Positions 1 to 47,742 of a stretch of 47,742 nucleotides of DNA are shown here, piece by piece (positions within the stretch are counted from its first letter, which is position 1; each line of letters opens with the position of its first letter). Origin of the DNA: an uncultured bacterium (GTDB lineage Bacteria > B130-G9). Both the position numbers and the translations under genes were made by a program. Below the pieces are notes generated by a model. It was not told the DNA's origin, ran no database searches, and saw only the letters and a list, made by a program, of their open reading frames with translations. The DNA lies in contig CBDVDH010000026.1 in the NCBI GenBank assembly GCA_965372715.1, positions 1 to 47,742 on the forward strand, in the 5' to 3' direction.

Positions 1-52
1 GCTGGAAAGCCTGCCCCACACCGACGAGAGTCATGCCCTTGAATTATTCGGG
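1..52. mobile_element. Right end of a MITE (family A, same as 40999..41174), cut by the window edge
   Basis: 1..56 matches 41123..41178 at 53/56 positions. It ends in the same TIR TGAATTATTCGGG (40..52), followed by TTAG. Confidence 0.8.
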
Positions 53-81
53 TTAGGGGCGCCAGGCTTGACGGAGCTCCC

Positions 82-234
82 TTTGGAGTGCGGCGGCATG
101 AAGCCGCTTTCGTTGGCGGTGACCTGGCGCCGCCCTAAGACGGACCGCCTTTTCGACCTTGGAGGTGGCGATCCGGAGAGCGGGCCATCATCAATCAGAG
201 CCTGTGCCGCGTGAGGTCGCGGCGAGTGAAAGCG
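82..234. repeat. Degenerate, truncated copy of the GGAGTGCGG-type REPIN seen intact at 3371..3547
   Basis: TTTGGAGTGCGGCGGCATGAAGCCGCTTTCGTTGG...CGACCTTG.AGG.GGCGAT...CGCGGCGAGT.AAAGCG is collinear with 3372..3523. Confidence 0.75.
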
Positions 235-1259
235 CCCGCCACGCGGCGGCTGATTTCCCTGCTGGGGATGCAGCTTGCGCACATTCGATGGCCCCGGTCG
301 CGGAGCCTCCGGCGCTTGTCATCCCGAAGGCCGCTCTTTGTCCAGACAGATCGCCAGCCGTCGGTGACGAGGTTGCCGTAGGGCTCAACGTTCCCGAACG
401 CGAAGAGGCACGGGAAAACGTCGCCGTCGGCCGTCACGTAGATGTTCTCCGACTGTGGGCAAACCTCCTGACACTTCAGAATCGGACGCCCCGCCGAATC
501 GAGCTCGTAGTTGCAGACCTCGTGCCCGACCGGAAGATCATCGACGTGAATCCTGCGATACGCCTCGTCGTCCCGCTCGGTATCAACCCTCATCGGCTTG
601 ACGTAGGCCGAATCACAGCCTATCCGTTCGACAATCCGTCTGAACGCATCGATCTGCTTCACACTGGTCTTGGTCGCGATCAGCTGGACCTCGACCAACG
701 GGAAATGCCGCTTGCGTTCACGCCTTGCCGAACATATCGCGGCGATGTTTGAGATCGTCCTTTCAAACTTGGCCCCCACCTGTTTCGCCTCGTATTCCTC
801 CCGCTCGGCCGAGATGAGCGTCGTAACGATTCGATGAGGCGCAAGGTCGATCAGCTCGTCGATTATTGCCTGGCCCAGCGTGGCGAGGTTTGAGTTGAGC
901 GTAACAACCAGGCTCCTCTTGCGCGCCTCATCTATCATTTTTAGAATGTCGGGATTGCTGAGTGGCTCGCCGGTCCGAACGAACGTTACGGCGGTGACGC
1001 GGCGGCTCGCGTGTCTCATTACGGATGCGAAATCATCGGCCAGCATGAACTTGCGTTTTCTGTTCGATAGACCGAACACGTCCTCGCACCAGGGGCAGCT
1101 GAGGTTGCACTTGGTGGATGCCTCGACCAGAAGACATCGCGGCCAGCCAGCTATTCGCCGGGCCGCCTCCTTCGCCGCAAGCGCGAGCAGCCACGAGGCC
1201 CTCGACGCTCGCAGAATCTGTACCAAAGTCCTGAACCGCCTGGGAGATACGATCGCCAT
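195..1259 (-). CDS. Radical SAM protein with C-terminal SPASM/twitch domain
   Basis: CNLSCPWC (CxxxCxxC) and GEPL motifs, then C-terminal CPQ...VTADGDVFPC...GNL...CASC. Confidence 0.9.
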   Translation of the reverse strand: MAIVSPRRFRTLVQILRASRASWLLALAAKEAARRIAGWPRCLLVEASTKCNLSCPWCEDVFGLSNRKRKFMLADDFASVMRHASRRVTAVTFVRTGEPLSNPDILKMIDEARKRSLVVTLNSNLATLGQAIIDELIDLAPHRIVTTLISAEREEYEAKQVGAKFERTISNIAAICSARRERKRHFPLVEVQLIATKTSVKQIDAFRRIVERIGCDSAYVKPMRVDTERDDEAYRRIHVDDLPVGHEVCNYELDSAGRPILKCQEVCPQSENIYVTADGDVFPCLFAFGNVEPYGNLVTDGWRSVWTKSGLRDDKRRRLRDRGHRMCASCIPSREISRRVAGAFTRRDLTRHRL

Positions 1260-1299
1260 CCCAGCATATTAGCAGATTCGTTGGAATGACTGTGATCTA

Positions 1300-1323
1300 T
1301 GTGCGCAGGCTTTCCAGCCTGCC
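1300..1323 (+). repeat. REP half-site, GGCTTTCCAGCC family
   Basis: TGTGCGCAGGCTTTCCAGCCTGCC, related to 15896..15920 and 41033..41057. Confidence 0.7.
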
Positions 1324-1502
1324 GCACTAGGGCTGCCGGGTGATGGGCCCGCGGACGCCAGGGCCGAGGACGCGCCTACGCGATATCGAGCTCCGCGACC
1401 GCGCCAGTCGTGCTGTTCTCCAATATCAGCTTGGCGTCAAGCCCCGTTCGTGCATGCGCTGTCTGCAGTGGGGATGCAGACGTATCACACGCTTCGCTGG
1501 GG

Positions 1503-3221
1503 TCACTTGCTTGCCTTCCTGGCGATGAAGTCGCCGATGACGAGGTAGTCGATATGCGTGCTGACGAAGCATTGGATGGCGTCCTCAGGGGTGCAGACTA
1601 TCGGCTCGCCGCGGACATTGAACGATGTGTTCACAACGACGGGCACGCCGGTCAGCTTCTCAAACTCGTCGATCAGCTTGTAGTAGCGAGGGTTCACCTC
1701 CTGGGAGACGGTCTGGACGCGGCCCGTGCCGTCAACGTGGGCGGTCGCGGGGATAACGCTCAGTTTCTCTTTCCGGATGCGATAGACCTTGAGCATGAAT
1801 GGCGCCGGGTCGTCCGACTCGAAGTACTCGCTGAGCCTCTCTTCCTTGATTGACGGGGCGAACGGACGGAAAGGCTCGCGGTGCTTGACCTTCTCGTTGA
1901 GGATGTCCTTCATCTCGGCCTTTCGAGGGTCGGCCAGAATCGATCTATTGCCAAGCGCCCTGGGGCCGAATTCCATCCGGCCCTGGAACCAGCCAACTAT
2001 GTTGCCATCGACTATGAGTTTGGCCGTCTCGCTCTCCACCGCCTGGGACCTGCGGTAGTTCAGGCCCGACTTCGCAAGCGCCGCCTGGACCTGCTCATCC
2101 GTGAACGACGGCCCACCATAAGCGTTATTGAGCGGAACTCTCCGCGGATTCTCAGCGTGGGTGTGATAGAGATACATCGCCGCGCCCAGCGAGGAGCCCG
2201 CGTCGTTGGCCGCAGGCTGGATAAAGATGTTCTCGAAAGGCGTCTTGTCCAGTATCTTCCCGTTGGCCACGCTGTTTAAGACCATCCCGCCTGCGAGGCA
2301 CAGGTTGGGGCACTTTGTCCGCTCGTAGAGGACGTTGAGCATTCTGAAATAGTGCTTCTCAAGGGACTGCTGGAGGCTCGCCGCAACGTCCTCATAGACC
2401 TGCTCCATCTTGCTCTCACGCTTCCGGACCGGAGCAGTCTCGCGGATGAACCTGTCGGAGACCGTTTTCAAGAGGCCGTAGCGCTGATAGCCAAGATAGC
2501 TGAAATCGAACTTGTATTGCCCGTTGCTCGTTGGCAGCACGATCCTATCGAATAGGTCTTCATACCTCGGCTCGCCGAACGAGGCGAGCGCCATCACCTT
2601 GCCCTCCCCGTTGCATATCCTGAAGCCAAGATACTCCGTTACAGCACCATAAAGCTGGCCGAGCGACACGGGGAACTTGACCGTCTCGAGCCGGTGAATC
2701 TTGCCGCCCCGGCCGTGAGCCATCAGCGTGCTGTTATCCTCAGCATAACCATCCGCCACAAATATCGCCGCCTCGTCAAACGGCGAGACGAGGTAGCAGC
2801 TAGCGGCGTGCGCCGTGTGATGATCGACAAAATGAAACCGGGGGACCGGCGTCGTCGCGCTGCCGTCAAACAGGGAAAACAGAGCCTTCTTGGCAAAGAG
2901 CATCGAGGTGATCCGCTTCATGAACGGATTGATCGCAGCTTTACTCTTGAACAGAGACAGTGAATATGGCAGAAACCGGAAAAACGGAACCCATTTATAC
3001 AGAATCTCCTTGTGTGGGTTCCAGAAGAAGCCCACTTGGGCAACGTCGGCAAGCTTGATCCCAGCGAAATCCAGACAGAATCGGACAGCGTTCTCCGGGA
3101 ACTCGAACGTGTGCTTCTTGCGGGTGAAGCGCTCTTCCTCGGCAAATGCCAGCACCTCGCCGTCCTTGACGATACAAGCCGCAGAATCGTGCAAGTAAGC
3201 GTTAAAGCCTAAGACATACAT
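1503..3221 (-). CDS. O-carbamoyltransferase, NodU/CmcH/TobZ family
   Basis: HDSAAC, EEERFTRKKH, HHTAHAAS, EGKVMALA, GRMEFGPRALGNRSIL, RPFAP and NTSFN motifs. Confidence 0.95.
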   Translation of the reverse strand: MYVLGFNAYLHDSAACIVKDGEVLAFAEEERFTRKKHTFEFPENAVRFCLDFAGIKLADVAQVGFFWNPHKEILYKWVPFFRFLPYSLSLFKSKAAINPFMKRITSMLFAKKALFSLFDGSATTPVPRFHFVDHHTAHAASCYLVSPFDEAAIFVADGYAEDNSTLMAHGRGGKIHRLETVKFPVSLGQLYGAVTEYLGFRICNGEGKVMALASFGEPRYEDLFDRIVLPTSNGQYKFDFSYLGYQRYGLLKTVSDRFIRETAPVRKRESKMEQVYEDVAASLQQSLEKHYFRMLNVLYERTKCPNLCLAGGMVLNSVANGKILDKTPFENIFIQPAANDAGSSLGAAMYLYHTHAENPRRVPLNNAYGGPSFTDEQVQAALAKSGLNYRRSQAVESETAKLIVDGNIVGWFQGRMEFGPRALGNRSILADPRKAEMKDILNEKVKHREPFRPFAPSIKEERLSEYFESDDPAPFMLKVYRIRKEKLSVIPATAHVDGTGRVQTVSQEVNPRYYKLIDEFEKLTGVPVVVNTSFNVRGEPIVCTPEDAIQCFVSTHIDYLVIGDFIARKASK

Positions 3222-3290
3222 ATAACTTCAGGACTCCCTTCAGGCCCATTGCGCCTGCGACTCTTCCGCGCGCCCGGGCAACGGCCAGAC

Positions 3291-3320
3291 ACTATATTCG
3301 AATAGTAGGCAACAAGGCAA
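3291..3320 (-). promoter_or_regulatory. Putative sigma70 promoter of the carbamoyltransferase gene
   Basis: Minus strand TTGCCT-18 nt-TATAGT, about 70 nt upstream of the start. Confidence 0.5.
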
Positions 3321-3334
3321 GCGGCTCGTCAGGT

Positions 3335-3658
3335 CCCGAATGATCAGATTGACTCAGCCGTGCGGCAACCTTTTGGAGTGCGGCGGCTTGACGCCGCTTT
3401 CGTTGGTGGTGGCTTGACACCACCTCTGACAGATTGCGCTTTCGACCTTGCAGGCGGCGATTTGGAGAACAGGACGTTCTCGATCAGGGCTAACGCCGCG
3501 TCAAGCCGCGGCGAGTCAAAGCGGCGTCAAGCCGCCGCACTCCAAAATCACCCAATGGGCGCAACTCACACCTCGACCCCGTCGCACTCATCACCTCTTG
3601 GCAGCGTAAAAACGTGTCCGCCCCACCATGTCCCTTGCCGTCAATCTGATTATTGGTG
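3335..3658. mobile_element. MITE family B (324 bp, non-coding) with 19-bp TIRs and a 5-bp target duplication
   Basis: Left CCCGAATGATCAGATTGAC (3335..3353) and right GTCAATCTGATTATTGGTG (3640..3658) are 16/19 inverted. CAGGT lies on both sides (3330..3334, 3659..3663). Confidence 0.75.
3371..3547. repeat. REPIN with perfect 30-bp inverted arms inside MITE B
   Basis: TTTTGGAGTGCGGCGGCTTGACGCCGCTTT (3371..3400) and AAAGCGGCGTCAAGCCGCCGCACTCCAAAA (3518..3547), plus internal GCTTGAC/GTCAAGC sub-repeats. Confidence 0.9.
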
Positions 3659-3727
3659 CAGGTCCCGAATGATTAGATTGAGACCGGGTGAAGAGGTGGT
3701 TTGAGACGCTATCCGTGACTGGTGGGC

Positions 3728-5158
3728 CTACTTCTTGGAGACCAACAGCCAGATGTTCTCGGCGATGATCCTGCTCTCACGCACGGGTTGTTTGAAGAAC
3801 CATTTAACTCGCTTCAGCAGGTATCGCGGCCTGAAATAGAACCGGTTGTAGGCTCGCCTAAAGAGCCGTTCAAGCTCGTCCTCCGATAGCACATCGTGTT
3901 TCATCAGCGCGAATCCCTGATGAAGGTACTCGTCCCATACGGTGTGAAGTATGCGCCCCTCTCTTAGGGCATCCTCATAGACGGGGCTGCCGGGGTAAGG
4001 CTTCAGAAGCGCGAACGTCACCACGTCAGGCGATATCTTACAGGCAAATTCTATTGTCTTCTCGATATCCTCGACCGTCTCCCCTGGAATACCTATCATG
4101 AAGCTGGCATTGCTCTCGATGCCAACCTCCCGGGAAATCTCCATCGCGTTTTCCGACTGCTCAAGCGTTATCCTCTTGTTTATCGCCTTGAGCGCTTTTT
4201 CGGTGCCAGCCTCGGGGCCCCACTTGATCTGAAAGCAACCGGCCCTTCTCATCGCTTTGACCATCTCAAGATCGCAGGTATCTACCCGAGCGCTGGCGTT
4301 CCAGCTGAGGTTCAGACCTTTGGAAGCTAGAAGTTCGCAGAACTGGAGCACCCACTCTTTCTTGACGGTCATCGTATCGTCGATCATCTTGAAATTGCGG
4401 ATGCCCAGCGTCTTCTTGCAGTACTCGATCTCCTCGACAACTCGCCCAGGCGACATGAAGCGCAGCGAGTCCCGGCCATAAACGCCTTTGGAGCAGTTGG
4501 TGCAGTTGTATGGACAGCCGCGGCTGGCCTGAGCGGCCGTCGTCGGGAGCCTGTAGTAGTTAGAGGCGGAGCCTATGTACTTGCTGTGCTCCAGCTTCTC
4601 TCGAGCAGGGAAGGGAAGAGTATCCAGGTCCTTTATCTGCGGCCTTTTGCGGTTGACCTTGACGGAACCATCGGCCCGCAGAGCCAGGCCAGGCTCGTCT
4701 TTCGGGTCCGAGCCTTCCAGCACGTGCCTCACCAGCTCCAAGAACGTAATCTCGCCCTCGCCCAGAACCACGTAATCGAACAGGGCGAACCGATTCAGCG
4801 TATCCTGAGGAAGCGCAGAAGGATGTATCCCTCCAACAACGGTGACGACCGACGGGTCCATCTCCTTTACCTGGCTTGCGGCTTTGTGGGCGTTGTAGAT
4901 CAGAGGCGTCATGGCAGTAATGCCAACGACCTTGGGCTTGAGCCGCACAAAAACCTGTCTCAAGAGCCGATATGGCTCACTGTGCAGATTCAGGTCGAGT
5001 ATTTCAGTTCTTATCCCGTGCTTCTCTAGATAGGCGGCAAGCGCTGCAACACAAAGTGGGACCTCAAACCCGTACGGAAGGTTCAGCTGGCGCGCCTGAG
5101 CCATCAACGGGTAAACGAGCATAACGTCAATAGGCCCGCTGCAATCTAGAATCGACAA
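3728..5158 (-). CDS. Cobalamin (B12)-binding radical SAM protein
   Basis: N-terminal B12-binding domain (VVGIT, VVGGIHPS, GEGE) followed by SRGCPYNCTNC. TTG start with GGAGG RBS. Confidence 0.93.
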   Translation of the reverse strand: MSILDCSGPIDVMLVYPLMAQARQLNLPYGFEVPLCVAALAAYLEKHGIRTEILDLNLHSEPYRLLRQVFVRLKPKVVGITAMTPLIYNAHKAASQVKEMDPSVVTVVGGIHPSALPQDTLNRFALFDYVVLGEGEITFLELVRHVLEGSDPKDEPGLALRADGSVKVNRKRPQIKDLDTLPFPAREKLEHSKYIGSASNYYRLPTTAAQASRGCPYNCTNCSKGVYGRDSLRFMSPGRVVEEIEYCKKTLGIRNFKMIDDTMTVKKEWVLQFCELLASKGLNLSWNASARVDTCDLEMVKAMRRAGCFQIKWGPEAGTEKALKAINKRITLEQSENAMEISREVGIESNASFMIGIPGETVEDIEKTIEFACKISPDVVTFALLKPYPGSPVYEDALREGRILHTVWDEYLHQGFALMKHDVLSEDELERLFRRAYNRFYFRPRYLLKRVKWFFKQPVRESRIIAENIWLLVSKK

Positions 5159-5505
5159 ACCTTCCCTCCTTTTTCAAGCACCAGCTGGCGCATTATATCG
5201 GGAGGGAGAACATAAGCCAGAAACGCTGCGACTTCAACCCTGGTGAGTGCAGGGGTCTCGTGATTTGGGCTATACACTTCGACCTCGTAACGCCTATGAA
5301 TAGTGCTGAATGGCTAGCGGACCAAATGTCATGCGTTTTCTCGACGAATGCCTTAATCGTCCAGAGGCGCAAGCCTAGCGGCAGAGGGATACAGCCGGTG
5401 GCGAGTCGCTTTGACCGCTTCGGTGGCCTGCGCGATCAACCACCGCCCAGGCTCCGCGAGCTTGGAGTGAGATCGCGTTTGACAGACCGAACGCGGCTGT
5501 TTCTT

Positions 5506-6225
5506 TCATTGGGCGGCGAGGTAAACAGAGACGCAGTGCCTTGAGAGGCTTTTTCGCTCCACGACTAGCGAAGGTTTCAATCCGGTTTCTCTGAACTCCT
5601 CAAACTCGAACATGAAAGGCGCCACGGTGCTTGAGAATATCACCTGTACCTTGCCGGTCGGCGTCAGGTGTTGCTTTACGCCAGCCCAAAAGCCCCGTAT
5701 CACCTCACCATTTGACCCTCCCAGATAAGCCTCCTCCCAGGGATTCTTCGGGTCAAAAAAGAAAACCGGCGTGTTGAAGATGATCAGGTCAAACTTCTCC
5801 TCCGGCCGAACACTGTCGAAGAGATCACTCACTCTGCACTCGATTCTTGAATCCAGTTCGTTAAGGAGTGCGTTGACGCCCGCGCACTTCACGGCCATGG
5901 GGTTAATGTCACACGCAAGCACCTGACTGGCCTTGGCCGCCGCGGCAATCGCCTGGATGCCCGAACCGGTCCCCATGTCAAGAACTGTGTCTCCTTCCTC
6001 AATTACAAGGTTGTCCGCTAGGAGCTCCCCGGACCAATGCCTCATCGGATCGAAAACAGTGGGAAGAATGACCAACGGCTTGTCCCGGTAATAGACCACG
6101 TGGATCGATTTCTCATCACGAACGCCCAGCAACCTGGCTAGCGTGACCGCAAGCCGCGTTCTCAGCTGCCGCCGGAAGCGGTCATAGAACCTATTATGAT
6201 CGGGCAGCGGCCCCTCTATTCTCAA
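5506..6225 (-). CDS. Class I SAM-dependent methyltransferase (HemK-related)
   Basis: VLDMGTGSG, CDINP, SDLF and FDLIIFNTP (variant of NPPY) motifs. Confidence 0.88.
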   Translation of the reverse strand: MRIEGPLPDHNRFYDRFRRQLRTRLAVTLARLLGVRDEKSIHVVYYRDKPLVILPTVFDPMRHWSGELLADNLVIEEGDTVLDMGTGSGIQAIAAAAKASQVLACDINPMAVKCAGVNALLNELDSRIECRVSDLFDSVRPEEKFDLIIFNTPVFFFDPKNPWEEAYLGGSNGEVIRGFWAGVKQHLTPTGKVQVIFSSTVAPFMFEFEEFRETGLKPSLVVERKSLSRHCVSVYLAAQ

Positions 6226-6432
6226 GCCCCGCGACTCCTTTTGTCTATCAGGTCACATCATCAACTAGCTGACTGCAACAGCAGCCTCCGCAAATAATAA
6301 CTGAACAAGGGGAAACGACTCAAGCGCAGAAGAGAACGAGAGCAAATCACATAACAACGATACAGGAAATACGGCCGATTGTCAAGATCGACGCGGCGGT
6401 TTTCATTTGCGACGCGATTGTCGGAATTGCCT

Positions 6433-6540
6433 TGTAGGGGCGGTGTCTCAGACCCGCCCGCCTACGTGAATCCCTGCGGATACGAGGCATCTTATGCGAC
6501 CATCAATTCGAAAGGGCGGGTCTGAGACCACGCCCCTACA
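6433..6540. repeat. GTAG-type REPIN (~105 bp)
   Basis: GTAGGGGCGGTGTCTCAGACCCGCCC...GGGCGGGTCTGAGACCACGCCCCTAC inverted pair. Confidence 0.85.
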
Positions 6541-6672
6541 CAACCGCAACGACTTATGACCCAGCCTGGGGGAGCCTGCCGCCACTACGAAGCTCTATCG
6601 CGACTTAGGAGGACCTTTCCCACCCGGGGAGGAGTAGGCAGGGTCAGATTACCGGTTTTCGCGGATTTTCGA

Positions 6673-6701
6673 TTGACATTAATTTGAGGCGAGCACATGC
6701 T
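6673..6701 (+). promoter_or_regulatory. Putative sigma70 promoter
   Basis: TTGACA-17 nt-CATGCT upstream of the 6808 start. Confidence 0.5.
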
Positions 6702-6807
6702 GATAATGGCTGTTGATTCGTGCCCTTTCCCACAGATAGGTCGGTAGTGGAACGTGGAGGACATCTCATTCTGCAAAAACCTCACACATAGTAAAAGGAG
6801 AAGAACA

Positions 6808-8337
6808 ATGAGACCCGCAAGCAAGGTTATCGCGCTAACGACGCTAGCTGTCCTTGCGCAAACGCTCATTCTGGGAATGGCGTCGGCGCAAACGGTGCAC
6901 ACGTTTTGCCCGCAGTTTCGGTATGACTCCCAGCATACTGGGTTCTCCGCCCAGGTGGGGCCGTCCGAGCTTCGAGTCGCCATCGAGCTGGACATTCCGC
7001 CAGCGGGGAGTTTCTTGAAGGGCTTTTTTGGGACGCCCTCGATGGATGCTAGTGGCAATCTCTACGTCGGCTCGATGGACACTTATTTCTACTCCATCAG
7101 CCCTCTCGGTGTCCTGAGATGGTCATTTCCAACCTCCGGTATCGTGGGAACCGGCGGCTCACCGGTCATAACGACTGACGGGCGCGTCATCTTTGGGAAC
7201 GACAACGGCGATCTCTACTGCGTCGGTTTGGATGGCTACTTCAAATGGAGCTATTCAACGGGCGCCGGTAACGCTTTTGCGATTTTCAATGGCCCGGCGT
7301 CGAGCTTTGACGGCAACATCTACTTCGGCGACTACGCGGGCACGCTCTACTCGCTGCGTCAGGCGGACGGGGCGCCGAACTGGTCGATTCAGCTGACTTC
7401 CGCGTCAGTCTATACCTCATCCGTAACCATCGACAACGAGCTTCTCTACGTCGGCGCGACCGATGGCTACCTGTATGCCGTCACAAAAAGTGGGGCGCCG
7501 AGATGGTCATACAATGCGGGAGGCGAGATACACGCAACGCCCGTGCTGACCGACGGAGGGCTCATCCTTTTTGGTTCCACCAACGGCGTCTTCACGTGCG
7601 TGGACAGGCAGGGCGTCTTCCAGTGGTCGGATGCGTTCCCGGCGGCGGTTACGGCGTCCGCGGCTTATGCTGGCGCAGACAGCGTCGTTGTGGGCGATGA
7701 GGGCGGTAACATTCGGAAGTTCTACACGGACGGCGGCGTGGTCTGGTCTGGACAGCTTGTGGGAGCCATCAAAGCATCCCCCGTGATCGACAGCGACGGC
7801 AAGATATACGTCTATTCCGAGCCGGGCAACATCTACGTCATGGGGCCGGACGGCTACGTTCTCGATTGGACAACTCGTGACGGCTATTGGAAGGCCGGCG
7901 CATCGCCAGTGGTCGGCCCCGACGGGACGCTCTACATTTGCACCGCGAAGGATGAGGCGCAGGTTCTGGGCTTCCGCGACCCCGGGGGCACTGGCCTGCC
8001 ATCGATTGTCGGTTTCGTGGAGGACGACGACGTCACCATCGGTGAATCGCTGCGATATTCGGTAACGTTCTCGAACCCAGCGAGGCGCCTCGCCATCGAT
8101 TTCTATGTCGCCGTCAGTTTCGGTGACGCTCTCCTGTTCTATCCGGGTTGGGTAACTGACTGGGTTTACACTAGACTGACGCTGGACGGCGGCGCATCCG
8201 GCACGGTAACGTTGATCGATATGCCGATCGTGGACGGGTCCCTGGCGGGAGCCTACACGTTCTATGCCGCGGCGATGGTTCCTGGCACGCTGATCAACTT
8301 CACGGATACGTCGGCTGTCAGCGTGGCTGTTCATTAG
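6808..8337 (+). CDS. Secreted PQQ-like (BamB-type) beta-propeller protein with ~100-aa C-terminal beta-rich domain
   Basis: AGGAG RBS, signal peptide MRPASKVIAL...ASA, and repeated (Y/F)xGxxDGxLYA...W blade motifs. Confidence 0.85.
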   Translation: MRPASKVIALTTLAVLAQTLILGMASAQTVHTFCPQFRYDSQHTGFSAQVGPSELRVAIELDIPPAGSFLKGFFGTPSMDASGNLYVGSMDTYFYSISPLGVLRWSFPTSGIVGTGGSPVITTDGRVIFGNDNGDLYCVGLDGYFKWSYSTGAGNAFAIFNGPASSFDGNIYFGDYAGTLYSLRQADGAPNWSIQLTSASVYTSSVTIDNELLYVGATDGYLYAVTKSGAPRWSYNAGGEIHATPVLTDGGLILFGSTNGVFTCVDRQGVFQWSDAFPAAVTASAAYAGADSVVVGDEGGNIRKFYTDGGVVWSGQLVGAIKASPVIDSDGKIYVYSEPGNIYVMGPDGYVLDWTTRDGYWKAGASPVVGPDGTLYICTAKDEAQVLGFRDPGGTGLPSIVGFVEDDDVTIGESLRYSVTFSNPARRLAIDFYVAVSFGDALLFYPGWVTDWVYTRLTLDGGASGTVTLIDMPIVDGSLAGAYTFYAAAMVPGTLINFTDTSAVSVAVH

Positions 8338-8378
8338 CGGCGGCAGAGTCCGAGGCTGGTCGTAGTCTATTGCAGTTT

Positions 8379-8484
8379 TGTAGGGGCGCGGGCTCAGCCC
8401 CGCCCGTTCCGATTGATCGCCGCACGAATCCCTCGTATCCACGATGATTTATGTAGGCGGGCGGGTCACAGACCCTCCCCTACA
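8379..8484. repeat. GTAG-type REPIN, inverted relative to 6433..6540
   Basis: GTAGGGGCGCGGGCTCAGCCCCGCCC...GTAGGCGGGCGGGTCACAGACCCTCCCCTAC. Spacer CCTCGTATCC is the reverse complement of GGATACGAGG in the 6433 copy. Confidence 0.8.
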
Positions 8485-8523
8485 CGGCTTTTCGGACAAT
8501 TGTGTGGCAATTGGGAGAGGCAC

Positions 8524-9558
8524 ATGAAGCGAGGTGATTTCGAGTACGATCTGCCCGACGCGAGAATCGCGCAGGTCCCGCTGTCGGATCGGGCAGCGGC
8601 GAAACTGTTGGTGCTTGACAGGTCAACTGGGCGAATTACTCACACACGCTTCGCTGCACTTCACAAGTTCCTTCGCGCGGGCGATCTCTTGGTTCTGAAC
8701 GACACGCGAGTCACGAAATGCCGTCTTGTGGGCCGACGAGCGCCGGGCGGTGGCAAGGTCGAGCTCTTTCTGCTCAGGCGCCTCGAGGACGGCGTCTATG
8801 AGGCGCTGGGCCGGGCCTCGCGTCCGCTCCGACCGGGTAGCAGGCTTCTGTTCGGCGATGGTCTTCTGCGCGCCCTGGTCCTGAAAAAGCATGGACGTAA
8901 GCTCGTCGTCTCGCTAACGGCGAATGGCAAAAGCGTTGACGAGGCGCTTGAGCAGGTTGCTGAGCTCCCACTGCCACCATACATCAAGCGGCCCCACGGC
9001 CCGGACGAGGCGGATGAGGTTCTCTATCAGACGGTTTATTCCGAAAGTCCCGGCGCTGTGGCGGCGCCGACGGCGGGGCTGCACTTTGCGACCGAGTACC
9101 TAGAGGAGCTGCGCAGCCGTGGTATTGAGCTCGCACACATAACGGTTCACACGGGCCTCGGTTCCTTCATGCCCATCCGAACCGAGCACATCGAGGACCA
9201 CGAGGTTCCGCCCGAGGAGTTCCGCCTTGCCAAAGTGGGCGCCGATGCGATCAATCTGGCTAAGGAGCTGGGCCGGCGCGTTATCGCTGTTGGCACGAGC
9301 TGCGTCCGTGCGCTTGAGACGCTTGAGGACGGACATCGCGTCAAGCCCGGCAGCGGCGAGACGGACCTCTACATAACTCCGGGCCACGAGTTCAGGATAG
9401 TTGACGCGATGATCACGAACTTCCACCAGCCCTGCTCACCCCTGATCGTCCTTGTGAGCGCGTTCGCCGGTCGGGAAGGCATCTTGAAGGCCTATCACGA
9501 GGCGCTTGAGAGGGATTATCGCTTCTTGAGTTTCGGCGACGCGATGTTGATAACGTAG
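8524..9558 (+). CDS. queA: S-adenosylmethionine:tRNA ribosyltransferase-isomerase
   Basis: FEYDLP..IAQ.P, LVLNDTRV, PLPPYIKR, YQTVY, AAPTAGLHF and YRFLSFGDAMLI motifs. Confidence 0.97.
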   Translation: MKRGDFEYDLPDARIAQVPLSDRAAAKLLVLDRSTGRITHTRFAALHKFLRAGDLLVLNDTRVTKCRLVGRRAPGGGKVELFLLRRLEDGVYEALGRASRPLRPGSRLLFGDGLLRALVLKKHGRKLVVSLTANGKSVDEALEQVAELPLPPYIKRPHGPDEADEVLYQTVYSESPGAVAAPTAGLHFATEYLEELRSRGIELAHITVHTGLGSFMPIRTEHIEDHEVPPEEFRLAKVGADAINLAKELGRRVIAVGTSCVRALETLEDGHRVKPGSGETDLYITPGHEFRIVDAMITNFHQPCSPLIVLVSAFAGREGILKAYHEALERDYRFLSFGDAMLIT

Positions 9559-9609
9559 TTGGCAGTTGGCAGTTGACGGTTAGCAGTTGATGGTTAGGAG
9601 GTGAATAGG

Positions 9610-10527
9610 ATGCTCAAGATGTCGGTCAGGAATGTGGCTCTGCTTTTAGTTTTCCTCGCGTTTGCCATGGCGTGCACAGCTCCTGACAAGCGGGTTACGG
9701 AACTCATAGAGAAAGGGAAGGCGAGGTTCAGCGCGAAGTCCTGCGACATAGAAGATGTCGCAATCCTGATGGAGTCGCACTTTGTGGCCCTCGCGGACGG
9801 GGCACAGGATATGGTCGTCGTGACGCGGACCATGGCAAGAGATGACAAGGTCCGAGTGGACACAAGGCCGATGCTTCCTGAAACTGCGAGAGAGCTCGAT
9901 GACGAGGACTTATTTCGATACATATCTCAGGCTGCAAGCAACATCTTTGACGGAAAGGACCTCTGGTCCCTGGAGGTCACGGGATATAATAGGAGGTCCC
10001 GCGCAACGGGCGCAGATAAGCGAATGAAGGGGGCACGAGCACCGCGCGAGAAGAGCTCCGCCCGGGACCAGCTTGAGTTCTCCTTTGGTCTCGAGCAATC
10101 AAGTCCGTTAAGCCAAGACGCCAGATGCGTCACAGGGATTTGGCCGGAGTGGCTGGAACCTGAGAGCAAGTTCCTGGGCGTCGAAGAAGTACTGGGCAGG
10201 CCATGCTACGCACTAGAAATGCCTCTTTTCAGTAGAACGCCTTGTGAGAAGGTCTGGATCGATGTCGAGACGCTGCATCTTGCGAAGGCCACGATTACCA
10301 CCGCCATGGGGCCTTGCAACACAACTTATGAGGACTGGCGCGAGGTGGCCCCGGGGATGTGGCTGCCCTTCAGTCACGTTACAACGGCCACGCTTCATGG
10401 GACGGAACGGGTCTTCCCACAAAGAATCAGATCAATCGAGGTTAATACTGGCCTTTCGGACGATCTCTTCGACCCGCGGAAGATCAACGTTCTCGAATCA
10501 CCCGAAAGAGTGGAGACCGCCAAGTAG
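9610..10527 (+). CDS. LolA-like / outer-membrane lipoprotein-sorting family protein, probable lipoprotein
   Basis: AGGAGGT RBS, lipobox-like FAMAC, and GVEEVLGR, KVWID and VNTGLSDDLFDP motifs shared with the next gene. Confidence 0.65.
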   Translation: MLKMSVRNVALLLVFLAFAMACTAPDKRVTELIEKGKARFSAKSCDIEDVAILMESHFVALADGAQDMVVVTRTMARDDKVRVDTRPMLPETARELDDEDLFRYISQAASNIFDGKDLWSLEVTGYNRRSRATGADKRMKGARAPREKSSARDQLEFSFGLEQSSPLSQDARCVTGIWPEWLEPESKFLGVEEVLGRPCYALEMPLFSRTPCEKVWIDVETLHLAKATITTAMGPCNTTYEDWREVAPGMWLPFSHVTTATLHGTERVFPQRIRSIEVNTGLSDDLFDPRKINVLESPERVETAK

Positions 10528-10733
10528 CTGCTGTCGCGTCTCTGCTGCAAATGCTCGTTTTCCGCTCGCGCCTGCGTCCGTCTGTTTGTCCCCGGGGTGC
10601 TAATTCGAGGATTCATTTCGGTTGCAGGTGGAGATCGACTTCCTGGCAGACCTTTTGTTGGAAACGCGACGTTGCTTGTGATAGATTCGCACAGTTGAAG
10701 CTGTCATTTGAACATTTCCAAAGGAGATGAACC

Positions 10734-11540
10734 TTGAACCAGATTAGCCGTGTTTGCGTGAGCCTCTTTCTTGCCTTGTTTCTTGTCGCCATGACTTGTC
10801 ACTTGGTGGAGGGCATGACCGCGGACGAGGTCCTCAAAGGCGCCTCGGCGCAATATGAGAGCTTCATGTCCTCAGTCAAGGACCTGACCATCGAGCAGGA
10901 GATGAGCATGGGTCAAGGGCAGATGAAGATGCAGATGAAGATGATGCGCAAGGGGAACAAGTACCGCATTGAGACCACGACTAGCACGCCTCCGGGAAGA
11001 GGAGGGGCTCAGATGCCCCCCATGACGACAACCATCATATTCGATGGGAAGGACACCTGGATAGCCAGCCCGTTCGCCGGGAAAAGGCGACTGGAGGGCG
11101 ACGAGGCAAAGGGCCACAGCCCACAGCTAAGCTGGACAGAGAACCTCCAAGGGCGCCTCGTCCTCCTCGGGAAGGAAGAGGTGGCCGGCAGGAGCGCCTG
11201 GGTAGTCGAGGTGAAGGAGGACAAGAATCGCAAGACCGAACCTGAAGCATTCTCAAAGGTCTGGATAGACACCAGCAATTACTGGATGCTCAAGGCTGAG
11301 TCCAAGACGCCGAAGGGCGTCGCGGAGTCGCGGCTTTCGGATTTTCGGAAGGTTCACGGTGATTTCAGCATGCCTTTCCTGCACGAGGTGCTCGTAAATG
11401 GCGTTCTTCAGAGCAAGTTGGTTACCAAAGGCGTCAAGATAAATGCGGGGTTGTCCGATGACCTATTCGACGCCAGCAAGCTCACGTCTCAGGGGATGAG
11501 CATGGAGGATATGTTCAAGCAAGGGATGCAGGGCAACTAG
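10734..11540 (+). CDS. LolA-like / outer-membrane lipoprotein-sorting family protein
   Basis: Signal peptide, then KGNKYRIE, IIFDGKDTW, GKEEVAGR, KVWID and INAGLSDDLF. Confidence 0.75.
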   Translation: MNQISRVCVSLFLALFLVAMTCHLVEGMTADEVLKGASAQYESFMSSVKDLTIEQEMSMGQGQMKMQMKMMRKGNKYRIETTTSTPPGRGGAQMPPMTTTIIFDGKDTWIASPFAGKRRLEGDEAKGHSPQLSWTENLQGRLVLLGKEEVAGRSAWVVEVKEDKNRKTEPEAFSKVWIDTSNYWMLKAESKTPKGVAESRLSDFRKVHGDFSMPFLHEVLVNGVLQSKLVTKGVKINAGLSDDLFDASKLTSQGMSMEDMFKQGMQGN

Positions 11541-11875
11541 CGAAGAGTTTCCCCAAAGAGGGAAACGGGATAAAAGGAAAAACGGACAAAAGGAGAAAAG
11601 GCAGATATGGTTTCCGGCACGAACGGACGGACGGGGGATTGGGTAGTTTGCGCTGCGTTCTCCGGGCCGTATGACCCCGCAATCGGTCTGCTCAGACCGG
11701 TCCCAGGGGATCACGTTGGATTCCTACGAAGACTCCCGCAATTATTAGGTTGATGCTGGGGAAGCTCTTGTAGTAAGATCGGGCTGCGATCAGACCGCGA
11801 GAAACAGTGGCCAAGCAAAAGCCACAATTGTCTCGTCTGGGACAGTGGCTTGTTGGCCAAACTATGGAGGATGGG

Positions 11876-14359
11876 ATGCTGTCAATTCAATCCAGAGTCT
11901 GTGCTGCCGCAATTGCAATAATCACTCCATGCCTCGTCACAACAGCGATGGGGCAGCTGGCCGAGACGCCGTGGCCGATGTTCATGCACGACACGTGTCA
12001 TAGCGGCGAGGGCGAGGTCTTGGGGCCACGACTCGGAAACCCGGGTCCATCCCTGGCGCCCGATTCGGAGGTTACATGCTCGCTCATCGTTGGAACTGGC
12101 GGCACGATCCTGCTCGGTACTAGCGCCGACGGGTTGTGCGCGATTGACGAGTCTGGCACGCGTTTGTGGTCATATTCCACTGGCGCGACCGTCTCCGCGG
12201 TATCGACCCCTGCTGTAGGCACGGGCGGGTCGGTCTATTTCGGCTGTGCGGACGGCTGCGTCTATGCTCTTGACGCCGACGGCGGCCTGAGATGGAGCTA
12301 TGCGACTCAGGGGCCGATCTCTGCGTCGTGCACAATCGGCGGCGACGGCCATGTTCTCATCGGCTCGACGGACGGCTCTTTCTATGCTCTCGAGGATGCC
12401 GGGACGCAGGCAACGCTGATCTGGTCGGCAGATGTCACATATCCGATTACTCGAGGGGCGGCTGCAACCGGCGACGACAGGGTGTTGTTCTGCGACGGCG
12501 GAGCTGGGTCGAAGGTTTACGGCTACTCATCTTCGGGGACTAGGCTGTGGTCAACGAATCTCCACTCGCGGATTGCGACAGTTCCGGCTGTGGCGAGCGA
12601 TTCGAGTCTCGCGTTTGTCGGGACGGCAGCCGGGACGATCTACGCCCTGCGCCCTGGTTCAGGGGACGTAGTTTGGAGCTTCGACGCTGAGGCGCCAATA
12701 TCGAGCGACTTCGCTCTGTTCAGAAGTGGGCTGCTGGTTGCTGGATGTGGCGACGGAACCGTGATCGGCCTCGACACCTCTTACGAGGAACCGGCTCTCT
12801 TGTGGCAAGAGACGATTGAAGGTGTCTTGCGAACGCCGCCCATTCTGGACCCAGAGGGGATCGCCTATTTCACGTCGGACATCGGCGTCATCTACGCGCT
12901 GGATACCGCACCCGGCGCCGCCGAGAGAGTTCTTTTCAAATACTACTTAGACTACACCCCGGCGCACGCCCCGCTTATCCCGTCTGAGGGCGAGCTGCTC
13001 GTCCCCACCCAACGAGACGGGATAGCGGTCATAAGCGACCAGATGCCGCCGGCGCCGAACGTCGCGGTATCGCCGCTTTTCATCGATTTTGGCACGGTCG
13101 AGGTCGGCCAGAGCAGCTCGGCGACGGTCGAGGTATCAAACCGAGGCAACGCGGCGCTGTCGGTCATCTCCGTGTCGTCATCCGCCCCGGGTGCCTTCGT
13201 GACCCGGACGCCGCCGTTCTCGCTTGGGCCGAACGAGCGGTGTGACCTCAAGATGAGCTTCGAGCCTTCGTCCGAGGGCGATTTCCTGGCCTCGATCACG
13301 ATAGCCAGCGACGATCCACGTCGGCCTGAGGTAATCGTCTCGGTCGTCGGAACCGCGTATCAAGAGGCGGTCGAGAGGCCTGACTTCGCCATCACGGCCG
13401 AGGACATTGAGTTCAGCCAACCACAGGCCAGGCCCGGGGACCTCATCACGATCGACGCGAGAATAGAGAACGTGGGGAGCGTTTCGGGCGAGGCAACGGC
13501 CAGGTTCTACTATGAGTTCATGCAGCAGCTCAACCTCATCGAGTCCGTCCCGATTGCGCTCGACGCTGGCGAAGACGGCGTGTATTCGGTTGACTGGGTC
13601 ACAGACACAGGGATGGCCGCTCAGATGTATGACATCCGCGTCAGGATAGAGGACTGCCTACCTCCCGATGAGGACCTCGGCAACAACGAGGCGGTCAAGA
13701 GCTACATGCTTCCCGTCCAGCTGGTTTCCGTCATTTGCATTCCGGGCGACGGTCGCGTGCTCGTCCTCTGGGAGACGGCCTCCGAGACCGACAATCTTGG
13801 CTTCAACGTGTACCGGCAGGCCTTCCAGTCAGATTTCGTGAAGGTGAACGATAAGCTGGTCCCTGGCGGGGGCACAACGGTCGAGAGCAACTCCTACCAC
13901 TTGGTTGACGAGGGACTCCTAAACGGCGTCGAATACGGGTATTGCGTCGAGTGTGTGAGTACAAGCGGCGAGACGCAGCGTTCACCGGTCGTGTTCGTCA
14001 CGCCCAGCGCGCTTCATCGTGGTCCGGTGTTCAGGCTTGCGTCAAGCCAGACAGCCTACAGGCCCGGGGATAGGGTTCTTGTCAGCGTGTCGGTCTTCAA
14101 CCCAGGCCCTGAGCGCGAGATCGTCGCTTACTGGGCAGTCGTGTTGCCAGACGGGACGATTATCTCCCTCTGCGATTGGGGTGGGCTGCGCGTAACGCTT
14201 CCGTCAGGCTGCTATATCCCGGACTATCCTCTCGTAGATTTCGTTCTGACTGATACAATGAATCTCTTGGGCAGCTATTCGATCGCGCTTTCGATTGGCG
14301 AACCAGCAACGATGGACTGGCTGTTTATGGATATGATCACAATCAGGCTTGAAGAATAG
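11876..14359 (+). CDS. Secreted multidomain protein: PQQ-like beta-propeller, ASH/choice-of-anchor-D-like Ig, CARDB-like, FnIII-like and C-terminal domain
   Basis: GGAGG RBS, signal peptide, WPMF.HD..H, propeller blades, IDFGTVEVG..SNRGNAAL..SDDP, PDFAIT..ENVG..NNEA and LWETASETDNLGFNVYR. Confidence 0.85.
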   Translation: MLSIQSRVCAAAIAIITPCLVTTAMGQLAETPWPMFMHDTCHSGEGEVLGPRLGNPGPSLAPDSEVTCSLIVGTGGTILLGTSADGLCAIDESGTRLWSYSTGATVSAVSTPAVGTGGSVYFGCADGCVYALDADGGLRWSYATQGPISASCTIGGDGHVLIGSTDGSFYALEDAGTQATLIWSADVTYPITRGAAATGDDRVLFCDGGAGSKVYGYSSSGTRLWSTNLHSRIATVPAVASDSSLAFVGTAAGTIYALRPGSGDVVWSFDAEAPISSDFALFRSGLLVAGCGDGTVIGLDTSYEEPALLWQETIEGVLRTPPILDPEGIAYFTSDIGVIYALDTAPGAAERVLFKYYLDYTPAHAPLIPSEGELLVPTQRDGIAVISDQMPPAPNVAVSPLFIDFGTVEVGQSSSATVEVSNRGNAALSVISVSSSAPGAFVTRTPPFSLGPNERCDLKMSFEPSSEGDFLASITIASDDPRRPEVIVSVVGTAYQEAVERPDFAITAEDIEFSQPQARPGDLITIDARIENVGSVSGEATARFYYEFMQQLNLIESVPIALDAGEDGVYSVDWVTDTGMAAQMYDIRVRIEDCLPPDEDLGNNEAVKSYMLPVQLVSVICIPGDGRVLVLWETASETDNLGFNVYRQAFQSDFVKVNDKLVPGGGTTVESNSYHLVDEGLLNGVEYGYCVECVSTSGETQRSPVVFVTPSALHRGPVFRLASSQTAYRPGDRVLVSVSVFNPGPEREIVAYWAVVLPDGTIISLCDWGGLRVTLPSGCYIPDYPLVDFVLTDTMNLLGSYSIALSIGEPATMDWLFMDMITIRLEE

Positions 14360-14427
14360 CGATGTTTTCTAGGCCAAATATGGCAAATGCAGACGCTGTC
14401 TGACGTGTTTGAATATGGGGAGGAAGG

Positions 14428-15885
14428 ATGAGGAATCTAAGAATCGCTTTAATCTCGCCGGAGGTTTTCCCCTTCGCCAAGACGGGTGGCCTGGCTGACG
14501 TTGCAGGGGCCTTGCCCAAGTATCTCGCTCGGCAAGGCCAGGAGGTCATCGTCATCATGCCCAAATACCGGGAGATCGACGGGGATAGGCATGGGTTGAC
14601 GGACACAGGGCTTGAGATAACCGTTGAGCTCGGCAAAGAGACTGGCCAGCACAAGCTCTTTGTCAGCGACCACATCCCCGACGTGAAGACGTATTTAGTC
14701 GAGGCGCCGGAACATTTCGATCGCGAGCAGCTATATGGGACGCCGAATGGGGATTATCCGGACAACTCAGTTCGGTTCGGCTTTTTCGCCAAGTCAGTGC
14801 CTGAGGTTCTTGAGGCGCTCGGGTTCGAGGCGGATATCCTCCACTGCAACGACTGGCAGACGGGGCTGGTGCCGGTCTATCTGAAGGAGAAGACCGAGAA
14901 TGGCGGCTTTCTATCGAACGCCAAGACGCTGTTCACAATCCATAACATCGCATATCAGGGGCTGTTTGACCCTAAGGAGCTGCCGAAGCTGGGCCTGGGA
15001 TGGGAGTATTTCATCATGGAGGGGCTTGAGTTCTGGGAGAAGGTCAGCTTCATGAAGGGCGGCATAGTCTTCAGCGACGCGGTCAGCACCGTCAGCCGCA
15101 GATACAGCGAGGAGATTCAGACGCCGGAGTTTGGCTACGGCCTTGAGACCATCCTCGCCTCAAAACGGGACGTTCTTTATGGCATTCCCAACGGCATCGA
15201 CCCCGAGGAATGGGACCCCGCGACCGATGATCGCATAGCGGCGCGTTTCAGCGCGTCGGACATCGGGCCGAAGCAGGAGTGCAAACGGGCGCTCGCGGAC
15301 GAGAACGGACTTGCCTATTCCACCGACGTGCCGATAATCGGGATGATCACGAGATTGGCCGCGCAGAAGGGCCTGGACATCCTCTCCAAGTGCATCGAGG
15401 AACTTGTCGATCTCGGTATCCAGTTCGTGATTCTAGGCACAGGGGATAACGAGTATCACCGCATCTTTGAGGGCTTCAAGGAGAAACTAGCGGGCAAAGT
15501 CGGCATCAATATCTTGTTCGATGCGGCGATGGCCCAGCGCATTTACGCTGGGTCCGATATGTTCCTGATGCCCTCGCGATATGAGCCGTGTGGGCTGGGG
15601 CAGCTGATCAGTATGCGCTACGGGACGGTCCCGATAGTTCGCAGGACAGGCGGCCTGTCGGACACCGTGACCGAGTTTGACCCGAGGACGATGAGCGGCA
15701 CGGGTTTCGTGTTTTCCGAATACACGGCCGGCGCCCTGACGGAGACTGTCAAGCGGGCATTGAACCTTTACAAGGACGAGACTCGCTGGAAAAAGGTCGT
15801 CGAGAACGCGATGTTATACGACAGCTCGTGGAATCGCTCCAGCGCAGAATACATCGAGCTGTTTCACAAGATTCTGGGCGAGTAA
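14428..15885 (+). CDS. glgA: Glycogen synthase
   Basis: KTGGLADV, HCNDWQT, TIHNIAYQG, QKG, MPSRYEPCGLGQ and TGGL motifs. Confidence 0.96.
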   Translation: MRNLRIALISPEVFPFAKTGGLADVAGALPKYLARQGQEVIVIMPKYREIDGDRHGLTDTGLEITVELGKETGQHKLFVSDHIPDVKTYLVEAPEHFDREQLYGTPNGDYPDNSVRFGFFAKSVPEVLEALGFEADILHCNDWQTGLVPVYLKEKTENGGFLSNAKTLFTIHNIAYQGLFDPKELPKLGLGWEYFIMEGLEFWEKVSFMKGGIVFSDAVSTVSRRYSEEIQTPEFGYGLETILASKRDVLYGIPNGIDPEEWDPATDDRIAARFSASDIGPKQECKRALADENGLAYSTDVPIIGMITRLAAQKGLDILSKCIEELVDLGIQFVILGTGDNEYHRIFEGFKEKLAGKVGINILFDAAMAQRIYAGSDMFLMPSRYEPCGLGQLISMRYGTVPIVRRTGGLSDTVTEFDPRTMSGTGFVFSEYTAGALTETVKRALNLYKDETRWKKVVENAMLYDSSWNRSSAEYIELFHKILGE

Positions 15886-15895
15886 TCGCAGCGCA

Positions 15896-15920
15896 TGTGG
15901 GGTGGGCTTTCCAGCCCGCC
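15896..15920 (+). repeat. REP half-site, GGCTTTCCAGCC family
   Basis: TGTGGGGTGGGCTTTCCAGCCCGCC, 24/25 identical to 41033..41057. Confidence 0.8.
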
Positions 15921-15957
15921 GCCGTCCGCGCCAGGGACGTAGGTCAATGCCTCGCGA

Positions 15958-16479
15958 GTACGGGCGGCGTCTCAGACCCGCCCGCTCTAATTGATAAACG
16001 CATGAAAAGCCCCGATTCCGATGGGACTGATGTAGGCGGGCGGGTCTGAGACCTAGCAATTATTCGTATATCTTGGGGGTAGGTTTCTCTGAATCACCGC
16101 GTTTCAACGCGGTTATATAGATGGCTCTCATTATCTTAACACCCGACTTCAGTCGGGTGACCTCTGGACGCCAAAGAACCTCCCCCTCCATCCAAAGAAT
16201 CCTCTCTTGAAGAGGATGTAGGGAGGGCGGCAGCCTCCGCTTCAGGCCCCCGAATGAATTCGGGGGTTAGGATAATGATAGTCGTTTGCATCGCCTCGGC
16301 TGAAATCGGGCGATGACGTGCCGGATGTGTGCTCCGGCAGACAAAATCCGAACCTACGCATTTCGCTCGTCGTTACTGCTGTTATTCCCCTCGGAGAATG
16401 CTATACGTGGAGCCCAGCAAACAGCCTCATCAGCTTCGAATATGCATAGAATTGTTAGGTCTGAGACCACGCCCCTACA
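15958..16479. repeat. GTAG-type REPIN interrupted by a 404-bp insertion
   Basis: Same layout as 8379..8484. The right arm GGGCGGGTCTGAGACC|ACGCCCCTAC is split by 16054..16457. Confidence 0.8.
16054..16457. mobile_element. MITE family C inserted in a REP arm
   Basis: GGTCTGAGACC is duplicated at 16043..16053 and 16458..16468. Ends TAGCAATTATTCGTATAT and ATATGCATAGAATTGTTA are 13/18 inverted. No credible ORF. Confidence 0.75.
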
Positions 16480-16592
16480 GCCCAATTCCGATGAGGATGT
16501 CAGCCCAGACTGCATTGATCCTGGGGCCGTTTCCCTTTTTCCCGTTTCTGTCTTGTCGCAGACTCGACGAACGGCGAGCGGAAACTCCTCAA

Positions 16593-19262
16593 TCAGTCGT
16601 TCTTCAGTTTCTTTTGCAGCTCCGCCAGCGCAGAGAGCGCCGAAAGCGGCGTCATGGCATTGACGTCGAGCGCCTCAAGCTCGTTCAGGACAGGGCTCGG
16701 TGGCGGCGGCGCGGCGAATATCGTTAGCTGGGCAGTCTCCTGCCGTTTCTTTCGCCGCGAGGTCCTGGCCAAAGTCGGCGTGCCATCGCTAGCGTACTCG
16801 TCCCGCTCGAGATTGGCCAGTATCTCCTTCGCCCGGTCGAGCACTCGCTTCGGCAGGCCGGCGAGTCGCGCCACCTGGATGCCATAGCTGCGGTCGGCGT
16901 TGCCGGGGATGACCTTGCGCAAAAAGACGATCCTATCGCCCCACTCACGGACCGAGACGTTGTAGTTTTTGACGCGGTCGAACATCATCGCCAGCTCCGC
17001 CAGCTCGTGGAAGTGCGTGGCGAAAAGCGTCCGGGCCGCGACCTTCTTGGTGTTGTGCAAATACTCAGCGACCGCCCATGCGATAGAAAGCCCGTCGTAG
17101 GTGCTTGTGCCCCGCCCGATCTCATCCAGAACGATGAGGCTCTTCGGGGTCGCGTTGTTGAGGATGTTGGCCGTCTCGTTCATCTCGACCATGAACGTGC
17201 TCTGACCGCGAAGCAGAAAATCGGTTGCGCCCACTCGCGTGAAGACCTTATCAGCTGTCCCGATTCGCGCCTCGCTTGCCGGGACGAAGCAGCCCGTTTG
17301 GGCCATGATGACGATGAGCGCGGCCTGGCGGATGTAGGTCGATTTGCCGGCCATGTTCGGCCCAGTGACGATGAGTATCTGGTTGCTCTCGCAGTCGGCC
17401 CGAAGGTCATTGGGCACGAACTCCTGACTGAGATAGACTTTCTCGACCACCGGATGACGTCCATCCTTGATGACTAGAGCCGTGCCGTCATCGACCGTTG
17501 GGCGCACGTAACGGTTGTCCGAAGCGACCTGCGCGAACGATGCGAGAACGTCTATTGTTGCAGCCGTTCTTGCGGCCTTCTGTATGCGAGTCGTCTCCTT
17601 GGTGATGCTCTTTCTAAGCGCGGAGAAGAGCTGGTATTCAAGCTCGGCGATCTTCTCGTCTGCGGATAAGACCTTCTCTTCCCACTCCTTGAGCTCGGCC
17701 GTCGCAAACCGTTCTGCACCAAGCAAGGTCTGCTTCCTTATGTAATCGGCCGGCGCCTTATCCGCTGCGCTCTTTTTGACCTCGATGTAGTAACCAAAGA
17801 CGCGGTTATAGCCGATCTTCAGGTTCTGAATGCCCGTGCGACGCCGCTCCTGCGCCTCAAGCCCCGCAATGAACTTCTTGCCGTCGCGGGCGATCGACCT
17901 CAGCTCGTCAAGCTGCTCGTCCCAGCCGTCGTTGAACATCCCGCCATCGCGCACCGTAAAGGGCGGCTCGGCAACGATCGCCTCGGCCAGAGTGCTCGCA
18001 ACGTCGGACAACGTGTCCGCATTCTTGACCAGCGAAGCCAAGAGTGGGGACCTAACCTTGCTCATGGCCCTGTAAAGCTTCGGAAGCATGGAAAGCGATT
18101 CCCTGAGGGACACCAAATCGCGCGCGTTCGCGGTCCCGAGGTCGATGCGTGAGATCAGGCGCTCGATGTCCCGAACCGATTTCAGAAGCTGCCGGACCTC
18201 GTCCCGCAGAAGGAAGTCGTCCTTGAACTCCGCAACCGCATCTAGCCGCTGATCGATGCGCTTGACGTTTATGAGCGGATGCAGGAGCCAACGCCGCAGG
18301 AGCCTCGCGCCCATCGCCGTCTGGGTCTGGTCGATGAGCCACAAGAGCGAGCCATTGCGCTTCCCATCGATCGCGCTTCTCGTTATCTCCAGGTTTCGCA
18401 GCGTCGCCTCGTCCATCTGCATGAACCCCGAATCGGTGTAGAACCTGACCGCGCTGATGTGCGACAAGTCTCGCTTCTGCGTCTTCTGCAACTGGTGGAG
18501 CAGGGCCCCGCCAGCGATAATCGCAAGAGGCCTACTTGCGCAGCCGAAACCATCGAGCGACTGGACCTCGAAATGCTCGATAAGCTGCCGCAAGCAGTAG
18601 TCTCGCTCGAAGACCCAGTCCTCGATTTTCGTCAACATCGCCTTCGGGCCTGCGCCCAATAGGTCCTTGATCAGCTGCGAGTCGGCGAGGCGCTCCTGGA
18701 CGACCAGTTCCTTCGGCTCCCAGCGAGAGAACTCGTTTCGGAGAGCTACTGCGGAATCGACGCCCCTCAGCTCGGTAATGTGAAAGTCGCCGGTCGAAAG
18801 GTCGATGACGGCGAAGCCGATGTCGTTGTGGTCCACGTGAACCGAACAGATGTACGAGCTCTCCTTGTCCGATAGGAGGCCCGGCTCGACCACCGTGCCC
18901 GGTGTTACGACGCGCACCACGTCTCGCTTGACGAGACCTTTGGCCGTCTTTGGGTCCTCGACCTGCTCACAGATCGCAACCTTGTAGCCCTTTTTGATGA
19001 GCTTCCTCAGATAGGCCTCAAGCGCGTGGTATGGGATGCCACAGAGCGGCACTTCGTCGGGCTTGCCGCGGTTGCGGGACGTGAGCGCGATGTCAAGCAG
19101 CTGCGAGCCCAGGACAGCGTCCTCGCCGAACATCTCGTAGAAATCGCCCATCCTGAAGAGCATTATGCAGTCCGGATACTGCGCGCGAATCTGCTTATAC
19201 TGCGTCATCATCGGCGTCGTTTTCGCCGACTTGGTTTGCTTGGACGATTTCTTCTGTGCCAT
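16593..19262 (-). CDS. mutS: DNA mismatch repair protein MutS
   Basis: TPMMTQY, FRMGDFYE, TGPNMAGKSTY, STFMVEM, LDEIGRGTST and SYGIQVA motifs. Confidence 0.98.
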   Translation of the reverse strand: MAQKKSSKQTKSAKTTPMMTQYKQIRAQYPDCIMLFRMGDFYEMFGEDAVLGSQLLDIALTSRNRGKPDEVPLCGIPYHALEAYLRKLIKKGYKVAICEQVEDPKTAKGLVKRDVVRVVTPGTVVEPGLLSDKESSYICSVHVDHNDIGFAVIDLSTGDFHITELRGVDSAVALRNEFSRWEPKELVVQERLADSQLIKDLLGAGPKAMLTKIEDWVFERDYCLRQLIEHFEVQSLDGFGCASRPLAIIAGGALLHQLQKTQKRDLSHISAVRFYTDSGFMQMDEATLRNLEITRSAIDGKRNGSLLWLIDQTQTAMGARLLRRWLLHPLINVKRIDQRLDAVAEFKDDFLLRDEVRQLLKSVRDIERLISRIDLGTANARDLVSLRESLSMLPKLYRAMSKVRSPLLASLVKNADTLSDVASTLAEAIVAEPPFTVRDGGMFNDGWDEQLDELRSIARDGKKFIAGLEAQERRRTGIQNLKIGYNRVFGYYIEVKKSAADKAPADYIRKQTLLGAERFATAELKEWEEKVLSADEKIAELEYQLFSALRKSITKETTRIQKAARTAATIDVLASFAQVASDNRYVRPTVDDGTALVIKDGRHPVVEKVYLSQEFVPNDLRADCESNQILIVTGPNMAGKSTYIRQAALIVIMAQTGCFVPASEARIGTADKVFTRVGATDFLLRGQSTFMVEMNETANILNNATPKSLIVLDEIGRGTSTYDGLSIAWAVAEYLHNTKKVAARTLFATHFHELAELAMMFDRVKNYNVSVREWGDRIVFLRKVIPGNADRSYGIQVARLAGLPKRVLDRAKEILANLERDEYASDGTPTLARTSRRKKRQETAQLTIFAAPPPPSPVLNELEALDVNAMTPLSALSALAELQKKLKND

Positions 19263-19488
19263 GCTCAAGAGTTTCGAGTTTCAGGCGCCAAGTTTCAAGT
19301 AACAGATTTGCAGAAGGGACTCGGTCGAACGGACGAGTCGCTACGTCATCATTGTCAGAAAGTGTGGTGCTGGGTTGTAAATCCCGGTCGATTAGACCAT
19401 GCTACACTTTGGGGAAAAGGCTTGAAGGACTGAAATCCCGAGGATCGGACAGTCGTGGAAACGTCAATCATAGTTCGGGTATAGCAGA

Positions 19489-20379
19489 ATGAGTCTCATT
19501 AGAGTCCCAAGAATCAATGACGACATCTCCGATTTCTACACATTGTTCCGAATGTGGGAATGCGCTCGGAGTGATCTGTCTCATGTTGAATTTGATTTCT
19601 CCGAGTGTGATTTCCTCCGTCAAAACGCAATAGCGTTTCTAGGGGGGTTGATTCGTTCGATAGAATCTGCAGGAGGAAGAGCGGAACTCAAATGGGAAAC
19701 GCTCCGACCCAAGATCCGTCAATTGCTTGAACGTAATAGGTTCATCCAGCATTTTCCGCCAGCGGGTTACTCGCCGTCGGGGCCCCCGCGGTCCGCCAGT
19801 TCGATTCCGTATAGGGAGGACATTTCTGAAGACCGAGATGGGATCATGAACTATCTGAAACAGGAGTGGCTGGGCGTTCAATGGATTCAGAAGCATATAA
19901 GCGCGCACGGACGCAACGCGATTGTAGGGGCAGCCTGGGAAATCTACGCAAACGCTTTTGAGCATAGTCACTCCGGAATAGGTATCTTCAGCTGTGGGCA
20001 GTACTACCCCAAAATGCACGAATTAAAGCTCACCGTGGTTGATTTCGGTATAGGCATCCCGCAGAATGTAAGATCCTTTGCCAACAATTTTGAAATAGCG
20101 CCAGCAGCCGCCTTGCAGTGGGCATTCAAGAGCGGAACAACGACGAAGCGAGGAGGCCGTGGGGTGGGGTTGGACATCCTGAAGGGATTTGTGGCCATCA
20201 ATGGAGGCAGAATGGAGACCTTCAGTCATGACGCATTCGGCCTCATTGACGACCGCGGCGAACGATACTCCGGCTGCACCTCGCACTTCGAAGGAACTTT
20301 GGTCAATATCACCTTGAAGTGTCATGAAGACTGCTATTATTCTCTGACATCTGAAGAAATTAGTGAGCCCCTGTTCTGA
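19489..20379 (+). CDS. N-terminal STAS-like domain plus HATPase_c (anti-sigma-factor/Ser-kinase type) protein
   Basis: VEFDFSECDFL (STAS-like), N box EIYANAFEHS, G1 DFGIGIP, G2 GRGVGL and GTLVNI. No HisKA domain or transmembrane segment. Confidence 0.8.
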   Translation: MSLIRVPRINDDISDFYTLFRMWECARSDLSHVEFDFSECDFLRQNAIAFLGGLIRSIESAGGRAELKWETLRPKIRQLLERNRFIQHFPPAGYSPSGPPRSASSIPYREDISEDRDGIMNYLKQEWLGVQWIQKHISAHGRNAIVGAAWEIYANAFEHSHSGIGIFSCGQYYPKMHELKLTVVDFGIGIPQNVRSFANNFEIAPAAALQWAFKSGTTTKRGGRGVGLDILKGFVAINGGRMETFSHDAFGLIDDRGERYSGCTSHFEGTLVNITLKCHEDCYYSLTSEEISEPLF

Positions 20380-20397
20380 AAAGGGAGTGAGGTTGCC

Positions 20398-20745
20398 ATG
20401 AAAATCACCATACTTGATACTATAGGCAAGAACTGCATCACGTTTGAAGATGGCGACAGTCTGTATCAGGTCGTTCATCCCGAACTGCTGGCGTCGCGGG
20501 ATGTAGAGCTTGATTTCGGGGGTGTCGAGGTGCTGGCTTCGCCATTTTTCAACGCCGCGATAGGCCGTCTGTTAAAGGACATATCAGCCGAGACGCTTAA
20601 CAGATCCCTGAAGGTCCATTCTCTCTCTCCCGCAGGGATGAAGGTTCTAAAGCGGGTGATTGAGAACTCTAAGGAATACTACTCCGACCCAGATAAACGG
20701 CAGAAATTGAATGAGATCCTAAGCGAGAGCTCAGAGGGGGAGTGA
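20398..20745 (+). CDS. STAS-like domain protein (DUF4325-like)
   Basis: 115 aa with DGDSLY..VELDFGGVEVLASPFFNAAIGRL. GAGG RBS. Confidence 0.8.
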   Translation: MKITILDTIGKNCITFEDGDSLYQVVHPELLASRDVELDFGGVEVLASPFFNAAIGRLLKDISAETLNRSLKVHSLSPAGMKVLKRVIENSKEYYSDPDKRQKLNEILSESSEGE

Positions 20746-21368
20746 TGCCAATCAAAGTCAGGGCAGACGTCATCGATATCCGACAGGATAGACCAAGACC
20801 AGATGATTCTTTTCTCGTGGACACCAATGTCTGGTATTGGTTGACATACACTCGTGCAAGCCACACAAGCGATTCGCCGAGGAACTATCAGCTCAGAGAC
20901 TATCCTGCCTACCTGTTGAGAGCCAAGTCTGTAAGGGCACAGGTTTATTGGTGTGGTCTTTCTCTTGAGGAGTTGGCGCATAGGATTGAGAGAATCGAGC
21001 TGAAGATTTTTAACAAGACATTGAGTCAGGGTGAAATCAAGCTCAAGGAGTTCCGCCACGATAGGCCAGAGGACAGGAAAAGAGTCGTCGAGGAGATTCA
21101 GGCCGCATGGGGTCAAGTGAAGACAATGGCGGAAGGGCTGGCGATCTCAATTGATCAATTGACAACAGATGCTGCCTTCAACATGATTCCGAGTTCTGAG
21201 ATGGATGGCTACGATCTATTCATGGTTCAAGTTCTCTGGAAGCACTCAGTCCGCGGGCTCATAACGGACGACGCGGACCTTGCCACGGTCTCAGGCGTAA
21301 CCATCTTCACATCAAACCGTAAACTGATCACTGAGGCGCGCAAGCAGAAAAAACTGAGGCAGCGGTAG
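20742..21368 (+). CDS. PIN-domain ribonuclease
   Basis: FLVDTNVW, EELAH, DGYD and ITDDAD acidic motifs. Start overlaps the upstream stop (GTGATG). Confidence 0.82.
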   Translation: MMPIKVRADVIDIRQDRPRPDDSFLVDTNVWYWLTYTRASHTSDSPRNYQLRDYPAYLLRAKSVRAQVYWCGLSLEELAHRIERIELKIFNKTLSQGEIKLKEFRHDRPEDRKRVVEEIQAAWGQVKTMAEGLAISIDQLTTDAAFNMIPSSEMDGYDLFMVQVLWKHSVRGLITDDADLATVSGVTIFTSNRKLITEARKQKKLRQR

Positions 21369-21843
21369 TTCATCCCGGTGATTAAGCCCTGGGTCGATGA
21401 CTTCCCTTGTCACTGTTTTATCAGCTGACTCGTGATTCTTGTGGCCTGTTTCAGCTCATCCGCTCGGCGCAAACTCCGCTTTCCGGGCATGGATGACGGG
21501 GATCGCATCTGCATCGGTTTGGCAATCCTTTCTGGAGCCTGGCAAAGCACGACGCCGGGCGCAGACAGCTTGGCAGCAGACAGCTTATTGGTCTCCGACG
21601 CAGCACCTGGTTCTGACGAACTCTCAAGTTGCGCCGGGAACCCGGTGCCAAGACCGTGGGTTAATTATGCGGACACAGTCTAGTTGTTACCAGATGTATT
21701 ATAGGTTGAACCGCTTTCCGGTCGTTGTAGCGGCGATCTGCGCGCGGAACTAGCGAGCTCGGTCAACTTGACACTTTACGAAAAATTGGTAATGGTTAAA
21801 CTGGTGTAGTGTAGAAATAAGAGTAAAGGAGGGGAAATGATGA

Positions 21844-22038
21844 ATGACTTTAGTTAGGGTAAAGGACGACGAATCTTTTGATTCGGCACTCAGGCGCTTC
21901 AAGAAGCAGTGCGAGAAGTCGGGGATATTGTCCGAGTTTAGGAAGCGCGTTTTCTTCGAGAAGCCATGCATCAAACGCAAGCGCAAAGCTTTAGCTGCAC
22001 GGAAGAAACTCATTAAGAGGATCAGGCGATTTGGCTGA
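21844..22038 (+). CDS. rpsU: 30S ribosomal protein S21
   Basis: [32 protein letters not shown]. Confidence 0.97.
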
Positions 22039-22091
22039 TCAGCCAGGTTGGTTCCTGGCCTATTCTGTCTGTATCATAGTTGGCAGAGGTA

Positions 22092-23066
22092 ATGATGACA
22101 TTAGAGCTCGAGGAAATCTATCGCCTGGCAGTTGAGGCCGGTATCGAGGCAGATCAACGTCCCAGGGAAGAGATCGAGCGACAGCTGAAGATTGAGCGCG
22201 ATAAGTTCGAGAAACTCTCGGGCGGTGCGAAGGCGCGCTTTGACACAGACCGTCTCACTAATCCTTTCGCAGATTGCCGGATACTTCACGGCGAGCTCGA
22301 CGCGGAAATATCGAGCGCGTTGGTTGGCATAGACATCGGGCCGGCGGAGGTGATGCTCGCTGATAGGTTGAGGTCAAAGGGCCAGAATCTGGACCTCATC
22401 ATCGCTCATCACCCTTCCGGACGCGCACTTGCGGCCCTAGCCGACGTTATGTCCCTTAGCGCGGACCTCTGGGCCCAGCAGGGCATGCCTATTGGACAAG
22501 CAGAGAATGTCTTCTCGGGGAGGATCAAAGAGGTGCAGGCGTCGGTTATGGCCGCAAATCACAACAGAGCGGTTGATGCGGCCAGATTGCTCGACATTCC
22601 TTTGATGTGTGTTCATACCCCGGCCGACAACTGTGTTGCGCGGTATCTTAAAGAGACCATCAAGAATGCAAAACCCGTTTTGCTCGGGGATGTCCTTGAC
22701 TTGCTGCTTGAGACCGACGAATACGATCGTTATGCGTCTGAGATTACGGGACCCAAGATCGTTGTTGGGTCGAAGGAGAGCAGGGCTGGCGATGTCTTTG
22801 TTGATATGACGGGCGGCACATCTGGCCCAAAAGACCTCTACGCGATGATTGCGAAATCTACCAACATAAGCACTATTTTGTGCATGAGCATCTCTCAGGA
22901 CCACAAGAAAGAGATTGAAAAACATCACCTGAACTGTATAGTTGCTCCTCACATGCCAAGTGATACACTTGGGTTGAATCTGATTCTCGACTCCGTGGAG
23001 TCGCGAGGAGAGCTGTCAGTGGTGGAATGTTCAGGTTTCCGCCGCGTCAGCAGGCCGCGTAAGTAG
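22092..23066 (+). CDS. NIF3/NGG1-interacting-factor-like metal-binding protein
   Basis: NPFAD.RIL, GIDIG, IIAHHP, HTPADN, DMTGGT and HMPSDTLG motifs. Confidence 0.85.
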   Translation: MMTLELEEIYRLAVEAGIEADQRPREEIERQLKIERDKFEKLSGGAKARFDTDRLTNPFADCRILHGELDAEISSALVGIDIGPAEVMLADRLRSKGQNLDLIIAHHPSGRALAALADVMSLSADLWAQQGMPIGQAENVFSGRIKEVQASVMAANHNRAVDAARLLDIPLMCVHTPADNCVARYLKETIKNAKPVLLGDVLDLLLETDEYDRYASEITGPKIVVGSKESRAGDVFVDMTGGTSGPKDLYAMIAKSTNISTILCMSISQDHKKEIEKHHLNCIVAPHMPSDTLGLNLILDSVESRGELSVVECSGFRRVSRPRK

Positions 23067-23126
23067 CGGTGAACATTTTACAATCAAAAGAGGAAGTGAA
23101 CGTCAGATATAGGGGAAGGTGAAACC

Positions 23127-23999
23127 GTGAATAGAAGATTTGCTTCAGCGGCGGGGCTCATGATTGGATTGTGTTCCTTGTTCTTTGTGTCCCATGTGAG
23201 TTTTGGTGGTATTGTAACCACGCCGGCCGAGTTCAATTGGCTTCTTTCGGACGCCGAATACGGAAAGGTTCTGGGAACGCTCGGGGTTGCCGAGGAGATA
23301 TACCAACGTGGCATCGAGCTTCTCTACGACGGCAAATTCGCCGAGGCGGCGGAATGTTTTTGGCGAGTTGTTGACCTTTACTCAGCAGACTCCGTCCTCA
23401 AGACGCATTCGCGGGTCTCATCCGCATACTACTTTCTCGGCAAGACTTACCTGCTCGCGGGCAAGCCGGATCTCTCAAGGGGCCTCTTTGCGCTGGCTGT
23501 TCAGTCGCATCCCGCCGGCGTATTCATGCAGGCACAAGTGGACATGTCATACTCCTACGGTGATACCCTTAGGGAGCGGCTCAGGGCTTTTGCTTTACAG
23601 AGGCAGCTGGACCTCGGGTTTGCCGGTGCGGCGGCGGCTCGGCAGCCAGCGGCGTGGGAAGAGACGATATCGATGGATTTGCTGTTTGATTTCAATGAAT
23701 ACACGCTTCGACCAGATGCTATGCCCACCTTGGAGCGCGTGATACGCCGCATCAAGAGCTCCCATGGGTTGGTTTTTGTGATCGAGGCCAACAGCGATGA
23801 TGTTGGCACGCAAGAGTATAATCTTTGGCTTGGAAACAAGAGGGCCGAGGCTGTGCGGTATGTTCTCTCGAGACGCGGCGCCCAGGAGCATTTGGTCAAG
23901 TGCTTCAGCTATGGCAAGTTGCTGCCCATAGCGTCCAACGATACCGAAGAAGGGCGCTATAAGAACCGCAGGATTGTAATAAAGGCCATCGGGCAGTAG
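23127..23999 (+). CDS. Secreted TPR + OmpA-like peptidoglycan-binding protein
   Basis: Signal peptide, TPR-like helices (AYYFLGKTY), and LLFDFNEYTL...YNLWLGNKRAEAV...SYGK..P..SNDTEEGRYKNRR. Confidence 0.88.
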   Translation: MNRRFASAAGLMIGLCSLFFVSHVSFGGIVTTPAEFNWLLSDAEYGKVLGTLGVAEEIYQRGIELLYDGKFAEAAECFWRVVDLYSADSVLKTHSRVSSAYYFLGKTYLLAGKPDLSRGLFALAVQSHPAGVFMQAQVDMSYSYGDTLRERLRAFALQRQLDLGFAGAAAARQPAAWEETISMDLLFDFNEYTLRPDAMPTLERVIRRIKSSHGLVFVIEANSDDVGTQEYNLWLGNKRAEAVRYVLSRRGAQEHLVKCFSYGKLLPIASNDTEEGRYKNRRIVIKAIGQ

Positions 24000-24042
24000 C
24001 TGGTTCGCCTTTCGCGCAATCTCGCCTTTTGGCGGACGAGCT

Positions 24043-24116
24043 GGGCGGATAGCTCAGCTGGTAAGAGCATCGGCCTTACAAGCCGGGGGTCGCAGGTTCG
24101 AATCCTGTTCCGCCCA
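24043..24116 (+). tRNA. tRNA-Val (TAC)
   Basis: Acceptor GGGCGGA/TCCGCCC, D arm AGCTCAGCTGGTAAGAGC, anticodon loop TTACAA and T loop GTTCGAATC. CCA does not follow the discriminator directly. Confidence 0.95.
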
Positions 24117-24399
24117 AACCATTTAGCAGCCCTCCCGGCGATTTCACCCTCTCAATACCCCAATTCCAAGTATTGGCTTATAGTGCCGTTTTGTCCTACC
24201 CCTACCGCCGCAGGATGGCACACCTATGACACAAAGGCACACGCTTGCCGCCCCTCACGCAGATGATCTGAGAGATCACGTTCACGTCCCCGGACAAAAA
24301 GCCATATAGCCGATGACTGGGCCGCCAGAGGCCACAAGACTTCCGCCTCGGCGCTGTTTGCACATAGGCCAATGATTGGGAGGCGGACGAGGATGCGCC

Positions 24400-24630
24400 C
24401 TATTCGTTCAGCGGGGCGTAGCGCTCGGGTGTCTTAGCGTCCTTGGGCGGCTCCAACAGCCCAGCCTCCTTCAGCTTGGGGTCAATGCGCTTGTGCAGAT
24501 TGTATTCGTGGCGCTGAACGTGCAGTCGAACTCGCAGGGCATGTGAAGGCTGCCTGTCGCTTCGTAGTTCAGGGCCGGGCAGCCGCCCGGTTAACCGTAG
24601 CTTAAGCCCAGCTCCTTCAGGTGCGAGCTG
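24400..24630 (-). pseudogene. Degraded 3' fragment of a radical SAM/SPASM gene
   Basis: A minus-strand frame reads SYG*PGGCPALNYEATGSLHMPCEFDCTF (P...F = 24590..24516), then appears to frameshift into QRHEYNLHKRIDPKLKEAGLL. Confidence 0.55.
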
Positions 24631-25094
24631 CCAGGCAAAAAATACCGGCAGAGCATTGCGACGGCGCCTCAGCGCCACGCCGACAAAATCCAGTTTGTTG
24701 TCTGCGCCGGCATCGGCTCCGCCGACATCTGGCCCGTCACTCCCGAGGAGCTCGTCAACATCTTGACGGCTACTTAGGCCCCTGCGAATAACGAGGTCGT
24801 ACATATAACCCCAAGACCGACATCAATCTGTTACTGGGCAGCAAAAAAACACTTGACAGCAATGGGAGTTCCTGATACGGAATCAATGTTCTTCTCGTTG
24901 TCTTGTTTTTCGATAATTGTGCAAAAGCACTGCAGGAGGTGGAAAATGCGCAGGATACTCTTGCATCATTGAGAAAGACCGGCTGCACCGAGTAATCCTT
25001 CTTAGTGCCCTTCATCACATGCTTCTATCTAGGTGAATCGCCGCCATCAGCGATCTTTATTCAGCTGCCCCCGTTTCCCCGGAGGGCGAAGAGC

Positions 25095-26549
25095 TCAGCC
25101 CTTTATGACGCCGATTGGCCTGAGTTTAGCGACTTTTCTTGAGATGCCGGTCTCGTGGACGACGCGGACGACCTCGTCGATGTCCTTGTAGGCGGCGGGC
25201 ATCTCTTCCGCGAGGGTCTTTCTTGAGGCGGACCGGACGATGATGCCTTGCTTTTCGAGCTCGCGGTCGATCTGCCGGCCCTTGGCCTTCTTGATCGCCT
25301 GATGCCTGCTGAGGACCCGCCCGGCCCCATGGCACGTGCTGCCGAACGTCTCCTGCATAGCGGAATCAGTTCCGACGAGCACGTAGGACGCAGTTCCCAT
25401 GTCGCCGGGGATGAGGACGGGCTGGCCGACCGGGCGGTAGCGCGTGGGTAGCTCCGCGTTGCCCGGCGGGAACGCGCGGGTAGCGCCTTTGCGGTGAACC
25501 ATGAGGGTGCGCTCCTCACCGTCAATCTCGTGAGTCTCGCGCTTCAGGATGTTGTGGGCGACGTCATAGACGAGCGACAGGCCGTGCTGAGAGGGGCCGC
25601 CGCCGAGCGCCTCTTCGAACGCCTGAATGGCCAAGAAGCCGAGGCACTGGCGGTTGGCCCACGCGTAGTTTGCGGCGCAGCTCATCGCCTCGACGTATTG
25701 CCTACCCTCACGCGAACTCGTCGGGGCGCAGATAAGCTGTCGGTCGGGGATGTCTATCCCGAACTTGGGGAAGGCGTTTGCCAGCATTGCAAGCGCGTCG
25801 GTGCAGACCTGGTGCCCAAATCCCCTTGACCCAGAATGAACCATAACCGTGACCTGGTCCTTGAAGATGCCAAATGCGTTCGCCGTCTTCTCATCGAAGA
25901 CCTCCTCGACGAACTGGACCTCGACGAAGTGGTTGCCCGCCCCGAGCGTCCCGACCTGCTCGAGTCCCCGCTGGATGGCCTTGCTGCTGATGACGTCAGG
26001 ATTCGCGTCATCGAGGCGCCCATCGGCTTCGGTTCGTTCCAGGTCGGACGTTTGGCCATAGCCCTGGTCCACGGCCCACCCAGACCCGTTCCGAAGGAGG
26101 TCGGCGAGCTTCGAGGGGGAGAGCTTGATCTTGCCTCGGCAGCCGACCCCACACGGTATGCGTTGGAACAAGGCGTTCACGATGTCCCGCAGGTGGGGCT
26201 TCACGTCGGAGACTGTGAGGGTGCTGGAGAGGAGCCTAACCCCGCAGTTGATGTCGTAGCCAACCCCACCCGGCGTCACGACGCCGGTGTCTTCAAGGGT
26301 CGCGATGACGCCGCCAATGGGAAGCCCGTAACCGTAGTGGATGTCAGGCATCGCGAAGGACGCGCGGACGATGCCGGGCAGGGATGCGGCGTTTGCGACC
26401 TGCTCGAGTGGGTCAGAGCCCTCGCCGCGGCCCTGAAGTAGGTCCTCGCTGGCAAAGATGACCCCGTCCACTCGCATACAGGGCTTATAGCGCCTGGGCA
26501 GGCGCCACTTGAATGGATTGATCTGTTCGAGGCGGGATAATTCAACCAT
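25095..26549 (-). CDS. rtcB: RNA-splicing/repair ligase RtcB
   Basis: MPDIHYGYG, GYDINCG, GNHFVEVQ, HSGSRG, HRKGAT and HGAGR motifs. Start overlaps the pyrK stop. Confidence 0.96.
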   Translation of the reverse strand: MVELSRLEQINPFKWRLPRRYKPCMRVDGVIFASEDLLQGRGEGSDPLEQVANAASLPGIVRASFAMPDIHYGYGLPIGGVIATLEDTGVVTPGGVGYDINCGVRLLSSTLTVSDVKPHLRDIVNALFQRIPCGVGCRGKIKLSPSKLADLLRNGSGWAVDQGYGQTSDLERTEADGRLDDANPDVISSKAIQRGLEQVGTLGAGNHFVEVQFVEEVFDEKTANAFGIFKDQVTVMVHSGSRGFGHQVCTDALAMLANAFPKFGIDIPDRQLICAPTSSREGRQYVEAMSCAANYAWANRQCLGFLAIQAFEEALGGGPSQHGLSLVYDVAHNILKRETHEIDGEERTLMVHRKGATRAFPPGNAELPTRYRPVGQPVLIPGDMGTASYVLVGTDSAMQETFGSTCHGAGRVLSRHQAIKKAKGRQIDRELEKQGIIVRSASRKTLAEEMPAAYKDIDEVVRVVHETGISRKVAKLRPIGVIKG

Positions 26550-27594
26550 TCTGATACTCCTGGGAGTGTTCCCATACGATGCTGTATCCATTGAAGACAG
26601 GACCGTCGGTGCAGACCTTCTTGTAGGTGAGAGGCCCTTCTGCGGGGCCATTGTCCTCAAGTGAGAGAGCTCTTTCGCGGGTCTGAACCGCGCATCCGAG
26701 GCAGGTCCCGAGCCCACAGGCCATCTGTTCTTCGATGACGACGAGAAATCGCTTCACGCGCTTGTGCCTGGCGATGTCGGAGAGCGCTTCGAGCATTGGT
26801 CGGGGGCCGCACCCCACGAGCGTTGTGTCAGCCGGATAGGTCGGGTTCGCGTCGAATAGCTTCTCCACGAGGTCGCACGCGGTTCCGCAGAAGGCGCCCT
26901 CGTCGCCGGGATACCTCGACGTTACGATAGAGGGGATGAAGTTATCAAAGAGTCGCGAGACGACCAGTCTCAGAGGCTCTGTGGTTTTGGGAAGCGCCCA
27001 GCGATATACAGAAGGGACCTCGGTCAGCGAGAGCCGCACGGGGCTCTGTCCCCTGCTGTTTATGCCGAGCACCGTCAGCGGGGGCCGTTCGTCTCCACTC
27101 AGCGCCTTGGCCAAGAAATTGACGCCGGAGAAGCCCACGCCGCCGGCCACGAGGAGTGTTCTCTTCCAGTCCTCAGTGCTAAACCCGTTGCCGAGCGGTC
27201 CCAGGAATCTTAGCCGGTCACCGGGGCGCACCTGCGAGAGAAGAAGCGTGCCTCGTCCGACCGCCTTAAAAACTAGCGTCAGCAGCCCGGACTTTCCCCC
27301 GGAGGGCTTTTCGTAGTCGAATACGCTCATCGCACGGGGCAACATGGCTCGATCGTAAACTGGCCCCATCATGAATCGCGCGAGATGCGCTCCGGGCAAC
27401 TCTAAAGAGGGTGGGAGAAAGCCTTCGGAGCTAGCCCAACATGAGATAAGAAGGAACTGGCCCGGCGTCGGCTTCGGGAAGTCAGCCGGCATTTTCAGCA
27501 CTAGACGGCAGAAGCTACCGCGCGGCTTGAGTCGATGAACGGTGCACTCATCCGCGAGAATGTCCTGGGTGCTATCTTCAGACAAGTCTGCCAT
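26542..27594 (-). CDS. pyrK: Dihydroorotate dehydrogenase electron-transfer subunit
   Basis: PGQF, VGRGT, GPLGNGF, VAGGVG, CGPRPML and MACGLGTCLGC...VCTDGPVF (2Fe-2S). Confidence 0.9.
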   Translation of the reverse strand: MADLSEDSTQDILADECTVHRLKPRGSFCRLVLKMPADFPKPTPGQFLLISCWASSEGFLPPSLELPGAHLARFMMGPVYDRAMLPRAMSVFDYEKPSGGKSGLLTLVFKAVGRGTLLLSQVRPGDRLRFLGPLGNGFSTEDWKRTLLVAGGVGFSGVNFLAKALSGDERPPLTVLGINSRGQSPVRLSLTEVPSVYRWALPKTTEPLRLVVSRLFDNFIPSIVTSRYPGDEGAFCGTACDLVEKLFDANPTYPADTTLVGCGPRPMLEALSDIARHKRVKRFLVVIEEQMACGLGTCLGCAVQTRERALSLEDNGPAEGPLTYKKVCTDGPVFNGYSIVWEHSQEYQNG

Positions 27595-28927
27595 CGATCG
27601 TCTTGATCTGGCCGGAGGTTATCGTGCACACCGGCGCCCCGACGAGCGACCAGCCGCCGAACGGGCAGTTACGGCCCATTGAGTAGAACTTCGCTGGATC
27701 GATGGTTACATCTTTCGCGGGATCGAGGATGGTAATGTCAGCGATGTCGCCTTTCGCCAGCCTTCCCTTCTTGAGACCTAGCGCGTCGGCTGGCCCAGTC
27801 GTGAATTTCTGTATCAGAATCTCCAGCGGGACTTGCCTCTTGGCGCAAACCCGGTCGAGGCATACCGGCACGGCGCTCTCTAGGCCAACGATCCCGAACG
27901 GCGCAGCGAGATAGTCCTGCTCCTTATCAGTGGTTGTATGAGGCGCGTGGTCGGTCGCGATTGCGTCAATGGTTCCGTCTAGAAGGCCCTCGACCAGCGC
28001 ATCGACGTCGTCCTGAGTGCGAAGGGGCGGGTTGACCTTCGTGCTCGTGTCGTAGTCGGACTCGTCAACCGCCTCATCGGTCAGCGTGAGATGATGCGGC
28101 GTCACCTCGGCTGTAACCTTAATGCCAGCGTCCTTGGCCCGCCGTATCAGCTCGACCGACTCCCTGGTCGAGACGTGCGCGATGTGGATCGGGATGCCCG
28201 TGAGCCCGGAAAGGGAGATGTCCCGATAGACCATGACAGTCTCAGCCTGTTGCGGGATCGGCGGCAGCCCGAGCCGGGTTGAGACGAAGCCCTCGTGCAT
28301 GACGCCGCCTGCGGAAAGCGTGGTGTCCTCGCTGTGCGAGACTATCCGGACCCCAAAATCACTGGCGTATTCAAGCGCCCGCCGCATTATGGTCCCGTCC
28401 ATTACGCAGTGGCCATCGTCGGTTATGGCTACGATGCCCGCCTCGGCCATCTCGCCGATTGCAGCGAGGGCCCGGCCCTTCATACCGCGGGTGATTGCTC
28501 CGGCCGGGAAGACGTGGATGAGCCCGATGTTCGCGGCCTTCTGTAGAATAAAAAGCGTTGTCGATTGAGTATCGTTGACGGGATATGTGTTGGGCATTGT
28601 CATGACCGATGTGAATCCACCCACTGCCGCGGCTTTCATGCCGGTCTCGATGGTCTCGGCGTCCTCTCGCCCCGGTTCGCGGAAGTGAACGTGGATGTCG
28701 ATGAATCCCGGGGCCACGACAAGACCCTGGGCATCAAGCACGATCTCGTCCGCCTTCTTGGACGATTTCCCGGGTTTGCCGCCGGGCCGAACGACTAGTG
28801 CGTCCTCTATGTCGATGGGTCTCCTCGAGACTCGCTTGATGCGACTGTTCTCGAGCAGTATGTCGCCGACGTAGTCGATGCGATCGCCTGGGGAGATAAT
28901 CCTCCCGCCCTTAATCACTAACCTCAT
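27578..28927 (-). CDS. pyrC: Dihydroorotase
   Basis: [32 protein letters not shown] and ATDHAPH motifs. Confidence 0.96.
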
Positions 28928-29843
28928 AGATACTCCTCCCGCCAAGCAACAGTAATAGAACAGCCATCCGTATCGCCACGCCATTGGCTACCTGGTCGAG
29001 TATGACTGAAAGCGGGCCGTCAGCAACTTCGGGGTCGATTTCAACGCCGCGATTTAAGGGTCCAGCGTGCATGATGATACAGTCGCTTTTCAGGTATTTG
29101 AGATGCTCCATCTTGAGGCCAAAGTAGCGGTTATATTCCCTGAGCGACGGAAATCGAGGCGCCTCATCGCGTTCGGCCTGGATGCGGAGAACCATGACGA
29201 CGTCCTTGCCCGTGATTGCCTCCTTGAGATTTGGCGCCACGTTGACGCCCAGCCTCCTCACGTGCAGTGGGAGCATGCTGCTGGGACCCATGACGGTCAC
29301 AGCCGCGCCCACTTTTGTCAGACAAAGGATATTTGAGCCTGCGACGCGGCTTCGGGCTATATCGCCAAGGATTGCCACTTTAAGCCCCTTGACCTCACCC
29401 TTTTTCTCGCGGATTGTCATGAGGTCCAGTAGCGCCTGCGTGGGGTGCTCGTGGAAACCGTCCCCGGCGTTGATGACCGAGGCGTCCATGAGCTTAGCCA
29501 GTCGGTGGGGGTACCCAGCGACGCCGTGGCGAATTACGACCACGCTGGGGCTCATCGCCGCCAGGTTCTTGGCCGTATCGACGAGCGTCTCGCCCTTCGA
29601 GATGCTGCTGCCTGATACTGAGAAGTTCACGGTGTCGGCCGAAAGCCGCTTTTGGGCTATCTCAAACGACAGGCGCGTTCTTGTGCTCGGTTCGAAGAAG
29701 AGGTTGACGATCGTTCTGCCGCGCAGCGTGGGGACCTTCTTGACCGTTCGCTCGCTTATGCTCTTTGTCGATTCGGCGAGGTCAAGGATCATCGAGACCT
29801 CGAACGGCGTGAGGTCGGCGATTCCCAGCAGGTCCTTTCTCAT
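28911..29843 (-). CDS. pyrB: Aspartate carbamoyltransferase catalytic subunit
   Basis: [29 protein letters not shown] and LRIQ.ER motifs. Confidence 0.97.
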
Positions 29844-30430
29844 CTGCCCTCCGCATTCCTCTTGGGTCGAGACGGGAATAGAAGTGCCCTATCCTGGCCG
29901 TCCTTCTCGACAACTTCCACACAAACCCATTGCGAGGGAAGCGTCTCGACGCCTAAGCCCAGGAAATCAGCCTGAATCGGAAGCTCCCTCAGGCCCCGGT
30001 CGATAAGCTCCACCAGTCTGACGCATTTCGTCCTGCCCAAGTCGGCGAAGCAAATGAGAGCCGCCCTTATCGTTCTTCCGGTGTAAAGCACGTCATCGAC
30101 TAGAAAGACGGTCTTGCCGTCGATAGAGAAATCGATTCTGCTGTCCTTGATCTGCGGCTGATGAAACCCTAGAGCCGCGAAATCGTCCCGATAGAAGCCG
30201 ATGTCCAGCGCCCCGACATCGACTTCACGACCGGTGCGCTGCATGAATCCGTCAGCGAGGCGCTTAGCCAAATGGTTACCCCGCGACCTTATTCCTATGA
30301 AAGCGACTTCGTCATCGGCGGTCACTGCGGCCACGATATCGTCCAACAGCTCGCCAAGCAATACTTTGAATTGCGCTGAGTCTGCTATAATGGACTCACC
30401 CTTATGGTCTCTCAAATCGATTGTTTGCAT
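29840..30430 (-). CDS. pyrR: PyrR (pyr regulator / uracil phosphoribosyltransferase family)
   Basis: [25 protein letters not shown] and DRG.RELPI.AD motifs. Confidence 0.93.
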
Positions 30431-30453
30431 CGCGTTATCCGAAACGTTCAGCT

Positions 30454-31818
30454 CTAACTTGCAGCAGGCATTACTATGCTGTAAGTCCGCATCTTCTTGT
30501 AAAGACTTGTTCTGTCAATCCTCAGCTCCTGTGCCGTCTTGCTCACATTCCATTCATTTCGCTGAAGGTGATACACGATATACTCTTTCTCGAATTCTTG
30601 TCTCGCCTTTTTCAGCGGCATGCTTTGGGCCAAGCGGCTCGTTGGTTTTTGCACAAGGTCAAACACATCATCGGGTGCGATTGCATTGCCGCTGGTCATT
30701 ATGACTACTCGCTCGACGATGTTCTTGAGCTCGCGGACGTTGCCGGGCCAAGTGTAGGACTGCAAGAGCTCTATGGCCTTGTGGCTAAAACGCTTGGCCT
30801 TCTTGCCATATTCCCGACAGAACTGCTCCGCAAAGTAGTCAGCAAGGAGCGGGATATCCTCGAGCCGGTCCATCAATGGAGGAACAATCATCGGGATTAC
30901 GTTTAGGCGATAGTAAAGGTCCTCACGGAACTTGCCCGCCTCGATGAGCGACAGCAGGTCCTTGTTTGATGCGGAGATCACGCGGACGTCGACGCTGATC
31001 TGCTTCGTGCCGCCGACGCGCTCAAATCGTTGCTCCTCAAGCGCTCTTAGAACCTTCGCCTGCGTCATGAGGCTCATGTCGCCCACCTCGTCGAGAAAAA
31101 GCGTCCCGGCGTCTGCGAGCTCGAACTTGCCGATGCGCTGCTTGGTCGCGCCGGTAAATGCCCCCTTCTCGTGGCCAAAGAGCTCGCTTTCTATCAGTTC
31201 CTCGGGTATCGCCGCACAGTTGACCTCGACGAACGGCCCATCCTTACGGAGGCTCATCTCGTGGATCATCCCGGCCACGAGCTCCTTGCCGGTCCCGTTC
31301 TCGCCCATTATCAGCACCCTGGCGTTCGACGGCGCTGCCTGCTTCGCCTGTTCGCGGACCTTCTCTATCGCCTCGCTCGTGCCGATCAGCTCATACTTGC
31401 GGCCGACCTCCTGTTTGAGAGCGCGGATCTGAAGGTTCTGGCGCCTCGACTCGAGGGCGTGCTGAATCTGCTGTAGGACGTTCTCGAGCGAGAGAGGCTT
31501 CTCGATGAACCCATACGCCCCGAGCTTCATCGCCTGAACCGACAGCTCTATTGTCCCGTGGCCAGAGATCATTATGACGGTGGTCTCGGGGTGAGTTTTC
31601 CTGACTCTCTCAAGAAGGTCCATTCCGCTCATGCCGGGAAGCCATATATCCAAGAGAATAACCGCCGGCGTATTGCTCTCAAGGAACTCGAACGTCTCTT
31701 CCGCATCCGCGACGGCCGATACCTCAAAGCCCTCATCCGACAGAACCGCCGATAGGGATGACCGAACGGTGGCGTTGTCATCCACAACGAGTATCCGCTC
31801 GTCCGTTTTGCTCACCAT
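30454..31818 (-). CDS. ntrX: Sigma54-dependent response regulator, NtrX-like
   Basis: Receiver (LLDIWLPG, ISGHG), GENGTGKE, ESELFGHEKGAFTGA and C-terminal Fis HTH. Confidence 0.9.
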   Translation of the reverse strand: MVSKTDERILVVDDNATVRSSLSAVLSDEGFEVSAVADAEETFEFLESNTPAVILLDIWLPGMSGMDLLERVRKTHPETTVIMISGHGTIELSVQAMKLGAYGFIEKPLSLENVLQQIQHALESRRQNLQIRALKQEVGRKYELIGTSEAIEKVREQAKQAAPSNARVLIMGENGTGKELVAGMIHEMSLRKDGPFVEVNCAAIPEELIESELFGHEKGAFTGATKQRIGKFELADAGTLFLDEVGDMSLMTQAKVLRALEEQRFERVGGTKQISVDVRVISASNKDLLSLIEAGKFREDLYYRLNVIPMIVPPLMDRLEDIPLLADYFAEQFCREYGKKAKRFSHKAIELLQSYTWPGNVRELKNIVERVVIMTSGNAIAPDDVFDLVQKPTSRLAQSMPLKKARQEFEKEYIVYHLQRNEWNVSKTAQELRIDRTSLYKKMRTYSIVMPAAS

Positions 31819-31858
31819 CTTCTTTTCATGCCTTGTCTCTTGAGGCGCCCAATCTAGG

Positions 31859-34165
31859 TCAGCCTGTCCCTCCGGGCAGCTCAATTATGAATCTCGTCCC
31901 CTTGGGGACGTTATCCTGAACGCGAATATAGCCGTTGTGGTCCTCGATAATCCTTTGAACAATGGCAAGCCCCAGGCCCGTTCCGCGCTTCTTCGTCGAA
32001 AAATACGGCAGGAAGAGCTTGTCCTTGTTTTCCCGGTCGATTCCGGCCCCGTCGTCTGCCAGCTCAATGCGGATGATCTTGAGCACGCTGTCGTAGTGCG
32101 TGGATATCTCAATTGTAATGAATTCGCTTGCCGCTTCCAGGGCGTTGTTGATTAGGTTCCTAAAGACCTGTTTCATCTGCTCAGCATCGATGTTGGTACG
32201 CGGCACGGATTCGTCGAGCCTCAGCTCGATCTTCGCGTTTGACAGATTGCCGTTGTAGAGCGCTAGCACGTCCCTTATCGTTTTGTGGATGTCGTCGGGA
32301 CGGGCCTGGACCTCGGGCATCCTGGCGAAGCGCGAGAACTCGTTGACCAACAGCTTCAGCCCATTGATCTCCTGGATAATCGTATCAACGCATTCCTTGA
32401 ACAAGCCATCGTCGTCGGTACCGAGTTTGCGGGACTGCTTCTGCAAGCGCTGGGCGTAAAGCTGTATCGGAGTTAGTGGGTTTTTTATCTCGTGCGCGAT
32501 CCTGCGGGCCACCTCCCGCCAGGCAGCAGATTTCTTGGCCTTTAGCAGCTGTGAGAGGTCCTCAAAAACAACAACGAAACCCATATCACTGTCCGTTGTG
32601 TCTCTAAGCAGCGCCAGCGTTACCAGGAGCGTGCGGTTCTGGCCCCGTACCGTAACCTGACATTCATGCTCCCGGATACTGCGTTTGCCCTTGACGATCC
32701 CCTCAATCAGGTTCCCCAGCTCCCGCAGGTCCGGCGCAAAAAACACCTCCCTGAAATCTCGCTGAACACACGTTTCCTCCTGAAGACTGAGCATCGAGAG
32801 CGCCGACTCATTCACGATGGTTATCTTGCCCTTGATGTTGAGCGACACAACGCCTGTCGCGATGTTTGAAAGGATCGCCTCCATGTGCCGGCGCCTTCTG
32901 TCGTAGTCCCGGCTGGACCTTGAAAGCTGGCTTTCGGCCTTGTTGACGGCGGTTTTGCTTGCCTTAAGGTCCGCAACCATCTTGTTGAACGCGTTGACCA
33001 AGAGACCCATCTCGTCGTTCGTCTCGCCGCTCAAATGCACGCCCAGGTCGCCCTTCGCAACTGATTGTAGTCCCCCCAACAGCCGCTCGATCGGGCGCGT
33101 CATCACCTTCGCAAGGTAGAACCCAAACCACGTTGCGGCGAAAACAATGAGAAGCGTCAAAATCAGAACAAGAATGACATAGACCCTCTGTTTCCATTCC
33201 TCTTTCGTGGAAAACAGTCTGTATCGCATTATCGAAGATGAAATCCGCTCCTTTGATGATGATACTTCAGGCCAGACGACATACTTCACGATAATCGCGC
33301 CCAGCGCGGACCCGTCCGACGACTTAACCGGCACCGCACAACTGATCACATCAGTTCCAGCGGCGGAGAGGTTCTCCACAAGTCTGCTTTTTTCGTTCTC
33401 AAGCAACTGCTCAATTCGCTCATCGTCGAACTTGAATACCGCCTCGCTAAGCCCTGTTTCAGTTCCGCCGACTCTGGCGACCTCCTTCTTTTTCTTAAGG
33501 ACCTGAATACCGCCGAGGCCATATTCATTGGCCTTCTCCGAGATCAGTCGCCTGAGCTCCTCGCGATTCGACGCCAAAAGAAGCTCGTTTTGCCCCACAA
33601 GTCCCGCAACCGTCGTCGCCAGACGTTCCGCTCTCTTGACATCCTGTTCGTGGTAGAACCCCGCTAAATCAACTGCGCTCTGATAAACGCGCTCCACGTC
33701 CGGGATTAGGAACCGGTCGAACGTCTCCCGCACAAGCCCGGACGCAAGCATGTAAAGCAATATCGACGGGATGAGAGAAAAGGTTACGAAAGCGACAACC
33801 AGTTTGGTTCTGAGCCTCGCGCCGATCTTCTTATGCTTCCGCTCGAAATAGAGCTTTATAAGATTGCGGAAGATCAAGAAGACCAACAGCATCGTTATCA
33901 GTATGTTGAGCATCAGCGTCGCCTGCCACACGCCTCGCTCGAAACCAGAGACGCTGTCGCTTTCCTTGTCGATGAGGCTGCCGCTTTCGATATAGACGAT
34001 AACCGACGACGCGATAACTGCCAGAAGGGAAATGGCGAGAACGATGATCAGGTTCTTGTGGCGCCTGGCGCTCTTGGTCTGCCGCTCGTTGACCTCCAGC
34101 GCCTCACCGGGCCGCAGGTTGCCTATTTCCTTCAGATCGACCACAGGCTTGGGTTGCTCCTTCAT
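31859..34165 (-). CDS. ntrY: HAMP/PAS sensor histidine kinase, NtrY-like
   Basis: Transmembrane segments, HAMP, PAS, AWREVARRIAHEIKNPLTPIQL and GTGLGL. Confidence 0.9.
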   Translation of the reverse strand: MKEQPKPVVDLKEIGNLRPGEALEVNERQTKSARRHKNLIIVLAISLLAVIASSVIVYIESGSLIDKESDSVSGFERGVWQATLMLNILITMLLVFLIFRNLIKLYFERKHKKIGARLRTKLVVAFVTFSLIPSILLYMLASGLVRETFDRFLIPDVERVYQSAVDLAGFYHEQDVKRAERLATTVAGLVGQNELLLASNREELRRLISEKANEYGLGGIQVLKKKKEVARVGGTETGLSEAVFKFDDERIEQLLENEKSRLVENLSAAGTDVISCAVPVKSSDGSALGAIIVKYVVWPEVSSSKERISSSIMRYRLFSTKEEWKQRVYVILVLILTLLIVFAATWFGFYLAKVMTRPIERLLGGLQSVAKGDLGVHLSGETNDEMGLLVNAFNKMVADLKASKTAVNKAESQLSRSSRDYDRRRRHMEAILSNIATGVVSLNIKGKITIVNESALSMLSLQEETCVQRDFREVFFAPDLRELGNLIEGIVKGKRSIREHECQVTVRGQNRTLLVTLALLRDTTDSDMGFVVVFEDLSQLLKAKKSAAWREVARRIAHEIKNPLTPIQLYAQRLQKQSRKLGTDDDGLFKECVDTIIQEINGLKLLVNEFSRFARMPEVQARPDDIHKTIRDVLALYNGNLSNAKIELRLDESVPRTNIDAEQMKQVFRNLINNALEAASEFITIEISTHYDSVLKIIRIELADDGAGIDRENKDKLFLPYFSTKKRGTGLGLAIVQRIIEDHNGYIRVQDNVPKGTRFIIELPGGTG

Positions 34166-34869
34166 TCTGCGCCTCCTTGGGTCCTCGATATCTTACCCGA
34201 CACGCTTGAAGACCGGCTCTTGCCGGAACCATCGCTCTGCAAGACTTGAGTTGAGATGTTCTCTGAATAAAACCAATCGGTGGTGTAACCGGTCCGCAGG
34301 AACCACAGCAGGTGCCCCAGTGGGAAATCGACCTCGCTTGCGGTTACATCGCAATACACTCCGACGTAATAAGTTCGCCTGGGGTATTTCTCCATGAAGA
34401 TGTGTATCGGTATCTCGGTCTCCAGGCTCAGCAGGCTTTGCATCGCCTCCTTATTGTCAACAAACTCCTGACTAATGTCCTCCTCGGCCTGCAGCATGAT
34501 TACCGTATAGGACTTCTTGACTGGGTCGTAGGAGACCTGTTTCTTGACCATCGTTGAGGCTAGCTGGGCGTCAAACCAGAAGCCTCGCTCCTCAAAAACC
34601 GCCGCCTTGAAGGACAGCCTTAGCGGCAGTCCAGATTCAAAGAACTCGCCCAAGTCCTCATCCATCCAGTTCAGGAGCTTCGATTTGACCACAACAACGC
34701 TGCCGTGCTCATCAATAACAGCGGAGGGCTTCATCATTCGGGGCTCCGGCTCAAACGAGGCTGCCTGGGGCTCGGGCTCGGCGAATGCCGACCCGGCCAA
34801 CAGAGCTGCCAGGAGAAGCGCCCATACACACGACCCTGTCACTGCGCCTCCCAGGCGAATTGACGCCAT
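34162..34869 (-). CDS. DUF4390-like secreted protein
   Basis: Signal peptide, SGLPL.LSF...WFD and SYDPVKKSY, in the typical position upstream of ntrY. Confidence 0.7.
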   Translation of the reverse strand: MASIRLGGAVTGSCVWALLLAALLAGSAFAEPEPQAASFEPEPRMMKPSAVIDEHGSVVVVKSKLLNWMDEDLGEFFESGLPLRLSFKAAVFEERGFWFDAQLASTMVKKQVSYDPVKKSYTVIMLQAEEDISQEFVDNKEAMQSLLSLETEIPIHIFMEKYPRRTYYVGVYCDVTASEVDFPLGHLLWFLRTGYTTDWFYSENISTQVLQSDGSGKSRSSSVSGKISRTQGGAE

Positions 34870-34926
34870 AATCGATCTCCCATCTTGGAAACACAAGGCA
34901 ACCTTCGCCGCCAATTGATCTACATA

Positions 34927-34955
34927 ATGCTAAGGTTGGCGCACGGATTCGTCAA
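34927..34955 (-). promoter_or_regulatory. Putative sigma70 promoter of the DUF4390-ntrYX-pyr-rtcB operon
   Basis: Minus strand TTGACG-17 nt-TAGCAT. Confidence 0.6.
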
Positions 34956-34998
34956 GGATGACAACCCCATCTGGTGAAACCTCTCGCTCTCCGTCATG

Positions 34999-35027
34999 TT
35001 GACTCAGGTAACAGGTGGCACTACTAT
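34999..35027 (+). promoter_or_regulatory. Putative sigma70 promoter of tRNA-Glu/trxA
   Basis: TTGACT-17 nt-TACTAT, ending 23 nt before the tRNA. Confidence 0.65.
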
Positions 35028-35050
35028 ATTAAGACACAATACATAGAACT

Positions 35051-35124
35051 GCCCTCATCGTCTAGTCAGGACAGGACACCGCCCTTTCACGGCGGCGGCA
35101 GGGGTTCAAATCCCCTTGAGGGCA
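35051..35124 (+). tRNA. tRNA-Glu (TTC)
   Basis: Acceptor GCCCTCA/TGAGGGC, anticodon arm CCGCC-CTTTCAC-GGCGG and T loop GTTCAAATC. No encoded CCA. Confidence 0.95.
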
Positions 35125-35166
35125 ATGACTTTTTCTTTCACTTTTTCCTTCGAGGGTTGGAGCAAG

Positions 35167-35493
35167 ATGTCAAATCTAGCCGCATTTACCGATGCAAGTT
35201 TCGATGCGGATGTCCTGCAATCTGATTTGCCGGTTCTGGTCGATTTCTGGGCCGAATGGTGCGGTCCATGCAAGATGATCGCTCCCATGGTGGAGAAGCT
35301 GGTAACAGAGTATGAGGGTAAGGCGAAGTTCGGTCAGCTGAACGTCGATGAGTGCCCAAACACAGCCGCGACGTTCGGCATCCGCGCGATACCAACGCTC
35401 TTGATTTTCAAGGGCGGCAAGCAGGTTGATTCGATTGTGGGCGTGGTCCCCTTCGATAAGATCAGAAATGCACTGGACAAAGCGATTGGCTGA
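35167..35493 (+). CDS. trxA: Thioredoxin
   Basis: VLVDFWAEWCGPCK and IPTL motifs. Confidence 0.97.
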   Translation: MSNLAAFTDASFDADVLQSDLPVLVDFWAEWCGPCKMIAPMVEKLVTEYEGKAKFGQLNVDECPNTAATFGIRAIPTLLIFKGGKQVDSIVGVVPFDKIRNALDKAIG

Positions 35494-35534
35494 GATTTGC
35501 TCCTGATTCGCGAGATTTTCGTAGGCGGTAACCA

Positions 35535-36314
35535 TTGTCTTCACCAACCATTAAGGCGCTTGACACTCGGATAATCGAAACGATCAGATACGTCGGCGCC
35601 AGCATAAGCCTCGTCGGCAGGGCGATCGCTTCGCTGTTCAAGCGCCCATTCGAGGCGAGCCCGATTATCGAGCAGATGGAGAGCCTCGGGCTCAAGTCGT
35701 TGACAATCGTCTGCCTCACCTCTCTTTTCACGGGCATGGTCTTCTGCCTCCAGACCGGCGCGGCGTTCGTGAGGTTCGGCGCGAAATCCTACGTGGCCAA
35801 GGTTGTAGCGGTCGCTGTCACGCGGGAGCTCGGGCCCATCTTGGTCTCGCTCATCGTTTCGGGAAGAGTCGCTGCCGGCATCGCGGCCGAGATCGGCTCG
35901 ATGAAAGTGTCGGACCAGATCGACGCGATTCGCGTGATGGGCGCGAGCCCAGTGAAGCGGCTCGTTATGCCGAGAATTGTCGCGCTTTTCATAATGCTGC
36001 CCTTACTGGCGCTTATCGGCGATATTCTCGGGATATTCGGAGCGATGATAGTCGCAGTCGTTGAGCTCGACATGAAGGCCAGCTACTTCATCTCTAGCTC
36101 GCTCGACTTCCTGACCCTCGAGGACGTGCTGAGCGGCATCGGCAAGTGTTTCTTCTTCGCGCTGATCATAGCAGGGATAGGCTGTTATCAGGGGCTGACG
36201 ACGGCCGGCGGCACTCGCGGCGTCGGTATCTCCACGACCAGGGCCGTGGTTCTGTCATCGATACTGATACTGCTTAGCGACTTACTTCTTACAAAGGTGT
36301 TTATGCTCTTATAG
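35535..36314 (+). CDS. mlaE: MlaE-family ABC transporter permease
   Basis: RELGPIL...GRVAAGIAAEIGSMKVSDQIDAIRVMG and GVG.STT.AVV motifs. Confidence 0.9.
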   Translation: MSSPTIKALDTRIIETIRYVGASISLVGRAIASLFKRPFEASPIIEQMESLGLKSLTIVCLTSLFTGMVFCLQTGAAFVRFGAKSYVAKVVAVAVTRELGPILVSLIVSGRVAAGIAAEIGSMKVSDQIDAIRVMGASPVKRLVMPRIVALFIMLPLLALIGDILGIFGAMIVAVVELDMKASYFISSSLDFLTLEDVLSGIGKCFFFALIIAGIGCYQGLTTAGGTRGVGISTTRAVVLSSILILLSDLLLTKVFMLL

Positions 36315-36353
36315 CGCCTGCAACTGCATCAAGATTGCTGGAGATAAGCGATT

Positions 36354-36938
36354 ATGGGAGATGAGAAAAAGCTCTGCCCCAATTGCAGCAACAAGCTCAA
36401 TTACTCGCGTGCCGATCAGATATATCTCTGCCCCTACTGCGGGGAGGAGTTCCTTGAGCGCGACGGCAAACTGGTCAAGAAACGCGCCGGAACCCCGGCG
36501 CCGAAAGGCGGAAGGACTGCCGAGGAAATGAGGGACGAGCTTGACGCGGCGTTCCAGGACACGCTCATCGGCGCGCAGCTCGCCGATGACCAGGCAAAAA
36601 AGATACGCAAAAAGGACGAGTCGCACCTCCTCGATCTTCGGATGACAGCTACCGAGGCGAAGAGAATGATAAAGGTCGCCAACCGGCGCGGGATAGGCCT
36701 GTGCATCTTCCTTGATTTCGTGATCCTTGCGCTTTCCTACAACTACGATGTTCTCGCTTACGGCCTGGGCGCAATGGCGCTGCTCACGCTCGGCACGTAT
36801 CTCTACCTTAGTTCCTACGCGACCAAGGTCCAGAAGTGGGAGACGAGCGTCGCGTCGGAAACCAAGGAGCTCGAAAAGGACCTGTATCTCAAGGAGCTCG
36901 AAAGGGAGCTCGACGAAGACGAAGGGCTCAAAGAGTAG
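36354..36938 (+). CDS. Hypothetical membrane protein with N-terminal zinc ribbon
   Basis: CPNC...CPYC, two hydrophobic segments and an acidic tail. GGAG RBS. Confidence 0.75.
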   Translation: MGDEKKLCPNCSNKLNYSRADQIYLCPYCGEEFLERDGKLVKKRAGTPAPKGGRTAEEMRDELDAAFQDTLIGAQLADDQAKKIRKKDESHLLDLRMTATEAKRMIKVANRRGIGLCIFLDFVILALSYNYDVLAYGLGAMALLTLGTYLYLSSYATKVQKWETSVASETKELEKDLYLKELERELDEDEGLKE

Positions 36939-36939
36939 C

Positions 36940-37431
36940 GTGGCAATCGACGAAAAGCCACTCTCGACGGGAGATCGCGTCGCAGAGCTCGTCGCAACCT
37001 CCCTCTACGTCGGCGAGATACCCATCATCCCCGGCACGTTCGGGACGATTCCGGGTCTTTTTATTTTCGTCATGGCCTCCATGCTCGGCGTGCCAACCTG
37101 GGCCTACCTTCTTCTCATCGCAGCGCTCTACTTCGTGGGCGCATGGGCCGCAGGCCGAGCAGAAAAACTCTCCGGCAAAAAGGACGACGGCCGCATCGTC
37201 ATCGACGAGGTCGTCGGAGCGATGATCACGATGTTCTACATGCCGCTCGACTGGCGCCTCCTGATAGCCGGCTTCTTCGCCTTCAGGTTCTTCGACGTGG
37301 TGAAGCCCGGCTTTTCAAGGGTGCAGAAGATAAGCGGCGGCCACGGCGTCATGATCGACGACGTCCTCGCCGGCGTCATGGCCAATCTCTCGCTCTGGCT
37401 GCTGATGTGGCTGGTCTCCCTCTTCTACTAA
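36940..37431 (+). CDS. pgpA: Phosphatidylglycerophosphatase A
   Basis: PGTFGT, DDGRIVIDEVVG, FRFFDVVKP and GVMIDDVLAG. GTG start just after the upstream stop. Confidence 0.93.
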   Translation: MAIDEKPLSTGDRVAELVATSLYVGEIPIIPGTFGTIPGLFIFVMASMLGVPTWAYLLLIAALYFVGAWAAGRAEKLSGKKDDGRIVIDEVVGAMITMFYMPLDWRLLIAGFFAFRFFDVVKPGFSRVQKISGGHGVMIDDVLAGVMANLSLWLLMWLVSLFY

Positions 37432-37448
37432 CGGGGCGTGCCAGTCAG

Positions 37449-37695
37449 TGTAGGGCGTTCGCCGCGCGGCGAATACCACAGCGAGGGGTGAGGTGAGAGT
37501 GCCACCCCCGCGCCCCAAGGTCACGTGACTGGAAGTTAGATGCTGACATTCGGCTCAGTTCACCTCGAATGGCGCCTCACAGCTGGCGATCCAGGTCATT
37601 GTCCCGGGCTCTGTGAGGGCAGAGGGCGGGTCTGAGACCGCGCCCCTACGCGACGCTGAACGCTCTTGCGGTCAAGCTCGATGAGCCAGCCCTAC
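37449..37695. repeat. Cluster of GTAG-type REP hairpins
   Basis: GTAGGGCGTTCGCCGCGCGGCGAA (37449), GGGCGGGTCTGAGACCGCGCCCCTAC (37624..37649) and GCTCGATGAGCCAGCCCTAC (to 37695). Confidence 0.65.
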
Positions 37696-37968
37696 GCACG
37701 ACAAGATACTATATTGGGCTGGGTGGTTCACCTCAGTATCGATGTTCGACAGGCCCCGGCGGTTTGAGAGCCGGGGCGCCCACTCTCACCGAACGGGCGC
37801 CGCCAGCTCACCGGAAACCCAAGACTTTCATCCATGTTTTCCCAGCGGTCACAAAACGCCCCAAACGGCCATATTCCTGTGGCACGCGGCAGCATTCCCA
37901 CTATTCTTACTGGCCTAATGAGGCGCCCTGACATGGGAAACAGGGCTAAGTCGTCTGCTGCTTTACCT

Positions 37969-37985
37969 AGCAGGATTCGTGCCAA
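37969..37985 (-). promoter_or_regulatory. Putative sigma54 (-24/-12) promoter
   Basis: Minus strand TTGGCACGAATCCTGCT, with exact GG-N10-GC spacing. Confidence 0.55.
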
Positions 37986-38087
37986 ACTAGTTCAGAGACT
38001 TCGTCGAGAGCGCCTCGCACCGCTCTATAACGCCGATTTGGGCCGGACGCCTCATTTCAGTGTGCAGATTAAGGCGTGGATTTCACC

Positions 38088-38189
38088 CCCCAGGGTGGGT
38101 CAAATATTGACCCACCCTGGGGTGAGCAGTCTTGGCAGTTAGGCTAAATAGCGACACTTTAGGGGTGGGTCAATTTTTGACCCACCCCT
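38088..38189. repeat. Two perfect GGGTGGGTCAA-N3-TTGACCCACCC palindromes
   Basis: A 16-bp stem at 38088..38122 and a 13-bp stem at 38161..38189. Confidence 0.9.
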
Positions 38190-38340
38190 TTTCCCACATC
38201 CCGAAATCACGGTTGGGCGCCGATCTTGAATCGATTTGTCGGACAGTACCGGCCTACGGAGAGACCCGGGCGCCGGGGCGTGCGCATTGTCCTGGTCCAT
38301 AACGTCGCCGCCGCGCAAATGCGTCGCAGCGTGCGCGTCG

Positions 38341-38371
38341 GTAGGGGCGGTGTCTCAGACCGCGCCCCTAC
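38341..38371. repeat. Single GTAG-type REP hairpin
   Basis: GTAGGGGCGGTGTCTCAGACCGCGCCCCTAC. Confidence 0.85.
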
Positions 38372-38437
38372 ACAACGTGCATTGCTCACTTCCCTTTTCT
38401 CCCGTTTCCCCAATGGGGAAACTCTCAATCCTCCGCC

Positions 38438-38466
38438 TTGACTGCGCCGGTCAGCCTTGACATAAT
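38438..38466 (+). promoter_or_regulatory. Putative sigma70 promoter of surA-like-maf-rpe
   Basis: TTGACT-17 nt-CATAAT. Confidence 0.6.
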
Positions 38467-38563
38467 CAACAACCGTAGGAAAGGTAAAATCAAGCCGTGC
38501 TTTCTGTCCGGAACGCCCGGGCGTAACCAGCCTGAGTATATGGCTTTTGTAGGAGGATGATGT

Positions 38564-39652
38564 ATGAAATTGACAGTCGTTTTGCTGTCTTTGGCCGCGA
38601 TGGTCTTGATGATCGTGGCTGTTGGCTGCGATGAAGGGGCAAAGGCGCCTGCGCAGAAGGCCCCAGCTCCCGCGCCCACGGAGGCGGAAATGCCAGAAGA
38701 CATTCAGAAAGATACTGACGCGGAAACGGTGATTGCGAGCAGCGGCGACCTTGCGGTTACCCAGGGTGAGATTGACGAGATGCTGGCCAAGAATCGCAAG
38801 TACAGCATGATGATGTCGGGCGGGAAGCCGCTCGAGCTCACACCTAAGCAGAAGGAGCAGCAGAGAAAAAACGCGATAAGGAATCTTCTGGTGTCGAAGC
38901 TCACGCTGGCGGAGGCGCAGGCGAGCGGCCTTGCGGTCACTGATCAGGAGATAGACGAGAAGTTCGAGCAGGTTTTCAAGATGTATGGGGGCAAGGAGAA
39001 GTTCCTAAAGGCTTCCGGGCGTGAGGACGTTAGCGACGATGCGATGCGCAAGGAGATCGCTGAGACAATCCTGAGAGAGAAATACATCGAGCAGGAGGTC
39101 TATTCAAAGATTCCGGCGCCGAGCGAGGAAGAGATGCGCGAGTGGTATGAGAAGAACAAGAGCAAGTTCGGCGCCCCGGACATGGTTGGAGCAAGAATCA
39201 TCACGGTCAAGGTTGCAGAGGGCGCCTCGGATGAAGACGTCGCCGGGGCCAAGGGGCGGCTCCTGAAGCTGGCTGCGCGGCTCAAGAACGGCGAGGCATT
39301 TGAGGCGGTAGCCAAGGAAGCGTCCGAGGATGCATGGGCCCCGAAAGGCGGCGAAATGGGGCTAATCCGCGCGCGGCAGGCCAGGCTAGGCGATGGATTC
39401 GACAAGGCGGCGTTTGCGGCCCAGGTCGGCAAGGTGAGCGGTCCCATACGAACGAGCGAGGGCTTCTGCCTGCTCGAGGTTACCGAGAAGCGTCCCGCGG
39501 AGCAGAAGAGCTTTGATGAGGCAAAGGACCAGGTGAAGAATTGGCTTCCGGGCCTGAAGAAATTCGAGGCGATGGGCAAGTTCATGAGCCAAAAGAAGCT
39601 CGAGTTGAAGATAGAATATGTGGGCGAAGAACAGGCTGCCACAGGCCAATGA
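38564..39652 (+). CDS. SurA/PrsA-family parvulin peptidyl-prolyl isomerase lipoprotein
   Basis: Lipobox VAVGC, SurA-N-like helices, and FEAVAKEASED...KGGEMG...FDKAAF...VSGPIRT. Confidence 0.88.
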   Translation: MKLTVVLLSLAAMVLMIVAVGCDEGAKAPAQKAPAPAPTEAEMPEDIQKDTDAETVIASSGDLAVTQGEIDEMLAKNRKYSMMMSGGKPLELTPKQKEQQRKNAIRNLLVSKLTLAEAQASGLAVTDQEIDEKFEQVFKMYGGKEKFLKASGREDVSDDAMRKEIAETILREKYIEQEVYSKIPAPSEEEMREWYEKNKSKFGAPDMVGARIITVKVAEGASDEDVAGAKGRLLKLAARLKNGEAFEAVAKEASEDAWAPKGGEMGLIRARQARLGDGFDKAAFAAQVGKVSGPIRTSEGFCLLEVTEKRPAEQKSFDEAKDQVKNWLPGLKKFEAMGKFMSQKKLELKIEYVGEEQAATGQ

Positions 39653-40224
39653 CATCGCGAATCGTGCTTGCCTCCGCATCGCCGCGACGGGCCTATCTTC
39701 TCCAGAAGGCAGGCATAGTGTTCGATGTTGTCCGACCGGGCGATGTTGAGCAAGACGTGTGTCGGTCTGCCGATCCCAGGGAATTGGCCGAGTCGATGGC
39801 AAGGGCGAAGGCAAGGAATGTCGCCGCCAGATCGGACTGCGTGTGCCTGGGTTGCGACACGGTCGTCGCAGTTGACACCACCATCTTGGGGAAACCAACT
39901 TCTCCGGACGATGCGAGGCGGATGCTTGGGCTCTTGTCCGGCCGTTGGCACCGGGTCATAACGGGTGTCTGCCTCTTGGACCGCGAGCGACATAAAGAGC
40001 TTGTCGATCACGAGGAAAGCGAGGTCCAGTTCGCCTCACTCGAAGGGGAGGAGATTGACGCTTACGTTGCGTCCGACGAGCCGTTTGGCAAGGCCGGCGC
40101 CTACGGCATACAGGGCGGCGCCTCGTCATTTGTGACGGGGCTGCGAGGGCCGCTGGACAACGTAATCGGGCTGCCAGTGCGGCTGGTTCGCAAAATGATT
40201 TCTGAAATGGAGAACTTGAATTGA
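39649..40224 (+). CDS. maf: Maf-family nucleotide pyrophosphatase
   Basis: IVLASASPRR, GCDTVV, LGKP, KAGAYGIQG and NVIGLP motifs. Confidence 0.95.
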   Translation: MTSRIVLASASPRRAYLLQKAGIVFDVVRPGDVEQDVCRSADPRELAESMARAKARNVAARSDCVCLGCDTVVAVDTTILGKPTSPDDARRMLGLLSGRWHRVITGVCLLDRERHKELVDHEESEVQFASLEGEEIDAYVASDEPFGKAGAYGIQGGASSFVTGLRGPLDNVIGLPVRLVRKMISEMENLN

Positions 40225-40892
40225 GAGCGCTTGAGCTTGCTCCCTCGATACTGTCGGCGGATTTCGCGAAACTAGGCGAGGAGATCGCCGCCGTCGAGAG
40301 AGGCGGGGCTGACCTTATTCACATCGACGTCATGGACGGCCATTTCGTGCCCAATATCACGGTCGGGCCGCTCGTTGTCGAGGCCGCGCGCGCCTCAAGC
40401 GAGCTCCCGCTTGACGTTCACCTGATGATCGAGCATCCGGAAAGATTCATCGACAGCTTCGCCAAGGCCGGCGCCGACATGATCAGCGTCCAGGTTGAGG
40501 CGACGGCCCATCTGGAGCGAACGATCACACAGATAAAGAACCTGGGCCTAAAGGCCGGCGTGGTCCTGAATCCGGCGACCCCGCTTTCGCTCGCGGAGGA
40601 GGTTATCCCCGCCGCGGATTTCATACTGCTGATGTCAGTAAACCCGGGATTTGCGGCGCAGAAGTTCATACCGTCGGTGCTGAATAAGATAACGCGGCTG
40701 CGGGCGATTCTCGACGATAGGAACCCGGAATGTCCGATAGAGGTTGACGGCGGGATCGGCCTTCAAAACGTCCAGGACGTGGCGACTGCCGGCGCCTCGA
40801 TATTGGTTGCCGGGTCAGCGGTCTTCAAGACCCTCGACCCAGAAGCGACCACACGGGCCTTCAAGGAAAAACTCTCGAACCTCTACTCGTAG
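40221..40892 (+). CDS. rpe: Ribulose-phosphate 3-epimerase
   Basis: APSILSADF, HIDVMDGHFVPN, DVHLMI, MSVNPGF and EVDGG motifs. Confidence 0.97.
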   Translation: MRALELAPSILSADFAKLGEEIAAVERGGADLIHIDVMDGHFVPNITVGPLVVEAARASSELPLDVHLMIEHPERFIDSFAKAGADMISVQVEATAHLERTITQIKNLGLKAGVVLNPATPLSLAEEVIPAADFILLMSVNPGFAAQKFIPSVLNKITRLRAILDDRNPECPIEVDGGIGLQNVQDVATAGASILVAGSAVFKTLDPEATTRAFKEKLSNLYS

Positions 40893-40998
40893 CCCGTCAC
40901 GGCCCACCCACAAGCCGTTGGCCTACGCCGGCACTGAGTTCACCGGCCCGGTATTCGCGCTGAATCATCCTCTCACGACTTGTCCAACACGGGCATAG

Positions 40999-41174
40999 CC
41001 CGCATTATTCACAAACTGAGGATGCGATGAGATGTGGGGTGGGCTTTCCAGCCTGCCTTCTGCAGCGATCTCCGCATACCTCACATGAAACACTCTGTTG
41101 CGCGAGCCCCTGTCTTTGGCAGGCTGGAAAGCCTGCCCCACACCGACGAGAGTCACGGCCTTGAATTATTCGGG
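40999..41174. mobile_element. MITE family A (176 bp) with 13-bp TIRs, a 4-bp target duplication and an internal REPIN
   Basis: CCCGCATTATTCA / TGAATTATTCGGG (11/13 inverted). ATAG on both sides (40995..40998, 41175..41178). Internal 25-bp inverted arms at 41033..41057 and 41118..41142. A second copy lies at the window start. Confidence 0.85.
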
Positions 41175-42115
41175 ATAGCCGAGTCTTCGAAGAGAGGAAG
41201 CTGTGTGGAGGCGAAGGCGGACTTCACCTTCACTCGCTCAAGGAATATGGCACTTGGATCTACGTGCTCTCGGACCAGCCTGAGCCTGGCGATCTGACAA
41301 TACGAAGCATTCAAGTCGATGCCGATGAAGTTCCGCCCCAAGGCCCTCGCCGCAACACACGTGGAGCCGGAGCCGTTGAACATGTCCAATACAACGTCTC
41401 CCTCGAACCCCACTTGTGGAGCTCTCCCGAACGAATACATCATAATGAGCCGCTGAGGCAGAACCACGGGGAATGGAGCAGGATGCCCGCCTGCCCGTTT
41501 GACGTCTTCTGGATAGATCGGCCATATTTGCATCGTCAGGTTTCGCGATTCCTCCTGAGTGATCCTGCTAGGCTCCTTGGCCTCTCGCGGCAGCAGCGGT
41601 GGCTTGCCCTCCTTCACGAAGACGTTGATGAACTCAATCGTGTTGTCCTCATAGATATTCGGCGGATATGGGTAGCTTCCGAACATCTTCACTGAGGTCT
41701 GCTTCTGCCAGATAAAAAGGCTGAATCGCCGAAGGCCTTCGATACTGCTGAGTATCGACTGCTCGATATCGCTGGCGATGTTCTTGAGATGTCTCGTGTG
41801 CTGATCGTTCGCAGCTTTCTTGGAGACCGGCATTATCGGGGCCACAATCGCCAGCTTCCCATTTGGGATCAACACCCTGGACGTCTCCCGCCATACTGGC
41901 AGCAGATCATCAATGTATCTGGCATATTCCGTCTGGCCAACTTGACCATCTACGCCGTAGTCCTTGACGTTCCAATAGGGCGGGCTGGTCACGGCCAAGG
42001 CGATGCACTCATCCGGTATGCGCCGCAGGACCTGCGATGCGTCCTCGTTGATGATCTCGTTAACCCAATCCCCCGGCCAATTGCCGGCATTAGGTATCCT
42101 GTAAATCGAGCCCAT
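41153..42115 (-). CDS. Orphan beta-class N4-C/N6-A DNA methyltransferase
   Basis: Motif IV VTSPPYW precedes HPAPFP and motif I VLDMFNGSGST. No adjacent endonuclease. Confidence 0.9.
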   Translation of the reverse strand: MGSIYRIPNAGNWPGDWVNEIINEDASQVLRRIPDECIALAVTSPPYWNVKDYGVDGQVGQTEYARYIDDLLPVWRETSRVLIPNGKLAIVAPIMPVSKKAANDQHTRHLKNIASDIEQSILSSIEGLRRFSLFIWQKQTSVKMFGSYPYPPNIYEDNTIEFINVFVKEGKPPLLPREAKEPSRITQEESRNLTMQIWPIYPEDVKRAGGHPAPFPVVLPQRLIMMYSFGRAPQVGFEGDVVLDMFNGSGSTCVAARALGRNFIGIDLNASYCQIARLRLVREHVDPSAIFLERVKVKSAFASTQLPLFEDSAIPNNSRP

Positions 42116-42254
42116 GCCTCTTAAACTGAATGAATTGCTTGTAGTCGTCTCTCAGCAAGACCAAGCGGCTACGCCACTACCCTCGACTATTGGCGCCCGA
42201 CTCGGGCGGCCGGTGGCCATTCCTTGTCCGGCCACCAAATATCGCACAGTGGCC

Positions 42255-43460
42255 TCAGTGCCTGGCGCCCTTCTTCTTCGGCCAGAGGACGTCAGTGCTG
42301 CCGGCGGCGGTGCGGACGATTATCTTGCCCTTGCTGTCGCACAGGTGAAGGAAGGCCATCTTCTCGTTGAAGACGAGCTGCCGAATCGGGGCCTCGGCCT
42401 CCTTCGGCACCGTGAGCGTCCAAATGCCGACCTGCGCCATCGCCGGCGAGAACTTGCGCACCACGACCTTCTCCCCGTCCGAGTCGATGAGTATAAACCC
42501 ATCGCGGTGTATCGACGGCGACAGGTCAACCATCGAATCGGGCGCAAGCCGACCGATTTTGCACTCGGATGCAGCCTCGCTGACCTTCCCGTCGGACAGC
42601 TTTAACCCGCGCAGCCGAAGCTGCTTCTCTCTAAAATGCCCACAGACGAACGTGTCACCCAGGGCCACAATGCTCGACGGGTCGTCCGGGCCGAACTTGA
42701 GCGATTCGATGCGGCTCACCTTCACCGTCGGCTCCGTTCCGGAAACGTCGAACATCGCCAGCTCGACCTTCCCCAACTGCTCTCGCACCTGGGCCTCAGT
42801 CATTCGCGACCTCTGCGAGACAGTCGGCTTCTGCGGAACCATCACGATGCCGATGAACTTGCCATCTGGGCTCTGAACGACGCACTTCGGCGTTCTTGGT
42901 TGCGGACAGTCCATACAGAGCTTCCGCTTCACGTCCGAGAGATAATCGTCCAGCACGAAGCCACAGACTCTCACCCCGTCGTCAGGCGAGGCAAGTGAGA
43001 CCCATCTTTTGGGCCCGAGCGTCGTGCGGAAGACGCCGCGGACAGGGTCGAGCGTCGCCAACGGAGCTAGAAGCCGCCAAATCCCCTGAATCCCGTCCCA
43101 GAAGAGCACACGGTAATCGTCCTCTCCCGCCAGCTGTGAGGTTACGGCGAACAGCCGCTCCCCGCCGATGAAATGCGCCGAGCCATGTGGGCTATCGAGG
43201 ACCGGCTCGTCCGGGAGCCCCTCCCAAATAACCGTCGCTGGCCATCGCAAGCGCAGCAATACGCCCGAACTCTCGTGCTTCACCTTCGCGAAGAAGCCGC
43301 CCACGCGCCGCGTCTCCTCCACAAAAACGTCCCCATCAGGCGACACCCAGAGCCGCACCGATTCAGGCGCCTCCTCCTTCGCTTCCTTGGCGAAACAGGG
43401 CATGACAGCAAGCATCAACACAAGTAGCAGGATTACGATTGTGGTCTTTTGGGTCCTCAA
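42255..43460 (-). CDS. Hypothetical secreted protein
   Basis: 401-aa ORF with GGAGG RBS and signal peptide (IVILLLVLMLAVMPCFA). No motif recognised. Confidence 0.7.
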   Translation of the reverse strand: MRTQKTTIVILLLVLMLAVMPCFAKEAKEEAPESVRLWVSPDGDVFVEETRRVGGFFAKVKHESSGVLLRLRWPATVIWEGLPDEPVLDSPHGSAHFIGGERLFAVTSQLAGEDDYRVLFWDGIQGIWRLLAPLATLDPVRGVFRTTLGPKRWVSLASPDDGVRVCGFVLDDYLSDVKRKLCMDCPQPRTPKCVVQSPDGKFIGIVMVPQKPTVSQRSRMTEAQVREQLGKVELAMFDVSGTEPTVKVSRIESLKFGPDDPSSIVALGDTFVCGHFREKQLRLRGLKLSDGKVSEAASECKIGRLAPDSMVDLSPSIHRDGFILIDSDGEKVVVRKFSPAMAQVGIWTLTVPKEAEAPIRQLVFNEKMAFLHLCDSKGKIIVRTAAGSTDVLWPKKKGARH

Positions 43461-43526
43461 GGCTCCCTCCGGTTCATTGTATCAGTAACGCCAGTCCAAG
43501 CACGGCGGCCCCACACGTTCGTTGCC

Positions 43527-44705
43527 CTAGCTCAGAATCCCTGAATCGCCGATGCGCTGCGCGGCCTCTTTCATCCGTTCCTCCTCAACGACGAGCGCCA
43601 TACGGACATAGCCCTCGCCATATTTGCCAAAGCCGCTGCCCGGCGAGACTATTACCCCGGTCTGCTGCGCAAGCTCTCTGGCGAACGTCATCGAGTCGGA
43701 GAACTTCTCGGGTATCTTTGCCCAGATATACATGCCTGCGCGCGGACGAGGCACATCCCAGCCTATCGACCTAATACCATCAACCAGCACGTCGCGACGC
43801 CGCCTGTAAAGCTCCGCATTGGGCCTCGCGAAGTCCTCGCCCTTGTTGAGTATCTCCGCAATCGCCCGCTGTATAGCCAGAAAAATCGAGAAGTCCTTGG
43901 TCGTCTTTATCTTCAGCGTGTTCGCTAAGACATCACTGTTCCCAACCAAAAAGCCGACCCGCCAGCCGGGCATGTTATACGACTTGGAGCAGGAATAGAA
44001 CTCGACGGCGTATCTCTTGGCGTCCGGCAGCTCTAAAAAGCTCATCGGCGTGTAGTCAGGGTCCATCGAGAGTTCTGAGTAGGCGATGTCCGAGATGAGC
44101 AGTATGTCGTGCTCGACGCCGTATTCAAGCACCCTATCGTAGAACTCTCGCGTCTCTACCGCGCCAGTCGGGTTGTTGGGATAGTTGAACAGAAGGAACT
44201 TTGCGCGCCTCGCCACATCCTTGTCGATCGCGTCGAGGTCCGGCAGGAATCCGTTTTCCTCGAGCAGGCTCATCTCCTGGATGTCCGCCTCGGCCACGCG
44301 AGCCGCGCCGATGTGCGCCGGATAGCAAGGCGACGGGATGAGCGCCGTCTCGCCCTTGTCCAGATACGCCAAATAGAGGCAAAGCAATCCCTCCTTCGAC
44401 CCGACGAGCGGAAGAATCTCAGTCTCCGGATCAAGCGAAACATTGAACCGCCGTTTATACCAATCAGCCACCGCCTGGCGAAGCTCGATGACGCCCCAAA
44501 ACTGCGAATAACGGTGGTTCTGATGCTCACCGTCGTCAATCGCTCGGTGCAGGGCATCGAGCATAAACCTGGGCGGCCGGCGGTCGGGATTGCCGATGCC
44601 AAGGTCAATTACGTCAACGCCCTCCTTCATCAACGCGAACTTCACCTCGTCAACGGCTGCAAAAACGTAAGTGGGCATGTTCAACACACGCTGTGAAGCC
44701 TTCAT
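43527..44705 (-). CDS. Class I/II PLP aminotransferase (LL-diaminopimelate aminotransferase/AlaC-like)
   Basis: IDLGIGNPD, GSKEG, NYPNNPTG, DIAY, SKSYNMPGWRVG and PGSGFG..GEGYVR motifs. Confidence 0.92.
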   Translation of the reverse strand: MKASQRVLNMPTYVFAAVDEVKFALMKEGVDVIDLGIGNPDRRPPRFMLDALHRAIDDGEHQNHRYSQFWGVIELRQAVADWYKRRFNVSLDPETEILPLVGSKEGLLCLYLAYLDKGETALIPSPCYPAHIGAARVAEADIQEMSLLEENGFLPDLDAIDKDVARRAKFLLFNYPNNPTGAVETREFYDRVLEYGVEHDILLISDIAYSELSMDPDYTPMSFLELPDAKRYAVEFYSCSKSYNMPGWRVGFLVGNSDVLANTLKIKTTKDFSIFLAIQRAIAEILNKGEDFARPNAELYRRRRDVLVDGIRSIGWDVPRPRAGMYIWAKIPEKFSDSMTFARELAQQTGVIVSPGSGFGKYGEGYVRMALVVEEERMKEAAQRIGDSGILS

Positions 44706-45099
44706 AATCTCCTCCCTATTATCAGCGATTCATTCACCGAGAAAGAGGCCAATGTTATCGCCACCGCGTTGCTGGGTCAACAGGGGAAGGGGGAGAGGCG
44801 GACAAAGGCGAAGAGTCGAAAGGGTCAATAGGGAAAAAGCCTAAGGCAGAGATGGCGCTTCACACCCTCAACGCGCGGACTTTGGTCTTTGGACTTCGCT
44901 GGGTCAGCATTCCGCGATATGGGTCAGCAGCTTGTCGGCCCTCTTTACATAGCGCTTTATGCCCTTTCCCTGGGCGAGTTCCTTCGTCTAGTTCGCGTAA
45001 CCGGCCGCCTTGACAATGAGATGATCATGCAATTAGGAGGCGCGCCGCCTCCGAACTGCGCAGAATGCTACTTCCCTCTGTTCTCGGTCACCTCTTCGT

Positions 45100-45342
45100 T
45101 CAGGACGGCACAACTATGGCGTAGCCCTCAGCCTTCACGGCGAAAAGCTCCAAGCCGTCCTCGGATGTGAACATGCATCGCGTATTGGCCGGCACAAAGA
45201 CCACGCTGACCCCGGTATCTCCTCCCAGGGTCACCGCCTGCTCGGAGGGATCCTCGCGGACGTACTGGCCTGTCCCACTGAGCACAAACACACACTTGTC
45301 CCACGGATCGGAGTGGTACGGATCGTCTCTATATGTGTTCAT
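45100..45342 (-). CDS. Small cupin-like protein
   Basis: AGGAGG RBS and H...DKCVFVLSGTG...VVFVPANT pattern. Confidence 0.55.
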   Translation of the reverse strand: MNTYRDDPYHSDPWDKCVFVLSGTGQYVREDPSEQAVTLGGDTGVSVVFVPANTRCMFTSEDGLELFAVKAEGYAIVVPS

Positions 45343-45633
45343 TTCAAAGGCCTCCTGATTCCAAGAAATCTGTAGTAACAATAGATGTTTACCCAATTAC
45401 TCAAATCACAACCTATCAGTGTTGATGGCGGTCCGCAAGCCAGAATTCTTCTTTGTGTTACCAGATCTGCGTTCTGGGGCATGGCAGACATTGCGTCCAT
45501 CGGGATGAGCAGTGTTGAGGATTTGCCGGACTAATGCACACCGGAGCTCAATACATTGGCCGGTATTGTGGTTGGGTTATAAATTCGCCCTAGAACGAGG
45601 AATCCACGAAGTTATGAGCTGGCCCAGTTGCTC

Positions 45634-47742
45634 CTACTGTCTGCAATTGACGATCTGGACAAGCAGCTCGTCGGCCTTGTTGACATAGCCTTTCATTCCC
45701 TTTGCCTCGGCCAGTTCCTTCGCCTGCGTGGCGTAGTCCATGGCCTGGGCAATGGCATCGTTTTGTGAAAGAGGCGGCTTCTCTTCGTGCTTCTCTCCGT
45801 CATGCCAAGGGGCCATCTGAAGGTGCGCCTCGGCAAGCGCGAGCCGGGCACTGATCATCCGTTTCCGATCCTGGAGCCCATCGGCCACAGAAAGAGCCTC
45901 GGCGCCGAATGAAAGAGACGCCTCCCAACGGCCGACTGCGGCATCAGCACGACATAGCACCGCGAGCGAGTCCGAGAGGTTTGACCGGCTGCCGATAGAC
46001 CGGTTGATCCCCTCCGCCTGAAGTGCGAGTTCCTTTGCCTTGTGCCACCGTCCCATATCTGCACGCGTGCCGGCCAACTTGGACAGCGATGAACCAATGC
46101 CCCGGCGGGCTCGTAACGCCTGAAAAATCGAAAGGGCCTCATCCAAATACCGAAGCGCCTGTTGAAAGTCGCGTCGTTCTTGGTGGACAACGCCTATGCT
46201 GTGCAGCGCGAATGCACAGCCGCGCCGGTCGCCCAGCTCCCGAAATACCGAAAGCGATTCATCAAGGCATTGGAGCGCCCGGTCGTACTCGCTGCGATGG
46301 CAGTGCACCAGGCCTATGTCGTGCAGCGATCCCGCGATGGGCTCCCGGGCGCCCAACTCCCGAGAGATGAGGAGCTCTTCATTGTAATTCCCAAGCGCTT
46401 GGTCGTAGTCGCCATACCGTGTGTGCACGATGGCTATCTCATGAAGCGAGAGTGCGATGTTGCGCCTGTCTCCCAACTTACGATAGATCGAAAGCGCCTC
46501 GTCGAAGAACCCCAACGCCTCAGCGCCTTCGCCAGCCATCGACTTCACAATGCCTATGCTCACAATGCTGTGCGCAACGCCGCGCTGCTCGCCTAGCTCG
46601 CGCCGCATAGAAAGGGACTCCTCATAGCATTCAAGCGCCTTGTCGAACTCGCCAAAACCCGAATGCACAATACCTATGGTCCTCACAGCTGTTGCTCTAC
46701 AGCTCCGGTCGCCGATCCGTTGTGCGATATCGAGGGCCTCCTTAGCAAGCGAAAGAGCGCGATCCCAGTCGCCCGTCATGTGCCTCAACCGAGCTTCCTT
46801 GCACAGAGAGATACTGCGCCACTTCGGGTCGCCGAGGCCCGAAAGAACTTCGCAGAGACCGATCGCATCTTCCTGTTTGCCCAGGACCTGGAGGCCGTCG
46901 ATGCGCGAAACGAGAAGGTCACCTTCCTCCTGAGGCGACAGCGGGCTGCAAGGGAGCCGCTTACGAAGCCGGTCATATCTCTCGAACGCGTCCTGCGCCT
47001 CGAAGTTTCGCTGCTGCTTCTGGTTATAGAGCCCCCACGAGGCGGAATGCCGCGCCGCCTTCTTGAGCTCCCCAGCGAACTCCCAGTGCTCCGAGAGCAT
47101 ACCGTGAAACTCGCCTATCCGGTCCCCGTAAAGCTCCTCTACTCTGGTCGAGATTAGCTTTGAGAGCTCAACTCTGAGACTTCTGATCAGTCGCGAGACC
47201 AGTACCTCTCGCGTTAGGGCGTGCTTAAAGATATATTCGAGCTCCGGTTCCATCGCCTTTTGGAAGACAATCTCTCGCTCGACAAGGGAATCGAGCGCTT
47301 CTGAGACATCCGACACGCCGTGCAGTGAGCTGTGGACGTCAGAGAGCAAACTGTAAAGAAACGAACGGCCAATCATGGCCCCGTAGTATGCAACGCGCTT
47401 ATCCTTCTGCGAGAGCCTGTCGAACCGTTCCCCTAGAACATCAGCAAGGCTCGTTGGCAGCGGCATCTCTTGGATCGGTTGCGTGAGGCGCATCTTGCCA
47501 TCGTCCACGTTCAGCTTGCCCTGCTCGAGCAGCATAAGAAGGAATTCCTCCAGAAAGAGCGGATTGCCCTCAGAGTAGCGTCTGAGCCTGCGAGCAAACG
47601 CCATCTCCCTCCTTCCCGGCGCAATGTAGAAGTCGAGAAGGTCTGTTTCCGCATCGCTTGACAGAGGCTCAAGCTCTATCTGGGTGAATGGCACGCCCTT
47701 TCTCTTGGCAAACTTGGGCTCGAAACCGGGCCGATAGATAAT
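45634..47742 (-). CDS. AAA/STAND-type ATPase plus TPR protein (adenylate-cyclase-associated type), 5' part outside the window
   Basis: Frame is open to the window edge (IYRPGF). SEGNPLFLEE, LP.SL...RFDRL and Y.FKHAL are followed by many ~40-aa TPR repeats. Confidence 0.88.
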   Translation of the reverse strand: MIYRPGFEPKFAKRKGVPFTQIELEPLSSDAETDLLDFYIAPGRREMAFARRLRRYSEGNPLFLEEFLLMLLEQGKLNVDDGKMRLTQPIQEMPLPTSLADVLGERFDRLSQKDKRVAYYGAMIGRSFLYSLLSDVHSSLHGVSDVSEALDSLVEREIVFQKAMEPELEYIFKHALTREVLVSRLIRSLRVELSKLISTRVEELYGDRIGEFHGMLSEHWEFAGELKKAARHSASWGLYNQKQQRNFEAQDAFERYDRLRKRLPCSPLSPQEEGDLLVSRIDGLQVLGKQEDAIGLCEVLSGLGDPKWRSISLCKEARLRHMTGDWDRALSLAKEALDIAQRIGDRSCRATAVRTIGIVHSGFGEFDKALECYEESLSMRRELGEQRGVAHSIVSIGIVKSMAGEGAEALGFFDEALSIYRKLGDRRNIALSLHEIAIVHTRYGDYDQALGNYNEELLISRELGAREPIAGSLHDIGLVHCHRSEYDRALQCLDESLSVFRELGDRRGCAFALHSIGVVHQERRDFQQALRYLDEALSIFQALRARRGIGSSLSKLAGTRADMGRWHKAKELALQAEGINRSIGSRSNLSDSLAVLCRADAAVGRWEASLSFGAEALSVADGLQDRKRMISARLALAEAHLQMAPWHDGEKHEEKPPLSQNDAIAQAMDYATQAKELAEAKGMKGYVNKADELLVQIVNCRQ

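Follow-up and report, generated by a model that had tools for sequence, protein, structure and literature searches.

A probable vapKSC toxin-antitoxin operon on an accessory segment between mutS and rpsU of an uncultivated bacterium

Between mutS and rpsU in an uncultured bacterium of the GTDB lineage B130-G9 lie three tightly packed genes, for a kinase-like protein, a STAS-like protein, and a PIN-like protein (Table 1), and the question they raise is whether the output of the kinase and STAS pair is the PIN protein encoded beside it. The DNA studied, referred to here as the window, is the whole stretch of 47,742 nucleotides of contig CBDVDH010000026.1 (assembly GCA_965372715.1). A preliminary description of the window had proposed that the output of the switch is a PIN RNase and that the cassette is a toxin or defence module. 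This proposal matches the published model of vapKSC, to whose genes those of the window are clear homologues (PMC13373217), and we consider it very probable that the cassette is a vapKSC operon, built of three components and working as a toxin-antitoxin and anti-phage module. For the window copy, toxicity, binding, phosphorylation, and defence would follow by homology. The idea of a phosphorylation-gated PIN RNase, which the preliminary description had implied to be new, is not: vapKSC was already named and tested in 2026 (PMC13373217), and the coupling of PIN with DUF4325 was listed in 2017 by Matelska et al. in NAR as group PIN.4 (PMC5499597), in a passage that gives no function and names no kinase.

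Table 1. Features of the cassette and its surroundings, in window positions (vapK and vapS from the list of open reading frames and the sequence)
Feature	Positions	Strand	Product or remark
mutS	16593-19268	-	divergent from the cassette
Accessory segment, ~2.3 kb	19330-21628	no strand	present here, absent from sister species G001
Upstream non-coding part of segment	19330-19488	+	presumed vapK promoter region, by position only
Gene 1, vapK	19489-20379	+	296 aa
Gene 2, vapS	20398-20745	+	115 aa
Gene 3, vapC	20745-21368 (from ATG)	+	207 aa; alternative GTG 20742, 208 aa
Downstream non-coding tail of segment	21369-21628	no strand	
rpsU	21844-22038	+	downstream, co-oriented with the cassette

VapKSC has been described from Escherichia sp. 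E4736 by Chambers, Rani, Min, Villa, and Corbett (EMBO J 2026, PMC13373217; PDB 9Z7O). In that organism VapC is toxic, VapS neutralises VapC, and the S48E substitution in VapS abolishes binding (PMC13373217). The two proteins crystallised as a 2:2 complex in which Ser48 is described as part of the interface (PMC13373217; 9Z7O), and, provided that all three genes were present, the operon protected against phage Bas42 by about 2 logs (PMC13373217). Phosphotransfer by VapK, activation of VapK by single-stranded DNA, and an RNA target are inferred even for the Escherichia system (PMC13373217). The cassette in the window resembles this system in the order of its genes, in a VapK made of a STAS and a GHKL domain without a helix-turn-helix (HTH), in a VapS made of a STAS domain with a short stretch at the C-terminal end and with Ser48, and in a PIN-type VapC with an Asp equivalent to D28. 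It differs in its host, which belongs to an uncultivated lineage, in its position, flanked by mutS and rpsU and away from defence genes, and in that one Lys proposed to contact DNA may be a Met.

The kinase gene comes first, the STAS gene second, and the PIN gene third, all in one orientation and closely linked, with 18 nt between vapK and vapS and with the TGA stop of vapS overlapping a GTGATG at the start of vapC, as had been read previously. For vapC, the ATG at 20745 is the more likely start over the GTG at 20742; it is preceded by GAGGGGGAG, which reads like a Shine-Dalgarno sequence; database gene calls likewise take this ATG (P0001). The cassette had also been placed "between divergent mutS and rpsU", and this is true of mutS, whereas rpsU is co-oriented and lies downstream. 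As had been noticed, the cassette is more AT-rich than mutS (GC of 50.3% vs. 59.7%, and 0.572 for the window), and the 2.3-kb segment that contains it ranks as the seventh lowest in GC among 455 sliding windows. No convincing promoter or terminator was found by scanning in and around the cassette: a consensus scan returned no sigma-70-like site in the upstream non-coding part, no terminator-like site was found in the downstream tail, and Rfam at gathering score gave no match in the cassette or in the tail.

The product of the first gene, VapK, a putative CapK-like Ser/Thr kinase, has an N-terminal STAS domain (approximately residues 1–90) and a GHKL ATPase/kinase domain (approximately residues 105–285). 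Pfam returns HATPase_c at E 5.7e-7 and a weak STAS_2 at residues 31–81 (E 0.29). The gene had been described as a SpoIIAB/RsbW-like HATPase without HisKA or transmembrane segment, and we agree: Pfam gave no HisKA match, and no hydrophobic segment was found (the maximum Kyte-Doolittle mean over 19 residues is 0.82). The AF2 model has two domains (pLDDT 88.2), and in a fold search its C-terminal GHKL domain resembles Topo VI-B, WalK, CheA-P4, and GyrB. Foldseek with the whole model returned GHKL matches only; residues 1–100, folded apart from the rest, gave as top fold matches SpoIIAA (1h4y), RsbV (6m36), MlaB, and RsbS with TM up to 0.73, and the partner-switch entries 1th8 and 1tid were also matched, all of these STAS matches being weak by Foldseek E-value (4e-3 to 5e-2, none at or below 1e-3). 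Where STAS proteins carry the phospho-Ser, this domain reads R44-x-N46-A47 with no Ser, so that the N-terminal STAS-like segment without a phospho-acceptor, as first described, is upheld. In the kinase domain, none of E151, N155, H159, and D185-x-G187-x-G189 varies among 33 sequences, and N155 is the intact equivalent of the N-box Asn160 of Escherichia VapK. There is no HTH, as the first strand of the model begins at residue 2 and Pfam finds none.

A PHROG of unknown function, phrog_3364, matches VapK at E 8e-31, the only match in PADLOC-DB 2.0.0 (2023) was a weak one of the GHKL domain to DrmA (E 1.5e-4), and the histidine-kinase matches of VapK are generic and far under their cut-offs. None of PADLOC-DB, NCBIfam, and PHROGs returned a named system for the cassette. 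A search for an existing name had been suggested; PADLOC release 2.0.0 does not contain vapKSC. In terms of annotation, the three genes, to which Pfam and PADLOC 2.0.0 give "HATPase", "DUF4325", and no label, can take the names vapK, vapS, and vapC, together with a tested mechanism.

The second gene had been described as a free STAS-like protein with a Ser at the phospho-acceptor position, and this too is what we find. The protein matches DUF4325 ("STAS-like") in Pfam at E 7.1e-15 and PDB chain 9z7o_A, "Escherichia VapS", at E 2.9e-19, with ASPFFN identical around Ser48, which here lies in LASPFFN. Its counterpart in Escherichia is S48, and both mutants of it, S48E and S48A, are defective. The protein continues into a short helix region at the C-terminus (residues ~94–115), with no winged HTH (wHTH). 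At residue 48, a Ser or Thr is found in 25 of the 26 sequences aligned, and the VapS proteins of 160 loci have Ser in 148, Thr in three, Pro in two, and Ala in one, while six could not be assessed. By analogy with its Escherichia counterpart, VapS is the antitoxin of the cassette.

For the third gene, a PIN protein with intact acidic motifs had been proposed, and this holds by homology. Pfam returned no PIN match for the window protein at E<=1; PF01850 matches 21 of 25 aligned relatives. The protein matches PDB chain 9z7o_C, "Escherichia VapC", over residues 7–206 (E 1.1e-41), and its catalytic Asp in FLVDTNVWYW, D26 counted from the ATG and D27 from the GTG, is equivalent to Escherichia D28, of which the D28A mutant is dead. 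D26, N28, W30, E76, D154, D157, and D176 are invariant in the 25 aligned sequences. VapC is presumably a PIN toxin acting as a Mg2+-dependent RNase.

Modelling of the two proteins together, which had been proposed as a check, supports an association between them. VapC with VapS scored an ipSAE of 0.83 vs. 0.29 for the best control; this mark was attained by 116 of the 157 solved complexes and by two of the 215 mismatched pairs. Between the three runs, at least 94% of contacts coincide, with pLDDT of at least 88 for the partners. Ser48 is in the modelled interface, where it contacts VapC residues 33–36, 121, and 124, and VapS residues 100–112 also touch VapC. The pair was modelled as 1:1, while the Escherichia crystal complex is 2:2, and the score may be partly owed to likeness with the solved 9Z7O complex. 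VapS is thus predicted to bind VapC here as well. The preliminary description had held that there is no antitoxin and that the module may be a one-way toxin; this is wrong because the free STAS protein is itself the likely antitoxin, given that Escherichia VapS neutralises VapC and that the window pair is predicted to bind.

All three genes have homologues in operons of Dataset EV3 of the VapKSC paper (PMC13373217), in which the record titles of the following three loci occur. Identities for VapK, VapS, and VapC are 46, 60, and 53% to Planctomycetes GWA2_39_15, 51, 58, and 51% to Desantisbacteria CG2_30_40_21, and 42, 42, and 43% to Pseudomonas sp. GM84, that is 42–51% for VapK, 42–60% for VapS, and 43–53% for VapC. 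Conservation of the triad had been named as a check, and it is borne out by genome loci with a gene for a VapC relative, the best 80 of 308 being considered here: VapS is directly upstream of VapC in 79, the remaining one being at a contig edge, and in the 80 loci the upstream VapK is full-length in 63, partial in six, and absent in seven, with four at contig edges. Among 80 metagenome loci, VapS is directly upstream of VapC in 77; full-length VapK and VapS occur together in 54, full-length VapK without a detected VapS in one, and VapS without VapK in three, and 22 lie at a contig edge. In both sets together, VapC is without VapS upstream in four loci, three of them at contig edges. One VapC relative, P0002, is 84% identical to the VapC of the window, and its contig was not returned among the loci of the metagenome scan. 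The same genome also holds a second, divergent triad of kinase, STAS, and PIN genes, whose kinase is 29% identical to the VapK of the window; this second triad is common to relatives in the family, and the triad of the window is the accessory one.

From these comparisons, the cassette would work as follows. The PIN nuclease VapC would be co-produced with VapS through translational coupling, and VapS would keep it inactive, its STAS domain resting on VapC so that Ser48 lies buried between the two, and its C-terminal helix extending towards the active site. VapK, in which a GHKL kinase like SpoIIAB/RsbW is joined to a STAS domain that cannot be phosphorylated, would phosphorylate Ser48 of VapS upon a trigger; the published model takes this to be single-stranded DNA that arises when DNA is damaged or a phage replicates (PMC13373217). 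The phosphate would then disrupt the interface between VapS and VapC, and the freed VapC would cut RNA and stop growth.

Another reading concerns the trigger. The same logic of kinase, antitoxin, and toxin could be set off in the window not by single-stranded DNA or DNA damage and instead by another phage or stress cue, which we consider unlikely. Activation of Escherichia VapK by single-stranded DNA rests on an AlphaFold 3 model and the phenotype of one mutant, F54A, the protein being insoluble and so out of reach of biochemical tests (PMC13373217), and the residues concerned can be only partly followed into the window. The Escherichia residues K180 and K181 would become K175 and M176 by the numbering offset between N160 and N155 alone, so that of the two lysines proposed to touch DNA one may be absent here, with Met in its place; the consensus of the VapK alignment is variable over the four residues that follow P174. 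A second divergent triad in the same genome would also be sensible if the two read different signals. Against this, the STAS motif with the proposed stacking Phe is nearly invariant in 30 aligned sequences, the window included (F42 invariant, F50 at least 90% conserved), and this motif, C-x-F-L-R-x-N-A-x-A-F-L-G-G, occurs both in the window and in the Escherichia VapK of Appendix Table S2. In the sequence as printed there we count Phe at 49 and 57, equivalent to F42 and F50 of the window, and not at 54 as in the paper, which leaves the mapping of "F54" uncertain. [quoted passage not shown] The published trigger thus remains our preferred reading for VapK.

The segment that carries the cassette, lying between mutS and rpsU, is accessory at the level of strain or species and consists of the whole cassette with ~160 bp upstream and ~260 bp downstream of it. 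In the sister species (G001) the two flanks are 98% and 93% identical in nucleotides and ~68 unrelated bp replace the segment, and genome G002 likewise has just a short spacer at this position. The GC of the segment is 0.509 vs. 0.576 for the rest of the window. A functional role for the adjacency to mutS was considered and dropped, as mutS and rpsU of the sister species adjoin each other with no cassette. The host lineage is deep-branching, with named MutS relatives just ~55% identical; a further MutS, P0126, is 92% identical. The window copy itself adds little biology beyond this: a vapKSC in a deep-branching uncultivated lineage, on an accessory segment recently gained or lost, in a genome with a second, divergent system of like architecture.

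Such a setting could also suit a cassette that is mainly selfish, an addiction or stabilisation module brought in horizontally on a small segment, with any defence or stress role incidental, and we find this distinctly improbable. What speaks for it is the segment itself, at 2.3 kb and low GC, between housekeeping genes and absent from the sister species, as well as the neighbourhood: the cassette is surrounded by housekeeping genes outside any defence island, and the 15 neighbouring ORFs scanned gave no PADLOC system, generic domain matches only, and no defence gene. In the published set, 186 of 289 operons (64%) have no PADLOC hit within 10 kb (PMC13373217). The segment ends, on the other hand, show no integrase, transposase, or tRNA, and no junction repeats beyond a 6-mer, with nothing notable in the other repeat searches. 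VapC had no match by tblastn in either a phage or a plasmid collection, and the protection against Bas42 by the Escherichia operon, dependent on all three genes, argues for more than self-maintenance. The site outside a defence island and the absence of VapC matches in the two collections also weigh against the main reading of the cassette.

CapK and CapS (PMC13373217; PDB 9Z71-9Z73) follow a similar logic: CapK, a homologous kinase of the GHKL type with a STAS domain inside it, phosphorylates the STAS protein CapS at a conserved Ser. CapK, however, bears an N-terminal HTH, whereas the VapK model of the window opens directly with a STAS strand, and CapS bears a C-terminal wHTH and represses transcription of an immune operon that lies downstream, whereas VapS has 115 aa and no wHTH, and the gene downstream of the cassette is rpsU. 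A PDB search with VapS at E<=1 returned VapS and no CapS chain. The output of CapK and CapS is a promoter; that of vapKSC would be a bound toxin. Type II VapBC modules are similar in another respect, as a PIN-type VapC is neutralised by direct binding of a protein antitoxin from the gene just upstream, with overlapping stop and start codons. The antitoxin here has a STAS fold, whereas VapB is DNA-binding; the upstream gene encodes DUF4325/STAS, and no VapB-like ORF was found. In Escherichia, VapS leaves the active-site Mg2+ of VapC in place (PMC13373217), and release of the toxin is proposed to occur through phosphorylation and not through proteolysis of the antitoxin.

SpoIIAB/SpoIIAA and RsbW/RsbV share with the cassette a GHKL Ser kinase and a STAS substrate whose phospho-acceptor is at the start of STAS helix 2, and in these systems the switch acts on a sigma factor and is reset by a PP2C phosphatase. 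No sigma factor, PP2C phosphatase, or VapB-type protein occurs among the 17 ORFs scanned around the cassette (6754–34165), in agreement with what had been noted for the adjacent genes. A classical partner switch for a sigma factor encoded elsewhere, with the PIN gene as an unrelated neighbour, would account for the fold of the kinase and STAS pair and is nevertheless close to refuted by the near-constant position of VapS directly upstream of VapC in both locus sets, the overlapping vapS and vapC codons, the predicted binding with Ser48 in the interface and the crystallised homologous complex, the scan just described, and the extra STAS domain of the kinase, which SpoIIAB lacks.

The more interesting lead lies in the comparison set. 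At two cyanobacterial loci, a TPR-CHAT (caspase-like) protein replaces the kinase gene, and the VapS proteins of these loci have Pro at position 48 and an N-terminal extension of ~150 aa; a text search of the main text of the VapKSC paper found no mention of such a variant (PMC13373217). We would tentatively suggest, as a possibility that we ourselves hold doubtful, that VapS and VapC form a portable toxin core that takes different sensors. The two kinase versions of the genome studied here could then be insulated from one another and read different signals, and the cyanobacterial loci may point to a protease-gated variant, since TPR-CHAT takes the place of the kinase and VapS has lost the phospho-acceptor and gained the extension. 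If real, these loci would widen the notion of modular sensors sharing one toxin core, so that it covers proteolysis as well as phosphorylation. The other part of this lead is that some VapS and VapC pairs in the comparison set come without a kinase.

The three-gene cassette of the window belongs to a kind of system that is already known and was tested in 2026, and is a new member of it. Decisive for this identification are sequence matches from a search of solved-structure sequences, in which gene 3 matched PDB 9Z7O chain C, "Escherichia VapC" (E 1.1e-41, residues 7-206), and gene 2 matched chain A of the same entry, "Escherichia VapS" (E 2.9e-19). 9Z7O comes from Chambers et al., EMBO J 2026 (PMC13373217; preprint 10.64898/2026.02.02.703251), and a full-text literature search for "vapKSC" returned only this paper and its preprint; coupling of PIN and DUF4325 had been listed in 2017 as group PIN.4 (PMC5499597). 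In Pfam, gene 1 (vapK) matched HATPase_c (E 5.7e-7) with a weak hint of STAS_2 at the N-terminus, gene 2 (vapS) matched DUF4325 "STAS-like" (E 7.1e-15), and gene 3 (vapC) had no match. The preliminary description had looked to DefenseFinder and PADLOC for a name; PADLOC-DB 2.0.0, NCBIfam, and PHROGs hold no named system for the cassette proteins, and the name comes from 9Z7O. Three loci with record titles listed in Dataset EV3 of the same paper have the kinase (K), STAS protein (S), and PIN protein (C) all present and ordered as in the window: Planctomycetes bacterium GWA2_39_15 (K/S/C identity to the window 46/60/53%), Candidatus Desantisbacteria CG2_30_40_21 (51/58/51%), and Pseudomonas sp. 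GM84 (42/42/43%). The window copy places vapKSC in an uncultivated lineage, for which the closest named MutS relatives are only ~55% identical.

As described by Chambers et al. (PMC13373217), vapKSC is a three-gene operon encoding VapK, a CapK-like kinase that has both a STAS and a GHKL domain; VapS, a STAS protein whose C-terminal region is short; and VapC, a VapC-like PIN protein. In Escherichia sp. E4736, VapC is toxic while its D28A mutant is not, and VapS neutralises it, an ability lost in VapS without residues 94-116 or with S48E. VapS and VapC assemble as a 2:2 complex in which the interface buries S48. The E4736 operon gives ~2 logs of protection from phage Bas42, which is abolished by VapC D28A, VapS S48A, and VapK F54A. 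Because Escherichia VapK is insoluble, there was no biochemical assay, and its phosphotransfer and activation by ssDNA were deduced from CapK and AlphaFold 3 models.

In the window, three ORFs are present on the + strand as previously read, with 18 nt between the first two and then the overlap GTGATG, which contains the stop of gene 2. The ATG at 20745 (1-nt overlap) is a more likely start for gene 3 than the GTG (4-nt overlap), because a GAGGGGGAG run lies 5' of this ATG and database gene calls are 207 aa long (P0001). The preliminary description placed the cassette between divergent mutS and rpsU; this is right for mutS, but rpsU lies on the cassette's own strand. The cassette is indeed richer in AT than mutS (GC 50.3% vs 59.7%; window, 57.2%). 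No stretch hydrophobic enough to suggest a membrane segment occurs in any of the three proteins, in agreement with what had been noted for gene 1.

Features of the cassette, its neighbourhood, and the second triad of the same genome (L007, numbered within the locus)
Feature	Location	Strand	Remark
vapK (gene 1)	19489-20379	+	ORF, 296 aa
vapS (gene 2)	20398-20745	+	ORF, 115 aa
vapC (gene 3)	20742-21368	+	ORF
mutS	16593-19268	-	divergent from cassette
rpsU	21844-22038	+	downstream of cassette, co-oriented
RtcB RNA ligase gene	25098-26717	-	PF01139, E 5.6e-174
ORF	22080-23066	+	328 aa, no Pfam family at E<=1e-5
ORF	9601-10527	+	308 aa, no Pfam family at E<=1e-5
tRNA gene	24043-24116	+	Rfam
tRNA gene	35051-35124	+	Rfam
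L007 K	1489-2358	-	
L007 S	1104-1469	-	
L007 PIN	551-1117	-	ORF runs to 1192

The Asp in FLVDTNVWYW of the window's VapC aligned with Escherichia D28, and D26, N28, W30, E76, D154, D157, and D176 were invariant in an alignment of 25 VapC sequences, consistent with the earlier reading of a PIN protein with its acidic residues intact. The Pfam PIN family PF01850 was matched at E<=0.01 by 21 of these 25, the window's own VapC not among them. VapS is collinear with the crystallised VapS from residue 2 and identical to it in ASPFFN around Ser48, a position held by Ser or Thr in 25 of 26 aligned sequences. Complex prediction, which the preliminary description had suggested, was run on the window's VapC and VapS as a 1:1 pair, each with its own alignment, and gave an ipSAE of 0.83 (median of three runs) vs 0.29 for the best of three controls; the mark for this score is attained in 116 of the 157 solved complexes and in 2 of the 215 mismatched pairs. 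Contacts agreed to at least 94% between runs, with partner pLDDT of at least 88. The predicted contacts of lowest error include those of Ser48 with VapC residues 33-36, 121, and 124; VapS residues 100-112 also contact VapC, both in agreement with the Escherichia crystal complex as described (PMC13373217). The prediction, of a 1:1 pair only and for a kind of complex already solved, supports binding of VapC by the window's VapS. The implied absence of an antitoxin does not hold up, given the neutralising VapS of E4736 (PMC13373217) and the predicted binding here.

The AlphaFold2 model of the window's VapK (33 sequences, mean pLDDT 88.2) has two domains. In a fold search, the whole model matched GHKL ATPases (Topo VI-B, WalK, CheA P4, GyrB), and for the first 100 residues folded alone (pLDDT 83.2) all top matches were STAS proteins (SpoIIAA 1h4y, RsbV 6m36, MlaB), at TM values reaching 0.73 and Foldseek E of only 4e-3 to 5e-2. 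E151, N155, H159, and D185-x-G-x-G are invariant in the VapK alignment, and N155 is the counterpart of Escherichia N160 (PMC13373217). The N-terminal STAS domain was said to have no Ser at its phospho-acceptor place, and R-x-N-A is found there, within the nearly invariant DFSxCxFLRxNAVAFLGG; Escherichia VapK also has this motif in the sequence given in Appendix Table S2 (PMC13373217). Both Phe of the motif are kept in the window (F42 invariant, F50 at least 90% conserved), and by count of the printed sequence the paper's "F54" fits neither. Unlike CapK, the window's VapK has no HTH, since the model opens with a strand at residue 2.

Judging from homology, conserved residues, and the predicted interface, VapS of the window would keep VapC inactive until a triggered VapK phosphorylates Ser48, a residue in the predicted VapS-VapC interface, upon which VapS would depart and VapC would cut RNA. 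The kinase-STAS switch with an RNase output proposed from sequence thus appears to match the published vapKSC model (PMC13373217). The main live alternative is that the architecture is shared and the trigger of the window's VapK differs from the published one. It concerns the trigger and not the architecture because the ssDNA trigger, VapK phosphotransfer, and RNA target are still inferences for the family (PMC13373217), and it gains from the possible replacement by Met of one of the two lysines proposed to contact DNA (K175/M176, mapped by numbering offset only). A classical partner switch controlling a sigma factor is close to excluded, as the linkage of S and C is invariant at the genome loci and, as the preliminary description had noted, neither a sigma factor nor a PP2C phosphatase is found among the neighbours.

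The window cassette is accessory. In G001, a sister species of the same genus, nucleotide identity in the flanks is 98% towards mutS and 93% towards rpsU, with ~68 unrelated bases in place of window ~19330-21628; G002, of the same family, likewise has only a short spacer at the site. The low GC makes this segment look like a gain, and no junction repeats, integrase, or tRNA were found at its ends. One hint is against a gain: 22,196 bp is the length given for the longest contig of both P0002, a VapC with 84% identity, and P0126, a MutS with 92%; if that contig carries the two together, the cassette would be older and would have been lost in G001. Housekeeping genes surround the cassette (queA, starch or glycogen synthase, mutS, rpsU, an OmpA-family protein, rtcB, pyrimidine genes, a two-component pair), and among them PADLOC gave generic domain matches only. 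A position outside a defence island is not unusual, because 36% of 289 published operons have a defence gene within 10 kb (PMC13373217). VapC had no match in phage or plasmid collections. About 4 kb separates the RNase toxin gene from the RtcB RNA ligase gene downstream, and neither tRNA gene of the window adjoins the cassette.

A second, divergent K-S-PIN triad lies on another contig of the same genome (L007, G000:C19:9021-12791). Its proteins are 29% (K), 27% (S), and 22% (C) identical to those of the window; its S matches VapS of 9Z7O (E 2e-10) and its PIN protein matches PF01850 (E 1.4e-7). Triads of this type also occur in the family relatives G004 (L004) and G003 (L006, with a split kinase), as well as in two unrelated genomes, G034 (L003) and G025 (L005), which suggests that the L007 type is the resident system, with the window cassette as the accessory one.

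The preliminary description had looked to co-occurrence in other genomes, and the triad is conserved. With each species represented by one genome, 308 loci encoding a VapC relative were found; in the best 80 of these, VapS lies directly upstream of VapC in 79, the remaining locus being at a contig edge. A full-length VapK is encoded at 63 of the 80, a partial one at 6, and none at 7, while 4 loci reach a contig edge. Of the 80 metagenome loci, full K occurs together with S at 54, one has K without detected S, three have S without K, and 22 reach a contig edge. S and C without any kinase were found at 10 of the 134 loci uncut by a contig edge.

Two kinase-less cyanobacterial loci (L058:1715-6639 and L030:1888-5850) have a gene for a TPR-rich protein upstream, in the usual place of vapK. 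The L058 protein is full length (1163 aa) with a C-terminal CHAT domain; the L030 ORF has 802 aa, with TPR among the best 25 families listed. VapS of both is 263 aa long, with an N-terminal extension of ~150 aa and Pro at position 48. In this type the VapS-VapC core may be gated by a protease, and the words CHAT and TPR are absent from the main text of the vapKSC paper (PMC13373217). Ser48 is kept in L037, L067, L073, L074, L091, L126, L159, and L165, the other eight kinase-less loci, where the 1.5 kb upstream of VapS-VapC holds no kinase; L091 has a type I restriction-modification S subunit upstream, and L073 a KaiC-like ATPase. VapS-VapC is accompanied by a partial kinase only in L028, L043, L053, L054, L059, and L078. 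In L023:1501-1845, from a record titled archaeon MAG, the kinase is full length and VapS position 48 is Ala.
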